Positions 1 through 52,793 of a DNA stretch of 52,793 nucleotides are shown here, piece after piece. The stretch is taken from positions 36,585-89,377 of the forward strand of contig MFRE01000009.1 of NCBI GenBank assembly GCA_001784475.1. The letters run 5' to 3'. The notes under the pieces are model-generated. The model saw nothing but the letters and a program-made list of their open reading frames with translations. It ran no database searches and was not told where the DNA came from. Positions within the stretch are counted from its first letter, which is position 1. Every line of letters starts with the position of its first letter. Origin of the DNA: Candidatus Magasanikbacteria bacterium RIFOXYD2_FULL_41_14. GTDB lineage: Bacteria; Patescibacteriota; Patescibacteriia; Magasanikbacterales; GWA2-37-8. Position numbers and translations under genes: made by a program.

Positions 1-169
1 CTGTAACTTTGAATTTTGCCACTTGAAACTTTGGTCAACTCGCGGTAAAATATCGGTGGCTAATGTAGGCGTGTCTACGGACGCGTCTCGCCTTTGTAAA
101 AGACTGCTTGCATCGTCCTTGGGTGAACGAATCATAAATTCAAGTCGCCACGTATTTATACAGCAACCG

Positions 170-343
170 GCCGGTTGGCCGCTTGTCCTTGCCTCGGAAT
201 GGAAGATGCAAAAGAAGCCCGTTTGTCCTCGGCTGGCAACCTCGTCAATGTTGGCAACTTCGACGCGGACGGCGCGAATGTCAACAACGACAGTCCGGAC
301 AACTCCAATGACAATCTCGGCGTTTCTTTCGCCCGAAGTCTTT
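170..343 (+). repeat. DGR template repeat (TR)-like segment (boundaries approximate)
   Basis: It lies just upstream of, and co-oriented with, the DGR-type RT. Its reading frame is open only after the stop at 124-126. It reads ...NLVNVGNFDADGANVNNDSPDNSNDNLGVSFARS, with 8 AAY codons between 247 and 315. This resembles the C-terminal C-type-lectin/FGE-like variable region of DGR targets. It has no long upstream ORF, so it looks like a template rather than a VR. Confidence 0.6.
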
Positions 344-344
344 G

Positions 345-367
345 TCCCCCGATATTAAGTCGGGGGA
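345..367 (+). other. GC-rich hairpin at the 3' end of the TR-like segment, overlapping the avd stop codon
   Basis: The stem tcccccga (345-352) pairs perfectly with tcggggga (360-367) around a 7-nt loop, tattaag. Confidence 0.6.
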
Positions 368-744
368 TTTGTTTGTCCGCCGTTGGTTTTTTTAATCCAG
401 CCACCGAGCATCCGTCCGATTTCCACGAGCGCGGCTACCAAATTCAAATAGCTTTTTTCATTAATGGCACGGACATCAAAACAAAGGCGAATAATTGTTT
501 TGAGTATTTTTAGTTTAAGGTCAATTTTTTGCAATAATTCTAATCGGGCGGTGACGCGAGCGGCATTGGCGAAAAATAACATTTCTAAAATTTCAATAGT
601 CAGCCCCTCGCATTTTGCTCCCAGCGCGAAGCGGTCGCGTTTGGGCAGTCGCGTCGTTACGCCGTAAAGTTGTTTATAAAAATCATAGGTTTTATGGATA
701 ATAGAGATTTCCGTGCTATTGTCGCGGGGGGGGGTAGTAGTCAT
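355..744 (-). CDS. avd: Accessory variability determinant (Avd)-like four-helix-bundle protein
   Basis: The protein is 129 aa. The C-terminal VEIGRMLGGWIKKTNGGQ resembles the Bordetella phage BPP-1 Avd tail (..EVGRILGSWIARVNRKGQ.., recalled from memory). LPKRDRFALG and the heptad-like helices fit the four-helix-bundle / 23S-IVS protein family. It lies adjacent to the DGR RT. Confidence 0.8.
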   Translation of the reverse strand: MTTTPPRDNSTEISIIHKTYDFYKQLYGVTTRLPKRDRFALGAKCEGLTIEILEMLFFANAARVTARLELLQKIDLKLKILKTIIRLCFDVRAINEKSYLNLVAALVEIGRMLGGWIKKTNGGQTNPPT

Positions 745-1704
745 AATTTATTTGATAAAATTATTTCCTTGCCTAATTTATTCCACGCTTGGCGCGAATT
801 TAAACGCGGCAAAATGAATAAAAGCGATGTTCAAAATTTTGCGTTAAATTTGGAGGATAATTTGTTTGATTTACATACTGATTTGCAGTCGGGGAATTAT
901 CGGCATTCACCTTACACGGATTTTTTCGTACGCGACCCTAAATTAAGACATATTTTTAAAGCCACGGTGCGCGACCGAGTACTACATCAGGCGGTCGTGT
1001 CAGCGCTTGAGCCGATATTTGATAATGGTTTTATCGCTAATTCGTATTCGTCGCGTTTGGGCAAAGGCACACATCGGGCGATATCGTGTCTGCGAAAAAA
1101 GGCCTGGCGGTTATCAAAAAATAATACTCGGACAGTGTGGATTTTACATGGCGATATTCGCCGATATTTTGATTCCGTTGACCATGAGATATTGTTGCGA
1201 TTAATTGAACGAAAAGTCGGTGATACTAATGTTTTAAATTTACTTACGGAAATTATCGGCAGTTATTCTACTGCCCCCGGCAAGGGCATCCCGCTCGGCA
1301 ATGTTACCAGCCAGTTATTTTCTAATATTTATTTAGACGAGTTTGATCAGTTTATCACAAGACATCTGGGGATTCAAGATTATATCCGCTATGCCGACGA
1401 TTTTGTCGTTATTAGTCGTAGCCAAATTTTTTTGGAAAGTATGATAACGCTTACGCGTAATTTTTTGAGCGAAAAATTAAAATTGGTTTTACATCCGGAT
1501 AAAATTGTTTTGCGCCGTTGGCACAGCGGGGTGGATTTTTTAGGGTATGTATTGTTTCCGCACCATAATATTTTGCGGACTAAAACTAAATGGCGGATGT
1601 TTAACAGAATAAATTCCAAAAATTTTATTTCTTATAGTGGGATGTTGAGACATTGTCGGTCGGCGCGTTTGCGCGCCGATTTATTACGAACGGTTGATTT
1701 ATAA
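694..1704 (+). CDS. DGR-type reverse transcriptase
   Basis: Motifs seen: NLFDKIISLPNLFHAWREFKRGK, RDRVLHQAV, SYSSRLGKGTH, GIPLGNVTSQLFSNIYLDEFD (the DGR-specific [IL]GxxxSQ motif), the IRYADDFVVIS YxDD box, and GVDFLGYVLFP. The ATG at 694 is preferred over the TTG at 670 used in the ORF track. Confidence 0.9.
   Translation: MDNRDFRAIVAGGGSSHNLFDKIISLPNLFHAWREFKRGKMNKSDVQNFALNLEDNLFDLHTDLQSGNYRHSPYTDFFVRDPKLRHIFKATVRDRVLHQAVVSALEPIFDNGFIANSYSSRLGKGTHRAISCLRKKAWRLSKNNTRTVWILHGDIRRYFDSVDHEILLRLIERKVGDTNVLNLLTEIIGSYSTAPGKGIPLGNVTSQLFSNIYLDEFDQFITRHLGIQDYIRYADDFVVISRSQIFLESMITLTRNFLSEKLKLVLHPDKIVLRRWHSGVDFLGYVLFPHHNILRTKTKWRMFNRINSKNFISYSGMLRHCRSARLRADLLRTVDL
726..734. repeat. G9/C9 homopolymer inside the overlapping 5' ends of avd and the RT
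   Basis: Nine consecutive G residues, counted from the sequence. The count agrees with both translations: AGGGSS in the RT and TPPR in Avd. Confidence 0.95.
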
Positions 1705-1763
1705 TTTAGTTTAAGTTATAATTACTCTGTTGTTTGGTATTTTTATCTATTCGTTATCATCTT

Positions 1764-2306
1764 ATGCTTATTTCTCAACTAGAATCAATCCTATTTGTCG
1801 CCTCCAAACCTTTGGCCCTAAAAAAATTAGCCAAGGTTTTAAATGTTTCGGGCGAAGATGTGGCGACGGCTTTGGCTGATTTGCGCGCGAAACACAACAC
1901 ACCTGAATCCGGTATCACGATTATTGAAAATAACGATGAATATCAAATGGTGGCTAATCCTGATAACCAAACGGTAGCGGAAAATTTTATCAAGGCCGAA
2001 GTGTCGGGGGAATTAACCCGTCCGCAGTTGGAAACTTTGACCGTAATTTCGTATTGCGGGCCGATTACCAAGCCGGAATTGGAACAAATTCGTGGGGTGA
2101 ACTGTGCTTTGATTTTGCGAAATTTAATGATGCGTGGGTTAGTAAAAGAACAAGATAGTTCTACTAATTTATTACCGACTTACGAAGTGACGATGGATTA
2201 TTTGCGCCATTTGGGATTAAATGCGTTGACTGATTTACCAGATTACGCGACTTTGCATAATCATGAATTTGTAGCGACTGCCTTAGAAGTGAAAACAGAA
2301 AATTAA
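1764..2306 (+). CDS. scpB: Segregation and condensation protein B
   Basis: LESILFVASKPL...ITIIENNDEYQM...LTRPQLETLTVISYCGPITKPELEQIRGV is typical of ScpB winged-helix domains. The ATG at 1764 is preferred over the TTG at 1734. Confidence 0.85.
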   Translation: MLISQLESILFVASKPLALKKLAKVLNVSGEDVATALADLRAKHNTPESGITIIENNDEYQMVANPDNQTVAENFIKAEVSGELTRPQLETLTVISYCGPITKPELEQIRGVNCALILRNLMMRGLVKEQDSSTNLLPTYEVTMDYLRHLGLNALTDLPDYATLHNHEFVATALEVKTEN

Positions 2307-2308
2307 TT

Positions 2309-3349
2309 ATGACTGAAGAAAAACAAAAATCAATTAAAGATTTTTTCTTATCTTTTAGCATTATGCTTTGTGGGGTGGGTTTGCTTTTTATTGGCTCGGT
2401 TTCGTTTGTGCCTACCTCAACGATAACTTCAAATACAGTGGCAACTTTCCCACAATCCGCTCCCCGCCAGAACTTGCTTGTTGGTGGTGACGTTACTCCG
2501 ACGGTATTGCCAGTGAGCCACCCCCTTGTGCCACTAGCTAAATTAGATAAGAAAGAATTTGAACAGCCACTTACAGCCGCGGCTGCATTAGTTGTTGATA
2601 ATCATACTGATACTGAATTATTTTCTCAAAACGCCGATGTTGCGCGTCCGCTTGCAAGCATTACCAAATTGATGAGCATGTTAGTAATCTTGGAACGGAG
2701 ATTAGATTGGAACGCGAAAACTACTATTACAGCTGATGAGATTGAGGGTAGTCATATTGTGGAAGCGGACGAAGTTTATACCGCGGAGGAATTATGGAAT
2801 TTGGCTTTGGTCGGATCAGCCAATGGTGCAGTTAATGCTTTAGTCCGATTAAGCAGTTACACCAGATCCGAATTTGTGGCCCGGATGAATACTAAAGCCA
2901 AAATTTGGCGTTTGGATTCAATGAACTTTGTGGAGCCGACCGGTTTGGATAGTGGTAATGTGGGGAACACGCGCGATGTGGCGCGGTTGTTGAAATTTGC
3001 TTTGCGTGAAGATAAAATTTATAGAACTTTGCAAATACCGGAATATTACGCTCGTCCCGAAGGTGCGGCTAAAGCGCGTCGGGTGTGGAGCACTGACTGG
3101 TTATTAACTGGTTGGGTTCAAAATAAATTTGATACTGAACAGATGGCTGGTAAAACTGGATATATAACTGACTCTAACTATAATTTTACTGTTAAACTTG
3201 GCGATGCCGAAGGTCGTGCCGTGCGCGTGGTAATTTTGGGTGCCACTAACCACGAAGCTCGTTTCACAGAAGCGCGCGACTTAGCCGTTTGGGCGTTTGC
3301 CAATTTTTTGTGGCCGGAAGACTCCGGCTATGGCGAGTTGGTTGAATAA
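2309..3349 (+). CDS. D-alanyl-D-alanine carboxypeptidase (peptidase S11, PBP5/6-like)
   Basis: An N-terminal TM segment is followed by the SxxK (SITK), SxN (SANG) and KTG (KTGYI) motifs in the correct order. Confidence 0.85.
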   Translation: MTEEKQKSIKDFFLSFSIMLCGVGLLFIGSVSFVPTSTITSNTVATFPQSAPRQNLLVGGDVTPTVLPVSHPLVPLAKLDKKEFEQPLTAAAALVVDNHTDTELFSQNADVARPLASITKLMSMLVILERRLDWNAKTTITADEIEGSHIVEADEVYTAEELWNLALVGSANGAVNALVRLSSYTRSEFVARMNTKAKIWRLDSMNFVEPTGLDSGNVGNTRDVARLLKFALREDKIYRTLQIPEYYARPEGAAKARRVWSTDWLLTGWVQNKFDTEQMAGKTGYITDSNYNFTVKLGDAEGRAVRVVILGATNHEARFTEARDLAVWAFANFLWPEDSGYGELVE

Positions 3350-3390
3350 GTGGTATAATATAGTAGTAATAAAAAATAACTTTAAAATAT

Positions 3391-3672
3391 ATGAGATTGA
3401 ACGGCGACGAAGAACTGGGATGGTCAGTTTTAGGTCAGCCAAATACTGAAAAGCCCACCAGAGAATTACTAAATCAGGTGGTGTCTGGGTTGGTGGCGGA
3501 CACGACCGGAGATAGCGGTGTTGCGCCGGCCGCGCAATTTATTGCCGCTCACAAAGAATTGTGGGGAGAATTTGAAAAGGCGGTAAGAGCGGATATGGTG
3601 GGCAAAGAGCGTGCGGCCCAGGCCTTGCTGGCGGCAGTACTGAAAAATGTTATGAAATCGCCAGAAAATTGA
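3391..3672 (+). CDS. Hypothetical protein
   Basis: A 93-aa ORF in the operon orientation with no motif I recognise. Confidence 0.4.
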   Translation: MRLNGDEELGWSVLGQPNTEKPTRELLNQVVSGLVADTTGDSGVAPAAQFIAAHKELWGEFEKAVRADMVGKERAAQALLAAVLKNVMKSPEN

Positions 3673-3682
3673 CAGTTATTTT

Positions 3683-4846
3683 ATGCACTTGCGCAAAATT
3701 ATTGAAATAAAAAATTTAAAAGGCAAGCGCATTTTAGTGCGAGTTGATTTTAATGTACCGGTTGAAAAAGGAAAAATAAAAAATGATTTTAAAATAATTA
3801 AGAGTTTGCCGACGATAAATTACTTGCTAGATAAAGGTGCATCGGTAATTTTGGTATCACATTTGGGTAGGCCAAATGGTGTGGTTGATCAATCTTTATC
3901 TTTGCGACCGATCGCCAAAGTGTTGTCTTCATTTTTGAACAAAGAAGTGAAGCTAAAATCTTTGAAGGAATTACAACAGAAACCTAGTAATGAAAAAATT
4001 GTCTTGCTGGAGAATATCCGATTTTTTCCAGGTGAAGAAAAAAATGACATTGCATTTACAAAAGAGCTGTCCAAATTGGCCGAGATTTTTGTATCAGAGT
4101 GTTTTGCGGTCGCGCATCGCAGTAGCGCGTCAGTTACTGGATTGGCGAAATATTTACCAACTTATGCCGGTTTACTTATGGCCGAAGAGGTTGAGGGAAT
4201 TGAGCGGGCGGTTAGTAAGCCCAAAAAACCACTGGTAGTAATTTTGGGTGGTATTAAAACCGAAACAAAAATTCCAGTTCTGAAAAATTTTTTAACCAAA
4301 GCTGATTATATTTTGGTGGGCGGGGGGATTGCCAGTACTTATTTTGCTGGTAAGGGATATGGTTTAGGTGTATCGCTACTTGATAAAGATTATGTTGGTT
4401 TAATGAAGCGCTTGGGCGTGAACAAAAAAGTGATAATGCCAGTTGACGCGGTAGTGGGGCAGATAAATGGGGCTGGGGCACGCTTGGTGTCGCTTGCAAA
4501 GCCACTTAAATTAGCTAAAAACGAGGGGATTTTTGATGTTGGTCCGGCCACAGTAAGACTTTTTGCCAGCTATATTAAAAAAGCGCGGACTCTAGTTTGG
4601 AATGGGGCGATGGGAAAATTTGAACAGCACCCCTATGAGTATGGCACTTATTCGTTAGCGCGATTGTTTGCCGCGCGCAGTAAAGGCAAGTCGTTTGGCG
4701 TTGCTGGCGGTGGAGAAACCGTAGAAATTTTGGAAAAATTAAAAGTCGCGGGTGATGTTGATTTGGTATCAACTGGCGGGGGAGCGATGCTGGAATATCT
4801 TTCGGGAAAAATTTTGCCAGGAGTTAAAATTTTAAAAAAAAATTAA
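3683..4846 (+). CDS. pgk: Phosphoglycerate kinase
   Basis: VRVDFNVP, SHLGRP, RFxxGEEKND and the C-terminal STGGGAMLEYL are PGK hallmarks. Confidence 0.95.
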   Translation: MHLRKIIEIKNLKGKRILVRVDFNVPVEKGKIKNDFKIIKSLPTINYLLDKGASVILVSHLGRPNGVVDQSLSLRPIAKVLSSFLNKEVKLKSLKELQQKPSNEKIVLLENIRFFPGEEKNDIAFTKELSKLAEIFVSECFAVAHRSSASVTGLAKYLPTYAGLLMAEEVEGIERAVSKPKKPLVVILGGIKTETKIPVLKNFLTKADYILVGGGIASTYFAGKGYGLGVSLLDKDYVGLMKRLGVNKKVIMPVDAVVGQINGAGARLVSLAKPLKLAKNEGIFDVGPATVRLFASYIKKARTLVWNGAMGKFEQHPYEYGTYSLARLFAARSKGKSFGVAGGGETVEILEKLKVAGDVDLVSTGGGAMLEYLSGKILPGVKILKKN

Positions 4847-4896
4847 TTATTAATAACAAACCCGCTGTAAACCGGCGGATTGTTGGAGGAAAAAAT

Positions 4897-5727
4897 ATGC
4901 CGAGTAATTTAATAAAAGAGCAAAAAAATGATAGCGCTGTTTCTACTTGTTGTGGCCAGTCAACTGTTTGGGGATATGATTTTGGTAAGAAAATATTGTG
5001 GACTTTTGCTGGGGTACTATTGGTGTACGCGATTTTTTGGCTGGGGACAATGGTGCGCAACAATATTAGGCAGTATGATTACATTGGACTGTCGCCCAAG
5101 AACGAGCGGATGATTACAATCAACGGTTATGGCAAGGTTAATAGCAACAATGATATTGCTGTTACAACGATTGGTTATTCAAACACTGATAAGGATGTAT
5201 CCAAAGCGCAGGCAGATAATAAAATTGTAATGGACCAGGTTTTAGCGGAATTAAAAACTATGGGAGTAGCGGATAAAGATTTACAAAGCAATTACACTAT
5301 TTATCCGGATTATAATTATACCCAAGACAAAGGCCAAGTATTGCAGGGTTATCGGGTTTCCAACCAATTGAACGTAAAAATTCGCGACCTAGACAAAGTG
5401 AGCGCAGTTTTGGGTTTGGCCGGTAAATACGGTGCTACCGAAGTTTCAGGTTTGACATTTACAATTGATGATCCTGAGAATTTGAAAGATGAAGCCCGAA
5501 TCAAAGCTCTGGCCGATGCTAAGAGCAAGGCCTTGCAATTGGCGCAAACTTTAAATGTCCGTTTGGGTGGCGTAGTATCATTTTCCGAATGGGATGCCAC
5601 AAACGGTGGTCCTTATCCGGTTTACAGCGCAATGGGAGCGGAGAAAGGTGGCGGTGAGCCGGGAGTTGCTTCTGGGAGCCAGGATGTCGGTATGAATGTT
5701 AGTGTAACTTACGAGATTTTGCAGTAA
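4897..5727 (+). CDS. SIMPL/DUF541 domain protein with N-terminal TM anchor
   Basis: GYRVSNQLNVKIRDLDKVSAVL..., ARIKALADAKSKALQLA and the overall layout match the SIMPL (26 kDa periplasmic immunogenic protein) family. Confidence 0.7.
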   Translation: MPSNLIKEQKNDSAVSTCCGQSTVWGYDFGKKILWTFAGVLLVYAIFWLGTMVRNNIRQYDYIGLSPKNERMITINGYGKVNSNNDIAVTTIGYSNTDKDVSKAQADNKIVMDQVLAELKTMGVADKDLQSNYTIYPDYNYTQDKGQVLQGYRVSNQLNVKIRDLDKVSAVLGLAGKYGATEVSGLTFTIDDPENLKDEARIKALADAKSKALQLAQTLNVRLGGVVSFSEWDATNGGPYPVYSAMGAEKGGGEPGVASGSQDVGMNVSVTYEILQ

Positions 5728-5751
5728 GATCGCTATTTAAGTAGTTTTTTT

Positions 5752-5781
5752 AAAAATCCGCCAAAGTTGGCGGGTTTTTGG
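5752..5781 (+). terminator. Intrinsic terminator after the SIMPL gene
   Basis: The hairpin tccgcc-aaagtt-ggcggg is followed by ttttt. Confidence 0.7.
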
Positions 5782-5847
5782 TCTGTTTGTATGTCTTTGA
5801 ATTGGCTAAAATAAGCCAAAATAATATTTTATCCACAGGGGGGGGTC

Positions 5848-5876
5848 TTGACAAAACCCCTAAAATGTGCTATAAT
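5848..5876 (+). promoter_or_regulatory. Consensus sigma70-type promoter
   Basis: TTGACA (5848-5853), a 17-nt spacer, then TATAAT (5871-5876). A G8 tract lies at 5838-5845, 2 nt upstream of the -35 hexamer. Confidence 0.7.
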
Positions 5877-6003
5877 GGCCAGTTCTGAAAAAATGGAAAT
5901 TTATTTACATTTTTGAGGAACGCCGCCATTTCAAGCGCCACTTATAATGGCCAGTTCTGAAAAAATGGAAATTTATTTACATTTTTGAGGAACGCCGCCA
6001 TTT
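5871..6003 (+). repeat. Two identical 61-nt direct repeats with a 72-nt period
   Basis: 5871-5931 and 5943-6003 are both tataatggccagttctgaaaaaatggaaatttatttacatttttgaggaacgccgccattt. An 11-nt spacer separates them. Each unit can fold as an imperfect long hairpin (aatggcc..gttc..aaaaatg / cattttt..gaac..gccatt). Confidence 0.95.
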
Positions 6004-6436
6004 TGAATATATTTGTTCTTTGTAAAATTGGTGACTGGCGTGTCTTTTACTGGAAGCGTGTAAACGTTTCTAATAAAAGGCGCGTTAGTTGCCTAAAATC
6101 TCTGCGGGCACAGCCCGCGGAGTTAATCCCGAGCCTCTCTTAGGCTCGGGATAATGCGCCGAATCGCGGCGCTTTGGGGCCGGGGTTTATCCCCGGCATT
6201 GCAGGGGGCCACCCTCGGTAGGGTGGTTGCTGAGTCGCTCTGCAGAGCGACGAAAGTATGGGGACAGAAGGGCCCCCCACCCGAAAAATTTGCCAAGAGT
6301 CCGAACGCGCGTGATGCTCACGCGCGTTCGGGCGACGGAGGGGAGGTGTTGCTTGAGGTGCTGTTGCCTCATGTACACCCCCCTCCGCCCTCTTTCCTCC
6401 CATATATTTTAAAGCGCCTATAGGCGCCTTTTTTTA
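5884..6436 (+). ncRNA. Unassigned structured non-coding RNA locus (repeat units, GC-rich multi-hairpin core at about 6097-6400, terminator)
   Basis: There is no credible ORF. A consensus promoter lies upstream and an intrinsic terminator at the 3' end. The core is a GC-rich island in AT-rich DNA with at least 8 hairpins: 6100-6122, 6128-6150, 6156-6172, 6179-6197, 6209-6226, 6234-6251, 6301-6331 and 6331-6389. The 5' end is inferred from the promoter only. Confidence 0.5.
6414..6436 (+). terminator. Intrinsic terminator closing the non-coding locus
   Basis: The hairpin gcgcc-tata-ggcgc is followed by c and T7 (6429-6435). Confidence 0.8.
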
Positions 6437-6482
6437 TTTTCAAAAAGATGTTATAATACCTCAAACTTTATAATCATTAATT

Positions 6483-7730
6483 ATGAAAATTAAGCAAATT
6501 TTGGCTCGGGAAATTTTGGACTCACGCGGTAATCCTACAGTTGAAGCTAAAGTAATTTTGGTAAATGGCATAGTTGCGGTCGCAAAAGCGCCATCGGGCG
6601 CATCTACTGGCTCACACGAGGCACGTGAACTCCGCGATGGTGGTAAGCGTTATGGTGGTAAAGGCGTTTTGTGGGCTGTAAAAAATGTCAATTCTATTAT
6701 TGCCAAGAAATTGGTTGGTTTTGATGTGGAAGATTTGGTCGCTTTGGATCAAATGATGATAAATCTGGATGGCACTAAAAATAAATCTAATTTGGGCGCA
6801 AATGCCACGACCGCGGTATCAATGGCCTTGGCCCGCGTTGGCGCGGCTGCGAATCGCCAGCCACTTTATTTATATTTACGCAAAACTTTTGGTTTGAAAG
6901 AAAAAGAGTATCGTTTGCCCACGCCGATGATGAATATTTTAAATGGGGGACGACATGCGGACAACGGTCTTTCGGTGCAGGAATTTATGATTGTGCCTAA
7001 GAATAAACTTTTTCGGGAGCAAGTACGCATGGGTTCACAGGTATTTCATGCTTTAGAAAATATTTTGGCGCAGAAGGGATACTCAGTTGCTGTTGGCGAC
7101 GAAGGTGGATTTGCTCCGCAGTTATTAAATAATGAGCGCGCTTTGCAGGTAATTGTTGAAGCGATTAAATATACTGGCTGGGTGCCGGGTAAGCAAATAT
7201 TTTTAGGAGTTGATGTCGCCTCTTCTGAATTTTATCATAAAGATAGTTATTATTTTGTCAGCAAAAAACAGGGCTGGCGCGCGGATAAAATGATTACCAC
7301 TTATGCCACTTGGCTTAAAAAATACCCATTAATTTTGATTGAGGACGGTTTAGCGGAAGATGATTGGGCAAATTGGCAGATTATGACTAAAGAGTTGGGT
7401 AAAAAATCACTGCTTATAGGTGATGATTTATTTACCACTAATGTTAATCGTTTAGAGCGGGGGGTAAAAGAAAAAGTAGCTAATGCGATTTTAATTAAAC
7501 CAAATCAGATTGGTACTTTGACTGAAACAATGCAGACGATTAATTTGGCCAAGAAGTCTGGGTATCAAGTGGTAATATCACATCGTAGCGGGGAGACCGC
7601 CGACACCTTTATTGCAGATTTAGCCGTTGCTGTTAATGCCGACTTTATCAAAACCGGTTCGCTGTCGCGATCCGAACGAGTGGAAAAATACAATCGGTTG
7701 ATGGAAATTGAATTGGAACTGGGACGGTAA
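6483..7730 (+). CDS. eno: Enolase
   Basis: The N-terminus ILAREILDSRGNPTVEAKV, plus SHRSGETAD and IKPNQIGTLTET. Confidence 0.97.
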   Translation: MKIKQILAREILDSRGNPTVEAKVILVNGIVAVAKAPSGASTGSHEARELRDGGKRYGGKGVLWAVKNVNSIIAKKLVGFDVEDLVALDQMMINLDGTKNKSNLGANATTAVSMALARVGAAANRQPLYLYLRKTFGLKEKEYRLPTPMMNILNGGRHADNGLSVQEFMIVPKNKLFREQVRMGSQVFHALENILAQKGYSVAVGDEGGFAPQLLNNERALQVIVEAIKYTGWVPGKQIFLGVDVASSEFYHKDSYYFVSKKQGWRADKMITTYATWLKKYPLILIEDGLAEDDWANWQIMTKELGKKSLLIGDDLFTTNVNRLERGVKEKVANAILIKPNQIGTLTETMQTINLAKKSGYQVVISHRSGETADTFIADLAVAVNADFIKTGSLSRSERVEKYNRLMEIELELGR

Positions 7731-7747
7731 ATTATATTTAAATTATT

Positions 7748-9349
7748 ATGATACGAGAAAAGAACATTCCTATTAAGAAAAAGCGTGGAAGAGTAAGTAA
7801 AATCGATCGTTCGCCAGTCGCTTTGATTATTTTAGATGGTTTTGGTTTAGGTAAAGTTGATGATCCTGGCAATGCCATTACTCCCACAACTGCTCCCAAC
7901 ATTTTTTCTTATTTTAAAAAATACGCTCATTCCACTTTAAAAACTTACGGGCAATATGCCGGTTTATTTATCGGGCAAGTAGGTAATTCCGAGGCTGGGC
8001 ATTTAAATATTGGCGCCGGCCGGATTGTTAAACAAGATTTAGTGATAATTTCCGAAGCGATTCATAACGGTACTTTTTTTAAGAACACTGCTTTTAAAGA
8101 TGCTTTGTTTCACACCAAAAAACATAATTCTGCCGTTCATTTAATGGGGCTTTTGACAGATGGTAATAGCGCGCACGCTTATCCAGAACATTTATACGCG
8201 CTGTTGGAGCTGTGTCGCGATTTTGGACAAAAAAAAGTTTATTTGCATTTGTTTACCGATGGTCGTGATTCTTCACCACATAGTGCTTTGCAGTTTTTGC
8301 GCGTTTTGCGCACACATATGTTGGAAAACGAAAAAGTGGCTACGATTATGGGGCGGTTTTACGGCATGGATCGAAATAAAATTTGGAGTCGTACCAAAAT
8401 GGCGTATGAGGCCATTACCGCTGGTAAGGGGAATTTTGCCAAGTCGGCCGAAGAGGCATTAAGTCAGGCGTATAACCGTGGTGAAACCGATGAATATGTA
8501 ATGCCAACTATTATTACAAAATCTGGCAAACCCATTGCCACCATTCAAGACAATGACGCGGTTATTTTTTTTAACGCGCGTAGCGATCGCGCCCGCGAAA
8601 TAACCAAATCATTAGTTCAAGAAGATTTTACTCAAAAAAATCCTGGTTCATTTAATCGTCGCCATAACCCCAAGAATCTTCGGTTTGTGGCTTTAACTGA
8701 TTTTGGGCCGGATTTACCGGGCGTATTAACGGCTTTCCCTAGTTCTGATATTAAGAATTGTTTGCCGCTCGCGGTGGGCGAAAAATATCGGCAATTATAT
8801 ATTTCCGAAACTGAAAAATTTGCCCATGTTACCTATTTTATTAATGGCGGTTTTGCCGATCCTTTAGATGGCGAAGAAAGAGAACTAGTTAAATCGGAAC
8901 CAGTGCGTTCGTATGCTGATAAACCGGAAATGAGTTGTCGCCTTATTAGCCGTAAAATTTGTAATTATTTAAAAAAAGATAAATATAATTTTATTGTGGT
9001 TAATTTTCCCAATGCCGATATGGTGGGGCATACTGGAAACTTGGACGCCGCCAAAAAAGCAGTAAAAATAATGGATACTGAAGTGGGTAGAGTAGTGGAA
9101 ATGATTTTGAAAAAAAATGGGGTGGCTTTGATTACCGCCGACCATGGCAACGCTGATGTTATGATCAACTTTGATACCAAAGAAATGATGACGGAACACA
9201 CGGAAAATTCAGTGCCCTGTATTTTAATTTCTAAAAAGTGTATGTTGAAACGTTTAAAAAATGGTATTTTAGCTGATGTCGCACCGACACTATTAAAAAT
9301 TATGGGCATTAAAAAACCCAAAGAAATGACGGGAAAATCGTTGTGTTAA
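7748..9349 (+). CDS. gpmI: 2,3-bisphosphoglycerate-independent phosphoglycerate mutase, paralogue 1
   Basis: LIILDGFG, GNSEAGHLNIGAGR (catalytic Ser), NADMVGHTG and TADHGNAD. It carries a basic N-terminal extension of about 20 aa. Confidence 0.9.
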   Translation: MIREKNIPIKKKRGRVSKIDRSPVALIILDGFGLGKVDDPGNAITPTTAPNIFSYFKKYAHSTLKTYGQYAGLFIGQVGNSEAGHLNIGAGRIVKQDLVIISEAIHNGTFFKNTAFKDALFHTKKHNSAVHLMGLLTDGNSAHAYPEHLYALLELCRDFGQKKVYLHLFTDGRDSSPHSALQFLRVLRTHMLENEKVATIMGRFYGMDRNKIWSRTKMAYEAITAGKGNFAKSAEEALSQAYNRGETDEYVMPTIITKSGKPIATIQDNDAVIFFNARSDRAREITKSLVQEDFTQKNPGSFNRRHNPKNLRFVALTDFGPDLPGVLTAFPSSDIKNCLPLAVGEKYRQLYISETEKFAHVTYFINGGFADPLDGEERELVKSEPVRSYADKPEMSCRLISRKICNYLKKDKYNFIVVNFPNADMVGHTGNLDAAKKAVKIMDTEVGRVVEMILKKNGVALITADHGNADVMINFDTKEMMTEHTENSVPCILISKKCMLKRLKNGILADVAPTLLKIMGIKKPKEMTGKSLC

Positions 9350-9429
9350 TATATATTTTTTAATTCTTAGTCGCAAAATAGCGGGTGAAAATGAAATAGA
9401 AATTTAAAATTTAAAATCTGCAATTTAGT

Positions 9430-11022
9430 ATGTCTTATAAACCGGTAGTGTTAACAATTTTTGATGGTTTGGGTGTGGCGCCGCCAGGTGAAGGCAACGC
9501 CGTGACGCTGGCTGTTATGAAAAACTTTAACAAATTTATCAAAGAGTATCCAGTGATGACTTTATTTGCCGCTGGCAATGAAGTCGGTCTTATGTTTGGT
9601 GAAATGGGCAACTCTGAAGTTGGCCATTTGAATATTGGCGCTGGCCGAGTGTATTATCAATCATGCCCGCGTATTAATCAAACCATCAGTGATGGTTCTT
9701 TTTTTACCAATCCGGCGCTTTTGAAAGCAATTATTCAAGCTAAAGAGAAAAAAACTAATTTGCATTTAATTGGTTTATTGTCGGCCGGCAATATTCACGC
9801 GAGTGAATCACATCTGTATGCTTTATTGGATTTATGTCGCCAGTACAAATTATCTTCCACTTTAAATAATCGAGTTTTTGTACATGTAATTCTGGACGGG
9901 CGCGATGCTCCCTATAACTCTGGAGCTGATTTTGTGCGGCGTTTGCAAGATAAGATGAATAGTTTGAAAGTCGGCAAGATTGCTTCTTTATCCGGTCGTT
10001 ATTATGCCATGGACCGTGACAATCGGTGGGATCGTGTAGAAAAGGCCTATCGCGCGATGGCTCTGGGGGAATCTGATCGCATTTCCGACGATCCAATTAA
10101 AGCAATTTTGGATTCGTATGAAAAAAAAGTTTTTGATGAAGAATTTATTCCGACTGTCATAACGAAGCGAGGCGCGCCAGTGGCCACTTTTAAAGAGGGG
10201 GATGCTGCCATTTTTTTTAACTTTCGGCCTGACCGAGCGCGCCAACTAACTAAGGCCTTTGTGCTTCCTGGTTTTGATAAATTTGAACGTCCTTATTTAC
10301 GCGATTTGTGTTTTGTAACCATGTCTGAATATGAAAAAGATTTACCTGTGTCCGGTGTTGCTTTCAATCCTTTGGTAGTAGTTAACAGTTTGGCCGAAAC
10401 TATTAGTAAGGCGGGTAAAAAACAATTTCATTTGGCCGAAACTGAAAAATATGCGCATGTTACTTATTTTTTAAATGGGGCAGTTGAGGACGCGTTCCCC
10501 GGGGAGGACCGATCACTTATCCCTTCTCCCCAAGTATCCAGTTATAACGAAGCGCCCGAGATGTCGGCGGCCTTAGTGGCTAAGGAGGCGGCGAAAGCTA
10601 TAGATAGTGGCAAATATGATTTTGTAGTGGTGAATTTGGCCAATCCTGATATGGTGGGGCATACTGGTGATTTAGCCGCGACTGTGAGGGGTTGCGAAGC
10701 GGCTGATAAGGCATTTGGCAATATTGTCGATCATACCTTAGCCGTGGGAGGCGTAGTAGTAATGACAGCCGATCATGGTAATTCCGAGGAAGTAATAAAT
10801 TTTCAAACTGGCGATATTGATAAAGAGCATACCACTAATCCGGTACCTTTACTTATTATTGGCAAGGATTTTCAAGGCCAAGCTGGGCCGGCTGGTGATC
10901 CGCCAGAAGGAGATTTGTCTTTAATGCATCCGGTAGGAGTTTTGGCTGATATCGCGCCAACAGTTTTAAAATTAATGGGCGTGGAGAAGCCGGGGGAGAT
11001 GACGGGAACGTCACTTATTTAA
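9430..11022 (+). CDS. gpmI: 2,3-bisphosphoglycerate-independent phosphoglycerate mutase, paralogue 2
   Basis: LTIFDGLG, GNSEVGHLNIGAGR, NPDMVGHTG and TADHGNSE. Confidence 0.92.
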   Translation: MSYKPVVLTIFDGLGVAPPGEGNAVTLAVMKNFNKFIKEYPVMTLFAAGNEVGLMFGEMGNSEVGHLNIGAGRVYYQSCPRINQTISDGSFFTNPALLKAIIQAKEKKTNLHLIGLLSAGNIHASESHLYALLDLCRQYKLSSTLNNRVFVHVILDGRDAPYNSGADFVRRLQDKMNSLKVGKIASLSGRYYAMDRDNRWDRVEKAYRAMALGESDRISDDPIKAILDSYEKKVFDEEFIPTVITKRGAPVATFKEGDAAIFFNFRPDRARQLTKAFVLPGFDKFERPYLRDLCFVTMSEYEKDLPVSGVAFNPLVVVNSLAETISKAGKKQFHLAETEKYAHVTYFLNGAVEDAFPGEDRSLIPSPQVSSYNEAPEMSAALVAKEAAKAIDSGKYDFVVVNLANPDMVGHTGDLAATVRGCEAADKAFGNIVDHTLAVGGVVVMTADHGNSEEVINFQTGDIDKEHTTNPVPLLIIGKDFQGQAGPAGDPPEGDLSLMHPVGVLADIAPTVLKLMGVEKPGEMTGTSLI

Positions 11023-11023
11023 T

Positions 11024-11140
11024 TGTCATTGCGACCCGCCTTGGGCGGGGAAGCAATCTCTCGTTGCCTGCCCCGTAGTGAACGAAAGGCGTTCTACTAC
11101 TGGGGTCATTGCGACCGAGTCGTAACGAGGTAAAGAAATC
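11024..11140. repeat. Cluster of short GC-rich palindromic repeat units (GTCATTGCGAC ... GAAGCAATCT family)
   Basis: gtcattgcgac occurs at 11025-11035 and again at 11105-11115. The cccgcc-ttg-ggcggg hairpin is at 11035-11049 and gaagcaatct at 11050-11059. A second hairpin, ccccgtagtg...tactactgggg, follows. Related motifs recur at 41791-41812 and 42298-42375. Confidence 0.7.
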
Positions 11141-11198
11141 CTTTTACGAATGTCAAATTTCCAATGTCAAACAAAATTCAAATTTCAAGATAATTGAT

Positions 11199-11591
11199 AT
11201 GCTAACTAAAAAAGAAAAACAATTAATTATAAAAGCTAAGTCTCTTGTGGACCCAAAAATAATTAGAGGTAGTGGCGCACTTAAAGAAGTTGGTTGTGTA
11301 TTGATTACAGGAAAAGGGCGTTTATTTACGGGTGTTAGCATGGATTTGGCTTGTGGTATTGGTTTTTGCGCAGAACATACCGCAATATCGCAAATGATCA
11401 CTCAGACAAATGAAACGCATGTCAAAATTATTGTTGCGGCGAATAACAGAGGCGCCCTTCCACCGTGTGGACGGTGTCGGGAACTTATGAATATTTTGGA
11501 TGCAAAAAATATCAACACCGAAGTAATTATTACTATTGATAAAAAGGTTACATTGAAAGAACTTTTGCCTTTGGCATGGCAGCCGAAGTAA
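11199..11591 (+). CDS. cdd: Cytidine deaminase (small homotetrameric type)
   Basis: Zinc-ligand motifs CAEHTA and PPCGRCRELM, about 130 aa. The ATG at 11199 is preferred, because the 30 upstream codons of the track ORF run through the repeat cluster. Confidence 0.8.
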   Translation: MLTKKEKQLIIKAKSLVDPKIIRGSGALKEVGCVLITGKGRLFTGVSMDLACGIGFCAEHTAISQMITQTNETHVKIIVAANNRGALPPCGRCRELMNILDAKNINTEVIITIDKKVTLKELLPLAWQPK

Positions 11592-11610
11592 AGATTTCTT
11601 TTCTTAAATA

Positions 11611-11641
11611 AAAAAAATCCAAATTAACGTTTGGATTTTTG
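11611..11641. terminator. Bidirectional AT-rich hairpin terminator between convergent genes
   Basis: aaatccaaa-ttaacg-tttggattt is flanked by an A-run and a T-run. Confidence 0.55.
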
Positions 11642-11662
11642 AATTTAAAATTTTTGGTTTAT

Positions 11663-12805
11663 TTAGATTTTAGGATTTAGAGTTCTTAAATGTTCTTGAA
11701 TTTTTTCTTCTGCTTCTACTAAATTTAGTCCTGGTAGAGAAAAATGTGCTTGTTTTTTGTTGCCTTCGCTATGCATACTCGCGGTTAGTTGTTTGGCATC
11801 ATGTTTTTCATTGGCATGGAATACCGCCTGGATTATGCCGTCCCTCGGGTCTTCATAGATCAGAGCGGTCATTTCCGCTTCGGGAGCATTGCCAATTAAT
11901 TCTTCGGCCATTCCGACCAGATCCTCAACTTTAGCGCCAGCCCGTGCGAAATCGTCCCGAGTAATTGTAGTACAGGCTAACTTGATATCTGGATATAACT
12001 TTAAGCGGGTCAAAGCTCCACCCCATAATTTTAATGTGGATAAAGTTTTTGTTCGATATAAATTGGTAATAATTTTTTCTCGATCAGCACCTAAGGCCAC
12101 CAGCGTGCTGGCATTTTTTAGAGTTAGGGGCGAGACATGAGAAGATTTAAAACTGCGGGTGGTAGCGGTAATCCCCGTTAAAAGCGCGGTGGCAATGTCG
12201 GCAGTGATTTGGAATTCGTTAATTTGGTTTAAAAGTTTAAAAAGCGTTTCAGACACACCAGCGGAACTTAAGTCAATAAAGTTTATCTTACCGAAGCGCT
12301 CGTTGCCTGGGTGGGTGTCTAAATTTACCAGTGGCACTCGATAAAATAGATCAGTATTATTGGCAAATACTTCGCCTAAACCAGCCAAATCCTGCGCGCC
12401 CAAGGTAATAATGAGATCATAGCGATAAGTGGATTGAGCGGTGCGCAAATCAGAAGCGGTCACTGTGCCTGATCGTGGTGTTAAATAAATTGATAAACTG
12501 CCGTCTTTAATATCGTAACTTAAGGTATCAATTTTCGTTTTTGAAACATCCACCTTAATAATAAATTTTTGTAAATGTTCCAGTTCCGGTTTAATTTTTT
12601 CTGCGCCAGGTAAAAACACCAAATTTTTTAAAAGAATAAAATTAGCCGACACGATGTCGGCCTGTTTATGATTTGCGAGTAAAAACATTTGTAGGGCGAG
12701 TGCGCTTGCCGTCCAGTCAATTTCTGCTTGAGTAGGCAAAGCGATCAAAATGTGTTTGCTGTCCGCAATTATATTTTTAAATTGTTCAATTTCAGTTAAA
12801 GCCAT
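11663..12805 (-). CDS. DHH/DHHA1 (NrnA-like) family protein with degenerate catalytic motifs
   Basis: The overall NrnA-like layout is kept. DHH is replaced by DTH (NLDTHPGN), GDTGxF by TATTRSF, and GGGH by EGNKKQAH. The N-terminal DxD motif is not evident. The start at M35 (12805) is preferred. Confidence 0.6.
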   Translation of the reverse strand: MALTEIEQFKNIIADSKHILIALPTQAEIDWTASALALQMFLLANHKQADIVSANFILLKNLVFLPGAEKIKPELEHLQKFIIKVDVSKTKIDTLSYDIKDGSLSIYLTPRSGTVTASDLRTAQSTYRYDLIITLGAQDLAGLGEVFANNTDLFYRVPLVNLDTHPGNERFGKINFIDLSSAGVSETLFKLLNQINEFQITADIATALLTGITATTRSFKSSHVSPLTLKNASTLVALGADREKIITNLYRTKTLSTLKLWGGALTRLKLYPDIKLACTTITRDDFARAGAKVEDLVGMAEELIGNAPEAEMTALIYEDPRDGIIQAVFHANEKHDAKQLTASMHSEGNKKQAHFSLPGLNLVEAEEKIQEHLRTLNPKI

Positions 12806-13033
12806 ATCGATGAAAATGTCAAAATCCAAATTTCTAATTTCAAATTGTGTGATTGCGACGCTAAAATCTTTTTTGTTAGAAAGCAGACCTGAGAATCCAA
12901 TATGCAAAATAACACGCTATTCTATCAATTATGCGCGTTTTTGTCAATAGAGGTCATTAATTTAACGATTTGGTTCTAAATATGCCATTTTCTTGCCTTT
13001 TTTAAGGGCTTAGTGTAAAATATATATTGCATT

Positions 13034-15835
13034 ATGCCTATGTCCAAAGAGTTACCCAAGGCCTACGAGCCCCAAAATTACGAGGACGTGATTTATAAAC
13101 GCTGGGAAGACAGTGGGTTTTTTAATCCAGATGTTTGTGTTGAGAAAGATGTCACTGATGTAAACGCCAAGCCGTTTACTATTGTTTTGCCACCGCCTAA
13201 TGTTACCGGCACACTTCATATTGGCCATGCCATGATGCTCGCGATTGAGGATTTAATGACGCGTTATCACCGCATGAAAGGCGATAAGACATTGTGGTTG
13301 CCGGGCACTGACCATGCCGCTATCGCCACCCAAACTAAAGTGGAAAAATTATTAATTGAAAAAGGAATCAAAGACCCGAAAAAAGAATTAGGCCGAGAAA
13401 AATTTTTGGATGAGGTGAATAAATTCGCGCAGGCGTCGCATGATACAATTGTTAATCAATGCAAAAAAATGGGAAGCAGTTTGGATTGGAGTCGGGAGGC
13501 GTTTACTTTGGATGAACCGCGTAATTTAGCAGTGCGCACGGTTTTTAAAAAAATGTATGATGATGGTTTGATTTATCGCGGTTATCGCATTGTTAATTGG
13601 TGTCCGCGTTGTCATTCAACTTTGGCGGACGATGAGGTGGAACATAAAGATCAAATTGCAAAATTATACACTTTTAAATATTCAAAAGATTTTCCGATTG
13701 CGATTGCGACTACACGACCAGAAACAAAATTGGGTGATACCGCAGTGGCTGTTAATTCGACAGATAAACGGTACGCCAAGTATATTGGTCAGGAATTTGT
13801 AATTAAAAATTTTGCTAATGGCACGGATTTAAAAATTAAAATAATTGGCGATGAAAATGTTGATGTGAATTTCGGCACGGGTGCGGTTGGTGTAACACCG
13901 GCGCATAGTTTTGCTGATTATGAAATGTATTTGAAAAATAATTTAGAGTTAATTTCGGTAATCGATGAAGACGGAAAGATGACCGCTTCGGCTGGCAAAA
14001 ATTATCAAGGATTACCGGTTAAAGAAGCGCGTACGAAAGTGGTGGAACATTTGGTCGCGAATGGATTGTTAGAAAAAGAAGAGGATGTGTCGAATAGTTT
14101 ATCGATTTGTTATCGCTGTGGCTACGCGATTGAACCAATTCCATCCAAACAATGGTTTATTGATGTAAATAAAAAATTCGCGCTAGGCGATTCAAAATTA
14201 AATGGAATAAAGACCGGTCAGCAAGTTTCATTAAAAGATTTGATGCGGCAAGTGGTTGATAGTGGACAAATTGAAATAATTCCTGAACGATTTAGTAAAA
14301 CGTATTCACATTGGATAAATAATTTACGCGATTGGTGTATTTCGCGTCAGATTTGGTATGGACATCAGATTCCGGTTTGGTATTGTTTGATGTGTATGGA
14401 TAAAAATAATGGCATAAAAGAAGTATTATTCCACGGTGAGAATTTTGACAGAACACTAGTTGTGGGCAAAAGAAACTCGGCAGATCCTATTGTGTCTGTT
14501 AATCAACCGGATGAATGTCCAACTTGCAATTGCGCGGATCGTGCTAAGCTCATCCAAGATCCAGATACATTGGATACCTGGTTTTCTTCTGGTTTGTGGA
14601 CGTTTTCTACTTTGGGCTGGCCAGAGAAAACAGTTGACTTACAAACTTTTCATCCAACTTCCGTGTTGGAAACCGGTTATGATATTTTATTTTTCTGGGT
14701 GGCACGCATGGTTCTTATGACCACATATGTTTTGGGTGATATTCCGTTTGAAAAAGTTTATATGCACGGACTTGTGCGTGATGAGCAAGGACGTAAGATG
14801 AGTAAATCGCTTGGTAATGTAATTGATCCATTGGATTCAATTGCCAAATATGGTGCCGATGCGACACGCCTGTCTTTGTTGCTTGGTAATACTCCCGGCA
14901 ATGATACTAGATTGTCCGAAGAAAAAATCGCCGGGTTTAGGAATTTTACAAATAAGTTGTGGAATATGGCGCGATTTATTATCGCGAATTCAAAAATTAA
15001 AAATCAAAATTCAAAATTACAATTAAAAATTCAAAATTTGACATTAGCTGACAAATGGATTTTGTCGCGTTTAGATGCTACCGTTAAAGATGTAAGCGAG
15101 AATATTGAAAATTTTCAATTTTCTGCGGCCGGTGAAAAATTGCGCGATTTTACTTGGAGTGAATTGGCTGATTGGTATTTAGAAATCGCGAAAATAGAGG
15201 GTGACAAAGAAGAGATTTTACAGTATATTTTGCAAACATTACTTAAATTGTGGCATCCATTTATGCCGTTTGTTACTGAACAAATTTGGAGTGAGATGTT
15301 CGGCATCGATAGAATGTTAATGGTAGAATCGTGGCCACACCTTGTCATTCCGACCGTAGTGGAGGAATCCCTTAACGATTTTAATACCATACAACTTATC
15401 ATCACCACCATCCGTTCCGCTCGCGCCGACAACAAAATCGAACCAAACAAAAAAATTGACGCAACAATCAGTGCTGGAGCCAAAGAAAAATTATTAATCG
15501 AAAATAGCGCCATTATCACCGGCCTCGCGCGTTTAGAAAAATTAACAATTGAGAAAAAAGCTGTCAAACCCGAAAACGCCGTGGCGCTCGTGTGCGGTGA
15601 TATGGAAATTTATTTGGATTTATCCGGTGCTGTCGACATAGAAAAAGAAAAAGTGCGTTTAACTAAAGAAGTTGAAGCAACCGAAAAATTCGTCACAATA
15701 ATGAATAATAAATTGGCGAACGCAGAATTTGTAAATAACGCGCCACCAGCAGTGGTTGAAAAAGAAAAACAAAAATTGTCAGATGCACAAACAAAATTAG
15801 AAAAATTACAAACCCAACTAAATAATTTAAAATAA
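13034..15835 (+). CDS. valS: Valyl-tRNA synthetase
   Basis: PPPNVTGTLHIGHA (HIGH), KMSKSLGN (KMSKS), the editing domain, and the C-terminal coiled coil. Confidence 0.97.
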   Translation: MPMSKELPKAYEPQNYEDVIYKRWEDSGFFNPDVCVEKDVTDVNAKPFTIVLPPPNVTGTLHIGHAMMLAIEDLMTRYHRMKGDKTLWLPGTDHAAIATQTKVEKLLIEKGIKDPKKELGREKFLDEVNKFAQASHDTIVNQCKKMGSSLDWSREAFTLDEPRNLAVRTVFKKMYDDGLIYRGYRIVNWCPRCHSTLADDEVEHKDQIAKLYTFKYSKDFPIAIATTRPETKLGDTAVAVNSTDKRYAKYIGQEFVIKNFANGTDLKIKIIGDENVDVNFGTGAVGVTPAHSFADYEMYLKNNLELISVIDEDGKMTASAGKNYQGLPVKEARTKVVEHLVANGLLEKEEDVSNSLSICYRCGYAIEPIPSKQWFIDVNKKFALGDSKLNGIKTGQQVSLKDLMRQVVDSGQIEIIPERFSKTYSHWINNLRDWCISRQIWYGHQIPVWYCLMCMDKNNGIKEVLFHGENFDRTLVVGKRNSADPIVSVNQPDECPTCNCADRAKLIQDPDTLDTWFSSGLWTFSTLGWPEKTVDLQTFHPTSVLETGYDILFFWVARMVLMTTYVLGDIPFEKVYMHGLVRDEQGRKMSKSLGNVIDPLDSIAKYGADATRLSLLLGNTPGNDTRLSEEKIAGFRNFTNKLWNMARFIIANSKIKNQNSKLQLKIQNLTLADKWILSRLDATVKDVSENIENFQFSAAGEKLRDFTWSELADWYLEIAKIEGDKEEILQYILQTLLKLWHPFMPFVTEQIWSEMFGIDRMLMVESWPHLVIPTVVEESLNDFNTIQLIITTIRSARADNKIEPNKKIDATISAGAKEKLLIENSAIITGLARLEKLTIEKKAVKPENAVALVCGDMEIYLDLSGAVDIEKEKVRLTKEVEATEKFVTIMNNKLANAEFVNNAPPAVVEKEKQKLSDAQTKLEKLQTQLNNLK

Positions 15836-15839
15836 TTTT

Positions 15840-16994
15840 ATGAGTGATAGTATTCGTCCAGGAAATGGAGAGATGGCGTCGGCTGAACAGTCAAAAATTG
15901 ATTTTGAAGTTGTGTCTAGTTTGTCTGAAAAATTGCGACATATCCACGATGATGTTTTTGAAGAATTAATCAATTTTCAAAAAACTGGAAATTTTGATAG
16001 TAACTGGGATGACGTGTCAAAAAATATAAACGCGGCAGTTGACACCGTGAGGGAAGTAAGTAAGTTGGTAGAAAGCGTTCCGCGTTTAAAGGCATTCGCA
16101 GGGCATGATTTAGATACGACTCAGCGTGGGATGTGGGGAGGGCTGGATGTAATTCAGAGCGAAATGAGTGGTCGCTCGCTTAAATCTGATGATCGAGGTT
16201 TGAAAATGTTTCTAGAAAAATGGCCACGTTATTATGTTGCCCAAAGTGATATTTTGTTGCGTAGTATCACACCGGGAGAGTTGAGAGATGTTCCAAAGGA
16301 AGATTTTGATCCGGAATTATTAGAAATGGTATTGCGATATTTTAAAAACGAAGAACTGCCGCATATTGTTAGATTTAGAGATAATGATAGAGAAGATGGT
16401 AGACCGTCAGAATTTACTAAAATTGAACAAAAAAAATTAAATATTGATTTTAAAGCTGAAGATTTACTTAAAGATTTAGATGGCAGAACTGCGAGGGGAT
16501 TAAATGGGCCAATTATCAATTTGGTTATTAATTCGTTGCGCAATGGTTTAAAAGACCAGCATGGTTTGGCTGAAGACGGAAGTGGGACGACGGAATTTGA
16601 GGCTATGGTTGAGGGTGATGAGTTGGTTTTGAGGGTGATGGATGATGGTAAGGGTATAGGACAGGAACATTTGGATCCTGGGGATATTGCGAAATTTATT
16701 TTAAGGGAAGGCGTGTCTTTACAGAGTAGTGGCGGGCAAGACAACAATCCTCCGAGCACCGGTTTGGGTTTGGCTGACGCGCACAACAGAATTAATGCTT
16801 TGGGTGGAGAATTAAGAATTTATTCCTACCGAGCCGGCCGTCAAGAATTCGCCGGGTATTCTTCATGTGATGGTATTTTGGATCATGCAACTGTCGGTAA
16901 TATGTTGTCAAAATTAAATGATAAGAGACGGCGCGCAGATGAGAAAAACGATGGTGTGCGCACGGTGTTTGAAATTCGTTTACCTTTACAATAA
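15840..16994 (+). CDS. Atypical soluble histidine-kinase-like (GHKL ATPase) protein
   Basis: A C-terminal CA domain has an N-box (LVINSLRNG), G1 (MDDGKGIG) and G2 (GLGLADA). A possible H-box is FAGHDLDTTQRGMWGGL. There is no TM segment, no recognisable sensor domain and no adjacent response regulator. Confidence 0.55.
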   Translation: MSDSIRPGNGEMASAEQSKIDFEVVSSLSEKLRHIHDDVFEELINFQKTGNFDSNWDDVSKNINAAVDTVREVSKLVESVPRLKAFAGHDLDTTQRGMWGGLDVIQSEMSGRSLKSDDRGLKMFLEKWPRYYVAQSDILLRSITPGELRDVPKEDFDPELLEMVLRYFKNEELPHIVRFRDNDREDGRPSEFTKIEQKKLNIDFKAEDLLKDLDGRTARGLNGPIINLVINSLRNGLKDQHGLAEDGSGTTEFEAMVEGDELVLRVMDDGKGIGQEHLDPGDIAKFILREGVSLQSSGGQDNNPPSTGLGLADAHNRINALGGELRIYSYRAGRQEFAGYSSCDGILDHATVGNMLSKLNDKRRRADEKNDGVRTVFEIRLPLQ

Positions 16995-17005
16995 TTATTA
17001 AATTT

Positions 17006-18208
17006 ATGTCCAAAGTAAATACTGATTCAAATAAAATTCAAGAGCTTTTAACGCGCGGGGTGGAAAATATTTACCCAACGCGCGAATTTTTGGAAAAAGA
17101 ATTAAAATCCGGACGACAATTATCTTTATATACTGGTTATGATCCGACTGCTCCAACACTACATATTGGCCATGCTATTACTATGCGGAAATTGCGTCAG
17201 TTTCAGGAGTTGGGTCATAAAGTAATTATGCTCATCGGTGATTTTACTGGTTTAATTGGTGACCCAACCGACAAAGGAGCGGCTCGTGTTCAACAAACGC
17301 GCGAACAAGTTTTAGAAAATTGTAAAGAATATCAAAAACAGGCTAGTGTTTTTTTAAATTTTAGCGGCGATAATCCGGTAGAATTAAAATACAATAGTGA
17401 GTGGTTGGGCAAACTAAATTTTGCTGATGTGCTGGAGCTGACTAGTAATTTTACCGTGCAAAGAATGTTGGAACGGGATATGTTTCAAAAACGCCAACAA
17501 GATGAAAAGCCGATTTATTTGCACGAATTTTTATATCCAATAATGCAAGCATTTGATAGTGTGGCGATGGATGTGGACGGTGAAGTGGGTGGCAATGACC
17601 AAACTTTTAATATGTTATGTGGGCGCGATTTAATGAAAAGTTTAAAACAGAGAGAAAAATTTGTTTTGACGATGAAACTGTTAACCGACCCCACTGGTAA
17701 AAAAATGGGTAAAAGTGAGGGTAATATGATTGCTTTGTCTGACACGCCTGAAGATATGTTTGGTAAAGTAATGCGTTGGACGGATGGCATGATTGTGAGC
17801 GGGTTTGATTTGTGCACAAATTTATCGTCCGATGGGGTAAGAGCAGTAGAAAAAGAACTTGCTAACGATGTTAACCCGCGTGATTTAAAATTAAAATTGG
17901 CTCTTGAGGTTACAAAGGCATTTTTAGGCGAAGACGCTGCTAAAAAAGGACAGGAATATTTTGTTTCTACTTTTAGCAAAAAAGAAACTCCGGATGAAAT
18001 GCCTGAGCTAAAGCCATCAGTATATGATGTAAGCATGGTTTTGATGGAGGCAAAAATTTGTAAGAGTAAGTCGGAAGCACGTCAAGTAATTGATCAAGGT
18101 GGTGTAAAAATTAACGAAAATAAGGTTGAGGCCAAAGATTATTCCGCGAAAGTAAAAGCCGGCGATATAATTCAAAAAGGCAGTCGATTTTTTGTGCGTG
18201 TTAAGTAA
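17006..18208 (+). CDS. tyrS: Tyrosyl-tRNA synthetase
   Basis: LHIGHA (HIGH), KKMGKS (KMSKS-like), and a C-terminal S4-like domain (SEARQVIDQGGVKIN). Confidence 0.95.
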   Translation: MSKVNTDSNKIQELLTRGVENIYPTREFLEKELKSGRQLSLYTGYDPTAPTLHIGHAITMRKLRQFQELGHKVIMLIGDFTGLIGDPTDKGAARVQQTREQVLENCKEYQKQASVFLNFSGDNPVELKYNSEWLGKLNFADVLELTSNFTVQRMLERDMFQKRQQDEKPIYLHEFLYPIMQAFDSVAMDVDGEVGGNDQTFNMLCGRDLMKSLKQREKFVLTMKLLTDPTGKKMGKSEGNMIALSDTPEDMFGKVMRWTDGMIVSGFDLCTNLSSDGVRAVEKELANDVNPRDLKLKLALEVTKAFLGEDAAKKGQEYFVSTFSKKETPDEMPELKPSVYDVSMVLMEAKICKSKSEARQVIDQGGVKINENKVEAKDYSAKVKAGDIIQKGSRFFVRVK

Positions 18209-18217
18209 TCATTTAAC

Positions 18218-18284
18218 TGTCATCCTGAACTTGTTTCAGGATCCCACGCTATCTAAGAGATGCTGAAATAAATTCAGCATGACA
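18218..18284. repeat. MITE-like 67-bp element with terminal inverted repeats and two internal hairpins
   Basis: The termini are tgtcatcctgaa (18218-18229) and ttcagcatgaca (18273-18284). The internal hairpins are cctgaa-cttgt-ttcagg (18224-18240) and gctgaa-ataaa-ttcagc (18262-18278). Confidence 0.7.
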
Positions 18285-18290
18285 ATATAT

Positions 18291-19964
18291 ATGGATATTA
18301 AATTCGAAATAATAAAAACTCTGCGATTGGTCGGCATTACCGGCGAAATTGAATTAACCGCTCCGCCTAAACCGGAAATGGGTGATTATGCCTTTGCTTG
18401 TTTTGGTTTGGCCAAAGAACGAAAAAATAGTCCGGTTGAAATGGCAAAAAAGTTGGCCGAAGATTTAAGACCGAAAACTAAAGATTGCTGTGAAAAAGTT
18501 GAGGCCTTTGGGCCGTATATTAATTTTTTTGTTAATCCAAAATATTTGGTTGAAACAGTATTAGGAAAAAAACAGCCACCCAAAGGCACACTGGCCATAA
18601 ACAAAAAAATAATCATAGAATTTGCGTGTCCGAATACCCACAAGGCCTTTCACATCGGCCATTTACGTAATATTATCACCGGTGAGTCAGTCGCGCGTAT
18701 TTTGAGTTATGTCGGCTGTAAAGTTATTCGTACGAATTACCAGGGAGATGTTGGCATGCAAATCGCGAAATGTTTATGGGCATTGACAGTAGCAGAGGTG
18801 GATGATGGCAAAGATAAAACTTTAGAGGAAAAAGTTAAAATTTTAGGCGCGGCTTATGCCAAAGGGGCTAAGGCCTTTGAAGAAAACGAAAATTTTAAAA
18901 AAGAAATAGTGGAAATTAACGATAAAATTTATTCGCAGGATAAATCAATTAAAAAAATATACACGGAAACTCGTCAGTGGAGTTTAGAGTATTTTGATAA
19001 AATTTACGCACGCGTGGGGGCGCATTTTGACCGATTTTATTTTGAGTCGGAAACATATGCCGATGGCATTAAATTAGTGAATGAATATTTTAAAAAAGGT
19101 GTGTTTGAAAAGGGCGAAGGTGGTGCCATAATTTTTCCTGGTGAAAAATATGATTTACATAGTCGCGTTTTTATCACAGCCAAAGGTTTCCCGACTTACG
19201 AAGCTAAAGATCAGGCCTTGGCGCGTTTGCAGTTTGAAGAGTATAAGCCGAATAAAATTTTACATGTAGTCGGTAAAGAGCAAACCGAATATTTTAAAGT
19301 GATTTTTAAGGCCTTGGAATTTACTTATCCTCCATCAAAAGGCAAAGAAGAACATTTGGATTATGGTTGGGTGAGTTTAAAGGACGGCAAAATGAGTTCG
19401 CGCACTGGTAATGTGATATTAGGGGAGTGGTTGTTGGATAGCGTTAAAGAAGAAGTTAAAAAAGTGATGAAAGAGGCGGAGAGTTTGGCGCCAGATACGG
19501 CTGAAAAAATTGCCGTCGCAGCCGTTAAATACGCGTTTTTAAAAACCGGAGTGAAAAATGATATCAGCTTTGATTTGAAAGAATCAGTTTCTCTAACAGG
19601 TGACAGCGGGCCATATTTATTGTATATTTTGGCGCGTATTAAAAGTATTTTGGCCAAAGCCGGCAAGTTATCCGAAAAAATAGATATGCCGGAAGAAATA
19701 GTGTCGGTTGAGAAAAAAATGTTGCTACAATTGGCTGAATCTGAGGATGCGACATTTTTGGCTGCTCAAAATTATGACCCGTCGCAAATTGCTAAGTATT
19801 TATTTAATCTGGCGCGTGCCTTTAATGATTTTTATGAAAATTGCCCGGTACTTGGTTCGGCAGAAAGAGTTAAAAATTTTCGTTTGCGTTTGATTTCTAA
19901 AGTGGGCGAGACGATGGACAGCGGGCTTAATTTACTTGGTATTAAATCAGTTGATAAAATGTAA
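18291..19964 (+). CDS. argS: Arginyl-tRNA synthetase
   Basis: FACPNTHKAFHIGHLRN (HIGH region) and a C-terminal DALR anticodon-binding region. The ATG at 18279 lies inside the MITE-like element, so 18291 is preferred. The start is uncertain. Confidence 0.93.
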   Translation: MDIKFEIIKTLRLVGITGEIELTAPPKPEMGDYAFACFGLAKERKNSPVEMAKKLAEDLRPKTKDCCEKVEAFGPYINFFVNPKYLVETVLGKKQPPKGTLAINKKIIIEFACPNTHKAFHIGHLRNIITGESVARILSYVGCKVIRTNYQGDVGMQIAKCLWALTVAEVDDGKDKTLEEKVKILGAAYAKGAKAFEENENFKKEIVEINDKIYSQDKSIKKIYTETRQWSLEYFDKIYARVGAHFDRFYFESETYADGIKLVNEYFKKGVFEKGEGGAIIFPGEKYDLHSRVFITAKGFPTYEAKDQALARLQFEEYKPNKILHVVGKEQTEYFKVIFKALEFTYPPSKGKEEHLDYGWVSLKDGKMSSRTGNVILGEWLLDSVKEEVKKVMKEAESLAPDTAEKIAVAAVKYAFLKTGVKNDISFDLKESVSLTGDSGPYLLYILARIKSILAKAGKLSEKIDMPEEIVSVEKKMLLQLAESEDATFLAAQNYDPSQIAKYLFNLARAFNDFYENCPVLGSAERVKNFRLRLISKVGETMDSGLNLLGIKSVDKM

Positions 19965-19974
19965 TATTATAACT

Positions 19975-20469
19975 ATGTTTTTTTTGCAAAAATGTTATCG
20001 CCAGGGCGAGGTGCCGGAATGGTTTGTGCGGACCGGTTTGGTAGTGGGGGTGTTGGGGTTAATTGATTCCGCTTATTTAGTCGTTAAGCACTTTGCCGCG
20101 AGTAAAGTGATTGGAGGATTTTGTCCTTTGCATGAAGTTGGTTTTATTGACTGCGATCGGGTTACTTCCAGTGTTTACTCCTATCTTTTGGGGGTGCCAC
20201 TGGCGGTTTGGGGTGCGTTGTTTTATTTTTTGGTGGTTTTATTTTTCGCCATTGCTTTGCGTAAAAAAGACCCACCCTGGTTGCTTAGTGTGATCGTGGT
20301 AGCCACCTTGGCCAGTTTTGCGTTTTCGCTGTGGCTCATGTATGCCCAGATATTTAAAATCGGCGCGGTTTGCACGCTTTGTTTGATTTCTTTTGGTTTG
20401 TCGTTGGTCTTGTTTATTTTAGACGCGATTTTGTTGATCGGCTGTTGGAAAAATAAGCCGTGGGGATAG
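19975..20469 (+). CDS. Vitamin K epoxide reductase (VKOR) family membrane protein
   Basis: About 4 TM segments, a loop Cys pair (GGFCPL...IDCD) and a CxxC (CTLC) in the last TM. The start at M14 is preferred. Confidence 0.75.
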   Translation: MFFLQKCYRQGEVPEWFVRTGLVVGVLGLIDSAYLVVKHFAASKVIGGFCPLHEVGFIDCDRVTSSVYSYLLGVPLAVWGALFYFLVVLFFAIALRKKDPPWLLSVIVVATLASFAFSLWLMYAQIFKIGAVCTLCLISFGLSLVLFILDAILLIGCWKNKPWG

Positions 20470-20627
20470 AGCATACTGTGGCTGAGGATACAAGCTTGTG
20501 CCAATAGCCAACTGACTTTAAATATGTTATAGTAAATGTGTTATTTTAAGGGATTATTTCGGATTTAACAAGTTAACTCCACACCAGTATATTTCATAGT
20601 AAGTAAAATCGCAGTTTGTTAAGAGAT

Positions 20628-21701
20628 ATGTATACAGTTTTAAATAAAAAAGAATTACAAAGATATCCAGAATTTGATAATCATTTTATGGTCGTCAAAT
20701 TATTTGAGCCCAAAGTTTGTCTGGATGGTTATATCAGCATTCATCGTCAGCGCCAGAGTTATCCGGCGCTTGGAGCCACCAGGCTGTGGAGTTATAGTTC
20801 AGAAGAGGATGCTCTACGTGATTCTTTGCGTTTGGCACGTTTGATGTCATATAAGTCTGTTTTGGCTGGATTACCTTATACCGGCGCAAAAGCAGCATTG
20901 ATTTTTAGTCCTAATTCTCAAATTAATCGTCGGGATTTTTTTAAGGCCTATGCTTCTGTAGTCAATGAACTTGGTGGGCAGTTTGTTACCGGCACTGACG
21001 TTGGGGTTAACAACACGGACTTAGCGGTTATGGCGGCTGAAAGTAAATTTATGATTGGCAATGGGGTTGACTCCGGTTTTTATACCGCTGTCGGTATATT
21101 AGATAGCATTTTAGAATCGCTAAGAGAGGTTTTTAATTCCGAAGATTTAAGCGCTCGCAGTTTTGCTATTCAGGGTTTGGGCAAAACTGGAGGTCATTTG
21201 CTTAAATTGTTGGTTAAAGGAGGAGCCAATAATATATTTGTTACCGACATCAATCCTCGTAAAACTTGGTATTATAAATTGCGCTATCCGTTTATTAAGT
21301 TAGTTAATCCGGTCGCTATTTACACCCGGGAAGCTGATGTATTTTGTCCTTGCGCCTTAAGCCATGCCGTGACTGCCGAGAGAATACCATTTTTTAAATT
21401 TAAAATTATTGCCGGTTCCGCTAACAATCAACTGGAGAGTGTCCAAGCCGGCCAAGATTTATTTGATAAAGGCATATTGTATGCGCCGGACTATGTGATT
21501 AATGCCGGTGGATTGGTGAGTGTGATTGATGAAATGGAAAATGGTAAGTCCGATCATGAGCGCACATTATCTAAAATTAAAAAGATCAGAGATAGTTTGA
21601 GTGCAATCTATTTTTCCAGTAAACAGGAAGGGCAATCAACTAATATCGTGGCCGACAATTTGGCGGAAGAAATATTAGAGCGCAATTGTGCCGTTAAATA
21701 A
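20628..21701 (+). CDS. Glu/Leu/Phe/Val dehydrogenase family protein (Leu-dehydrogenase-like)
   Basis: It aligns by eye with Bacillus LeuDH: ALGATRLWSYSSEEDALRDSLRLARLMSYKS, LPYTGAKAAL (the catalytic Lys is kept, but GGGK is changed to TGAK), IQGLGKTGGHL (GxGxxG) and IAGSANNQL...YAPDYVINAGG. The ATG at 20628 is preferred over the TTG at 20616. Confidence 0.85.
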   Translation: MYTVLNKKELQRYPEFDNHFMVVKLFEPKVCLDGYISIHRQRQSYPALGATRLWSYSSEEDALRDSLRLARLMSYKSVLAGLPYTGAKAALIFSPNSQINRRDFFKAYASVVNELGGQFVTGTDVGVNNTDLAVMAAESKFMIGNGVDSGFYTAVGILDSILESLREVFNSEDLSARSFAIQGLGKTGGHLLKLLVKGGANNIFVTDINPRKTWYYKLRYPFIKLVNPVAIYTREADVFCPCALSHAVTAERIPFFKFKIIAGSANNQLESVQAGQDLFDKGILYAPDYVINAGGLVSVIDEMENGKSDHERTLSKIKKIRDSLSAIYFSSKQEGQSTNIVADNLAEEILERNCAVK

Positions 21702-21733
21702 TTAAATGTTTCCTTAATTGAGGTTTTGGCCGT

Positions 21734-22900
21734 ATGAGAGCGCGCTGTATTTTAAAGGTGGTGGTAAACAAAAATGGAATATTAAATAGTAACTTGCGTA
21801 TGTTAAAAGACAATTTTGACCGTAAGTCTTGGCGTCCAGTGCGCCTAAAATATCGTTCTAAAAATTGGTTGACATTGACTCGCGGTGGTTCCAATGTTGT
21901 TTTGGTTGATCAATATAACATTTTTATAGAAGAATTATTTTTATTGCGCAATCCAAGATTTAAATTTGAAAAAATAGACATTGTCGCTTTGAACAGATTC
22001 AAACTTAGTTTTTTAAAAAATAATCCGGCTGAATTATCGGGCGGTTGGTTTTATTTTCCTTGGTTAAATCAACTAGTGCATTTTTTGCCTGAGATAGAAC
22101 ATTTAGAGCTTCGTACCGGTCGGAATAGAAATTTAATCACCAGCGATGAACAGAGTATCTACTATAAAGCCACTGTCGCTGTTTTGGGAATGAGTGTCGG
22201 CAGTCATGTGGCTTTAACTTTGGTTATGACCGGTGGAGCCAAAAAAATTATTTTAGCCGATCCGGACACAATTTCCGGTTCCAATTTAAATCGTATTCGA
22301 GTTGGTTTTCATCAAATTGGTTTGAGCAAGGTTAGGTCCGTTGCCAGGCAAATTTTTGAAATAAATCCCTATTCTCAAATTGATATTTATGACGACGGCG
22401 TAACCGATAAAAATTTGATAAAGATTTTTAATGGTAAGAATAAACCAGCTTTGGTTATTGAAGAAATGGATAACCCGTATTTTAAAATTAAGACAAGAGA
22501 GTTGGCACGCCGAAAGGGCGTTCCAGTAATCATGGCCGCTGATAATGGTGATGGGGTTAATGTTGACGTCGAGCGCTACGACTTAAATAAAAAACTTCCA
22601 ATTTTACACGGATTAATTCCTAATTTAGAATCAAAAATGTTTAAGTCAGTTGATCCCAAAGATCTGGTTGGAATAATGGCCAAAATGGCCGGATCGGATT
22701 ATGCCAGTAAAAGAATGTTGAAATCAGTTGCATTGGTGGGAAAGAAATTATATTCCTGGCCACAGCTCGGTACCGCCGCTACTTTGTGTGGTTCGGTTTT
22801 GGCAAATTTAGGTCGGAGAATAATTTTGGATGAAAAAATTAACAGTGGTCGTTTTATTGTGAACGAGTTAACCATGTTTAAAATGATTAAGCGGAGTTAG
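21734..22900 (+). CDS. ThiF/E1-like adenylyltransferase family protein (resembles the N-terminal half of Rv1355c/MoeY-type proteins)
   Basis: VAVLGMSVGSHVALTLVMTGGAKKIILADPDTISGSNLNR is a Rossmann/E1 nucleotide-binding motif. The upstream WFYFPWLNQLVHFL...RTGRNRNLIT segment is as in Rv1355c-family proteins (recalled from memory). Confidence 0.7.
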   Translation: MRARCILKVVVNKNGILNSNLRMLKDNFDRKSWRPVRLKYRSKNWLTLTRGGSNVVLVDQYNIFIEELFLLRNPRFKFEKIDIVALNRFKLSFLKNNPAELSGGWFYFPWLNQLVHFLPEIEHLELRTGRNRNLITSDEQSIYYKATVAVLGMSVGSHVALTLVMTGGAKKIILADPDTISGSNLNRIRVGFHQIGLSKVRSVARQIFEINPYSQIDIYDDGVTDKNLIKIFNGKNKPALVIEEMDNPYFKIKTRELARRKGVPVIMAADNGDGVNVDVERYDLNKKLPILHGLIPNLESKMFKSVDPKDLVGIMAKMAGSDYASKRMLKSVALVGKKLYSWPQLGTAATLCGSVLANLGRRIILDEKINSGRFIVNELTMFKMIKRS

Positions 22901-22928
22901 TTTTTATCGTGCGCTGTTTTAAATAATT

Positions 22929-23999
22929 ATGAATCCAGATTTTGAAAAAATAATCGAAGCTGGTTCTCGTGCTCCCTCTGGTGATAATTCTCAGCCTTGG
23001 CTTTTTGATATTGATGACAATAGTATAGTAATATATAATAATGTAAACAGAGATAGCTCTCTTTATAACTATAACCAAACGGCGTCGCTTATTGCTATTG
23101 GGGCTTGTATTGAGAATATGATTATAGCAGCGGGACACTTTGGTTATACGGCTGATTTGGTTTTGTTTCCCGATTTATCTGTCTCGACTAAGGTAGCCAT
23201 AATAAATTTGTCGGCTGGTTTAACGCCCGTCGGTGACCTTTATGGGCATATCATTGATAGGTGTAATAATCGTAAGGCCTATCAGGGCATTGATTTAGAT
23301 GAAGGAGAACGGACAGCATTATTGGGTATTACCAATAATTTTGATGGTGCTTCTTTATTTTTGGTCGAAGGCCGAGAGTCGGTCGCTAAACTTTCAGAGG
23401 CCGGCGGAAAGAATGAAAAATTGGTGTTAGAAAATTATTGGTTACACAAGTTTTTGTTTGATCAAATAGCATGGTCGGCGGAGAGCGCGGCTAGTAGTGG
23501 TGAAGGGGTTTATGTAAAAACATTAGAAATGCCACCGCCGGCGCAATTAATTTTTAAGCTTTGTAGTAACTGGAAAGTGATGAAATTTTTTAACAAATTT
23601 CATTTAGCTGATTTAATTTGTCAGCAGAATACGCAATTATACAAGAAAACTGGAGCCTACGGCGTGGTAGTGGCTCGCTCTGACTCACCTCGCGATATTG
23701 TTCAGGCTGGTCGCATGATAGAGAAGGTGTGGTTAAGTGCTACCAAGCTCGGTTTAAGTTTTAATGCCATGGCCGGTTTGGTGTTGTTAGCGGCTAGGAT
23801 TAGACAGGGTGGCACAGAGCATCTAACTTTAGCTGAGCAAGAAGTCGTACGTTCATCTTATAGTGAAATCATCAAAATATTTGGTATTCAGCACGGTTTT
23901 GCGTTATTTGTTTTTCGCTTGGGGCATTCTTTGCCCCCCTCAGCCCGTTCTTATCGAATGCCGATTAAGCGTATTTTGTGTTCAAGTTTGACGGAATAA
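22929..23999 (+). CDS. Tandem-domain nitroreductase (Acg/Rv1355c C-terminal-like FMN oxidoreductase)
   Basis: RAPSGDNSQPW is the nitroreductase signature. The 356-aa length fits a two-lobed nitroreductase fold. Confidence 0.7.
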   Translation: MNPDFEKIIEAGSRAPSGDNSQPWLFDIDDNSIVIYNNVNRDSSLYNYNQTASLIAIGACIENMIIAAGHFGYTADLVLFPDLSVSTKVAIINLSAGLTPVGDLYGHIIDRCNNRKAYQGIDLDEGERTALLGITNNFDGASLFLVEGRESVAKLSEAGGKNEKLVLENYWLHKFLFDQIAWSAESAASSGEGVYVKTLEMPPPAQLIFKLCSNWKVMKFFNKFHLADLICQQNTQLYKKTGAYGVVVARSDSPRDIVQAGRMIEKVWLSATKLGLSFNAMAGLVLLAARIRQGGTEHLTLAEQEVVRSSYSEIIKIFGIQHGFALFVFRLGHSLPPSARSYRMPIKRILCSSLTE

Positions 24000-24012
24000 A
24001 ATAATTATTTTT

Positions 24013-25548
24013 ATGAATCAAGCCGGCAAAATGTTAAAAATGTTGCGCGAGAAGAAAGAATCTTATTGGGTTAAGAGAGGAGAAAAGATGGCATTAGATT
24101 TGTTTCACGCAATGGCGTCGCGAGTTCCTGCCTATGGTGATTTTTTGAAGAAGAATAAAATTAACCCTCAAAAAATAAGTAGTATTAAAGATTTTAGCAA
24201 AGTTCCCATGATTGACAAGGACAATTATTTGCGCGCTTATAAATTGGAAAAGTTATGCTGGGACGGAAATTTTACTAAAAAACATTGGGACATATCCTCA
24301 ACCTCTGGTTCTACTGGCGCCCCATTTTATTTTCCCAGAGACAAAGAGCAGAACAGCCAATACGCTCTTGCTGCTGAGCTATATTTGGTAAGCAACTTCG
24401 AAATTCATCGCAAAACCACTTTGTATATTAATTGTTTTGCTTTGGGTGTGTGGATTGGTGGTTTGTTCACTTATGAGGCTATTAAGATTTTATCTGAGCG
24501 TGGTAGATATAATTTAACTCTAATTAATCCTGGCTTGAATAAGGTGGAAATAATAAAAGCAGTAAAGAATCTAGGATTTTATTTTGACCAGGTTATAATT
24601 GCTGGATACCCCCCTTTTATAAAAGATACTGTTGACGACGCTATTATTGGGGGTATAAATTGGCGTAATTATAATGTTAAATTTATATTTTCAGCTGAAG
24701 GTTTTAGTGAATCTTTTAGAGATTATATTGCCAGCCATGTTGGTTTGAAGAATATTTTATTGGATTCTCTTAATCATTATGGAACAGTAGATCAAGGTAC
24801 GTTGGCTTACGAGACCCCACTTGCAATACTTGTTAGAAGGGAGACGGTGCAAAATGAAAAATTATTTAAATCGGTTTTTAGAGAGGGCATTGCCAAGTTG
24901 CCCACTTTGGCACAGTATAATCCGGGCGTATTCTTTTTTGAGGAAATTGGTGGTGGTTTAATTTGTTCATCTCGTTCCGGCATTCCTTTAGTACGTTATG
25001 ATTTGAAAGATAGTGGAGGATTGGTCGGTTTTGATGAGATGAAGAAGAAATTTTCTGACCATGATGTCAATTTAAAAAGAAGATGTGCTGATAGCGGTAT
25101 AGTTAACAAGATTTGGAACCTACCTTTTGTGTATGTATATGAGCGTAAAGATTTAAGTATAAGTTTTTGTGGTGCGAATATTTATCCGGAGACAATCAAA
25201 CGTGTTTTGTTTGAGGATAATTTTAATAGTTATTTCACTGGGAAGTTTGTACTTGAAGTGAAATATGATAAAAATCAAAATCCTTTTTTGTGCGTAAATA
25301 TTGAAAATAAGAACGGTGTTTCTAAAGTCAGCGATATTTTGAAGAAAAAATTGACAAAATCTATCACTGCGCGTTTGTTGAGAGAAAATTCTGAATATCA
25401 TTCAGTATATTATGATCAGCGTAAAGAAAAAGCGATTCCCCGACTGCGTTTTTGGTCTTATGGGACGTCGCCATACTTTGTCTTATCCGGTAAACAAAAA
25501 TGGGTTGTAAAAAATAGTGGCGGCAGCGAAACACTAAGTAAAATATAA
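24013..25548 (+). CDS. Adenylate-forming enzyme, phenylacetate-CoA ligase / F390-synthetase (PaaK/CapK)-like
   Basis: SSTSGSTGAPFYFPR is an AMP-binding P-loop-like motif, and VRYDLKDSG is the RYxxGD motif. The size is typical of the family. Confidence 0.7.
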   Translation: MNQAGKMLKMLREKKESYWVKRGEKMALDLFHAMASRVPAYGDFLKKNKINPQKISSIKDFSKVPMIDKDNYLRAYKLEKLCWDGNFTKKHWDISSTSGSTGAPFYFPRDKEQNSQYALAAELYLVSNFEIHRKTTLYINCFALGVWIGGLFTYEAIKILSERGRYNLTLINPGLNKVEIIKAVKNLGFYFDQVIIAGYPPFIKDTVDDAIIGGINWRNYNVKFIFSAEGFSESFRDYIASHVGLKNILLDSLNHYGTVDQGTLAYETPLAILVRRETVQNEKLFKSVFREGIAKLPTLAQYNPGVFFFEEIGGGLICSSRSGIPLVRYDLKDSGGLVGFDEMKKKFSDHDVNLKRRCADSGIVNKIWNLPFVYVYERKDLSISFCGANIYPETIKRVLFEDNFNSYFTGKFVLEVKYDKNQNPFLCVNIENKNGVSKVSDILKKKLTKSITARLLRENSEYHSVYYDQRKEKAIPRLRFWSYGTSPYFVLSGKQKWVVKNSGGSETLSKI

Positions 25549-25568
25549 ATTATAATTGGTTTTTAAAT

Positions 25569-27218
25569 ATGAGTTATTTCTTGCCGAACCTCGATTTAAT
25601 TTCAGTTGGCCTGGTTAGTGCTGCTACTGCCATTATGGGGTTTGTTATTTTTTTTAGTAATAAGCGGAGTCGGACTAATCAATTCTTTTTATTGTTTTCC
25701 TTGGTAACGATTTTATGGGGTGCTGTCAATTATTTTATTTATCAAGTTGATTCGCCGGTCTTGGCGCTTTGGCTTACTAGAGTCGTGATGTTTGCGGCCA
25801 CTTGGCAAGCTTTTTCTATATTCCAGTTATTCTACGTTTTTCCTAGCGATAAGGTTGATTTGTCAAAAAATTACAAATATTTGCTTATTCCATTAGTGGC
25901 CTTCACTTCTTTATTAACCGTGACCCCGTATTTTTTTGGTGGGATTACTGAATATACGGTTGGTCAGGCGCCAATAGTGTCTAAGGGCCCGGGTTTAATA
26001 ATGTTTGGATTACTCAGTGTAAGTTTAGTGTTAGCTGGTTTATTTTTGTTAGTAAAGAAAACTCTTCGAGCTTCTGAAAAATCACGTTTGCCGTTTATTT
26101 TTGTATTAGTTGGTACTTTTTTGACTTTTTTGCTAATTATAATTTTTAATTTTGTTCTTCCGATTTTTTTTGAGAATGTTACCTTTATACCATTTGGAGC
26201 TGTTTTTACCTTTCCTTTTATCATTTTTACCGCCTATGCTATTATTAGGCATAATTTATTAAATGTAAAAATATTAGCTGCGGAGTTTTTGGTTTTTGCA
26301 GTTTTAGCGGTGAGTTTGGTGGAGATGATTTTTTCCAATAGTTTGGTGGAAAAAATTATACGTTCCTTAATGTTTTTGACCCTTTTATTTTTTAGCGTGT
26401 TATTGGTAAGAAGTGTTAGAAAAGAAGTTGACCAAAGAGTAATTTTACAGAAATTGACTGAGGAGTTGGAGACTGCTAACGGAAAATTAAAAGAACTAGA
26501 CAAACAAAAAACCGACTTTCTTTCCATTGCCGCGCACCAATTGCGCACACCGATGTCTATCGCCAAGGGGTATCTGGAACTTTTAGAGGATGGCGCTTAT
26601 GGTAATACCAGCCCGGAGATGCTGAAGGTGTTTACTGATATGGACACATCCAATGAGCATTTGATTAAATTAATTGATCAGTTTTTGGATATTTCGCGCA
26701 TTGAACAGGGGCGCACTAAATATGATTTTAAGATGGAAAATGTGCAAGATTTGGTTGAGGGAGTTGTTAAGGAACTGCGCGCGCGTGCACACGATAAAGG
26801 TCTTAAGCTGGTTTGGAAAAAGGACGCGGATATTAAGAGCGATATTAATATTGATGCCGAGAAAATTCGCCACGTGGTATTCAATTTTATTGACAACGCG
26901 ATTAAATATAGCGAGCATGGCGACATAAAAATAGATCTTAAAATTCAAAAGCGCCGCCTTGTCGTCACGGTGAAAGATACGGGACTTGGCTTTGGTAAGG
27001 AAGACGAGGGTAGATTTTTCCAGAAGTTTTATCGTGGCGAAAATGTTAAAGGTGTGAATGTGGGCGGTACCGGCATTGGTCTTTATGTTTGCCGAATGTT
27101 TGTGGAAGAGCATAAAGGAGAGGTCTGGGCCAAAAGCGATGGTCGGGGGAAGGGGAGCGAGTTTGGTTTCTCGTTGCCAGTGGCAACTTTGGCGCAGTCA
27201 TCTGATTTGAAAAAATAG
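25569..27218 (+). CDS. Membrane sensor histidine kinase (multi-TM N-terminus)
   Basis: About 7-8 TM helices and a coiled coil precede the H-box FLSIAAHQLRTPMS, N-box FNFIDNAIKYS, G1 DTGLGFG and G2 GTGIGLY. No response regulator gene is nearby. Confidence 0.9.
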   Translation: MSYFLPNLDLISVGLVSAATAIMGFVIFFSNKRSRTNQFFLLFSLVTILWGAVNYFIYQVDSPVLALWLTRVVMFAATWQAFSIFQLFYVFPSDKVDLSKNYKYLLIPLVAFTSLLTVTPYFFGGITEYTVGQAPIVSKGPGLIMFGLLSVSLVLAGLFLLVKKTLRASEKSRLPFIFVLVGTFLTFLLIIIFNFVLPIFFENVTFIPFGAVFTFPFIIFTAYAIIRHNLLNVKILAAEFLVFAVLAVSLVEMIFSNSLVEKIIRSLMFLTLLFFSVLLVRSVRKEVDQRVILQKLTEELETANGKLKELDKQKTDFLSIAAHQLRTPMSIAKGYLELLEDGAYGNTSPEMLKVFTDMDTSNEHLIKLIDQFLDISRIEQGRTKYDFKMENVQDLVEGVVKELRARAHDKGLKLVWKKDADIKSDINIDAEKIRHVVFNFIDNAIKYSEHGDIKIDLKIQKRRLVVTVKDTGLGFGKEDEGRFFQKFYRGENVKGVNVGGTGIGLYVCRMFVEEHKGEVWAKSDGRGKGSEFGFSLPVATLAQSSDLKK

Positions 27219-27295
27219 CAGTAGTATTGGCAATTTGTTGATTGAATAATTTTGTGGTATAATAATAAAGCAATTAATTTTAAAAATTTAATTTT

Positions 27296-27784
27296 ATGAT
27301 GTTTCAAAAACCTTCACCCAGTATTGCTTTAGAAAACGAAGATGATGTTAACGGCGCGCAAATGGGAGCCGGTGGCCCCGATGAGGTGGAAACCGTAGTT
27401 GGCCCGTCTGTAAATGTAGAAGGTGATTTTGCCTCTGAAGGCAATATTATTGTGAAGGGGTCGGTATCCGGCAGTGTTCATACTAGTCGGCATTTATCGG
27501 TGGAGACGGGTGCTAAGATTATGGCCAATGTGCGAGCTGGTGGTGCGCGGATAGCCGGTGAAGTACGAGGCAATATTAAAGTAAAAGAAGATTTGGAATT
27601 GATGGCCACGGCCAGAGTCGTAGGTGATATTGAAGCCAAAGTTTTGAAGATTGATGCCGGTGCGCTGTTATTTGGCAAAGTCGCTATGCCCGGATTATCA
27701 AATACTGATAACAAATCAACTGCGCGTAGTCGGGGCAATTTATCAAAAAAAGGTGATAATCCAATTTTAGAACTGGCAGAATAG
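27296..27784 (+). CDS. Bactofilin (polymer-forming cytoskeletal protein)
   Basis: Repetitive beta-helix pattern: VEGDFASEGNIIVKGSVSGSV...IAGEVRGNIKV...VVGDIEAKVLKIDAGALLFGKV. Confidence 0.8.
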   Translation: MMFQKPSPSIALENEDDVNGAQMGAGGPDEVETVVGPSVNVEGDFASEGNIIVKGSVSGSVHTSRHLSVETGAKIMANVRAGGARIAGEVRGNIKVKEDLELMATARVVGDIEAKVLKIDAGALLFGKVAMPGLSNTDNKSTARSRGNLSKKGDNPILELAE

Positions 27785-27806
27785 TTTTGTATTTTTGATT
27801 TAGGTT

Positions 27807-28571
27807 ATGTATGTCTATTTATACGACAACTTTCTGCGTCAGAAAAAATTCGATGCGGAGATAAGGAACGTTGAAGTCCGTCTAACCGACTATGGTATTG
27901 CTGGTAAAATTTTACGACTTACCAATTATACTGATGCCAAGCAAATAATTGATGATGAGATTAAGCGGGGCGCTAAAACGGTAGTAATTGTCGGCAATGA
28001 CCACACTTTTGGCCATGTGTTATCGCGCGCGGCCACTTGTGAATGCGTTTTTGGTTTTTTACCAATTGGTCCAGAGAATACAATTGCCGAGGTATTAGGA
28101 GTGCCGGTTGGAGTTTCTGCTTGTGATGTATTGGCGCGTCGGCGTCGGGAGAAATTAGATATTGGTTGGATGAACAATCGTTATTTTGTCTCACGTTTGC
28201 AAGTTAAGGCAGCGGCGGTGCGGGTAATTTATGACAGTAAATTTTCAGTGGCAGCCAATGATTTAATGGAGGTGGTTGTTTGTAATTTACAGCCATTTTA
28301 CTGGAAACGAGACCGCGATGATTTAGAACCAAGAGTTGTTCATCCTCAGGATGGAAAATTGGAAGCATTTTTGCGTCCCTTGACAAAGAAGCGGTTTTGG
28401 GGATATAAATATGAAAGCCCCAGTGTCTTTCCTTTTGAAGAGATGGAGATTGTCGGCAAAACCCCTTTTACGCTTGAGGCCGATGGTAAGATATCCAAAG
28501 AGTTAAAAGTAAAAATTAAATTAGCGCACGGGAAAATAGATATGGTGGTAGGGAGGAATCGCAAGTTTTAA
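27807..28571 (+). CDS. Diacylglycerol/lipid kinase family (YegS/BmrU-like) protein with degenerate GGDGT motif
   Basis: VVIVGNDHTFGHVL...FGFLPIGPENTIAEVLGVP matches the DAGK catalytic-domain pattern, but GGDGT is replaced by GNDHT. Confidence 0.55.
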   Translation: MYVYLYDNFLRQKKFDAEIRNVEVRLTDYGIAGKILRLTNYTDAKQIIDDEIKRGAKTVVIVGNDHTFGHVLSRAATCECVFGFLPIGPENTIAEVLGVPVGVSACDVLARRRREKLDIGWMNNRYFVSRLQVKAAAVRVIYDSKFSVAANDLMEVVVCNLQPFYWKRDRDDLEPRVVHPQDGKLEAFLRPLTKKRFWGYKYESPSVFPFEEMEIVGKTPFTLEADGKISKELKVKIKLAHGKIDMVVGRNRKF

Positions 28572-28579
28572 TTTAAGAA

Positions 28580-28663
28580 GCGCGGGTGGCGAAACTGGTA
28601 GACGCACTACCTTGAGGTGGTAACGCCCGCAAGGGCATGGAGGTTCGAGTCCTCTCCCGCGCA
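28580..28663 (+). tRNA. tRNA-Leu (GAG)
   Basis: The acceptor stem is gcgcggg/cccgcgc, the anticodon loop is ttGAGgt, and the T-arm is ggagg-ttcgagt-cctct. There is a long variable arm. CCA is not encoded. Confidence 0.9.
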
Positions 28664-28701
28664 CGAGCGACCCAATAGTTTGGATTTATAAACTTATTCC
28701 T

Positions 28702-28947
28702 ATGTCTCATATAATTATTGGCTTTATAATTGCGGCTGTTGGTTCATCGCTGATTTTAAAGACACAGTGGTTTTTGGAAAATTTTGGTTCCAATGCTTGG
28801 GCGGAAGAAAAGTTTGGTACCAGTGGCGGTAGTCGTTTGTTTTACAAATTGCTCGGTTTGTTTGGTATTTTTATCGGTTTTTTAATAGTGACCAACATGT
28901 TTTCTGGTTTTTTGGCCGCTACCGTCGGAAAATTATTAGTCAGATAA
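28702..28947 (+). CDS. Small membrane protein, hypothetical
   Basis: 81 aa with two hydrophobic helices. Confidence 0.5.
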   Translation: MSHIIIGFIIAAVGSSLILKTQWFLENFGSNAWAEEKFGTSGGSRLFYKLLGLFGIFIGFLIVTNMFSGFLAATVGKLLVR

Positions 28948-28957
28948 TTTTTTTTGT

Positions 28958-29503
28958 ATGTTGTCAACTGGCGTAGCGCTCATTGATCCTCAAAAAATAT
29001 TGGAACGCATTGGTCTGGTGCGAGGCATGCGTTTGGCCGATTTTGGTTGTGGTCGCACTGGTCATTTTATTTTTCCGGCTGCAAGACTAGTAGAAGATGT
29101 TGGTTTGGTTTACGCGATTGATATTTTGCGCGAGGTGTTGGACAGTATCAAGAGCCGGGCGCGCTCCGAAGGATATGATAATGTACAATTAGTTTGGTCT
29201 GACATTGAAGCGGTTGGCAAAACTCCAATTCCGGAAGGAAGTTTAGATGTTTGTTTAATTGTTAATGTTTTAAATCAGTTAAAGAATAAGACCGCCGGCC
29301 TAAGTGAGTGCGCGCGTCTTTTAAAACCAGGAGGGTTACTGGTTATAATTGACTGGCAGAAACGGATTGGTCGTTTGGGACCGGCCGAAGAACATATGAT
29401 ATCTCCCGCCGACATTTTGGGGTTGACTGGTACGCTTGGTTTTTCAGAGCTTGACAATTTTGCCGCCGGCGACTATCATTACTGCTTAGTATTAAAGAAA
29501 TAA
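28958..29503 (+). CDS. Class I SAM-dependent methyltransferase
   Basis: LADFGCGRTGHF (motif I) and LKPGGLLVIIDW (post-II motif). Confidence 0.75.
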   Translation: MLSTGVALIDPQKILERIGLVRGMRLADFGCGRTGHFIFPAARLVEDVGLVYAIDILREVLDSIKSRARSEGYDNVQLVWSDIEAVGKTPIPEGSLDVCLIVNVLNQLKNKTAGLSECARLLKPGGLLVIIDWQKRIGRLGPAEEHMISPADILGLTGTLGFSELDNFAAGDYHYCLVLKK

Positions 29504-29505
29504 TT

Positions 29506-29901
29506 ATGCATTTAAATAATTTGTTACATTACTCTTATTGGTTTGGCCAGCCATTTATGGCGCGGGGCACAACCTTTTCATTATTAGTTGGCATTTTTTT
29601 AATTTTGGTTTTAATTGGTTTGTTGGCTAAAATTTGGCGTGTTTATCGTGTTGAAAATTGGCAAAAGGAAGTTTTACGCCGTTTGGGAAATTTTGGTTTG
29701 ACGATTGGCATTTTAGGATTGATTTGGCTATTTCTTCGCCAAAATGAAGTTTTTTTCTTAGGACTGCGTTTTTGGTTGCTTTTGGGGTTTTTGGTTTCTG
29801 TTTGGTGGGTGTATCGGATTGTTTGGTATTTGGTCGCACGTGTACCAAAAATTAAAGCCGAAATTGCTCAGCGCGCAGTAAAGGAAAAGTATCTGCCATA
29901 A
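29506..29901 (+). CDS. Membrane protein, hypothetical
   Basis: 131 aa with three or four TM helices. Confidence 0.5.
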   Translation: MHLNNLLHYSYWFGQPFMARGTTFSLLVGIFLILVLIGLLAKIWRVYRVENWQKEVLRRLGNFGLTIGILGLIWLFLRQNEVFFLGLRFWLLLGFLVSVWWVYRIVWYLVARVPKIKAEIAQRAVKEKYLP

Positions 29902-29907
29902 ATTTAT

Positions 29908-30264
29908 ATGGTAAGAGGGGGGAAGAAAAAAATCGGGGAGTGGGGAGAAAATTTGGCGTGCGCGTTTTTGTGCCGCCGCGGTTTTAAAATCATTGAGCGA
30001 AATTATTATACCACTGTCGGAGAAATTGACATCGTCGCTAAACTCGGCGATGATTTTTATTTTGTGGAAGTCAAAACTCGTCGAGCGGGGGAAATGGCCA
30101 ATGATTTGGCGATAACAGCTGAAAAATGGCGCAGATTTGAGAAAACAGTAGGTCGTTATTGCTGTAAACATCAGATTGAAGGCGGAATTATTTTAGCGGC
30201 TTTAATTGTTGCTTTTGATAGGGTGGGTGGCACTGTCCATTTTAGTCTTATACCCAAATATTAA
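29908..30264 (+). CDS. YraN family endonuclease (UPF0102)
   Basis: GEWGENLACAFLCRRGFKIIERNY....GEIDIVA....FVEVKTR is the YraN signature. Confidence 0.85.
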   Translation: MVRGGKKKIGEWGENLACAFLCRRGFKIIERNYYTTVGEIDIVAKLGDDFYFVEVKTRRAGEMANDLAITAEKWRRFEKTVGRYCCKHQIEGGIILAALIVAFDRVGGTVHFSLIPKY

Positions 30265-30353
30265 CTTGATTAATTTAAGGGGTTGACTGTTTTGATAAAA
30301 GTATGTATAATATAGCCAATTAAAAAATAACAATCTATTTAAGTAATAAATAT

Positions 30354-30926
30354 ATGAATTTTAAAACCGAACGAACCTATGTCATGGTAAAACCCGATGG
30401 AGTTAAGAAAGGCCTAATTGGTGAGATTATCCGCCGTTTTGAACAGCGTGATTTGAAAATTGTGGCGTTGGAAATGTTTCAACCAACCAAAGAACAAATT
30501 GATGGCCATTATCCAAAAGATGATGCTTGGGTTGCCCGTTTAGGTCAAAAGACGTTGGGTACTTATGAAAAATACGGTTTAGATGTGGCTAAAGAGTTGG
30601 GGACAGCTAATGATTTAGAAATTGGTCGGATGGTAAGAGGGTGGGTCGTTGATTATATGGTCTCCGCTCCACTCGTACGTATGGTGGTAGAAGGTGTGCA
30701 TGCAGTTGATATGGTGCGCAAAATTGCCGGTGCCACGTTGCCGTATTTAGCTGATATGGGAACTATTCGCGGTGATTATTCAGCCGATTCTCCGGCAGTG
30801 GCTAACTCTGAACGTCGCGCCGTTATGAACTTAGTTCATGCTTCGGAAACTTCTGCTGAGGCCCAACATGAAGTTGAGTTTTGGTTTGGTAAGAGAGATG
30901 TCATATTTCCTTACGACAGATTTTAA
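30354..30926 (+). CDS. ndk: Nucleoside diphosphate kinase (long form with insertion)
   Basis: ERTYVMVKPDGV, IRGDY and NLVHASE (catalytic His). An extra segment of about 40 aa is present relative to the classical ~140-aa Ndk. Confidence 0.88.
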   Translation: MNFKTERTYVMVKPDGVKKGLIGEIIRRFEQRDLKIVALEMFQPTKEQIDGHYPKDDAWVARLGQKTLGTYEKYGLDVAKELGTANDLEIGRMVRGWVVDYMVSAPLVRMVVEGVHAVDMVRKIAGATLPYLADMGTIRGDYSADSPAVANSERRAVMNLVHASETSAEAQHEVEFWFGKRDVIFPYDRF

Positions 30927-30954
30927 TTGTATCTGTTGTTAATTTTTATAATAA

Positions 30955-30988
30955 AAATACCCCTTTAATTAATAGGGGCATTTTTATT
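30955..30988. terminator. Hairpin between convergent ndk and rpmB
   Basis: cccct-ttaattaat-agggg is followed by catttttattt and preceded by an A-run. Confidence 0.45.
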
Positions 30989-30997
30989 TGAAGTTTT

Positions 30998-31174
30998 TTA
31001 TTTTTTGTCCTTTGCCAGAGTCCGGCGACAGGTGGAGCATACTTTGGCAGTAGCTCCGCCGACGGTTAAGGCCTGTAAATTCGGATGCTGACGGCGTGGA
31101 ACGCGGCGTTTGGAGTGGCTAACTGAGTTAGCGCGGGCCGAGCCCTTTTTGCATAGGTCACAAGTTCTGCTCAT
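30998..31174 (-). CDS. rpmB: 50S ribosomal protein L28
   Basis: MSRTCDLCKKGSARANSVSHSKRRVPRRQHPNLQ is typical of L28. The start at internal M25 (31174) is preferred over the track start. Confidence 0.9.
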   Translation of the reverse strand: MSRTCDLCKKGSARANSVSHSKRRVPRRQHPNLQALTVGGATAKVCSTCRRTLAKDKK

Positions 31175-31232
31175 AGTATTTGCGTGTTTATATTTAAAAA
31201 GGTATAATATATGGGATATTATAATTGATTTA

Positions 31233-31853
31233 ATGGTTTTTGTCAATATGAATGTTATTTCTTTGCTTTTTTACTTTATTGTTATTATTCCATCGGCCAT
31301 TATCCATGAGTATGCCCACGGTTGGATGGCTGACCGTCTTGGTGATCCAACGGCACGTTATGCCGGTCGCCTTACTATTGATCCGCGCCCCCATATAGAT
31401 ATTTGGGGCACTCTTCTGATGCCACTTGTGTTATTCTTTTTTACTGGTGGTCGGTTTCTGTTTGCCTATGCCAAACCAGTGCCATATAATCCATATAATT
31501 TACGTTATCACAAATGGGGTCCTGCTTTGGTAGGTGTGGCTGGTCCATTGGCAAATTTTATGTTGGCAGCGGTGTTTGCGCTATTGGTGAGGATATTGCC
31601 GGTCTCAACTTTTTCTCAGCTTTTAGCAATTGTGGTGCAAGCTAACTTAGTTTTAATGGTATTTAATTTAGTACCAATTCCGCCTTTGGATGGCTCCAAA
31701 ATTTTATACGCATTTTTGCCGGAATCAGCTCGAGAAGTAAAAATTTTTTTAGATCGGTATGGTGTTGTCCTATTATTATTTTTTATTTTTTTCTTGTTTA
31801 ATTTGATTTTACCAATAATAGACGCCTTGTTTTACTTTTTAGTTTATTCCTAA
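31233..31853 (+). CDS. Site-2 protease family (M50) membrane metalloprotease
   Basis: HEYAHGWMA (HExxH) in a TM helix, and NLVPIPPLDGSK. The start is 31233 or 31248. The track start at 31110 overlaps rpmB antisense and is unlikely. Confidence 0.85.
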   Translation: MVFVNMNVISLLFYFIVIIPSAIIHEYAHGWMADRLGDPTARYAGRLTIDPRPHIDIWGTLLMPLVLFFFTGGRFLFAYAKPVPYNPYNLRYHKWGPALVGVAGPLANFMLAAVFALLVRILPVSTFSQLLAIVVQANLVLMVFNLVPIPPLDGSKILYAFLPESAREVKIFLDRYGVVLLLFFIFFLFNLILPIIDALFYFLVYS

Positions 31854-31862
31854 TATTTTTAT

Positions 31863-32207
31863 ATGAAATTATTGTTACGTTGGTTTATAAATGCCGCGGC
31901 GATAATAATTATTGCCAGTTATTTGCCGGGATTGGCAGTGTCTGGTTTTTATGCAGCTTTAGTAACGGCTTTAATTTTAGGTCTGGTAAACGCTCTCATT
32001 AGGCCAGTAGTGCTTTTTTTTACTTTACCGGTAAATATTTTAACTTTGGGATTGTTTACTTTTGTGGTCAATGCGCTCATGTTGTGGCTCGTATCATCAA
32101 TTGTTAAAGGGTTTTATGTAGCCGGGTTTGCGAGTGCGTTCTGGGCGGCTTTGATTTTGTGGTTGGTAAGTTGGTTTACTAATGTGCTTTTGAAAAAAAA
32201 TAGGTAG
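31863..32207 (+). CDS. Phage holin family IV / DUF360 membrane protein
   Basis: LLRWFINAAAIIIIASYLPG...LGLVNALIRPVVLFFTLPVNILTLGLFTFVVNALMLWL matches the DUF360 pattern. Confidence 0.75.
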   Translation: MKLLLRWFINAAAIIIIASYLPGLAVSGFYAALVTALILGLVNALIRPVVLFFTLPVNILTLGLFTFVVNALMLWLVSSIVKGFYVAGFASAFWAALILWLVSWFTNVLLKKNR

Positions 32208-32213
32208 ATAAGA

Positions 32214-32243
32214 TTTATGTCCGTACACGTGTACGGACATAAA
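32214..32243. repeat. Perfect 30-nt palindrome, copy 1 of 3 (core ATGTCCGTACACGTGTACGGACAT)
   Basis: tttatgtccgtacacgtgtacggacataaa, 7 nt after the stop of the upstream gene. Confidence 0.95.
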
Positions 32244-32256
32244 ATTTAGTAAAATT

Positions 32257-32400
32257 ATGAAAAACTATTCATCCAATCGCGCACAAAAGGGTAAAACTGC
32301 CTATCGCACCCCCAGTCGGCGATTGGCTTTGAGGTCATTTGCAAAAGTAACTGTTAAAAATGCTAATTTTGATAATTTAAAATATGGCGATAAAAAATAA
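32257..32400 (+). CDS. Possible small basic protein (47 aa), speculative
   Basis: ATG..TAA ORF reading MKNYSSNRAQKGKTAYRTPSRRLALRSFAKVTVKNANFDNLKYGDKK. It is below the track threshold, overlaps the pyrH start by 17 nt, and has no family I recognise. Confidence 0.2.
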   Translation: MKNYSSNRAQKGKTAYRTPSRRLALRSFAKVTVKNANFDNLKYGDKK

Positions 32401-33076
32401 TAAGATAGTGGTAATTTCTTTGGGAGGTTCTTTGATTGCCCCTCCCGGCGGAGTGGATATATTTTTTTTAAAAAAATTTCGTAAACTTATTTTTGATTTT
32501 GTAAAAAAAAGATATAAGTTTGTGATCGTTTGTGGTGGGGGAGATGCCTGTCGTAAATATCAAGTGGCCGCAAAAGAAGTGGCTGGACTTTCCGGTAAAG
32601 ACTTGGATTGGGTGGGAATATATGTTACTTGGTTGCACGCTAATTTTGTGCGCGGATTATTGGGGGGCATCGCTGGTGCTAATATTATCACCGACCCGAC
32701 AGTAAAATTAAATTGGAATAGTAAAGTTTTGGTAGCTGGGGGTTGGATGCCCGGTTGCTCTACTGATTTTGATGCTGTTAAATTGGCGCAGGGTTTGGGC
32801 GCTGGGACAGTAATAAATATCTCAAATGTGGATTATGTTTACGATCGTGATCCTAAAATAACGGGCGCAAAAAAAATAGAAAAAATGAATTGGAAAGATC
32901 TGCAAAAAATTGTTGGCACTAAATGGTCGCCGGGAGCACATGTCCCTTTTGATCCAATTGCCACTAAGCTGGGCGCGCAGTTGGGAGTTGTTTTAAAATT
33001 TGTTAGTGGAGCTGATTTACTTCAGGTGAGTCGAGCGATAGTTGGGGATAAGTTTAAAGGGACTATTGTTGGATAG
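32384..33076 (+). CDS. pyrH: UMP kinase, archaeal-type
   Basis: It aligns by eye with archaeal UMPK: VISLGGS, VIVCGGGDACRKY, VAGGWMPGCSTDFDA and NVDYVYDRDPK. Confidence 0.85.
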   Translation: MAIKNNKIVVISLGGSLIAPPGGVDIFFLKKFRKLIFDFVKKRYKFVIVCGGGDACRKYQVAAKEVAGLSGKDLDWVGIYVTWLHANFVRGLLGGIAGANIITDPTVKLNWNSKVLVAGGWMPGCSTDFDAVKLAQGLGAGTVINISNVDYVYDRDPKITGAKKIEKMNWKDLQKIVGTKWSPGAHVPFDPIATKLGAQLGVVLKFVSGADLLQVSRAIVGDKFKGTIVG

Positions 33077-33109
33077 TTGGGTGTTTTTAAAGCCTTTTGG
33101 CCTACCCCC

Positions 33110-33137
33110 TTGACAAAATATTATTATTTGATATAAT
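33110..33137 (+). promoter_or_regulatory. Sigma70-type promoter of the rplJL operon
   Basis: TTGACA (33110-33115), a 16-nt spacer, then TATAAT (33132-33137). Confidence 0.65.
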
Positions 33138-33139
33138 GA

Positions 33140-33253
33140 ACGCACCATAGACAGCAGGTACCGCCACTTTGGCGATTTAATTTCCTGCCGAGGTGCAAAC
33201 AAATCATAAGGTCGATTTGCGCTAGGTCTGTGGTTCTAAGGAACCACTTTTTT
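33140..33253 (+). promoter_or_regulatory. Ribosomal protein L10 leader-like element with terminator/attenuator hairpin
   Basis: agacagcagg...cgcca-ctt-tggcg...cctgccgagg resembles the L10(L12)4 binding-site mimic. The hairpin gtggttc-taag-gaaccac plus T6 (33230-33253) lies 10 nt before the rplJ ATG. Confidence 0.55.
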
Positions 33254-33263
33254 ATTAGGTTTT

Positions 33264-33785
33264 ATGCCAAAAAATAGACAACAAAAGGAAACCGATGTAC
33301 AGTCGTTGGCAGATGGTATCAAATCTGCCCAATCCACTGTTTTTGCTAATTTTCAGGGTTTGAAAGTTTCTGAAGCAGAGGAATTACGACGTAATTGTCG
33401 TAAGGAAAACGTAGCTGTATTAGCCACCAAAAAAACGCTGTTGCGCCGTGCTTTGGAAGGGCTGGGATTAACCAGTACTGACCCGAGTACTTTTGAGGGC
33501 GGAGTGGCCGCTTTTATGGGTAATGACGAGGTATCAGCTGCGAAGATTGTCGCGAATTTTGCCAAGACACATGATATCGTAACTATTTACGGCGGTGTTT
33601 TGGAGGGTAAATTTGTAGACGCCAATCGTATTAAAGCCCTGGCAACATTACCGAGCCGCACAGAATTACTAGGCAGATTAGTTGGCACATTAAACGCCCC
33701 GATATCGGGTTTTGTAAATGTGCTTGCTGGCAATTTACGCGGTTTAGTTTCGGTGTTAAATAACATTAAAGAAGTTAAAGTTTAA
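33264..33785 (+). CDS. rplJ: 50S ribosomal protein L10
   Basis: Its position upstream of rplL, plus [17 protein letters not shown] and [10 protein letters not shown]. Confidence 0.92.
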
Positions 33786-33801
33786 TTTAATTTATATTTA
33801 T

Positions 33802-34209
33802 ATGTCAGACGAACAAAAAGTAGTTGAGGTGCCGGAAAAATTTAAGGCCATCGTCAGCGAAGTTGAGAAAATGTCCGTTTTGGATCTTTCTGAACTGGTA
33901 AAAGTATTGGAAGAGAAATTTGGCGTATCCGCCGCCGCTCCGGCCATGATGATGGCTGCCGCCCCTGGCGCCGCTGTTGGCGCCGCCGTGGAAGAGAAAA
34001 CTGAATTTGACGTTGAGTTAACTGAAACTGGTGCCAGCAAGATCAATGTGATCAAAGCTGTCAAAGAAGTTACTGGTCTTGGTTTAGCCGACGCAAAGGC
34101 ACTGGTAGATGGTGCACCCAAAATGATTAAAGAAGGGGTAAAGAAAGAAGATGCCGAGGCCATGAAGAAAAAGATTGAAGAGGCTGGTGGCAAAGTAACA
34201 TTGAAATAA
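33802..34209 (+). CDS. rplL: 50S ribosomal protein L7/L12
   Basis: An Ala-rich hinge, plus [28 protein letters not shown] and EAGGKVTLK. Confidence 0.97.
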
Positions 34210-34233
34210 GATTTTACCAATTTTACGGTAACT

Positions 34234-34265
34234 AAAAATCCTCCGCCAACTGGCGAAGGATTTTT
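34234..34265. terminator. Intrinsic terminator (bidirectional) after rplL
   Basis: aaaaatcctccgcc-aact-ggcgaaggattttt. Confidence 0.8.
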
Positions 34266-34287
34266 AGTTAGATATTATTTGAGTTGA

Positions 34288-36540
34288 CTAGGGCAAACTT
34301 AGTTGATATAGATTACCGTCATCAGCAACAAAAGCACGTTTTTCTTGTTCCTCAACCACTAATCCGCTTGGGTTCGTCCAAGCATCAACCTCAATTTGAT
34401 TTATTAAGTTGCCGTCTTTGTCGGTAATTATTAAGCGTTTATTGGCACCGTCTAATACATATAGGTTTTGTAGATCATTGTAGGTCCAGAGATTGCTGTC
34501 TGATGATAGCGCTGGATAAAGACCTCTCAAGTTAAATGCAACTTTTTGTCCGCCGTTCCATTTACTGACGGTACCATTTTGGTGAGTAATAAAGATGTCG
34601 CCATCAATAGTGATATCATCGGCGTCAGACAAATAGTTACCCTCGGATTTAATCCATTTTTGACCAATACCAAAACCGGTTTTAATTCGGTCGTGTTTAT
34701 AAATTTGTTGGTTAGAAGTATCTAGGCTGTAAAGTCGTCTATTATATGTGATGATACTTTTGATATTCGTTTCATCTTCAGGAAAACTTATATCCACTTT
34801 TTTAACAGTTTTACTTTCAGGCAAATATTCCGCTATTTCATTTTTACCATAAAGCAAAATCGCGGAGTCATTCTCTTTGGGGACTGTGGCGTCAGTATAT
34901 CCGGTAAATAGGGTAACAATAGTCCCGGTTTGTTTTGTTAGTAAATCATAGGTATAAAGCGATGGCGAGGTTGATGAATATGCAATTAGTAGATTGTTTA
35001 TTTTTAAAATGTTGTTTAACCCAACATCATCCCAGGTGGCCAAAGTTTCTATTTTGGCGGCGTAGCTTTTGCGAAGTTGTGCTAATAATTGGTCTAAAGT
35101 GGACGCGATCGCATCGCAGCGTTCTTTTTTTTGTTTGTCTTGCAAGCAGTCGGTTTGACTAAGAATGTTTTTGGCATCGGCTAAGTCGCTTAGGGCGCTT
35201 TCGGTGTCATTATATACCAGCGAACTTTCTGCACTATCCTGCTTAGTGTTAATGGCGGTAATATTGTCTTCAAATTGTTTGTTTTGCAAGCGCGAGTTCT
35301 GCTGAGATCGTAAGAATAGGACACTGCCAGCAAATATAAAGAAAGTAATAATTGCTCCTAATATTAGCCCTTTGGTTAGCATGGGAAGCTGCTTAAAGTA
35401 AAGGGTGCGGTTTTGAAAATCGTGGCGCCAGTTATCAATGATGTTGCGTCGGCGTTTTTGAAAATTAGTAATAACAAAAAATAAAGCTAGAAAAAATTTA
35501 GCTAACCCAACAAAAAATTTAATAATTAAAATAATAACCCAACCCAGCCCAATTACTAATGATCGTACTAATTTTCCGGTTTGGCGTAAGACAGCTAGCG
35601 ATGTTCGCGTAAAATCAAAGGTTTGCTTTCCGCTTGCCATTTGATGTGGTCGTAAATGAGCAGAAGATATTTCAGTTATTGTGTTAGAGGTGCGCGATAA
35701 AGGCGGTTGCTCATTTTGATCTTTTGGCTTGAAAATACCATTTATTTTTTGGTTCAATTGAGACATGAACGCTGGAGCCAAAGTGTTGGCAGTGTGTTTT
35801 TCGGTAGAAAATAGTTGTTTTAAGGATTTTTCTGAATCACCTTTTTTCAAGGTCGGACGGTCCATGTGTTCGGCGGCAACAGCACTAAGATGAATAATCA
35901 AACCCCCGAACGACATATCATTGCGCAATTCCGACAAAACTCGCTCTAAATGTTCAGCTATTTGTCGTGGTGGTCGTGTGGTAGTAATTTTTTGTAAACG
36001 ATCCTGGTTAAAATATTTAGCTACATTAGGTGTAGTTACTAACATATAATCGCCCGAACTCACTTTACCTTGAATGATCTGGGAGAATAACTGATGCTCA
36101 TCGCCCTGGTCATCGCCCGCGCCAATAAGATCTATTTTTTTATAAAGCCCATCTTTATTTTTATAAAACATTAATATCTGCGGTTCGCCGTGGTATGAAA
36201 AAACAATTTCTTTTTGACGAATTGCCCCAACCACGCAATGTAGGTTTTCCGGCTCGGTCACCCCGCCCCAATATTCGTGGTTTATTTCTTTTAGAACTGT
36301 CTCTAGGCCGTGTTCGTCGGGTTGCTCTTTTTTGGCGTAATAACTACTCTCAATTTCCTCAATAATTTTTTGAAGATGTAGAATGGATTCAGTTGACGAG
36401 TTGTTCAATTCCGCAATAGCAAAAAAATTACCCTTGCTTTCTTCTTCGGCGTTGGAGGGTTCGGTGATGTGGAGGAGAACGTGGGATTTTTGTTGATTGC
36501 CTCCCTCTACAAAAAATTCCTGTAATTGTAAATTTTCCAT
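34288..36540 (-). CDS. Large multi-domain membrane protein, hypothetical (cytoplasmic N-domain, ~3 TM, coiled coil, C-terminal beta-propeller-like repeats)
   Basis: TM helices include LVIGLGWVIILIIKFFVGL and GLILGAIITFFIFAGSVLFL. C-terminal repeats have an NHL/YVTN-like flavour (RLYSLDTSNQQIY, NLYVLDGANKRLIITDKDGNLI, FVADDGNLYQL). The start at M33 (36540) is preferred. Confidence 0.6.
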   Translation of the reverse strand: MENLQLQEFFVEGGNQQKSHVLLHITEPSNAEEESKGNFFAIAELNNSSTESILHLQKIIEEIESSYYAKKEQPDEHGLETVLKEINHEYWGGVTEPENLHCVVGAIRQKEIVFSYHGEPQILMFYKNKDGLYKKIDLIGAGDDQGDEHQLFSQIIQGKVSSGDYMLVTTPNVAKYFNQDRLQKITTTRPPRQIAEHLERVLSELRNDMSFGGLIIHLSAVAAEHMDRPTLKKGDSEKSLKQLFSTEKHTANTLAPAFMSQLNQKINGIFKPKDQNEQPPLSRTSNTITEISSAHLRPHQMASGKQTFDFTRTSLAVLRQTGKLVRSLVIGLGWVIILIIKFFVGLAKFFLALFFVITNFQKRRRNIIDNWRHDFQNRTLYFKQLPMLTKGLILGAIITFFIFAGSVLFLRSQQNSRLQNKQFEDNITAINTKQDSAESSLVYNDTESALSDLADAKNILSQTDCLQDKQKKERCDAIASTLDQLLAQLRKSYAAKIETLATWDDVGLNNILKINNLLIAYSSTSPSLYTYDLLTKQTGTIVTLFTGYTDATVPKENDSAILLYGKNEIAEYLPESKTVKKVDISFPEDETNIKSIITYNRRLYSLDTSNQQIYKHDRIKTGFGIGQKWIKSEGNYLSDADDITIDGDIFITHQNGTVSKWNGGQKVAFNLRGLYPALSSDSNLWTYNDLQNLYVLDGANKRLIITDKDGNLINQIEVDAWTNPSGLVVEEQEKRAFVADDGNLYQLSLP

Positions 36541-36678
36541 AATATTAATATGGAGTAATATTGGCGCCCATATTCGCCTTGGTTTTTTGACTTCCGAAGC
36601 TAAAGATAGTATACTATTAAATGTAAAATAAATCAAAGTTTTTGGGTTTTTTACCCACAGCTATTTATCAATAATTTT

Positions 36679-37275
36679 ATGCTTGAACACCTAATTGGTT
36701 CATCTACTCGGGTTAAACTTTTGCAGGTATTTTTTACAGCTGGCGATAGATCTTTTTTTGTGCGGGAGCTTTCTAGGATGATTGGCTCGCAGATTAACGG
36801 CGTTCGGCGCGAGTTGGCGAATTTAGAAGACATTGGCCTCTTAAAGCAGATTGAGGCCAAAAAAGGTTCGGTGGAAAATTTAGGCACTGAACGGTCAAAG
36901 TATTATTGCCTTAATCAGGAATTCTTTTTGATAGAAGAGTTACGCGCTTTATTAGTTAAAGCTCGTGTTTTAGAAGAACAGAACTTTATTGATGCCATTA
37001 AGCGTAAAGCTGGAAATCTTAAGTTATTTCTTTTGGCCGGTCGTTTTACCGGTGACGATAACGGACCGACCGACATGCTAATTGTCGGGCATGTTAAACC
37101 GGTCGCTTTAGCAAAAATAATTCGAGATTTTGAAAAATTTTTAGGACACCCTTTGCGTTATACATTGATGGAAGAGAAGGAGTTTAAGGATCGGCGCGAG
37201 ATAGGCGATAAATTTATTTATGGAATTTTTGAGTCAAAGTTTATTACTGTGTTAGGATCTGGCTTACTTCAATAG
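36679..37275 (+). CDS. Winged-helix (ArsR-like) DNA-binding protein with C-terminal nucleotidyltransferase-like domain
   Basis: STRVKLLQVFF...FFVRELSRMIGSQINGVRRELANLEDIGLL is a wHTH motif. The call for the C-terminal half is tentative. Confidence 0.5.
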   Translation: MLEHLIGSSTRVKLLQVFFTAGDRSFFVRELSRMIGSQINGVRRELANLEDIGLLKQIEAKKGSVENLGTERSKYYCLNQEFFLIEELRALLVKARVLEEQNFIDAIKRKAGNLKLFLLAGRFTGDDNGPTDMLIVGHVKPVALAKIIRDFEKFLGHPLRYTLMEEKEFKDRREIGDKFIYGIFESKFITVLGSGLLQ

Positions 37276-37277
37276 CT

Positions 37278-37670
37278 ATGTATTTATTAGTTGATAATTC
37301 AGATTTTGAATTCACTAAACTCTATATTGACTTGAACAACAATTGGGTACAACGCGATTGGGTTGCTTCATGCCCGCTCGCGGTCTGTATTCAAGAGTTT
37401 TTAAATGAGCAAAATGTTTCTTTAAAGCAATTAAAAGGTTTGGGAGTGGTAGTCGGCCGTGGTCGTTTTACTGCTACCAGAGTGGCAGTAACAGTTGTTA
37501 ATACGTTGGCCTATTCTTTAGGATTGCCGGTAGTAACAGTATCAGAAATTGAAAAAGATAACATTATTGAGTTAATTACAAAAACGCCCGTCGGTCAATA
37601 TGCCAGCGCACGGTATAGCGGTGAAGCGCATATTGGAACGACCAAAAATAAGATAAGATATGATAACTAA
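37278..37670 (+). CDS. Truncated TsaB (YeaZ)-like protein
   Basis: LKGLGVVVGRGRFTATRVAVTVVNTLAYSLGLPVVTVS parallels the YeaZ segment [23 protein letters not shown]..LP. Only an N-terminal domain of about 130 aa is present. Confidence 0.5.
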   Translation: MYLLVDNSDFEFTKLYIDLNNNWVQRDWVASCPLAVCIQEFLNEQNVSLKQLKGLGVVVGRGRFTATRVAVTVVNTLAYSLGLPVVTVSEIEKDNIIELITKTPVGQYASARYSGEAHIGTTKNKIRYDN

Positions 37671-39144
37671 TTACGAGCGTTATAGACTTTATGAAATTTT
37701 ACCCGGTTTAACTATTTGGGGCACTATTATTATTGGGATTGCCCTGTCGTTTTTTAAACCGCTAATAATGATTTATGTAATTATTGTATTTGATATTTAC
37801 TGGGTGTGTCGGGTGGTATATTTTAGTTATTATTTAATTTTATCTTGGAGACGATTTCGGTTAGCTTTGAAAATTGATTGGATGTCAAAATTGAAGAATG
37901 AGTGCCCCAGTTGGGTTGAGAAAATTCAAGTAGTTATGTTGCCAATCTACGATGAAGATTATGAAGTTGTGAGTGACTCCTTGGAGGCAATCAAGCATTC
38001 AACTTACTCAGCCAAAAAGATATACATTGTAATTTCCGGAGAAAGCAGGAAATTGAAACACTGGATCGAGATTCAAAGTTTGGTCCGAAGTCATTTTGAC
38101 GGTGTTTTCGCGGATTTAATTTTTTGCACCCACCCAGCCGGGCTAGCCGGTGAAATTCCTGGTAAGGGATCAAATATCAATTACGCGGAGAGTGAATTTA
38201 AAAAATACGCTGACGCTCGTGCTTGGAAATATATTGATATCATTGTATCAATTTTTGACATAGATACAGTGGTGCATCCGCAGTATTTTTCTCATTTGAC
38301 ATATCTATATTGTGTCCACCCAAATCCGGCTCGCAGTTCTTTTCAGCCGGTTACTTTGTATAATAATAATTTATGGGAGTCACCTTCAGTTTTGCGTGTG
38401 ATGGCTTTTGGTACCACTTTTTGGATGTTATTCAGTGTGGCTCGTCTAGACAACATGGTTACTTTTTCTTCTCATAGTATGAGTTTTCAGGCCATCGTGG
38501 ATTGTGGCGGGCACGCTCGCGATGTTGTTAGTGAAGATTCCAGAATATTTTTTCAATGTTGGCTTACCAATCACGGTAATTATGAAGTGACCCCGCTTTA
38601 TATTCCGGTATCAATGGATACAGTGCGCGCTGATAACTGGTTTGCAAGTTTAAAAAATTTGTATTTACAACAAAGGCGCTGGGCTTGGGGGACTGAAAAC
38701 ATTCCATTTTTGATGTATGCGTTTCGCAATCATAAGGAAATACCTTGGTTAAAAAAAGCGACAATTTTATTTCATGAATGGGAGGGTAAATGGAGTTGGG
38801 CGGTTGTGGCTGTTTTGATTACAATTTTGGGGCGCTTGCCTTTGTGGTTAGCCAATGATGAAGTGCGTCAGAGCGCCTTGTTTTTTAATGCTCCGTTTGT
38901 TTTGGAGAATCTAATGACAATAGCCATGATGGGCCTTTTAATTTCGGCGATGATGGGCATGCTTCTTTTGCCTCCTCGTCCTACTAAGCAAGGCCAGCAC
39001 AAATACTTGTTTATGTTGTTACAATGGGCGCTTGTTCCGGTTTCGTTGTTGTTATTTTCTTCTGTACCTTGTATTGATGCCGTTACTCACCTTATGTTCG
39101 GCAAGTATTTGGGATTCAATGTTTCACAAAAAAGTCGTGGTTGA
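37660..39144 (+). CDS. Family 2 glycosyltransferase, membrane-embedded processive synthase-like
   Basis: N- and C-terminal TM helices, Asp motifs (PIYDED, FDIDT) and QQRRWAWG (QxxRW). Confidence 0.8.
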   Translation: MITNYERYRLYEILPGLTIWGTIIIGIALSFFKPLIMIYVIIVFDIYWVCRVVYFSYYLILSWRRFRLALKIDWMSKLKNECPSWVEKIQVVMLPIYDEDYEVVSDSLEAIKHSTYSAKKIYIVISGESRKLKHWIEIQSLVRSHFDGVFADLIFCTHPAGLAGEIPGKGSNINYAESEFKKYADARAWKYIDIIVSIFDIDTVVHPQYFSHLTYLYCVHPNPARSSFQPVTLYNNNLWESPSVLRVMAFGTTFWMLFSVARLDNMVTFSSHSMSFQAIVDCGGHARDVVSEDSRIFFQCWLTNHGNYEVTPLYIPVSMDTVRADNWFASLKNLYLQQRRWAWGTENIPFLMYAFRNHKEIPWLKKATILFHEWEGKWSWAVVAVLITILGRLPLWLANDEVRQSALFFNAPFVLENLMTIAMMGLLISAMMGMLLLPPRPTKQGQHKYLFMLLQWALVPVSLLLFSSVPCIDAVTHLMFGKYLGFNVSQKSRG

Positions 39145-39159
39145 TTTGGATAATTATTT

Positions 39160-40590
39160 ATGAAAAAAATTAAAATATTATTTTTTACCATTTTGCTCAT
39201 GATTGTTGTCGTGGGAGTGTCTGGATATTTTTGGTTACAGAATAATCCCACTGGCCAGGCCTTGTTTCACTTTGGTGGTTTAGTAGTTGGGGCCAATGAC
39301 AATAGCGTAATTTTAAAACAAGCGCTCGGTTTGAGTAAGCCCAAGACCTATTTACTTCTTTTTTTAAACAACACTGAATTAAGGCCGGGTGGGGGATTTA
39401 TCGGCGCTTACGCTGTCGTGCGAATTGATAAAGCCAAGCCGGAAATTTTAAAAATAGAAGGGAGTGAAATTTTAGATAAAAACGCTACCGCCTTTCTGGA
39501 TAATCCACCGGAGCCAATCCAGCGTTCGTTGGCTGTGGATAACTGGTTTTTTCGGGATTCTAACTGGTCGCCAGATTTTGCGTCTTCTAGTGAAAATGTT
39601 TTGCGGGCTTATGCCAAGGAAAATGGTTTACTATCAGAAAATATTGACGCGGTTGTCGGATTTACGCCAACAGTGTTGGAAGAATTTTTAAAGATTGTGG
39701 GGCCCATAACAGCTGAAGGTATAGAATTTAACGCACAGAATTTTACGGAAAAATTGGAGTATGAAGTGGAATATGGCTATGTTGATCGGGGTGAAGAGTT
39801 TGTAGAGCGTAAGAATTTATTAGCAGATGTTGCGACAGCTTTGATTGCAAAAGGGCGAGAGAATATTTTGGAAGGATTGTCGCAATATTTTGCAGTCGTC
39901 CAAAGAATGATTTTGGAAAAGCAGATAGTTTTTTATTCTGTTGATAGCTCTTATCAGTCAATTTTAAAATCGCAAAATTTGTCCGGGCAGATGACAACAT
40001 CGACCGGAGATTATTTATTTTGGGTTGATGCCAATTTGGGGTCATTGAAAACCGATGTTGCTTTGACGCGTGATTTAACTTATAAAATAGTCAGTACTGG
40101 TACGCAGTATTTGGCGCGAGCAACAATGTATTATGACCACACGGGTGATTATGATTGGCGCACCACGCGTTATTTGGCTTATAGTCGTATTTTTGTACCA
40201 TTGGGTAGCAGGTTAATCAGCATAACAGGATCTGATGTTGAAGATGCATTGGGGAAATTGCCAACAGACGAAGGTGTTGAAAATGGACGCCAGTGGTTTG
40301 GATCGTATATTAAAATTATTCCGGGCAAAAGTTTGGCAGTCACTTTTGAATATTTATTACCTTCAGACATAATTGATTTTGAAAAATCTAAACAATATAA
40401 TTTATTTGTTCAAAAACAGATTGGCACTAATCAGATCGGATTAAATCTGAATTTAAACTTTGGAAGAAATATTCGGCCTGTCGAACCGAGTACATTTGAG
40501 ATGGGATTGGACAACAATAGTAATAATGATTATAATTTTAAGACGGATTTAGTGATTGATAGAGCGTTTGTCATTGAGTTTGATAATTAA
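39160..40590 (+). CDS. DUF4012 domain protein (signal-anchored)
   Basis: LLLFLNNTELRPGGGFIGAYAVV is the characteristic DUF4012 motif. An N-terminal TM segment is present. Confidence 0.8.
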   Translation: MKKIKILFFTILLMIVVVGVSGYFWLQNNPTGQALFHFGGLVVGANDNSVILKQALGLSKPKTYLLLFLNNTELRPGGGFIGAYAVVRIDKAKPEILKIEGSEILDKNATAFLDNPPEPIQRSLAVDNWFFRDSNWSPDFASSSENVLRAYAKENGLLSENIDAVVGFTPTVLEEFLKIVGPITAEGIEFNAQNFTEKLEYEVEYGYVDRGEEFVERKNLLADVATALIAKGRENILEGLSQYFAVVQRMILEKQIVFYSVDSSYQSILKSQNLSGQMTTSTGDYLFWVDANLGSLKTDVALTRDLTYKIVSTGTQYLARATMYYDHTGDYDWRTTRYLAYSRIFVPLGSRLISITGSDVEDALGKLPTDEGVENGRQWFGSYIKIIPGKSLAVTFEYLLPSDIIDFEKSKQYNLFVQKQIGTNQIGLNLNLNFGRNIRPVEPSTFEMGLDNNSNNDYNFKTDLVIDRAFVIEFDN

Positions 40591-40614
40591 TTTAAAAAAA
40601 TCTAAATATATTTT

Positions 40615-41622
40615 ATGTTTATCAAAAAAATCGGTATTGATCTCGGCACCACCAATGTTTTGGTATATGTGCCTAGAAAGGGGATTATTATTAACGAACC
40701 TTCTGTTGTGGCAATATCCAAAAGCGATGGCAAAGTGTTGGCGGTTGGTCTTGAGGCCAAAGATATGATTGGTCGCACGCCTGACACAATTGTAGCTGAA
40801 CGTCCACTGAAAGATGGTGTAATCGCCAATTACAACACTACCGAAGCGATGATGCGCTATTTTATTAATAAGGCCTTAGGCGGCATGCGGCTTTTTCGCC
40901 CAGAAGTGATGGTGGCGGTGCCAGCTGGAATTACTTCCACTGAACGGCGTGCGGTCATTGACGCTGCTCTCGCGGCTGGTGCTCGCGCCGCATATATTAT
41001 AAAAGAACCGATTGTGGCGGCAATTGGCGCCGATATTCCAATTGGCGCTGCTTCCGGTCATATGATAATTGATATTGGTGGCGGTACGGCTGAAATCGCC
41101 GTAATTTCTTTGGGCGGAATTGTGTCGTGTGGGTCGGTGCGTATTGGCGGCAATAAATTTGACGCGGCTATTGCCGAATATATTCGTCATAAATATAATT
41201 TAGCCATTGGCGAGAGTATGGCGGAAAAAATAAAAATAGCGGTTGGTTCGGCCCTGTTTATGGATAAGCCATTGACTACAGAAGTAAAGGGGCGGGATAT
41301 GGTTACTGGTTTACCCCGGATAGTTAATGTAAATTCCGATGATACTACCGAGGCCTTACAGCATGATTTAGAATTGCTGACTGAGGCAATTAAAGATGTT
41401 TTACAAAGAACGCCGCCAGAATTATCCGCTGATGTAATTGATAAGGGTATAATTTTATCAGGCGGGTCGGCATTGCTAAGAAATTTAGACGAGCTTATTG
41501 CCAAAACAACCGGTGTGGCCACTTATGTGGCCGAAGAACCGCTTTTGTGCGTGGCCAAAGGCACTGGTATTGCTTTGGAAAATTTAGATAGTTACAAGCG
41601 CAGTATTTTGGCGACGAAATGA
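40615..41622 (+). CDS. mreB: Rod shape-determining protein MreB
   Basis: IGIDLGTTN, MVAVPAGITSTERRAV, IDIGGGTAEIAV and LSGGSALLRNLD. Confidence 0.96.
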   Translation: MFIKKIGIDLGTTNVLVYVPRKGIIINEPSVVAISKSDGKVLAVGLEAKDMIGRTPDTIVAERPLKDGVIANYNTTEAMMRYFINKALGGMRLFRPEVMVAVPAGITSTERRAVIDAALAAGARAAYIIKEPIVAAIGADIPIGAASGHMIIDIGGGTAEIAVISLGGIVSCGSVRIGGNKFDAAIAEYIRHKYNLAIGESMAEKIKIAVGSALFMDKPLTTEVKGRDMVTGLPRIVNVNSDDTTEALQHDLELLTEAIKDVLQRTPPELSADVIDKGIILSGGSALLRNLDELIAKTTGVATYVAEEPLLCVAKGTGIALENLDSYKRSILATK

Positions 41623-41695
41623 CGAAAGACCAAAGAATGAAGAATGAAGATTGGATTTTTAACAATCTTTAATCTTTAATCTTTAATTTTTCACT
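41623..41695. repeat. AT-rich heptamer mini-repeats forming an imperfect inverted repeat
   Basis: (a)gaatga x2 plus agattgg at 41634-41654, and (t)aatctt x3 at 41663-41686. gaagattg pairs with caatcttt. Confidence 0.7.
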
Positions 41696-42916
41696 GTGTT
41701 ACTCGCCATCGAAGCCAGCCACGCTGTTAAAACACCCCGCACGGGTGTGGAAGAAGCGTGTTGGCAGATGATTAAAAATTTATCCGACTTAGGCGGGCCC
41801 GCCTCGGGCGGAAAGTCAACTCTACCTGCGGACACGCGGGTTATTTTGTATAGTCATAAAATGCCTGATGACAAAAGTATGTCCGTACACGTGTACGGAC
41901 ATAAGTTTAATGAATTGCCTACAAATTGGGAGTGGAAAATTTTAAATTGGCCAGTAAAAAAACTTTGGAGTCAATTTCGTCTGTCATACGAATTATTTAA
42001 AAATCCGCCGGATGTTTTTTTTGCAGTTGGGCAATTATTACCATTTTTTTTACCTAAAAAAATAAAAGTAATTACTTTTGTCCACGACAGTGCGTTTGAA
42101 GCCGAACCGAATGCGTATAGTTTATTGGGAAAAATTTATTTAAAACTGATGAACCGCCGGATTGTGGCTCGCAGTGATAAAATTATTACATCCACGGAAT
42201 TTAATAAAAAAGAATTGCTAAAATATTATCAGGTTGCGTCGGAAAAAGTTGTGGTAGTTCCGCTTGCTTATGATGCCAATGTTTTTTGCATGGATTTGTC
42301 ATCGCGAGAAGCACGGCGACGAAGCAATCTATCATTTGATCAACAGAGAGATTGTTGCACTTCGCTCGCAATGATAAATAAACCATATTTTATTTATCTT
42401 GGCCGTTTGGAGGAAAAGAAAAATACTGCTTTGCTCGTGCGCGCTTTTGATCAAACACGTGCTAGTGGAGTTGACTGCCAGTTGGTATTGGTAGGCAAAT
42501 TTGGTAAACTTTCAGCAGATGTTCGCACCGCCTTGGTAGATAGTCCATATAAAAAAGACATCATTGTCCCGGGTTATGTTAAGTCAGAAGATTTACCTGG
42601 CCTAATGTGCGGGGCGCTCGCTCTGGTGTTTCCTTCCCGCTATGAGGGTTTTGGTATGCCGATTTTGGAAAGTATGGCTTGTGGCACGCCAGTAATTGTC
42701 AGTGATATTCCGGCCTTGCGGGAGGTGGGTGGATCAGCTATAACCTATATTTGTCCTAAAATTGCTGATTTGGCGCTGGCAATGGCCCAAGCAGCGAAAG
42801 ATCCAGTTTGGCGTGAAAATCATCGCCTAGCCGGCTTAGAACGGGTAAAAAGTTACTCCTGGACTAAAACAGCTGAAATCTTGGGCAGAGAGATTGCCAA
42901 AACCCGTTTATTTTGA
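41696..42916 (+). CDS. Family 1 (GT4) glycosyltransferase carrying three in-frame repeat-element-like segments
   Basis: PYFIYLGRLEEKKN and FPSRYEGFGMPILESMACGTPVI (EX7E region). It has a GTG start. The N-domain is about 30-40 aa longer than usual. Confidence 0.85.
   Translation: MLLAIEASHAVKTPRTGVEEACWQMIKNLSDLGGPASGGKSTLPADTRVILYSHKMPDDKSMSVHVYGHKFNELPTNWEWKILNWPVKKLWSQFRLSYELFKNPPDVFFAVGQLLPFFLPKKIKVITFVHDSAFEAEPNAYSLLGKIYLKLMNRRIVARSDKIITSTEFNKKELLKYYQVASEKVVVVPLAYDANVFCMDLSSREARRRSNLSFDQQRDCCTSLAMINKPYFIYLGRLEEKKNTALLVRAFDQTRASGVDCQLVLVGKFGKLSADVRTALVDSPYKKDIIVPGYVKSEDLPGLMCGALALVFPSRYEGFGMPILESMACGTPVIVSDIPALREVGGSAITYICPKIADLALAMAQAAKDPVWRENHRLAGLERVKSYSWTKTAEILGREIAKTRLF
41791..41812. 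repeat. GC-rich palindromic unit (GGCGGGCCCGCCTCGGGCGG) inside the GT4 CDS
   Basis: It is related to cccgccttgggcggg at 11035-11049 and translates to GGPASGG. Confidence 0.7.
41878..41903. repeat. Perfect 26-nt palindrome, copy 2 of 3, in-frame inside the GT4 CDS
   Basis: tatgtccgtacacgtgtacggacata translates to (S)MSVHVYGH(K). Confidence 0.95.
42298..42375. repeat. ~78-bp imperfect inverted-repeat element in-frame inside the GT4 CDS
   Basis: The left arm is gtcatcgcgagaagc..gaagcaatct and the right arm is agagattg..cttcgctcgcaatgat. The termini are of the same GTCAT(T/C)GCGA(C/G) / GAAGCAATCT family as 11024-11140. It translates to SSREARRRSNLSFDQQRDCCTSLAMI. Confidence 0.7.
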
Positions 42917-42955
42917 TATTATTTATCTAGGAGGTTTTTAAGTTTTTAGAAGTTT

Positions 42956-43855
42956 GTGTTTATTGGCAATCAAGAAATTTTTGAATATTTTAACCAAGCG
43001 GCCCTTCAAAAAACTTTGAACCAGGCCTATGGTTTTGTTGGCGTTGCCCAATTGGGCAAGCGAACTTTGGCGGAAACTATTGCCGCCACTTTGCTCGGTC
43101 AAGAGCGTGCGAAATTAAATTTGCATCCAGATTTTTACAGTATAGAGCGACTCGCCGACGAGAAAACTGGCAAGATCAAAAAGGATATCACTGTTGGCCA
43201 AGCGCGAGAGATTAAAGCAAAATTGCAAAATCGGTCGTGGTTGTCTGGATATCAGGTAGTAATAATTGACGAAGCCGAGTGTTTTAACGAGGAATCAGCC
43301 AATTCACTGCTAAAGTTATTAGAAGAACCAGGACAGAAAAATGTGTTTTTTTTATTGAGCGAAGATGAAAGTAAAATAATACCAACTGTTCATTCTCGTT
43401 GCCAGTGGTGGCATTTTAATACTGTACCAAAAGTAGAAATAGAGAAAGTGTTGCGTGACCGTGATGTGGAGGGCGGGTTAGCCCACGAAGTGGCAGAATT
43501 GTCTTGGGGCCGTCCGGGACGAGCAATAACTTTGGCGGAAAATCCGGAAAAGCTATTACAAACTAGAGAAGAGGTTAGCCGCTATAAAAAATTACGCACG
43601 GCACCAATTTATGAACGTTTTAAAATAATTGAAAATTTGGCCGGTGAGAAAAAGAGCGCAGCTCAGGGCAAGGATGAGTTAGACGACATTTTACAAATTT
43701 GGACAACGGTAGAAGCGGAAAATATTATGTCAGGACAATTAGCAGCGCGTGCGCGATCAGTCCAAGTAATAGACAGATTAGCGCGCCTGCGGGGATATCT
43801 TAGGCAGAATATTCACCCGCGTTTGGCTTTGGAAGAATTTTGTTTATCGTTCTAA
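42956..43855 (+). CDS. holB: DNA polymerase III delta' subunit
   Basis: GKRTLAETIA, VVIIDEAECFNEESANSLLKLLEEP and TVHSRCQ. It has a GTG start. Confidence 0.8.
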   Translation: MFIGNQEIFEYFNQAALQKTLNQAYGFVGVAQLGKRTLAETIAATLLGQERAKLNLHPDFYSIERLADEKTGKIKKDITVGQAREIKAKLQNRSWLSGYQVVIIDEAECFNEESANSLLKLLEEPGQKNVFFLLSEDESKIIPTVHSRCQWWHFNTVPKVEIEKVLRDRDVEGGLAHEVAELSWGRPGRAITLAENPEKLLQTREEVSRYKKLRTAPIYERFKIIENLAGEKKSAAQGKDELDDILQIWTTVEAENIMSGQLAARARSVQVIDRLARLRGYLRQNIHPRLALEEFCLSF

Positions 43856-43892
43856 TTTAACTAATTAATAATTTAACCAAATTACTAACCAT

Positions 43893-44972
43893 ATGAGGAG
43901 GACAATATATTTTTTAGTTTTTTCACTGGTTGCGCTGGTGCTTGTTGGTGCCGGCTGTATTAGTGGCACCGCGGCTGGACCAATGGGGGTATATGCGAGC
44001 TTAGATAAAGGCGACAGTTGGCAGCCGGCTTTTGCTTATCCCACTGCCAAAGGAGTGGAGAGTATCGCTGATTTAAAAGTGTATCGCATGCACATTGATC
44101 CGTCTGATCCCAACACCATTTATTTGGCGACGCGTGGTCAGGGTTTATTCTATACCTATAATAAAGGCGAGACCTGGCAATCTGTGCCAGAAATGGACAA
44201 GAAATTTATTTATGGTTTGGCGGTAAATCCAGTTGACAAGTGTGCTATTTATGTGAGCGATGGCCAGCATATTTATAAGACCGAAGATTGTTCACGCACT
44301 TGGAATATTGTTTTTACGGAAGAAATCCCAACCCAGCGTTTAGTGGCTTTGACCATTGATTACAGCAATGGCAATTTGGTTTATGGCGCACTTTTAGGCG
44401 GAGATGTTTTGGTAAGTAGGGACGCCGGTAAAAGTTGGCAGGTTACCAAACGGTTTAAGTTTGAATTGCAGTCTATCGAAGTGGATCCATTTGTCTCTGG
44501 TCGGGTTTATCTGGCTTCTCAAAAAAATGGTTTATACCGCTCGGACGATGCTGGTGTCACTTGGACCGACCTAAGTGTTGGTTTAAATAATTATACTGAT
44601 AGTTTGTCTTTTTATCGCCTTACTTTAAATCCGGGCCAACGTGATAGTTTGTTCTGGATTTCTAAATATGGTATTTTGCGATCTAACGACGCTGGGGAAA
44701 CATGGTCGGATATGAAATTATTAACGCCACCGGGCAGTGTTAATATTTACGCTTTTGCCATTAATCCTAAAAATCAAAAAGAGATTTATTACACGGGTAC
44801 AATTTTGGGTCCGAAGAATGAGCATTTGCGCTCTACCTTCTACCGCACTGTTGATGGTGGTGAAAACTGGGTTACAAAAAAATTGCCCACGAATTCTATT
44901 CCAATTCAATTTGTTATGAACACGGAAAATTCTAGCCAGCTGTTTTTAGGTTTTACATCGCTAAGTAAATAA
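43893..44972 (+). CDS. BNR/Asp-box repeat beta-propeller lipoprotein (Ycf48/sialidase-like fold)
   Basis: A lipobox (LVGAGC) is followed by seven Asp-box-like repeats: DKGDSWQ, NKGETWQ, EDCSRTWN, RDAGKSWQ, DDAGVTWT, NDAGETWS and VDGGENWV. Confidence 0.8.
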   Translation: MRRTIYFLVFSLVALVLVGAGCISGTAAGPMGVYASLDKGDSWQPAFAYPTAKGVESIADLKVYRMHIDPSDPNTIYLATRGQGLFYTYNKGETWQSVPEMDKKFIYGLAVNPVDKCAIYVSDGQHIYKTEDCSRTWNIVFTEEIPTQRLVALTIDYSNGNLVYGALLGGDVLVSRDAGKSWQVTKRFKFELQSIEVDPFVSGRVYLASQKNGLYRSDDAGVTWTDLSVGLNNYTDSLSFYRLTLNPGQRDSLFWISKYGILRSNDAGETWSDMKLLTPPGSVNIYAFAINPKNQKEIYYTGTILGPKNEHLRSTFYRTVDGGENWVTKKLPTNSIPIQFVMNTENSSQLFLGFTSLSK

Positions 44973-44975
44973 AAT

Positions 44976-45524
44976 ATGAATATTAATGATTTTAAAGAAG
45001 ATTTTGGCAAGGCGATTGAGTTTTACAAAACTGATATTTCCGGTTTGCGCACTGGCCGGGCTACCTCGGCGATGGTGGAAAATGTAGTGGTGGAGGCCTA
45101 TGGTGTAAAACAACCGCTCAAAGCAGTAGCATCAATTAATATTTTGGATCCAAAAACTTTGATGCTTGATCCGTGGGACAAGAGCGTGCTTACCAATTTA
45201 GAAAAAGCGATTCGTGAAGCTAATTTGGGGATGAATCCGGTTAACGACGGCCGAGGAATTCGTTTGTCTTTGCCAGAGTTAACAGTGGAACGTCGCCAAG
45301 AATTAATTAAAATTTTGCGTGAACGTACCGAACAAGCGCGTATTTCTATCCGCAAAATTCGCGAAGATATTAAGAATATGATTTTAGTGGAAGAAGAAGA
45401 TAAAAATATTGCGGAAGATGAAAAATTTCGATTGATGGAGGAATTGGATAAAGCGGTGAAGGATTATAATGAAGATATTAAGGAGATTGCAAATAAAAAG
45501 GAGGAGGAAATTAGTACGGTTTAA
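44976..45524 (+). CDS. frr: Ribosome recycling factor
   Basis: LRTGRATSAMVENVVVEAYG, IRLSLPELTVERRQEL and an RRD-like IRKIRED. Confidence 0.95.
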   Translation: MNINDFKEDFGKAIEFYKTDISGLRTGRATSAMVENVVVEAYGVKQPLKAVASINILDPKTLMLDPWDKSVLTNLEKAIREANLGMNPVNDGRGIRLSLPELTVERRQELIKILRERTEQARISIRKIREDIKNMILVEEEDKNIAEDEKFRLMEELDKAVKDYNEDIKEIANKKEEEISTV

Positions 45525-45529
45525 ATTCT

Positions 45530-46351
45530 ATGCGTAGTCCAAATAAAAATGAAGTAAAGACATTGATTTTTGGTGTGGCCGCGGGTCTCGCTGGCGGAGT
45601 GGCCGTTGAAGGTCTTCCGCCGGATGTGGTTCGAGCCAATGATTCGGCCAATTCCACTCATTCGGATAAATCCACAGGTGTTGCTGAAAGTCGCCAAGAG
45701 GCAGGCGCAATATTTAGACACGAACCGGCGGCAGTGGTGGTGCATAACCTTCGAGATAATGGTGGGGTGGGGCCAAAGCCACCGGCAGATAATACAAAAA
45801 ATTCTGATAACTTAGATGATAAATTTAATCAACTTAATAATGATTCCCAAACAAATGATACAGAAAGTGTGCCCAAATGGAAAGTCGAAGAAAAGGCGTT
45901 GGTTGATTATATGGATCTTCTTCAAAAAGATAAATCTTTGTTGGTCGAACCGATAGAGAAACAAAATTTTGTTGATTCTGCAAGTGACAAAGGAAAGCAT
46001 GAAAAGATGGCTAGTTTTAAAGCGTTCAAAGCACCAGATGAAGATGACAAATTGGATAGTGATAGTGGCAAATACTGTTTTTTATTTTTTGATCCCGAAA
46101 GTTCGACTTTTGAATTAAATATTAGTAGCGATGCTGGTCCTACGGTTAACGCAATTTCTGGCTTATCTGGGGATCAATTAGCACCTGTAATAAAAGGCGT
46201 TTTGTCTTTAAGCGAAAGACAAAAAAGTGAGATGTTGAAAGATAAATACACTGCTGAGGCAATACACAATCGATATATGCAAGAATTGTTTAATTTATTG
46301 CAAGCGACTAGTCCAAATGCACAAGTGGAGATTAGTGGTTATGGTCTTTAA
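45530..46351 (+). CDS. Hypothetical signal-anchored protein
   Basis: An N-terminal hydrophobic segment (LIFGVAAGLAGGVAV) with no motif I recognise. The first ~270 nt are unusually GC-rich. Confidence 0.5.
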   Translation: MRSPNKNEVKTLIFGVAAGLAGGVAVEGLPPDVVRANDSANSTHSDKSTGVAESRQEAGAIFRHEPAAVVVHNLRDNGGVGPKPPADNTKNSDNLDDKFNQLNNDSQTNDTESVPKWKVEEKALVDYMDLLQKDKSLLVEPIEKQNFVDSASDKGKHEKMASFKAFKAPDEDDKLDSDSGKYCFLFFDPESSTFELNISSDAGPTVNAISGLSGDQLAPVIKGVLSLSERQKSEMLKDKYTAEAIHNRYMQELFNLLQATSPNAQVEISGYGL

Positions 46352-46381
46352 GTAAAATTTTTATAAATAGATATAAAAAAT

Positions 46382-47764
46382 ATGAATGAAAACGAAAATT
46401 TAATGGACAAAGTAATTTCATTATGTAAACGCCGCGGTTTTATTTTTCCGGGTTCGGAAATTTATGGTGGGTTGGCCAATAGTTGGGATTATGGTCCGCT
46501 TGGTCATCAACTAAAACAGAACATCAAAACTTTGTGGTGGAAATTTTTCGTTACCGGTCGTGAAGATATGGTGCCGATGGATACCGCTATTATTATGAAT
46601 CCGCGCGTTTGGGAGGCGTCAGGCCACTTACAAAATTTTTCGGATGCTTTGGTGGAATGCAAAGTTTGCCATAAGCGTTTTCGCGCTGATCATTTACTAG
46701 AAGCCAAAGGCATTACCCCACGCTATGCCAAAGAAGAATTGCAGGATTTGGATCAAATTAATTGTCCGGAATGTGCTGGGGATTTAACCGCGCCGAAGAA
46801 TTTTAATTTGATGTTTAAGACCGCGTTTGGCATAAATGACGCAACCGCCTTGGATGTTTATTTGCGCCCGGAAACTGCTGGCGGCATGTTTGTAAATTTT
46901 AAAAATATCTTAAATGTAACGCGCAAGCGTTTGCCGTTTGGAATCGCCCAAGTTGGTAAATGTTTTAGGAACGAAATCACGCCCGGTAATTTTATTTTTC
47001 GCACGCGTGAATTTGAAATTGGTGAATTTGAATATTTTATTCGTCCCGATGATTGGGAGAAAATTTTTGAAATGTGGTTAGGCGAAATTCGTCGCTTTTG
47101 GCAAGACGCGATGCAAATTAATATGGATAATTTGGTGTGGTATGAAATTCCCGACGGTGAGCGCGCGTTTTACAGCAAACGGACCGTTGATATTAAATAT
47201 AAATTTCCTTTTGGCACGGAAGAATTGCACGGCATCGCGTATCGCACCGACCACGATTTGAGTCGTCATGAAAAAGTGAGTGGTCAAGATTTGCATTATA
47301 CGGATCCGGAAACAAATGAGAAATATTTGCCACACGTGGTGGAGCCGACATTTGGTATTGATCGGATGTTACTGGTGGCGCTTTTGGAAGCATATCATGA
47401 AGAAGAGGCGCCGACATCAGACAAAGGCGAGACAGAAACTCGCATTGTCATGAAATTTCCGAAATATTTGGCACCGATTCAAGTTGCGGTTTTGCCCTTG
47501 TCTAAAAAAGACGAATTATCCGGTCCAGCCAAAGAGTTGGCCGCCGATTTGCGTAAGAATTTTGTCGTGGATTATGATGAAACCCAATCAATCGGCAAAC
47601 GCTATCGCCGTCAAGACGAAGTGGGAACGCCGTATTGCGTTACGATGGATTTTGATTCTTTGGAAGATAAAAAAGTGACAGTGCGCGATCGCGACACGAT
47701 GGTGCAAGAGAGAGTTGAAATTGTAGAATTAACAAATTATTTAAAAGAAAAATTTAATTTTTAA
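46382..47764 (+). CDS. glyQS: Glycyl-tRNA synthetase (alpha2 type)
   Basis: RRGFIFPGSEIYGGLANSWDYGPLG, FRNEITPGNFIFRTREF and the C-terminal anticodon-binding domain. Confidence 0.96.
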   Translation: MNENENLMDKVISLCKRRGFIFPGSEIYGGLANSWDYGPLGHQLKQNIKTLWWKFFVTGREDMVPMDTAIIMNPRVWEASGHLQNFSDALVECKVCHKRFRADHLLEAKGITPRYAKEELQDLDQINCPECAGDLTAPKNFNLMFKTAFGINDATALDVYLRPETAGGMFVNFKNILNVTRKRLPFGIAQVGKCFRNEITPGNFIFRTREFEIGEFEYFIRPDDWEKIFEMWLGEIRRFWQDAMQINMDNLVWYEIPDGERAFYSKRTVDIKYKFPFGTEELHGIAYRTDHDLSRHEKVSGQDLHYTDPETNEKYLPHVVEPTFGIDRMLLVALLEAYHEEEAPTSDKGETETRIVMKFPKYLAPIQVAVLPLSKKDELSGPAKELAADLRKNFVVDYDETQSIGKRYRRQDEVGTPYCVTMDFDSLEDKKVTVRDRDTMVQERVEIVELTNYLKEKFNF

Positions 47765-47775
47765 TATTTATAAAT

Positions 47776-48081
47776 ATGCCAGAAGATTTTGTCGCGGAGA
47801 TGGAAAAAGCGCGTCACGCTGAAGCGCTTAGTGAATATCAGCAGGTAGTTGCTAGAATAGAATCGGTTTATAAGCGTCCAGTATTACACATTGGTTTGAA
47901 TGGTGATTTTACGTTTGCTCCGACTGAAATCGTGGCAGAGATGGACGAGGATGCTGAACTAGTTGAAGCGGATAGGGCACCTTTTGTAGCGGATTTGGCA
48001 GCGTTAGTCGCCAAGCATCAATGGATTCCACCAGAATATGAACATGCGTCAGTATCTGGTACGTTGTCTGATAAAATTTAA
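47776..48081 (+). CDS. Hypothetical acidic protein
   Basis: A 101-aa ORF in the operon orientation. Confidence 0.4.
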   Translation: MPEDFVAEMEKARHAEALSEYQQVVARIESVYKRPVLHIGLNGDFTFAPTEIVAEMDEDAELVEADRAPFVADLAALVAKHQWIPPEYEHASVSGTLSDKI

Positions 48082-48087
48082 TTTATT

Positions 48088-49365
48088 ATGCACGAAATAA
48101 AAAAACTAAAAAACGGTTTACAATACATTTACATTCCAAACTCCGGTACGAGCGCCGTGACGGTTTTGCTTTTGTTTCCAATTGGTTCGCGCTATGAAAC
48201 GCGACCAATTTCCGGCATCTCGCATTTTTTAGAACACATGTTGTTTAAGGGCACAAAAAAACGTCCGGACTACCTGGCCATATCGCGCGAGTTAGACGCG
48301 GCCGGAGCGGATTATAACGCTTTTACTTATAAGGATTATACAGGTTATTATGTTAAAATCGGGGCATCAATGGTAGGCAAGGCGTTTGATATAATTTCGG
48401 ATATTTCATTTAATTCCACGATGCCGGCTAAAGAAGTGGAGAAAGAAAAGGGTGTGATAGTGGAAGAGCTGCGAATGTATGAAGATAGCCCGATGCACGC
48501 CATTGAACTCGTATTTGACCGTTTAATGTTTCCTAACCACCCGCTGGGATGGGATGTTGGTGGTAATGAAAAGACAGTGCGGGCGATTACTCGCGCACAA
48601 CTTTTAAATTATTATCACGATCACTATAGTCCGCAAAAGGCGGTTTTAGTGGTCGCCGGAAATTTAAGCAAAGAAGATTTGGAAAAAAATCTGGAAAAAT
48701 TTGCCTTGGCTACTTCCAAAAATCCGGCCGAACCGAAATATTTACCGTTTAAATTTAAAGATAATTTGTCGCTGTCTGAGCGGGTGGCCGTCCAGCCCAG
48801 AAAAATTGATCAAGTGCAAATGATAATGGGTTTCCACGGGGTAGCTCATAGTGATAAACGGAGCTATGCGGCCGCGGTATTATTAACAATTTTGGGCGGA
48901 GGGATGAGCTCGCGTTTATTTGTGGAAGTGCGCGAAAAGCGTGGTTTGGCCTATATGGTGCGTGCTGGCTCTTGGCCTTATCGCGATGTTGGGTCGGTTT
49001 ATGTGCAGGCCGGTTTGGACCCGAAACGTTTACCAGCGGCTTTGAGAACCATTAAAGTGGAACTTAAAAAAATTGCCACGAAAGCTGTAAGCAAAAAAGA
49101 ACTGGCTGATGCCAAAACCAGTTTAGTGGGCAGAATGGATTTGGCATTGGAGGATTCCTCGGTGATGGCTGAACGCGCGGCCAAGCAATTTATTTTCTTG
49201 GGTGACGCTCTCACTGCCGCCGAAGTCGCACGGCGTGTGAATGAAGTGACGGCCAAAGATGTGCTCGCTTTAGCTAAAGAGTTGTTTAAGGTAAAAGAAA
49301 TGCACTTGGCAGTAATTGGGCCAGTTAAAAAAGAAGATGTTTTGAAAATGTTAAAAAATAAGTAA
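48088..49365 (+). CDS. M16 family (pitrilysin-like) zinc peptidase
   Basis: GISHFLEHMLFKGT (HxxEH) and the downstream EE..R pattern. Confidence 0.88.
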   Translation: MHEIKKLKNGLQYIYIPNSGTSAVTVLLLFPIGSRYETRPISGISHFLEHMLFKGTKKRPDYLAISRELDAAGADYNAFTYKDYTGYYVKIGASMVGKAFDIISDISFNSTMPAKEVEKEKGVIVEELRMYEDSPMHAIELVFDRLMFPNHPLGWDVGGNEKTVRAITRAQLLNYYHDHYSPQKAVLVVAGNLSKEDLEKNLEKFALATSKNPAEPKYLPFKFKDNLSLSERVAVQPRKIDQVQMIMGFHGVAHSDKRSYAAAVLLTILGGGMSSRLFVEVREKRGLAYMVRAGSWPYRDVGSVYVQAGLDPKRLPAALRTIKVELKKIATKAVSKKELADAKTSLVGRMDLALEDSSVMAERAAKQFIFLGDALTAAEVARRVNEVTAKDVLALAKELFKVKEMHLAVIGPVKKEDVLKMLKNK

Positions 49366-49367
49366 AT

Positions 49368-49397
49368 TTTATGTCCGTACATGTGTACGGACATAAA
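49368..49397. repeat. 30-nt palindrome, copy 3 of 3 (one central C-to-T difference)
   Basis: tttatgtccgtacaTgtgtacggacataaa, 3 nt after the M16 peptidase stop. Confidence 0.95.
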
Positions 49398-49455
49398 GTT
49401 AAGCGACAAAATTATATTGGTTTTGACCATTGGGAAGCGATTAAATTATTAAAAA

Positions 49456-50217
49456 ATGAATAATATGTCCAAGCAATCCTATTTTTTCGCCAATTGGAAA
49501 ATGTATTTGGATTTTGACGAAGCCAATATTTTAGCGAACGCGATTGCGGCCGAACACAAAAAATTTCCCGACCATGTTAAAATGGCAATTTTTCCCAATG
49601 CCTTATCGCTTTATTCCGCTGGGCAAGTTCTTAATGACGTTGGAATTGCTGTGGGCGGACAAAATGTGTTTTGGGAAGACAAAGGGGGATATACGGGCGA
49701 GATTTCCGCCACGATGTATAAAGCGGCCGGGTGTGAATATGCTTTAGTGGGTCACTCTGAGCGTCGGCATCAATTTCACGAAACTAATCACGAAGTTCGT
49801 CAAAAAATGCAAGCGATTTTGGAAGCAGGTTTGACACCAGTGTTGTGTGTGGGGGAAACCAAAGAAGAACGAGTTGCCGGTAAAACCGATGAGGTGATAG
49901 AAACCCAACTGCGTAGCGCTTTTCATGAATTATCTTGGCCAGCGGAGAAAGGATTGATAGTTGCTTACGAACCAGTGTGGGCGATTGGTACAGGAGAGGC
50001 CTGTGATCCGAATGAAGCTGAACGTTTACACGCGCTTATGAAAAAAATGTTGAACGAACTAGCCCCAGGCACGTTGCCTATATTATTGTATGGTGGTAGT
50101 GTGCGACCGGAAAATGTGTTCGACTATTTGAAACAGCCAGATATAAATGGCGTATTGGTTGGTGGCGCCGCCACGAAGTTAGAAAGTTTTATGAGCATTT
50201 TATCAAATATCAAATAA
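49456..50217 (+). CDS. tpiA: Triosephosphate isomerase
   Basis: ANWKM, VGHSERR, AYEPVWAIGTG and GGSV. Confidence 0.95.
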   Translation: MNNMSKQSYFFANWKMYLDFDEANILANAIAAEHKKFPDHVKMAIFPNALSLYSAGQVLNDVGIAVGGQNVFWEDKGGYTGEISATMYKAAGCEYALVGHSERRHQFHETNHEVRQKMQAILEAGLTPVLCVGETKEERVAGKTDEVIETQLRSAFHELSWPAEKGLIVAYEPVWAIGTGEACDPNEAERLHALMKKMLNELAPGTLPILLYGGSVRPENVFDYLKQPDINGVLVGGAATKLESFMSILSNIK

Positions 50218-50218
50218 T

Positions 50219-51112
50219 ATGTTAGATTGGATTTTTGGGATTATTATTATTTTGTGTCTGGTCGGGATTGGCTATATTGTGGTTGGAAAATTTGCGCAGT
50301 TATCAAATTTGGATTTAGAAAATTTACCGGCGGAAAAAATTAATCGCAAAAAGAAAGAGATTATCTCTAAACGCATTGATGAAAAAAGAAAAAAATTAAG
50401 TGCTTTTTCCGCGCGTTGGTTGACCCCGCTTGTCAAGTTATGGGGGAAGTTGCAATTGCGTTTTCGGATTTATGTCGGTCAGGTGGGGCGCCTGCTTTGG
50501 CACGAACAATCAGGGCAGAAAGTTGTGAAAGTTAGTAAAACACCGGAGAATGATGGGCATGTAAAACAATTAATCGGGGAAGGTGAGCGTTATTTGTCGG
50601 AAAAAAATTATGATTTAGCCGAAGAAAAATTTATCGCCGCTATTAAAGCTGATAATCGCGCGGCCGACGCTTATCGTGGATTGGGGGATACCTATTTTGC
50701 CAAAAAATCAATAGAAGAAGCGCGGGAAACTTATCGGTTTGTTTTGCAAATTGAACCGGACGATGACAGCGTGCTTGTTAAGCTCGCCGATATTGCCGAA
50801 AGTCAAGGTGACGTGGAAGAGGCAATCCAATATTATCAACAGGCAATTACAATTAATGATAATTTATCACCCCGTTTTGCCCGTTTGGCCGAGTTGCTTT
50901 TAAAGGTGGAAGAGCCCAATGTTGCCAGAGAATCAGTGATGTCGGCCTTGGAATTGGAACCGGAAAATCCCAAGTATCTTGACTTATCCACAGAAATTGC
51001 TATACTATGTCGAGACAAAGCTTGGGCAATGGATGTTTTGCGTAGGTTGACCTTGGTTAACCCAGCAAATCATAAATTAGCTGATTTAAAACAGCGAATA
51101 GAGACAATGTAA
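50219..51112 (+). CDS. TPR-repeat protein with N-terminal TM anchor
   Basis: TPR-like units include YDLAEEKFIAAIKADNRAADAYRGLGDTYF and EEAIQYYQQAITIN. Confidence 0.7.
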   Translation: MLDWIFGIIIILCLVGIGYIVVGKFAQLSNLDLENLPAEKINRKKKEIISKRIDEKRKKLSAFSARWLTPLVKLWGKLQLRFRIYVGQVGRLLWHEQSGQKVVKVSKTPENDGHVKQLIGEGERYLSEKNYDLAEEKFIAAIKADNRAADAYRGLGDTYFAKKSIEEARETYRFVLQIEPDDDSVLVKLADIAESQGDVEEAIQYYQQAITINDNLSPRFARLAELLLKVEEPNVARESVMSALELEPENPKYLDLSTEIAILCRDKAWAMDVLRRLTLVNPANHKLADLKQRIETM

Positions 51113-51130
51113 AACATAGAAAATTATAGT

Positions 51131-51203
51131 GCCGTTGTAGCTCAGTTGGTAGAGCATCTCCATGGTAAGGAGAAGGTCTCGGGTTCGAATCCCGACAACG
51201 GCT
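51131..51203 (+). tRNA. tRNA-Thr (GGT)
   Basis: A cloverleaf parsed by hand: acceptor gccgttg/caacggc, anticodon loop atGGTaa, and T-arm tcggg-ttcgaat-cccga. Confidence 0.9.
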
Positions 51204-51303
51204 CGAGCGACCAAACAGTTTGGGTCGTGCTCAGATTTTATGTATTAGCCCCAACCAATCGGGGCAAAGATGAATCTTGCGCGGCGTAGCGCAGCGAAGC
51301 CGT

Positions 51304-51376
51304 GCCGTCTTAGCTCAGTTGGTAGAGCAACGGTTTTGTAAACCGTAGGTCTAGGGTTCGAATCCCTAAGACGGCT
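51304..51376 (+). tRNA. tRNA-Thr (TGT)
   Basis: Acceptor gccgtct/agacggc, anticodon stem acggt/accgt with loop ttTGTaa, and T-arm taggg-ttcgaat-cccta. CCA follows at 51377-51379. Confidence 0.9.
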
Positions 51377-51405
51377 CCAATCGACAGACATAGTCGATAA
51401 CACAT

Positions 51406-51487
51406 GGGTCGGTACCGAAGCGGTCAACCGGGGCAGACTGTAAATCTGCTGGCTCAGCCTTCGTAGGTTCGAATCCTACCCGGCCCA
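51406..51487 (+). tRNA. tRNA-Tyr (GTA)
   Basis: Acceptor gggtcgg/ccggccc (one G-U pair), anticodon loop ctGTAaa, a long variable arm, and T-arm gtagg-ttcgaat-cctac. Confidence 0.88.
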
Positions 51488-51518
51488 CATGTATTTTTGA
51501 ATATTAAATTATATCTAT

Positions 51519-51671
51519 ATGTCCCAAGATAATTTGGCGAAAATGGAATGCACGGAATGCAAAACCGTCACCCATTACACCACTCGCAACCGTGTCATCA
51601 AGACCCGCTTGGCCTTGAAGAAACATTGCAAAAATTGCAAAAAACACACCGACCACAAGGAAACTAAATAA
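51519..51671 (+). CDS. rpmG: 50S ribosomal protein L33
   Basis: A 50-aa ORF not in the track: MSQDNLAKMECTECKTVTHYTTRNRVIKTRLALKKHCKNCKKHTDHKETK. It has the two CxxC pairs and the HKETK tail typical of L33. Confidence 0.9.
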   Translation: MSQDNLAKMECTECKTVTHYTTRNRVIKTRLALKKHCKNCKKHTDHKETK

Positions 51672-51676
51672 ACATT

Positions 51677-52489
51677 ATGTGGTTTTTCAATTCATTCGTA
51701 AAAAGCTTGTACGATTTGAATTGGTTGCGAGCGAGGCGTACTGAGACCGGCCGGGCTTTTAGTTATTTTTTTTTATTGGTATTTTTTGTTTCAGGTTTGA
51801 GTTTGGCGCCGATGATTGTGAATGTGGCGCGGGGTGATACTGTTCGGGAAGTTATGACCGTAATGAACGAAAAGGTGCCGGAGTTTACTGCTACGGTTAA
51901 AGATGGAAAATTATTAATAACCGACTTAGTCCAGCCGTATATTGTGCGTGATAAGGATTTTGTGATAGTGGTAGATACAGTGACGAGCGACACCTTGCAT
52001 TTGGAGAATTTTTTGGTAGATGGGGCTAAATCTGGTGTTTTGATCAGCAAAGAAAAAGTAGAAATGTTGGATGCGCGTAATGGGCAAGCGCGTTCGCAGT
52101 CATTTTCTGAAATGGGTAATTGGAGCATCAACCGCACGCAAGTATCACAAAAATTAGATAAATTTTTGTCCAAACCGATGCTCGCGCTTTATGTTTTGGT
52201 GATTTTTATTTTGGCGTATATCGTGCGCACTGTAGCCACCTTGGTGCTGGTGCTCATTGTGTCGGCTTTAGTTTTAATGGCAGTAAAAACTGCCAAGCGT
52301 TCGTGGCGATTTAAAGAAATCTTTAGTGTGGGATTGTTTGCTGTTACTTTGGCTGTGTTTATCAGTACCGCTTTAACCGGAATGCAAGTGGGCTTGCCGT
52401 TTGTATCATTTATTGTGTTTTTCACTTGGCTTTCCGCGACGGTATTTATGGAGAAGCCGATAACTAAAGAAGAGATTAAGTTACAATAA
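51677..52489 (+). CDS. DUF1189 (YvdJ-like) membrane protein
   Basis: The N-terminus FVKSLYDLNWLRARRTETGRAFSYFFLLVFF resembles the DUF1189 start, and there are C-terminal TM helices. Confidence 0.55.
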   Translation: MWFFNSFVKSLYDLNWLRARRTETGRAFSYFFLLVFFVSGLSLAPMIVNVARGDTVREVMTVMNEKVPEFTATVKDGKLLITDLVQPYIVRDKDFVIVVDTVTSDTLHLENFLVDGAKSGVLISKEKVEMLDARNGQARSQSFSEMGNWSINRTQVSQKLDKFLSKPMLALYVLVIFILAYIVRTVATLVLVLIVSALVLMAVKTAKRSWRFKEIFSVGLFAVTLAVFISTALTGMQVGLPFVSFIVFFTWLSATVFMEKPITKEEIKLQ

Positions 52490-52499
52490 TAGAAATTTT

Positions 52500-52530
52500 A
52501 ATCCCGTCCGCCAGCTGGCAGATGGGATTT
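52500..52530 (+). terminator. Hairpin after the DUF1189 gene
   Basis: aatcccgtccgcca-gc-tggcagatgggatt is imperfect and followed only by a short T stretch. Confidence 0.4.
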
Positions 52531-52534
52531 GAAT

Positions 52535-52605
52535 AGGGGGTTCGTATAATGGTAGTACGTTGGTCTCCAAAACCAACTGCGCGGGTTCGATTCCTGCACC
52601 CCCTG
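52535..52605 (+). tRNA. tRNA-Trp (CCA)
   Basis: Acceptor agggggt/accccct, anticodon loop ctCCAaa, and T-arm gcggg-ttcgatt-cctgc. The 3' CCA is encoded at 52606-52608. Confidence 0.88.
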
Positions 52606-52620
52606 CCAATTCTAAATCAT

Positions 52621-52651
52621 AAAAACACCTTGTTTTTTAGGTGTTTTTTTG
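52621..52651 (+). terminator. Intrinsic terminator after tRNA-Trp
   Basis: acacct-tgtttttt-aggtgt is followed by a T-run. Confidence 0.7.
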
Positions 52652-52793
52652 TTATCATAAAGCAGATGACTTGTTAGTGGCTGTTAGCAAAATATTTAAC
52701 TGTAAGAATCACCAGCGTTGTTTATATTCCGCTTGGACGTTATATGTTAATTTTGGCAGTGAGGACGCTTGCGTAGACGCACTGCCGAGCCGC

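Follow-up and report, generated by a model that had tools for sequence, protein, structure and literature searches.

DGRs of the CPR/Patescibacteria are reportedly the subject of Paul et al. 2017 (Nat Microbiol). In the excerpted text of Wu et al. 2018 (PMC5758913) these elements are the 'CPR set, architecture B3', and in that of Roux et al. 2021 (PMC8144416) they are 'DGR clade 2'. As excerpted, the B3 elements are chromosomal, reside in groundwater CPR hosts and comprise avd, a template repeat (TR) and a reverse transcriptase (RT) (PMC5758913), and CPR DGRs carry the variable repeat (VR) at the C-terminus of a target without a recognisable domain or signal. The BPP-1 element (mtd-avd-TR-brt; Handa et al.) exhibits adenine-specific transfer from TR to VR, encodes an Avd and has an IMH/IMH*-type difference between the repeat ends. 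In the phage DGR RNA a TR:Sp primer duplex is followed by G57 C58 and then by an avd:Sp 'cPRT Stop' duplex, and stem-loops downstream of the TR occur in 207 of 278 DGRs (bioRxiv 10.1101/2023.10.23.563531). In multicellular bacteria, DGRs diversify intracellular NTPase sensors (Dore et al. 2024, PMC10907252).

The locus described here lies at the left edge of a 52,793-nt stretch of a Candidatus Magasanikbacteria contig (the window). Positions 1-1704 very probably represent the donor half of a complete, chromosomal and recently active DGR from a groundwater Patescibacteria (CPR) bacterium. The layout of the element is target - TR - avd (reverse) - RT, an order that recurs in dozens of CPR genomes and that we take to be that of the B3 subtype. 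Host, chromosomal location, gene content and the position of the VR agree with the CPR DGRs as excerpted, and the three BPP-1 properties named above are present as well. It differs from BPP-1 in the place of avd, which lies downstream of the TR and on the other strand, in its host, which is a cell and not a phage, and in its target, which is no tail fibre. We found 61 related loci in Patescibacteria MAGs, 28 of them with both avd and RT; most of those analysed have TR/VR pairs with mismatches mainly at TR adenines, and the reverse orientation of avd recurs among them. The core finding is an ordinary one; the element is a member of the known Patescibacteria (CPR) DGR clade. Two features of its sequence, a poly-G tract and a structured leader RNA, appear to be moderately novel; the excerpted texts of PMC5758913 and PMC8144416 contain no mention of a poly-G tract, a post-VR element or a leader RNA structure.

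Reverse transcriptase, Avd and template repeat

The genes and repeats of the element within the window are as follows.

1-6, plus strand: end of the target gene, CTG (Leu590) and the TAA stop (4-6) of a 590-aa target
216-341, plus strand: TR, 126 nt with 27 adenines and 9 AAY codons, a direct repeat with the VR
355-744, minus strand: avd (accessory variability determinant), 129 aa, identified by Pfam, NCBIfam and PHROG profiles
694-1704, plus strand: DGR RT, 336 aa when started at ATG694; the G10 variant, started at GTG713, has 330 aa

A preliminary description of this DNA had proposed a DGR core of TR, Avd and RT at 1-1704, next to housekeeping genes. The core is borne out by profile matches of RT and Avd and by the TR/VR repeat pair, and the neighbours are scpB and an S11 D-Ala-D-Ala carboxypeptidase by Pfam and pgk by a precomputed Pfam PGK hit. 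The RT ORF scores 85.8 bits against Pfam RVT_1 and matches the PHROG 1423 RT with an E value of 9e-101. The DGR-specific GxxxSQ motif and the YADD box that had been read from it are both present: the ORF contains GIPLGNVTSQLF and IRYADDF, LGNVTSQ (GNVTSQ) fitting (I/L/V)GxxxSQ and YADD fitting the YxDD box. Its best solved-structure match, also a point of likeness to BPP-1, is the 328-aa chain 8ub7_A 'Reverse transcriptase' (E 1e-39), as compared to about 1e-22 for group II intron RTs; we take 8ub7_A to be the bRT of the Bordetella phage. By motif and similarity the RT is assigned to the DGR clade.

The 129-aa protein, earlier called Avd-like from its C-terminus, scores above the curated threshold of two profiles, with 66 bits for Pfam bAvd (threshold 40) and 88.4 bits for NCBIfam DivGenRetAVD (threshold 80), and also matches PHROG 3206 'Avd protein of DGR'. 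An exact look-up of its sequence returned no match. The avd gene is divergent from the RT gene and their 5' ends overlap by 51 nt, an overlap that causes gene callers to truncate avd. With 19 proteins, the yield of the search for Avd homologues was too small for a statistical treatment of Pro runs at the N-terminus; two close relatives also read TPPPRD.

The preliminary description placed the template at 170-343 and counted 8 AAY codons in it. The template role stands; the start moves to 216, as 170-215 belongs to the structured leader RNA described below, and the count for the true TR (216-341) is 9. Twenty-five of the 26 in-codon adenines of the TR are at codon positions 1-2. The TR is invariant in the window and in three further contigs (L001, L002 and L009), and TR and leader are identical across all assemblies. 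A repeat search and an adenine-wildcard scan of the plus strand found no VR or other second copy of the TR in the 52.8-kb window, as had been noted before.

The target gene and its variable repeat

Longer contigs of the source population were reached via look-ups of the carboxypeptidase and RT sequences. Window and L001 are 99.99% identical over 12 kb, and window position 1 corresponds to L001 position 7693. The earlier suggestion of a diversified target upstream of position 1 proved right: the leftward contigs L001 and L002 show a VR-bearing 590-aa gene that ends at window position 6 (ORF at L001 5926-7698). The VR (L001 7569-7694) is 126 nt long and forms the last 42 codons of this ORF; it ends at window position 2, and its other 124 nt lie beyond the left edge. 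It is the near-copy of the template that leftward extension had been expected to reveal. VR and TR are 84% identical in L001, where every one of the 20 mismatches coincides with one of the 27 TR adenines (P about 1e-17), and 80% identical in L002, where 23/25 do (P 5e-19). The absence of the VR from the window is an assembly or window-edge effect and no biological oddity; assemblies tend to break near the VR because it is polymorphic and repeats the TR.

The two VR alleles recovered, both from assembled contigs (proteins P0001 and P0057), differ at 19 positions, 17 of which are TR adenines, while the two proteins are 100% identical outside the VR. Both alleles are present in one JGI sample (L010 versus the start of L009), and we infer from these sequences that the DGR has been active in the host population. 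A metagenome scan for the VR/TR pattern with N at the adenines yielded one extra contig (L010) and no large VR set. A patch of 13 substitutions in the avd of L002 was considered as a second VR and rejected, as most of the changes are synonymous and they are not specific to adenines.

These data bear on three other readings of the segment. The DGR could be an orphan or have decayed, with RT, Avd and TR left without a cognate VR or target in the genome, or with the target at a remote locus. A 52.8-kb window without a VR fits such a state, but two independent longer contigs put a VR-bearing gene directly upstream, ending at window position 6, and this VR has adenine-specific mismatches and two alleles; a chimeric junction is also unlikely, as L001, L002 and L010 span it with identical flanks. 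We consider an orphan element very improbable. Equally little speaks for 170-343 being the 3' end of a real gene, whether a VR or ordinary coding sequence, and not a template: a CLec-like frame does extend unbroken from 175 to 513, yet it is closed upstream of 175 and then enters antisense avd, and 57-215 is a conserved structured non-coding RNA. The TR segment is moreover constant between assemblies where the upstream copy varies, and it retains adenines at sites that have any base in the other copy. Finally, the RT could belong to a retron, a group II intron or a defence system (DRT) and the TR-like neighbour be coincidental. Its top NCBIfam score is to a group II RT/maturase model, below threshold, and PADLOC DRT models match it too; all group II and DRT scores, however, are under the curated cut-offs, 8ub7_A leads the solved-structure matches by a wide margin, and the SQ motif, the adjoining Avd and the adenine-mutated VR/TR pair accompany the RT, so that this reading has virtually no chance of being correct. 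We retain the assignment of a complete DGR whose target lies immediately upstream.

The target is apparently cytoplasmic; its N-terminal half is a coiled coil, and its C-terminal domain, of 260 aa, is conserved. Sequence searches of Pfam, NCBIfam, PHROGs, PADLOC and PDB returned no match. The C-terminal domain was modelled with a pLDDT of 97, and Foldseek of this model against PDB and BFVD gave no significant match (best E at least 0.17); the weak PDB matches are mostly to FGE, EgtB, PvdO and Mtd, over 60-90 residues. The C-type-lectin-type variable region that had been proposed is not demonstrated, as a confident model finds no significant structural match. Foldseek of the full-length model matched only coiled-coil/BAR-type proteins, via the low-confidence N-terminal half, and was uninformative.

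Relatives of the target carry AAA_5 (Midasin/MoxR-type) ATPase domains and, going by the excerpted text, resemble the 'UVR4' class (PMC5758913). In the target of the window a coiled-coil region replaces the AAA ATPase half, a difference from the CPR DGRs as excerpted, and only one full-length homologue was found. Like the sensors described by Dore et al., the target family combines a P-loop/AAA NTPase with a C-terminal DGR-varied domain and has no export signals; in contrast to them, its ATPase belongs to the AAA_5 family and not to STAND/NLR, and the target of the window has no ATPase. PADLOC gave no defence match. A role of the target in sensing or defence is pure speculation.

Leader RNA and repeat ends

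Upstream of the TR we identified a promoter-like sequence and a structured leader, and at the repeat ends three further elements.

4-38, plus strand: post-VR conserved element, 4-5 spaced TTGA/CTTTG units (TAACTTTGAATTTTGCCACTTGAAACTTTGG)
23-51, plus strand: promoter-like TTGAAA-17-TAAAAT, consensus scan, 10/12 matches
57-215, plus strand: structured 5' leader of the DGR RNA, RNAalifold of 11 loci
67-76/79-88, plus strand: leader hairpin P1
99-105, plus strand: leader strand AAAGACU, followed by invariant G106 C107
108-119 with 200-211, plus strand: leader helix P2, ending 5 nt before the TR
123-126/145-148, plus strand: leader helix P2a
148-163, plus strand: conserved single-stranded block of the leader
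168-181, plus strand: variable hairpin of the leader
336-343, plus strand: IMH*-like TR 3' end, from comparison of TR and VR ends across loci
344-368, plus strand: 10-bp GC-rich hairpin, 2 nt downstream of the TR and with a T-rich run behind it, flagged as terminator-like

The TR-containing RNA is likely transcribed from the -10 box at 46-51 and would start near 57-60; a TAnAnT box occurs at the same place in most of the 11 aligned relatives. In the leader fold 91% of cells are paired, and 26 pairs are changed on both sides as compared to 14.0 in shuffles (0/500 as high), with lower counts in slid controls. Nine of the 12 pairs of P2 are changed on both sides. Rfam gave no credible match over 1-1800.

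The leader strand 99-105 pairs with 337-343 (AGUCUUU), that is, with the TR 3' end. Across 27 loci, 20 cells of this helix are changed on both sides as compared to 7.0 when shuffled (0/500 as high), slid controls are lower, and the leader strand is directly followed by G and C in every locus. Five distant relatives (L050, L052, L057, L053 and L063) exhibit weak complementarity between leader and TR tail. Covariation proves the pairing of 99-105 with the TR tail, and by analogy 99-106 may have a priming role. As in BPP-1, the TR 3' end is paired to a second strand, then comes a G-C, and then a strand that pairs just upstream of the TR. The partner of the TR tail, however, lies about 235 nt upstream, in the 5' leader, whereas that of BPP-1 lies in the 3' spacer.

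The two repeat ends differ throughout the family, with CCCGAAGTC at the TR and CCCGCAGTC at the VR. A336 of the TR is a C in nearly all VRs (CGA/CGC, synonymous), and the downstream sequences differ as well, TTGA repeats following the VR and the hairpin following the TR. By this comparison the VR end is assigned as a putative IMH and the TR end as a non-identical IMH*. The TTGA-type element comes after almost every VR end in related loci: of 38 VR ends, 84% have at least 6 TTGA/TTTG matches within the following 45 nt, as compared to 0.2% of random positions. The element at 4-38 is a candidate target-site (IMH-flanking) recognition element. There is no BPP-1-like hairpin or cruciform downstream of the VR at 4-38; TTGA repeats take the place of the BPP-1 cruciform.

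The hairpin at 344-368 overlaps the avd stop codon (355-357). It may serve the TR RNA as an intrinsic terminator, correspond to the Avd-binding stem-loop that other DGRs have just downstream of the TR, or do both. Hairpins follow 26 of 37 matches to the TR-end motif (17 of the 26 with a T-rich tail) and 2 of 47 matches to the VR-end motif (none with a T-rich tail). A stem-loop just downstream of the TR is shared with BPP-1, and the GC-rich hairpin differs from that of BPP-1 in coming after the TR and not after the VR.

A poly-G tract at the avd/RT junction

Homopolymer contingency loci phase-vary by slipped-strand events, as in the poly-G/C tracts of Neisseria, Haemophilus and Campylobacter genes. 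A run of this kind is present where the 5' ends of avd and RT overlap.

726-734, no strand assigned: G9 tract in the overlapping avd/RT 5' ends

In avd it is a poly-C stretch within codons 4-7, and in the 5' region of the RT it encodes consecutive glycines. With G9, both avd (ATG744) and RT (ATG694) are in frame; with G10, avd shrinks to a 75-aa internal ORF and the RT can start only at GTG713. The avd frame from its only upstream ATG is kept by G9 (or G9 +/- 3) only. The tract is G9 in the window, L001 and L009 and G10 in L002 and L004, two MEGAHIT contigs (L003 and L006) start within it, and public assemblies hold both RT forms (P0049, 336 aa; P0050, 330 aa). Six of 28 relatives carry runs of G8-G13 at this junction, and these are 6 of all 11 G/C runs of at least 8 in 737 kb (P about 3e-11); another relative, L053, has (GA)7 at the tract position.

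As at contingency loci, a G/C run of at least 8 lies in the first codons, where a change of one unit shifts the frame, its length differs between assemblies, and assembled relatives are often out of frame. Unlike at those loci, the tract is located in two divergent overlapping mutagenesis genes and not in a surface or restriction gene. A literature search for DGRs linked with homopolymer tracts found no paper. The tract was also considered as the spacer of a plus-strand promoter (719-747) and rejected, as the start would fall downstream of every usable RT start codon.

The tract may be no switch at all, the G9/G10 difference being a sequencing or assembly error and the run neutral or tolerated in the N-termini of Avd and RT; we give this explanation only slightly less than an even chance. 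Long G runs in general differ between assemblies: the second long G run of the window (G8, 5838-5845) is G9 in L009, and the G9/G10 difference could therefore be technical. In L011, ATGs in all three frames upstream of the tract mean that avd would be made at any length. Against this explanation stand the runs of G8-G13 at the same position in 6/28 diverged relatives and the (GA)7 in one, and a tract-free relative (L024) encodes a single Pro there (MTTTPDN), so that the protein needs no run. In L038, L043, L047 and L065 the assembled tract is out of frame for full-length avd, the G10 of L002 accompanies a distinct avd haplotype, and the two MEGAHIT contigs that start inside the tract also count against an error. 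The combined proposal that the tract phase-varies Avd together with the RT start choice, and that this clade uses a circularly permuted DGR RNA with the primer/stop strand 5' of the TR, is put forward tentatively, as a possibility that we rate as rather unlikely.

Discussion

In the mechanism that we propose for the element, an RNA would start near 57 and end at the hairpin at 344-368. It would fold so that 99-105 pairs with the TR 3' end (337-343) and P2 closes the TR 5' end, and by analogy with the Bordetella phage DGR RNA the two duplexes would be the template:primer and stop duplexes. The primer/stop strand would be 5' of the TR and not 3', which amounts to a circular permutation. The RT-Avd complex would prime in cis near U105/G106 and copy the TR with random incorporation opposite adenines, and copying would halt at P2, for which a stop function is presumed. 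Upstream of the fixed C by which IMH and IMH* differ, the VR would be replaced by the cDNA. The G9 tract may make expression of the machinery stochastically switchable, and this is the least certain step.

With the target gene in place, the target-less DGR flagged in the preliminary description vanishes as an oddity. DGR variable repeats break assemblies, and orphan DGR cores at contig ends need extension before they are interpreted.

To our knowledge, what has been learnt of the mechanism of DGR priming derives entirely from a single phage element. The comparison of sequences suggests that a CPR clade builds the phage-like duplex geometry from a permuted RNA. The permuted DGR RNA could guide the reconstitution of CPR elements and their use as mutagenesis tools. 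The CPR clade itself is very large.

Little is understood of the regulation of DGR activity, or of the way in which adaptive variants escape further mutagenesis. The recurrence of a hypermutable tract at the start of avd and RT provides a concrete hypothesis on DGR regulation. If it is true, a lineage with a phase-variable machine could keep a useful VR variant unchanged and return to mutagenesis later.

Target gene and variable repeat

The window edge (1-1704) carries a diversity-generating retroelement (DGR), as the preliminary description proposed from a template repeat, Avd and reverse transcriptase (RT); family matches of Avd and RT and adenine-specific mismatches between the repeats bear this out. 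Its core consists of:

L001 5926-7698: target gene, a 590-aa ORF with its TAA stop at window 4-6
L001 7569-7694: variable repeat (VR), the last 126 nt of that ORF
216-341, + strand: template repeat (TR), the direct repeat of those 126 nt
744-355, - strand: avd, 129 aa
694-1704, + strand: RT, 336 aa, with an RVT_1 domain and the motifs GIPLGNVTSQLF and IRYADDF

The avd product exceeds the curated thresholds of both Pfam bAvd (66 bits) and the NCBIfam Avd model (88.4 bits) and also matches the PHROG 'Avd protein of DGR'. The best solved-structure relative of the RT is 8ub7_A (E 1e-39), a 328-aa 'Reverse transcriptase' chain that we take to be the Bordetella phage DGR RT, whereas group II intron RTs reach only about 1e-22. 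avd runs opposite to the TR and RT, its ATG (744) lying 51 nt inside the RT ORF (ATG 694), and the segment upstream of the two genes is GC-rich (56%) and adenine-rich. An open frame at 175-513 was rejected as a gene. The template had been placed at 170-343; its true limits are 216-341. The TR holds 27 adenines (25 of 26 in-codon adenines at codon positions 1-2) and nine AAY codons rather than the eight first counted.

Neither a repeat search nor an adenine-wildcard scan of the + strand found a second copy of the template segment in the 52,793 bases, so the earlier observation to that effect was correct. Exact-protein look-ups with the carboxypeptidase and the RT led to nine public contigs from this population, which match the window at 99.9-99.99% identity over as much as 12 kb. 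Contigs L001 (ENA ERZ28563792, scaffold_104, 78 kb) and L002 (ERZ4902888, 92 kb) extend it leftward, window position 1 being L001 7693, and place the target upstream of position 1 as had been anticipated. Every one of the 20 mismatches between the L001 VR and the TR falls on one of the 27 TR adenines, leaving the other 99 positions unchanged (P about 1e-17); for L002 the count is 23/25 (P about 5e-19). The 'missing' VR is an edge effect, the window beginning at the VR end; the DGR is complete and shows the classic signature. An orphan DGR was rejected, the target adjoining the left edge of the window.

The two target alleles (P0001 and P0057) agree at every residue from 1 to 548, all their differences lying within the VR, with 17 of 19 nucleotide differences at TR-adenine positions, while the TR and its flanks are identical across all assemblies. 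In JGI sample 3300025088, contig L010 (allele A) stops just past the VR, and contig L009, whose start is 18 nt left of window position 1, shows allele B's G-to-T change; the two alleles therefore occur together in one sample, and the assembly broke there. Judged from these contigs, diversification appears recent on the time-scale of an otherwise almost clonal population.

Searches of Pfam, NCBIfam, PHROG, PADLOC and PDB sequences gave no match to the target. A helical or coiled-coil structure is predicted, with low confidence, for its N-terminal 330 residues. Forty-seven database proteins share the conserved C-terminal 260 residues, and many of them have an AAA_5 (MoxR/Midasin-type) ATPase preceding this domain. 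Foldseek with the C-terminal domain model (pLDDT 97) returned no significant match in PDB and none in BFVD; the weak PDB matches (60-90 residues aligned, E at least 0.3) are nearly all FGE, EgtB, PvdO and Mtd, which have CLec/FGE-type folds. The initial label 'C-type-lectin-type' is plausible on these matches but not established.

Relatives in Patescibacteria

A genome scan yielded 61 related loci, almost all in Patescibacteria (CPR) MAGs (Parcubacteria, Berkelbacteria, Magasanikbacteria, Falkowbacteria, Zambryskibacteria, Saccharibacteria and others). avd and RT are both present in 28 of them, almost always in the order target(s) (+), TR (+), avd (-), RT (+), and two or three tandem targets are frequent. 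In many relatives tandem target paralogues share one TR, each with its own adenine-mutated VR (L013, L014, L016, L017, L020, L022, L030, L037, L043, L045, L047 and L052), some VRs having indels relative to the TR. Most loci analysed yielded TR/VR pairs whose mismatches lie mainly at TR adenines.

Layout and host range match published CPR DGRs as far as the available text of two surveys describes them. Wu et al. 2018 (PMC5758913) report a 'CPR set', 90% of whose DGRs have 'architecture B3', and a VR class, UVR4, in Midasin/AAA-type proteins with unassigned fold; Roux et al. 2021 (PMC8144416) describe a Patescibacteria-only 'DGR clade 2' whose targets lack recognisable domains. The element is a further member of this known, abundant kind, and may already be within published CPR surveys because the contig stems from Rifle aquifer data.

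Repeat ends and leader RNA

The non-coding features of the element are:

4-38: TTGA/CTTTG array after the VR stop, conserved in relatives
46-51: conserved -10-like box
67-76/79-88: P1 helix (RNAalifold)
99-105 with 337-343: long-range helix, leader AAAGACU with TR 3' end AGUCUUU (RNAalifold)
108-119 with 200-211: P2 helix (RNAalifold), 9 of 12 pairs changed on both sides
123-126/145-148: P2a helix (RNAalifold)
344-368: GC-rich hairpin after the TR

Among relatives, TRs end in CCCGAAGTC and VRs in CCCGCAGTC almost without exception; A336 is thus a constant, synonymous (CGA/CGC) difference rather than a position of mutagenesis. It appears to mark where information transfer ends on the 3' side, as the IMH and IMH* elements at VR and TR ends do. 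At least six TTGA/CTTTG hits within 45 nt occur at 84% of 38 VR ends and at 0.2% of random positions, and the array follows nearly every VR (L011-L031), including those of targets with no adjoining TR; it is a possible target-site recognition element. The window's own array overlaps the -35 of a putative promoter for the TR RNA.

In relatives, a GC-rich hairpin lies within a few bases of the TR end at 26 of 37 TR-end motif hits, usually with a T-run, and VR stop codons lack it (2 of 47 VR-end hits). The hairpin at 344-368 scored as terminator-like; it also fits the stem-loop that the available text of Handa et al. (bioRxiv 10.1101/2023.10.23.563531) places just downstream of the TR in 207/278 DGRs and, in the Bordetella phage BPP-1, assigns to Avd binding.

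The 215 nt from the target stop to the TR contain invariant blocks and helices with abundant compensatory changes in relatives. Over 11 loci, 91% of cells in the leader helices are paired and 26 pairs are changed on both sides, as compared to 14.0 in shuffles (0/500 as high); every slid control was lower. In a 27-locus anchored alignment the long-range helix exhibits G:C to C:G, C:G to U:A and several A:U to U:A swaps, with 20 cells changed on both sides (7.0 in shuffles, 0/500 as high) and a covariation score of 0.27 versus 0.09. G106 and C107, directly after the leader strand, are invariant in the 27 loci. Complementarity between leader and TR tail is weak in the most distant relatives, and no Rfam family matches the leader/TR region.

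The phage DGR RNA pairs spacer nucleotides 47-56 with the 3' end of the TR; A56, from which priming starts, precedes G57 and C58, and the spacer segment after these forms the 'cPRT Stop' with sequence immediately upstream of the TR (bioRxiv 10.1101/2023.10.23.563531, available text). The CPR RNA keeps this order, with a primer-like strand, GC and a stop-duplex strand, and the two strands pair with the corresponding partners, the 3' end of the TR and the sequence immediately 5' of it; unlike in the phage RNA as described there, the primer/stop strand lies 5' of the TR. By analogy, from the shared order and partners and the 5' shift, we infer that the CPR element uses a circularly permuted DGR RNA. 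In this model, cis-priming near U105/G106, opposite A336/G335, would be followed by cDNA copying through the TR and arrest at P2. As sequence evidence, the covariation demonstrates the leader pairings, not the priming chemistry.

A poly-G tract at the avd/RT junction

726-734: poly-G tract (G9), within avd codons 4-7 (MTTTPPRD) and the RT 5' region

This is the only G/C run of at least 9 in the window (0.1 expected from a base-composition model). The window, L001 and L009 share G9, L002 and L004 have G10, and two MEGAHIT contigs begin within the tract. At G9 both genes are in frame, avd from its sole upstream ATG and RT from ATG694. At G10, avd is reduced to a 75-aa internal ORF and RT is still open from GTG713, a 330-aa form that is on record (P0050); at G8 neither has a good start. 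Tracts of G8-G13 occupy the same place in 6 of the 28 relatives with both genes (L011, L038, L043, L047, L061 and L065), scattered over the RT tree, and L053 has (GA)7 there. These junction tracts are 6 of only 11 G/C runs of at least 8 in 737 kb (P about 3e-11). Relatives without the tract have a single Pro at that place, which shows that the run is dispensable for the protein. Full-length avd is out of frame at the assembled tract length in four of the six tract-bearing relatives.

In its recurrence and frame effects the tract looks like a slipped-strand contingency switch. Several points call for caution. The G run at 5838-5845, the window's other long one, likewise differs between assemblies; the samples behind G10 may share an origin; L011 has start codons in all three frames; and slippage during transcription or an error in sequencing may be involved instead. 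Weighing these points, we consider a real regulatory switch plausible, while leaning slightly against it. A literature search found no paper linking DGRs with such tracts.

Other long G/C runs in the related loci are at L016 11647 (G9), L036 3505 (C8), L018 10381 (C9), L032 4502 (G8) and L044 6968 (C8); those of L016 (about 60 nt past the RT stop) and L036 (4 nt past a target-gene end) adjoin DGR parts.

Genomic setting

The cassette, about 4 kb long (82-aa ORF, target, TR, avd and RT), separates scpA (L001 4724-5416) from scpB (window 1764-2306). In relative L012 (11135-12371) scpA and scpB are 20 nt apart with no DGR between them, which suggests insertion or loss at this site. The housekeeping neighbours named initially were recovered, scpB and an S11 carboxypeptidase by Pfam and pgk by a precomputed Pfam hit on the neighbouring gene. 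Two tandem cofactor-independent phosphoglycerate mutase paralogues (533 and 530 aa; window about 7750-11030, L001 15440-18714) adjoin enolase and pgk, their DNA being 70-81% identical in patches (repeat families D4, D7 and D11).

Over 76 nt of avd, 598-673 (-) and L002 8289-8364 differ at 13 sites, by substitutions that are mostly synonymous (three amino acids change) and show no adenine specificity; except for the VR and poly-G, the 20 kb around this patch is almost identical. Contig L004 begins exactly at the patch edge (674). The patch resembles a short tract acquired from another avd copy by gene conversion or recombination.

The G8 run at 5838 (G9 in L009) is intergenic, directly upstream of a perfect TTGACA-17-TATAAT promoter, past which a 61-nt segment occurs twice at 100% identity (5871-5931 and 5943-6003), apparently once in contig L003. 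Thus 5838-6003 holds a second length-variable G tract beside a copy-number-variable repeat. A perfect palindrome, TATGTCCGTACACGTGTACGGACATA (27-41 nt), has three copies over 17 kb (32193-32249, 41871-41911 and 49363-49418) and could be an operator-like or REP-like element.

Implications

The available text of the DGR papers describes neither the poly-G tract nor a permuted RNA. The remaining interest of this element lies in these two family-wide features, a recurrent tract at the avd/RT junction and a proposed permuted DGR RNA whose pairings are supported by covariation.

Follow-up and report, generated by a model that had tools for sequence, protein, structure and literature searches.

A G9 homopolymer shared by the 5' coding ends of avd and the reverse transcriptase gene: a candidate phase-variation switch for the DGRs of Patescibacteria

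In this study, we analyzed a stretch of 52,793 nucleotides from Candidatus Magasanikbacteria bacterium RIFOXYD2_FULL_41_14 (hereafter the window; contig MFRE01000009.1) and found that the reverse transcriptase (RT) gene of a DGR and the inverted avd gene beside it share a single run of nine G residues, which lies in the coding frames of both genes, recurs at the same junction in many related loci and differs in length among near-identical genomes. The best reading of these observations, which we hold with moderate confidence and without read, expression or activity data, is a slipped-strand contingency switch on DGR activity. Since the run has been kept in dozens of ultra-small relatives and changes its length naturally, it is probably a random on/off switch.

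The DGR cassette and the position of the G9 tract

The cassette is that of a complete DGR, arranged as target(VR)-TR-avd(inverted)-RT. The features of the window on which the analysis relies are as follows.

1..6, plus strand: 3' end of the DGR target gene, namely its final codons CTG and TAA; the VR is just upstream of the window start
216..341, plus strand: template repeat (TR) of the DGR, which aligns to the VR of L001 and L003
344..368, plus strand: GC-rich hairpin (C5/G5 stem) that directly follows the TR and overlaps with the stop codon of avd
355..744, minus strand: avd (accessory variability determinant) coding sequence, 129 aa from ATG 744
694..1704, plus strand: DGR reverse transcriptase coding sequence, 336 aa from ATG 694, with TTG 670 as an alternative upstream start
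694..744, both strands: head-to-head overlap of RT and avd, 51 nt of 5' coding ends in the same codon register
713..721, plus strand: GTG 713 and TTG 719, alternative RT starts that are in frame at G10 or G7
726..734, both strands: homopolymer, G9 on the plus and C9 on the minus strand, the proposed slipped-strand switch

The marks of a DGR were all present, namely the adenine pattern between TR and VR, an RT beside the TR, Avd and a continuing diversification of the VR. The RT product matched RVT_1 at 4e-24, which is a general RT profile and not specific to DGRs, and its conserved N-terminal motif LFDKIISLPNLFHAW begins at residue 19. The identical 336-aa product is called in two other contigs of this organism (L001 and L002), and RT homologues number in the thousands, the closest of them coming from Patescibacteria. 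Avd matched NF033474 (DivGenRetAVD) with 88.4 bits against a cut-off of 80 over residues 14-118, and PF22296 (bAvd) at 5e-18; residues 1-13 form an N-terminal extension before this conserved core, and the tract codes for T4-R7 of the extension. In the longer contigs L001 and L003 of the same organism, a 590-aa target gene is located immediately upstream of the window, and the TR aligns with the 3' end (VR) of this gene. The mismatches between TR and VR fall almost all at TR adenines, with two non-A differences in L003, and 19 substitutions separate the VRs of the two near-identical assemblies.

Several further observations were made around the cassette. The hairpin at 344-368 had a fold z-score of -3.25 and a terminator-like match. 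Position 228, inside the TR, is C in the window and A in L003. The window and the independent JGI contig L002 (1-18) both start at the 3' end of the VR, which suggests that assembly breaks occur where the heterogeneity made by the DGR begins. In addition, the cassette (target, TR, avd and RT), together with a preceding 82-aa ORF, sits between scpA and scpB, which are usually neighbours (L001 2339-7613; window 1734-2306).

The letters at 726-734 are GGGGGGGGG. The initial annotation had described this G9 as lying inside the divergent 5' overlap of avd and RT, in RT codons 11-14 and Avd codons 4-7, and the sequence confirmed the position as well as the codon placement. Specifically, the tract codons are A11(GCG)-G12-G13-G14(GGT) in RT, counted from ATG 694, and T4(ACC)-P5-P6-R7(CGC) in avd, counted from ATG 744 on the minus strand, with codon boundaries that are common to both strands (GCG GGG GGG GGT / ACC CCC CCC CGC). 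The conserved cores of both proteins lie downstream of the tract in their own reading direction. The distance between the tract and the VR is about 0.5-0.9 kb. An interrupted, in-frame version of the run can be written with synonymous codons as GGAGGTGGA. The G+C content of the window is 40.2%, no other G or C homopolymer in it is longer, and the 52.8 kb hold only two G/C runs of at least 7, the second being a G8 at 5838-5845; under a first-order Markov model, 0.17 G runs of at least 9 were expected in the window. A contingency locus should carry, inside a coding sequence or promoter, a homopolymer of at least 7 that is rare elsewhere in the genome, and this is met both in the window and in relatives, where only nine G/C runs of at least 7 were found away from the junction in 485 kb.

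Elsewhere in the window, the G8 at 5838-5845 lies 2 nt upstream of a perfect promoter, TTGACA(5848-5853)-17-TATAAT(5871-5876), and from the -10 box onward there is a 72-bp tandem repeat (5871-5942 / 5943-6003), which is present as a single copy in L003. No Rfam match was obtained within 5600-6600, and the GC-rich part at 6100-6400 looks structured. A palindromic element, TATGTCCGTACACGTGTACGGACATA, occurs in three copies (32209-32249, 41871-41911 and 49363-49403), apparently at gene ends, and the copies look like shared terminator hairpins. Two paralogous ORFs (533 and 530 aa) lie in tandem at 7748-11022, and their repeated segments are 70-81% identical; the 533-aa ORF is annotated as phosphoglycerate mutase in L003 (Metalloenzyme / iPGM_N domains).

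Length polymorphism and conservation of the tract

Contigs of this organism carried three tract lengths, with G8 in L175 (JGI 3300025152), G9 in the window, L001 (ENA ERZ28563792) and L002 (JGI 3300025088), and G10 in L003 (ENA ERZ28563808) and L004 (Logan SRR2090174); L001 and L003 belong to one BioSample, SAMN03842452. Over the tract region, L001 and L002 match the window exactly, at G9. These variants of the same species came from exact-protein look-ups only; when the RT was used to scan metagenomes, no contig of the species was recovered (best match 52% identity). The protein search yielded a 100% identical RT of 330 aa that starts with MLLSRGGGSS, as predicted for a G10 tract, and the contigs coding for it (L003 and L004) do carry G10 in their DNA. 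The same cluster also includes a 296-aa RT from L175, a strain that is somewhat more divergent and has G8. Over 13 kb, L001 and L003 differ at 19 sites of the VR, one site of the TR, two SNPs, one copy of the 72-bp repeat and the tract. SNP haplotype A has G9 in the window and L001 and G10 in L004, while SNP haplotype B has G9 in L002 and G10 in L003; G9 and G10 are therefore found on both SNP backgrounds, and the tract change is recurrent. An A9 run in the window region common to the assemblies showed no variation, and the G8 at 5838-5845 is G9 in L002. The G8/G9/G10 heterogeneity that the initial annotation had called for was thus seen, between assemblies and not in read pile-ups, and repeat-number polymorphism among near-identical genomes, another mark of contingency loci, is met at the level of assemblies only. 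In two lineages, assemblies S001 and S002 of one BioSample disagree (G9 vs G10 in this organism and G10 vs G12 in another lineage), which could reflect either a mixture within the sample or a technical effect of the individual runs.

Length polymorphism was also observed in three further lineages, which, besides the tract, vary over 3-4 kb only at few scattered SNPs and in the VR. In a Parcubacteria lineage, seven contigs had G9 and seven had G10, with no fixed differences between the two groups. Contigs of a Wildermuthbacteria-like lineage showed G9 (five), G10 (four), G11 (two) and G12 (one, beside a scaffold gap); the other variable columns in the 4.1 kb compared (27; 11 contigs) were all in the VR, and a single VR haplotype was common to G9, G10 and G11 contigs. 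In the third lineage, six contigs had G10 and two had G11, and in a ninth contig a T>G change beside a G11 makes the run G12. The same cassette holds another run, a G8, which was invariant in 9/9 contigs in which the junction tract varied and serves as an internal control; this G8 is located at 508-515 of L209, between the target gene and the TR, and the junction tract there ranges from G10 to G12. Two control lineages were constant, with G9 in 10/10 and 9/9 independent assemblies, and G9 in 19/19 control assemblies means that these pipelines do not scatter G9 calls at random.

Protein data agreed with the DNA. Clusters at 90% identity contained RT N-terminal variants of the kind expected from tract changes; one of them holds MGLENWVGGGG, MGWGGG, MGWGGGG and MNNWGLKIGLGGG, which represent all three upstream frames, and pairs of GGG and GGGG were present in several clusters. 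In L183-L192 (the cluster of P0070 and P0157), the tract is constant at G9 and the RT calls are long or short; the length of the call seems tied to the codon upstream of the tract, an inferred TTG start vs TCG, and this change is possibly a point-mutation route to on/off.

The initial annotation had named absence of the tract from related DGR loci as a refutation. A pure run of G7-G12 was present at the avd/RT junction in 44 of the 80 species-level Patescibacteria relatives (species representatives from Patescibacteria MAGs; RT 44-57% identical), which, with the three length-polymorphic lineages, supports conservation of the tract in related DGRs. The run lengths were G7 (three), G8 (four), G9 (13), G10 (15), G11 (four) and G12 (five), and the run lies 56-102 nt upstream of a conserved Trp codon. 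A 45th junction run, a G25 at the contig end of L049, is probably an artefact. Consistently at the protein level, GGG was very common a few residues before the LF.KIISLENLF motif in the best 120 RT homologues, which were 49-65% identical; P0001, with 100% identity, is the G10 allele of this organism itself and stands outside that range. Where Avd was detected, avd and RT lay on opposite strands in almost every locus of the clade.

The loci without a tract mostly belong to one clade, with the RT N-terminus MKIYKNIFEKIIS (the MKIY clade), and they have core-proximal start codons, back to back or overlapping. Tract-bearing loci, in contrast, lack core-proximal starts and have starts only beyond the tract. 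This contrast means that the tract occupies the point where both starts meet in the tract-less relatives. In the RT tree, tract-bearing loci are spread across everything outside the MKIY clade, with interrupted runs scattered among them.

Other G runs and junction arrangements were noted in the relatives. In the tract-less relatives, the back-to-back avd and RT starts, which in L024 (2981-2985) overlap as the palindrome CATG, leave no intergenic room for promoters. The Peribacteria loci L024 (2617-2627, G11) and L053 (2621-2630, G10), which have no junction tract, carry a run just 3' of the TR; a pyrimidine-rich stretch precedes the run, which may form the 3' arm of a hairpin after the TR, similar to that at 344-368 of the window. 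Two less closely related DGRs encode avd and RT on one strand; in these, L104 (3004-3010, G7) and L111 (887-895, G9), the run falls in Gly codons at the C-terminus of Avd, about 10 nt ahead of the RT start, which is a different junction context. Start codons directly adjoining the tract (TTG-G...) were, by inspection, about as frequent as chance would give.

Predicted reading frames and alternative explanations

No in-frame ATG, GTG or TTG exists between the tract and the conserved core, for RT or for avd, and translation of either protein must therefore begin beyond the tract. True starts on the core side, which would have refuted the switch, can thus be set aside for canonical start codons. 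When the tract was rebuilt at other lengths in silico, RT and avd were both in frame at G9 and G12; at G10 or G7, avd had no start and RT was open from GTG 713 or TTG 719; at G8 or G11, neither gene had a canonical start. A length change therefore alters the frame relative to the start codon, as in contingency loci, at least in silico. The initial annotation had expected any one-G change to shift both genes, which stands for the loss of a G (G8) and only in part for the gain, since G10 removes the avd start and leaves RT open from an alternative start. The predicted G10 product of RT (330 aa, MLLSRGGGSS...) is present in public assemblies as P0001, and a truncated call from the G8 contig, P0123, was found among public gene calls.

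We propose that G9/C9 is a hypermutable simple-sequence repeat within the N-terminal coding extensions of avd and RT, where slipped-strand mispairing during replication would gain or lose Gs and thereby move both genes out of register with the starts on the far side of the tract. The predicted states would be both genes on at G9 and G12, RT only, from GTG 713, at G10, and both off at G8 and G11. In the Bordetella phage system, Avd and RT are both required for DGR cDNA synthesis. Because both are needed, the tract would be a heritable, reversible and stochastic switch of mutagenic retrohoming. On/off control of protein expression or of retrohoming is an inference. The same holds for the loss of Avd and RT at out-of-frame lengths, for frequent and reversible switching, of which the sharing of SNP backgrounds and of a VR haplotype by several tract lengths is merely suggestive, and for selection maintaining the tract as a switch.

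The on/off calls assume canonical start codons and are permissive; for half the loci, the RT has a possible start in two of three frames, and some lineages have a core-proximal start for one of the two genes, which would leave only its partner under the control of the tract. Gene calls at the locus vary, with RTs of 336, 330, 311 and 296 aa and Avd fragments of 75 aa. Exact look-ups of the 129-aa Avd and of the 344-aa RT (from TTG 670) gave no match, in the case of Avd because gene callers truncate it at the overlap. The short form of RT was rejected as a marker of the off state, since gene callers shorten RT after calling Avd first (L165 has G9).

Canonical starts were used to score 44 loci, of which 41 were genome representatives and two were metagenome contigs, the last being the window. 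The predicted states were both on in 20, both off in 13, RT only in six and avd only in five, and a both-on length lay within one G of the observed length in 41 of the 44. Across species there was no excess of the on state (both on in 20/44 vs 17.7 expected under random phase), and the RT-core/Avd-core registers were distributed as 14/16/16. Random phase fits a drifting switch that is often off, and it fits a tract of irrelevant length equally well; nor did this test tell a translated tract from an untranslated one. Among loci that keep the ATG in the Avd-core register (MNNRN-type RT start), RT was in frame in 5/6 where the tract was lost or interrupted and in 10/37 where it was intact (Fisher p = 0.015; small numbers), which is the outcome expected of a tract that toggles while intact and, once lost, leaves the frame fixed on. 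A symmetric design, in which each ATG is antisense to a His codon of the other gene, holds in the window and is not general, the registers being random.

The random phase is also what would be expected under transcriptional slippage, in which RNA polymerase stutters on G9-G12/C9-C12 and yields mixed mRNAs, some of them in frame. The tract would then lower or tune expression in a graded manner and would not be a heritable switch. Slippage at A/T runs is known from Thermus dnaX, IS elements and Shigella mxiE, and tract lengths of 9-12 are within the range known for such runs. However, to our knowledge efficient slippage in the elongation phase is documented mainly for A/T runs and not for G/C, the difference between tract-lost and intact loci in the in-frame fraction suggests that the DNA frame matters, and slippage would still let DNA length alter the in-frame fraction. 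We consider this explanation unlikely, though it is the rival that survives best.

A G run with a frame-independent role, whose length variation is merely tolerated, is in our view quite unlikely. It might act as a promoter spacer, as protein-binding or structural DNA, or as part of a long plus-strand RNA that contains the TR. Non-coding G runs do exist in related cassettes (after the TR in L024 and L053, and between VR and TR in L209), and in the window the tract falls in the 17-nt spacer of a weak plus-strand match, TTGTCG-17-CATAAT (719-747). This match reaches only 9/12, such sites were found three times vs 1.4 by chance, the flanking hexamers are by inspection not conserved in relatives, and the resulting transcript would miss the conserved RT N-terminus. 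A promoter-spacer repeat switch of the Neisseria opc/porA or Bordetella fim type was rejected on the same ground, the match being weak and not conserved. As to structure, folding around the tract was no better than that of shuffled sequence (z = -0.71 and +0.32 for the two strands), and no Rfam family matched the tract region. Furthermore, a frame-independent role leaves unexplained why far-side starts are unique to tract-bearing loci.

It is very improbable that the run is a coding by-product, in which Gly-Gly-Gly of RT opposite Pro-Pro of Avd in a shared register accidentally forces GGG/CCC. In the window the registers do coincide, GGG/CCC is the sole codon pair for Gly opposite Pro, and GGG is very common in the RT N-termini of relatives, but run lengths from 7 to 12 are not confined to multiples of three, the core registers are random, out-of-frame loci are numerous, the motif is missing from an entire clade of relatives that look functional, and relatives with interrupted runs retain only GG or G.G; mixed codons for the Gly/Pro residues in relatives are already contradicted. 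Lastly, sequencing or assembly error at a tract that is stable in vivo deserves very little credence, for although G homopolymers are error-prone, S001 and S002 disagree, L049 ends in G25 and L173 has a scaffold gap at the tract, the alleles were reproduced across independent assemblies, samples and pipelines (e.g., seven G9 and seven G10), the control lineages agreed in 19/19 assemblies, and a G8 on the same contigs was invariant where tract lengths differed by up to 3 nt.

Relation to known systems and implications

The slipped-strand switch resembles several known systems in part. In the hifA/hifB fimbrial switch of Haemophilus influenzae, said to have been described by van Ham et al. in 1993, TA repeats reportedly lie in a shared divergent promoter. 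There, as here, one simple-sequence repeat between divergent genes controls both; the hif repeat, a dinucleotide placed between -35 and -10, affects transcription, whereas the present one is a mononucleotide in overlapping coding ends and would act on the translation frame. The DGR of Bordetella phage BPP-1 (mtd-avd-TR-brt) has the same components, with a 3' VR in the target, differences at TR adenines, Avd and RT; in contrast, avd is inverted here, head-to-head with RT, and the TR is upstream of the inverted avd. Programmed transcriptional slippage sites are similar in that a homopolymer of at least 9 stands in a coding region where frame restoration would matter, but they are A/T runs at one fixed DNA length, whereas this run is G/C and its DNA length varies.

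The contingency loci of Campylobacter jejuni (also those of Neisseria, Haemophilus and Helicobacter) share with the junction a run of about nine G/C near the 5' end of a coding sequence, an AT-rich genome in which such runs are otherwise rare, length polymorphism by at least one and frame-dependent states. One study gives nine as the modal length of the C. jejuni polyG tracts, which matches the G9/G10 mode of this junction (PMC3401435). Unlike in C. jejuni, the gated genes here are a targeted hypermutation machinery rather than surface-structure or restriction-modification genes, one tract lies in two coding sequences of opposite strands, and the hosts are uncultured Patescibacteria. Phasevarions, i.e., phase-variable DNA methyltransferases, are also alike in that a repeat switches an enzyme with a global or second-order effect (PMC5909438); their output is a methylation-dependent regulon, whereas the output of the DGR switch would be an ability to diversify a target protein.

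Surveys and a review of DGRs (PMC5758913, PMC8144416 and PMC8867640) contain no mention of homopolymers or phase variation, and the combination of DGR with either was unreported in the searchable full-text literature, which did not cover Paul et al. (2017, Nat Microbiol), the principal work on DGRs of the CPR. The initial annotation was not aware of homopolymer phase variation being described as a DGR control device, in line with this search. Apparently unreported, therefore, are the gating of a DGR, a single tract in two overlapping divergent coding sequences, and the conservation of such a tract across a large Patescibacteria clade.

The regulation of DGRs is largely unknown, and surveys equate an intact cassette with an active one. 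For the Patescibacteria DGR clade as a whole, the wider proposal is an ancestral and selected tract that makes the DGR a phase-variable hypermutation engine with three heritable states; we regard this proposal as evenly balanced between right and wrong. One homopolymer at avd/RT would give the three states, so that most cells would hold the VR frozen while a stochastic minority diversifies it. Annotation is also affected, as gene callers give differing RT and Avd products for essentially one locus. If the proposal is true, a mutable tract sets the activity of many CPR/Patescibacteria DGRs, and cassettes with frameshifted-looking or truncated RT or Avd would be switched off and not dead. In addition, DGR activity would be heterogeneous in populations and readable from tract length in metagenomes. 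A stochastic switch over a targeted mutator would limit the cost of mutagenesis and let a useful variant freeze, and such a phase-variable hypermutation engine would be a second-order switch of evolvability.

Follow-up and report, generated by a model that had tools for sequence, protein, structure and literature searches.

The locus between SIMPL and eno

The window, i.e., the whole 52.8-kb stretch of Magasanikbacteria DNA that was analysed (Patescibacteria, an assignment supported by the flanking proteins), carries a SIMPL gene at 4897-5727 and, downstream of it, the enolase gene eno. The original prediction had placed a GC-rich island in AT-rich DNA between these two genes, and both the gene context and the island were recovered. 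The GC content across 6100-6399 amounts to 0.63 compared to approximately 0.36-0.46 in the flanks, and the highest 150-nt GC peak of the window (0.66) is located in this block. For 6097-6436 the GC content is 61-66% vs. 40%, making it the most GC-rich stretch of the window, and the block’s GC content of 61% is within the range of the window’s tRNA genes (51-65%). The extent of the unit had to be revised: 6097 had been taken as its start, but the structured unit begins farther upstream, the GC block represents its 3′ two-thirds, and a consensus promoter located 220 nt upstream of 6097 had been missed. The upstream half comprises the following features:

5750-5781, + strand: T1, the intrinsic terminator of SIMPL, AAAAATCCGCC-AAAGTT-GGCGGGTTTTT, found by the terminator scan on both strands
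5837-5844, + strand: poly-G tract 3 nt 5′ of the -35 hexamer, G8 here and G9 in the JGI contig L001
5848-5876, + strand: sigma-70 promoter TTGACA-17-TATAAT with TG-extended -10 element (TGcTATAAT), matching at 12 of 12 positions
5871-5931 and 5943-6003, + strand: a 61-nt direct repeat in two identical copies, with 11 nt of unique filler between them
6030-6094, + strand: H1, a 65-nt hairpin of 29 bp with 8 G·U pairs and one C·A mismatch

The T1 sequence reads as a terminator in both directions and sits within the lineage-specific insertion described below. As predicted from the sequence, it stops SIMPL transcription ahead of the unit’s promoter, and the unit is followed by its terminator T2 and then by the promoter of eno. 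Promoters with a 12/12 match were found only three times when both strands of the window were scanned (105.6 kb), and another of these sites directly precedes the L10 leader of the rplJL ribosomal protein operon. Since such a match is rare and shared with the L10 operon, the promoter is of the grade used in this genome for highly expressed genes. Transcription would start at approximately 5881-5884, and no credible ORF was found downstream of this promoter. An imperfect hairpin of 40 nt lies within each of the 61-nt repeats of the leader (5882-5921 and 5954-5993). The leader is polymorphic by a 72-nt indel: the repeat is present in two copies in the window and in contigs L001, L005 and L097 and in one copy in L002, and two Logan contigs end inside the repeat. 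This polymorphism suggests weak constraint.

The hairpin H1 is stable as RNA of the + strand only (-40.8 kcal/mol, z -10.1, vs. -16.3 kcal/mol for the - strand). The excess of 8 G·U pairs over a single C·A mismatch has a p value of ~0.02 by our own binomial estimate under symmetric decay, for a pattern that was noticed post hoc, and points to RNA-level selection or to a transcription-coupled mutation bias on the + strand. In its length, H1 should suffice as a substrate of RNase III.

Structure and coding potential of the GC-rich block

Downstream of H1, the block consists of eight GC-rich hairpins (6100-6387), each of which differs from the others, followed by a tail, the terminator and the promoter of eno:

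6100-6122, + strand: H2, a 10-bp hairpin with one G·U pair and the loop ACA
6126-6152, + strand: H3, a perfect 11-bp hairpin with the loop CTCTT (inverted-repeat scan)
6156-6172, + strand: H4, a perfect 6-bp hairpin
6179-6197, + strand: H5, a perfect 7-bp hairpin
6207-6228, + strand: H6, a 9-bp hairpin of 7 perfect pairs and 2 G·U pairs with the loop CGGT
6234-6251, + strand: H7, a perfect 18-nt palindrome with a 7-bp stem and the loop TGCA (inverted-repeat scan)
6252-6298, + strand: junction, largely unpaired in the predicted folds, with the C-rich run CCCCCCACCCG at 6273-6283
6299-6333, + strand: H8, a 16-bp hairpin (14 pairs perfect) with the loop TGC (inverted-repeat scan)
6336-6387, + strand: H9, a bulged 21-bp stem-loop (-36.7 kcal/mol, z -5.6)
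6390-6413, + strand: C/U-rich 3′ tail CCCUCUUUCCUCCCAUAUAUUUUAAA, anti-Shine-Dalgarno-like, with weak pairing predicted
6414-6436, + strand: T2, the intrinsic terminator closing the unit (terminator scan)
6448-6456, + strand: extended -10 promoter of eno itself, TGtTATAAT, conserved in relatives

All hairpins named in the original prediction are present, some of them longer than had been proposed. The 7-bp stems at 6179-6197 and 6234-6251 are exact, and the bulged long stem expected at 6331-6389 was found at 6336-6387. The hairpin placed at 6128-6150 exists, but instead of 8 bp it comprises 11 perfect base pairs at 6126-6152. The 14-bp stem at 6301-6331 forms the core of H8, and G-C and U·G extensions bring it to 16 bp at 6299-6333. 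A long-range helix between 6204-6210 and 6271-6277 had also been proposed; the two segments are indeed complementary, but the helix is absent from both the minimum free energy (MFE) and the centroid structure, leaving it as a possible pairing only. MFE and centroid disagree on the pairing of the junction 6252-6298, and its C-rich run is, by these fold models, a candidate partner in a long-range helix of 6204-6210 or of the 3′ tail.

The density of hairpins is far above that of shuffled sequences. The block contains 7 perfect Watson-Crick hairpins of at least 6 bp with a total of 58 bp, compared to a mean of 0.56 hairpins (3.6 bp) and a maximum of 3 in 500 dinucleotide shuffles. Its + strand folds with an MFE of -194 kcal/mol (z = -10.3), a value reached by none of 100 shuffles, and for 5880-6440 a z-score of -15.3 was obtained. 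The two strands of the GC block alone are nearly symmetric (-183 vs. -175 kcal/mol; 6 vs. 5 G·U pairs). Several of the block’s hairpins form perfect palindromes whose loops are 3 nt long or themselves palindromic, and neither GNRA nor UNCG tetraloops were found among the hairpin loops. Perfect stems together with such loops are a trait of DNA palindromes more often than of evolved RNA.

That the block is noncoding was borne out by searches in all six reading frames, with the two longest ORFs as queries and the remaining four frames joined into one further query. Against 5.8 billion proteins and 1.8 billion cluster representatives, only the window’s own ORFs were returned, and the block’s ORFs had no hits in Pfam. 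As a side observation, the GC-rich block misleads gene callers, as an 87-aa minus-strand ‘protein’ is annotated on the block (JGI, ENA).

Homology searches and origin of the insert

The block was predicted to belong to no known RNA family, and the searches agree with this. Rfam 15 yielded no family at the gathering score over 5700-6500, the models including RNase P, tmRNA, SRP, 6S, OLE, ROOL, GOLLD, raiA, HEARO, riboswitches and IS605-orfB motifs. At E ≤ 10, only terminator- or miRNA-like noise was obtained (best 26 bits vs. 55), among the large structured ncRNAs only Ms1 gave a hit, with 13 bits vs. a gathering score of 162, and ARAGORN detected no tmRNA. On inspection by eye, the RNase P motifs ACAGAA and GAGUCCG are both present, but their order is wrong and GAGUCCG is locked in H8, so that RNase P was rejected. 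A retron msr-msd ncRNA was likewise discarded: the downstream gene encodes enolase, and the sole reverse transcriptase (RT) lies 4.4 kb upstream as part of a diversity-generating retroelement (DGR).

Conservation in relatives had been named as a check on the functional-RNA claim, and its absence weakens that claim: in the synteny set of 79 GTDB loci around SIMPL (1.3 Mb), searches with nhmmer, blastn, tblastx and a covariance model built on 6026-6200 gave no hit beyond the window, and the covariance model added only two weak matches, both on the minus strand of the query region itself. Phage and plasmid collections (BLAST, distant mode) and IMG/VR, the latter searched with three 20-22-mers, gave no match. 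A single 20-mer (6252-6271) searched against JGI metagenome contigs, a collection without the window’s own contig, gave 3 chance hits (one unrelated AT-rich contig). Other GC islands in the relatives were also considered; the one in L013, which was fully read, is a small gene, and none of the others passed a scan for the density of perfect hairpins. The literature on ncRNAs of the Candidate Phyla Radiation (CPR) and on the MITE repeat described below provided nothing relevant.

The alternative that the hairpins are multi-copy, REP-like elements was not supported, as neither the block nor its hairpins have a second copy in ~67 kb of the same genome (the window plus 14 kb of flanks, of a genome of roughly 1 Mb). 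No repeat of the block longer than 14 nt was found in the window or in the 14 kb of added flanks, and REP/BIME elements were rejected because no palindrome of the block is dispersed in these ~67 kb. The same methods do detect repeats of this clade: a 26-nt palindrome was recovered three times in the window, and for a MITE repeat 10 exact 12-mer hits were obtained in the related loci, showing that dispersed repeats of such kind were detectable.

The comparison with relatives also reveals how the locus arose. The gene order PGK-SIMPL-eno-iPGM is conserved among relatives, and in ~50 related species the SIMPL-eno spacer measures 80-190 nt. In the closest relative found (78% identity in SIMPL) it comprises 87 nt, and this entire spacer, consisting of terminator, extended -10 promoter of eno and 5′ UTR, aligns to 6410-6485 of the window with a score of 49 compared to 20.8 ± 3.3 for shuffles (maximum 31). 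This alignment identifies 5728 to ~6409 as an insert and T2 as the ancestral SIMPL terminator. The original prediction had given the block its own terminator; the terminator at 6414-6436 is real, but it is the ancestral one of SIMPL and not the block’s own. Judged from the aligned sequences, the ~680 nt between SIMPL and eno are a lineage-specific insertion. No convincing direct repeat was found at its boundaries. The promoter of eno is retained downstream of T2, indicating that eno need not depend on the upstream unit.

Among the data searched, the block is confined to one groundwater Magasanikbacteria population, whose contigs are >99.9% identical and among which the block is invariant; this genome is present in JGI 3300025088 and in ENA ERZ28563792 and ERZ28563808 (BioSample SAMN03842452). 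It was assembled independently at least 5 times, always in this context, which argues against a chimera. All contigs carrying the block are genomic, and there are no transcript-like contigs among them. By its distribution, the unit is young or foreign, and the clade does not need it.

Moreover, on comparison of the loci, the SIMPL-eno spacer is an insertion hotspot, having received at least 4 kinds of insert, independently, in different Magasanikbacteria. In L009 it contains two small minus-strand genes and in L047 a receiver-domain gene, and in L017, L025 and L063 palindromic MITEs with TGTCATT..GA.. terminal inverted repeats (TGTCATTnnGAnn ... nnTCnnAATGACA) are located between the promoter and the ATG of eno. 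The MITE of L017 (1038-1310) carries a cargo of ~200 nt of nested GC-rich hairpins (66% GC, z -11.5). Copies of this family are present in the window at 11024, 15343, 18217 and 42364, some of its members likewise with GC-rich hairpin cargo (e.g., 11024 to ~11130, 18217-18286 and 42290-42376), and none of them brackets 5728-6440. The block as a member of the TGTCATT..GA.. MITE family was rejected, as the family’s terminal repeats do not flank 5728-6440; no terminal inverted repeats of another clear kind were found around the block either, only weak AT-rich pairs. Two further lineage-specific inserts lie within 8 kb, a 93-aa ORF placed between the S11 peptidase gene and PGK, and the DGR, inserted between scpA and scpB 4.4 kb upstream of the block. 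The DGR consists of:

694-1704: RT
355-582, - strand: bAvd
216-341: TR

Its VR, found in L097, lies at the end of a 590-aa target gene, and BLAST revealed no similarity of the block to TR or VR.

A proposed orphan noncoding transcription unit and competing readings

The single best reading is a discrete noncoding transcript, based on the promoter, the lack of coding capacity, the + strand stem, the tRNA-like GC content and the layout of terminator, promoter, body and terminator. According to this reading, to which we assign a probability of roughly 45%, the insertion of 5728 to ~6409 would have created an independent noncoding transcription unit between SIMPL and eno, and the unit is probably an RNA gene. 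Transcription would be initiated by the consensus promoter at 5848-5876 near position 5882, and the RNA would cross the AT-rich leader with its 5′ stem-loop, present in one or two copies depending on the allele, continue via the 29-bp G·U-rich stem (6030-6094) into the eight GC-rich hairpins (6100-6387) and stop at 6414-6436, where the ancestral terminator of SIMPL would have been co-opted. A very stable RNA would result, with a length of ~480 nt for the one-copy allele or ~550 nt for the two-copy allele. RNase III may cut the 29-bp stem and thereby release a GC-rich body of ~340 nt, which might act in trans as a stable protein-binding scaffold or decoy. Alternatively, the unpaired C-rich stretches 6273-6283 and 6390-6403 might pair with G-rich ribosome-binding sites, similar to the motifs of RoxS/RsaE.

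In silico, the unit is supported by its promoter, its terminator, its non-coding character, the extreme folding, the strand-specific stem and its status as a derived insertion, while production of the RNA itself we can only infer. Of the features that define sRNA and ncRNA genes, the unit possesses its own promoter and an intrinsic terminator and lacks coding potential, and conservation or covariation in relatives was not found among the 79 loci. An RNA function is weakened by the orphan status, the near strand symmetry of the block, the loops resembling those of DNA palindromes and the polymorphic leader. Prediction of sRNA targets over 49 translation-initiation regions gave as best candidate the neighbouring 93-aa ORF with a perfect match of 14 nt (-15.7 kcal/mol); it was rejected as a chance match with a z-score of only -2.85.

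The original prediction had left open whether the block is a functional RNA not yet described or a nest of palindromic elements; the promoter and H1 back the RNA side, but the lack of conservation and the near strand symmetry speak against a functional RNA. We consider it nearly as likely as the noncoding RNA unit that the block is a selfish or neutral DNA palindrome nest, either left behind or carried by palindromic mobile elements or consisting of GC-rich noncoding DNA taken up from a different organism. It would have landed in a spacer tolerant of insertions, its transcription would be incidental and its RNA functionless. The same spacer was independently invaded by palindromic MITEs in L017, L025 and L063, with a similar GC-rich hairpin cargo in L017, and the window’s genome harbours this MITE family, some of its copies with such cargo. 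An almost strand-symmetric GC block, its orphan and lineage-specific nature and the two additional lineage-specific inserts within 8 kb, the DGR and the 93-aa ORF, fit such an origin as well. However, terminal inverted repeats of the MITE type or of another clear kind are lacking, the hairpins are mutually different and none of them recurs in ~67 kb of the genome or in 1.3 Mb of relatives, and a palindrome nest leaves the consensus promoter and the G·U-rich + strand stem unexplained.

It is improbable that the unit acts in cis as a long leader or attenuator of eno, in which the strong promoter would feed eno whenever an alternative fold bypasses T2. The unit stops 47 nt short of the eno start codon, pairing is possible between GGCGCUUU (6168-6175) and AAAGCGCC (6411-6418) and would sequester the 5′ arm of T2, the T2 hairpin is absent from the MFE structure of 6090-6440 while being present in the centroid and in the MFE structure of 6026-6440, and structured inserts are tolerated in the 5′ UTR of eno in relatives. 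However, eno has its own conserved extended -10 promoter 3′ of T2 and is regulated without the unit in ~50 related species, no riboswitch, T-box or leader family of Rfam matches, and any RNA of this size is expected to have alternative folds of similar energy. Still less credit is given to a decayed or orphan protein gene of foreign GC-rich origin, represented by an 87-aa ORF on the - strand or an 89-aa ORF on the + strand. Although the former is called in the JGI and ENA annotations and small GC-rich genes were inserted in relatives, in L009 at this spacer and in L013 at a different site, the ORFs overlap in several frames, have an Arg/Pro/Gly-rich nonsense composition, lack a Shine-Dalgarno sequence and have no homolog in any frame beyond the window’s own ORFs, with Pfam blank; 7 perfect hairpins within 340 nt are also hard to reconcile with a coding sequence. 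The least probable reading makes the block an accessory of the DGR, be it a template or target repeat at a distance, an ncRNA associated with the RT or a cDNA that the RT inserted. It draws on the DGR being itself a lineage-specific insert only 4.4 kb upstream, but the block resembles neither TR nor VR, five housekeeping genes lie in between, and the RT already has TR, VR and Avd adjacent to it.

As for known systems, the unit shares with OLE, ROOL, GOLLD, raiA, 6S and Ms1 a length of several hundred nucleotides, a noncoding nature, GC enrichment in an AT-rich genome, dense folding, its own promoter and terminator and the absence of an adjacent partner gene. However, these RNAs occur in many genera with covariation support, whereas the unit occurs in one population with none, and it consists of simple, mostly perfect hairpins lined up one after another, in contrast to the ornate multi-junction folds of the large ncRNA families. 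The GC hairpin nests of the Magasanikbacteria MITEs, including the L017 cargo, resemble the block in being lineage-specific, in using the same spacer and in their extreme folding z-scores, but the block lacks the family’s terminal repeats and any sequence similarity, its hairpins are serial and not nested, and it has a dedicated promoter. With REP/BIME elements the block has in common short GC-rich extragenic palindromes clustered at the 3′ end of a gene; REP units, however, hardly differ from each other and are scattered over a genome in tens to hundreds of copies, whereas the block’s eight hairpins all differ and none recurs in ~67 kb. Similar to phage ‘moron’ cassettes, the unit is autonomous from promoter to terminator, atypical in GC content and located between genes that are adjacent in relatives, but its cargo is noncoding, it resides in a chromosomal glycolysis cluster and not in a prophage, and its terminator is borrowed from a host gene. 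Finally, the sRNAs of the RoxS/RsaE type with C-rich motifs presumably resemble the unit in having unpaired C-rich stretches beside stable hairpins and a terminator; the unit differs in being three to five times longer, in having no homology that was found and in having no significant predicted target.

The unit fits no described family, and what can be claimed is a new orphan case of a generic kind, either a structured ncRNA unit or a palindrome-rich intergenic insert. It is a sound lead for transcriptome mapping and not a demonstrated new RNA. A more far-reaching proposal, which we regard as doubtful, is that the unit might be the first seen representative of a hitherto undescribed RNA class of CPR/Patescibacteria, whose large (~0.5 kb) structured RNAs would be acquired horizontally and expressed strongly. 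It would be a ‘noncoding moron’ whose precursor would be cut at the 29-bp RNase III-type stem to give a trans-acting body of ~340 nt. In the tiny genomes of CPR/Patescibacteria, hardly any regulatory RNAs have been described. If the unit is not expressed, the block still documents an insertion hotspot between SIMPL and eno and palindrome nests that mislead gene callers. If it is expressed, a streamlined episymbiont would have acquired and kept a 0.5-kb noncoding gene with a promoter of ribosomal protein grade inside its glycolysis cluster, and the unit would be a candidate for a new RNA class.

Variation in the promoter region and the annotation of the hairpin block

The promoter region preceding the GC-rich hairpin block (window 6097-6436) varies within the population: the poly-G tract 5' of the -35 hexamer (window 5837-5844) occurs as G8 or G9, and a 72-nt segment (window 5932-6003), consisting of a 61-nt repeat and the 11-nt filler CAAGCGCCACT, is either present or absent. 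Logan assemblies end inside the 61-nt repeat. On the block itself, the public JGI and ENA annotations place an 87-aa 'protein' (window 6140-6403, minus strand), which is without homolog and can almost certainly be put down to an artefact of gene calling.

In its 3' tail, CAUAUAUUUUAAAG (window 6401-6414), the block carries a 14-nt perfect complement of window 3380-3393, covering the 5' UTR and AUG of a 93-aa ORF. This pairing was the best among the 49 start regions tested (-15.7 kcal/mol); since its z value is only -2.85, it is probably a chance match. The 93-aa ORF (window 3391-3672) is flanked by the S11 peptidase and PGK genes, reaches a GC content of 60%, has its own promoter (TGgTATAAT, around window 3350) and yielded no Pfam match. 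In the closest relative the ORF is missing and the gap between S11 peptidase and PGK comprises only 61 nt; the ORF is therefore another lineage-specific insert.

Mobile elements and further genes

Between scpA and scpB, which adjoin each other in the relatives, a diversity-generating retroelement is inserted (window 1-1704). It continues beyond the left end of the window and spans 5926-9396 in L097, a contig of the same population.

Components of the retroelement (window positions)
Ends at about 6: target gene, 590 aa, with the variable repeat (VR) at its 3' end
216-341: template repeat, 126 nt, 84% identical to the VR
355-582, minus strand: accessory gene bAvd
694-1704: reverse transcriptase

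Magasanikbacteria furthermore share a MITE-like family of elements bounded by terminal inverted repeats some 35 nt long (TGTCATTCTGAGCGAAGCGAAGAATCTCTGTC ... GACAGAGATCCTTC..CTCAGGATGACA, with variants such as TGTCATTGCGAGC or TGTCATTTCGACC), whose cargo ranges from about 20 nt up to a GIY-YIG-like ORF, the latter assigned by eye only and putatively carried at L066 ~547-950. Insertions of this family have occurred repeatedly in the stretch that separates the eno promoter from the start codon of that gene.

Copies of the MITE-like family (L numbers denote compared contigs)
Window: 11024 to ~11130; 15343; 18217-18286; 42290-42376 (minus)
L017: 1038-1310
L021: 7196
L025: ~10925-11020
L028: 8855 (minus)
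L042: 3894; 7464
L061: 690 (minus)
L063: 1931; ~10865-10965
L066: 547; 17543
L068: 12670 (minus)

A 26-nt perfect palindrome, TATGTCCGTACA(C/T)GTGTACGGACATA, flanked by A/T runs, occurs three times in the window (32209-32249, 41871-41911 and 49363-49403) and may represent a small family of REP-like elements, bidirectional terminators or operators. Two tandem paralogs of iPGM, the cofactor-independent phosphoglycerate mutase (window 7748-9349 and 9430-11022), share DNA stretches of 70-81% identity, and their duplication is common to the window and the relatives. The Rfam tRNA model gives 47 bits for an 85-nt tRNA-like gene (window 28580-28664), to which ARAGORN can assign no anticodon ('tRNA-???').

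GC-rich genes inserted in relatives

Relatives carry inserted small GC-rich genes of about 105-111 aa, with no Pfam hit on record.

Small GC-rich genes
L009/L014 4988-5656, minus strand: SIMPL-eno spacer
L013 16654-16971, minus strand

One pair occupies the same spacer as the hairpin block. These insertions show that GC-rich DNA of foreign origin repeatedly enters these genomes.
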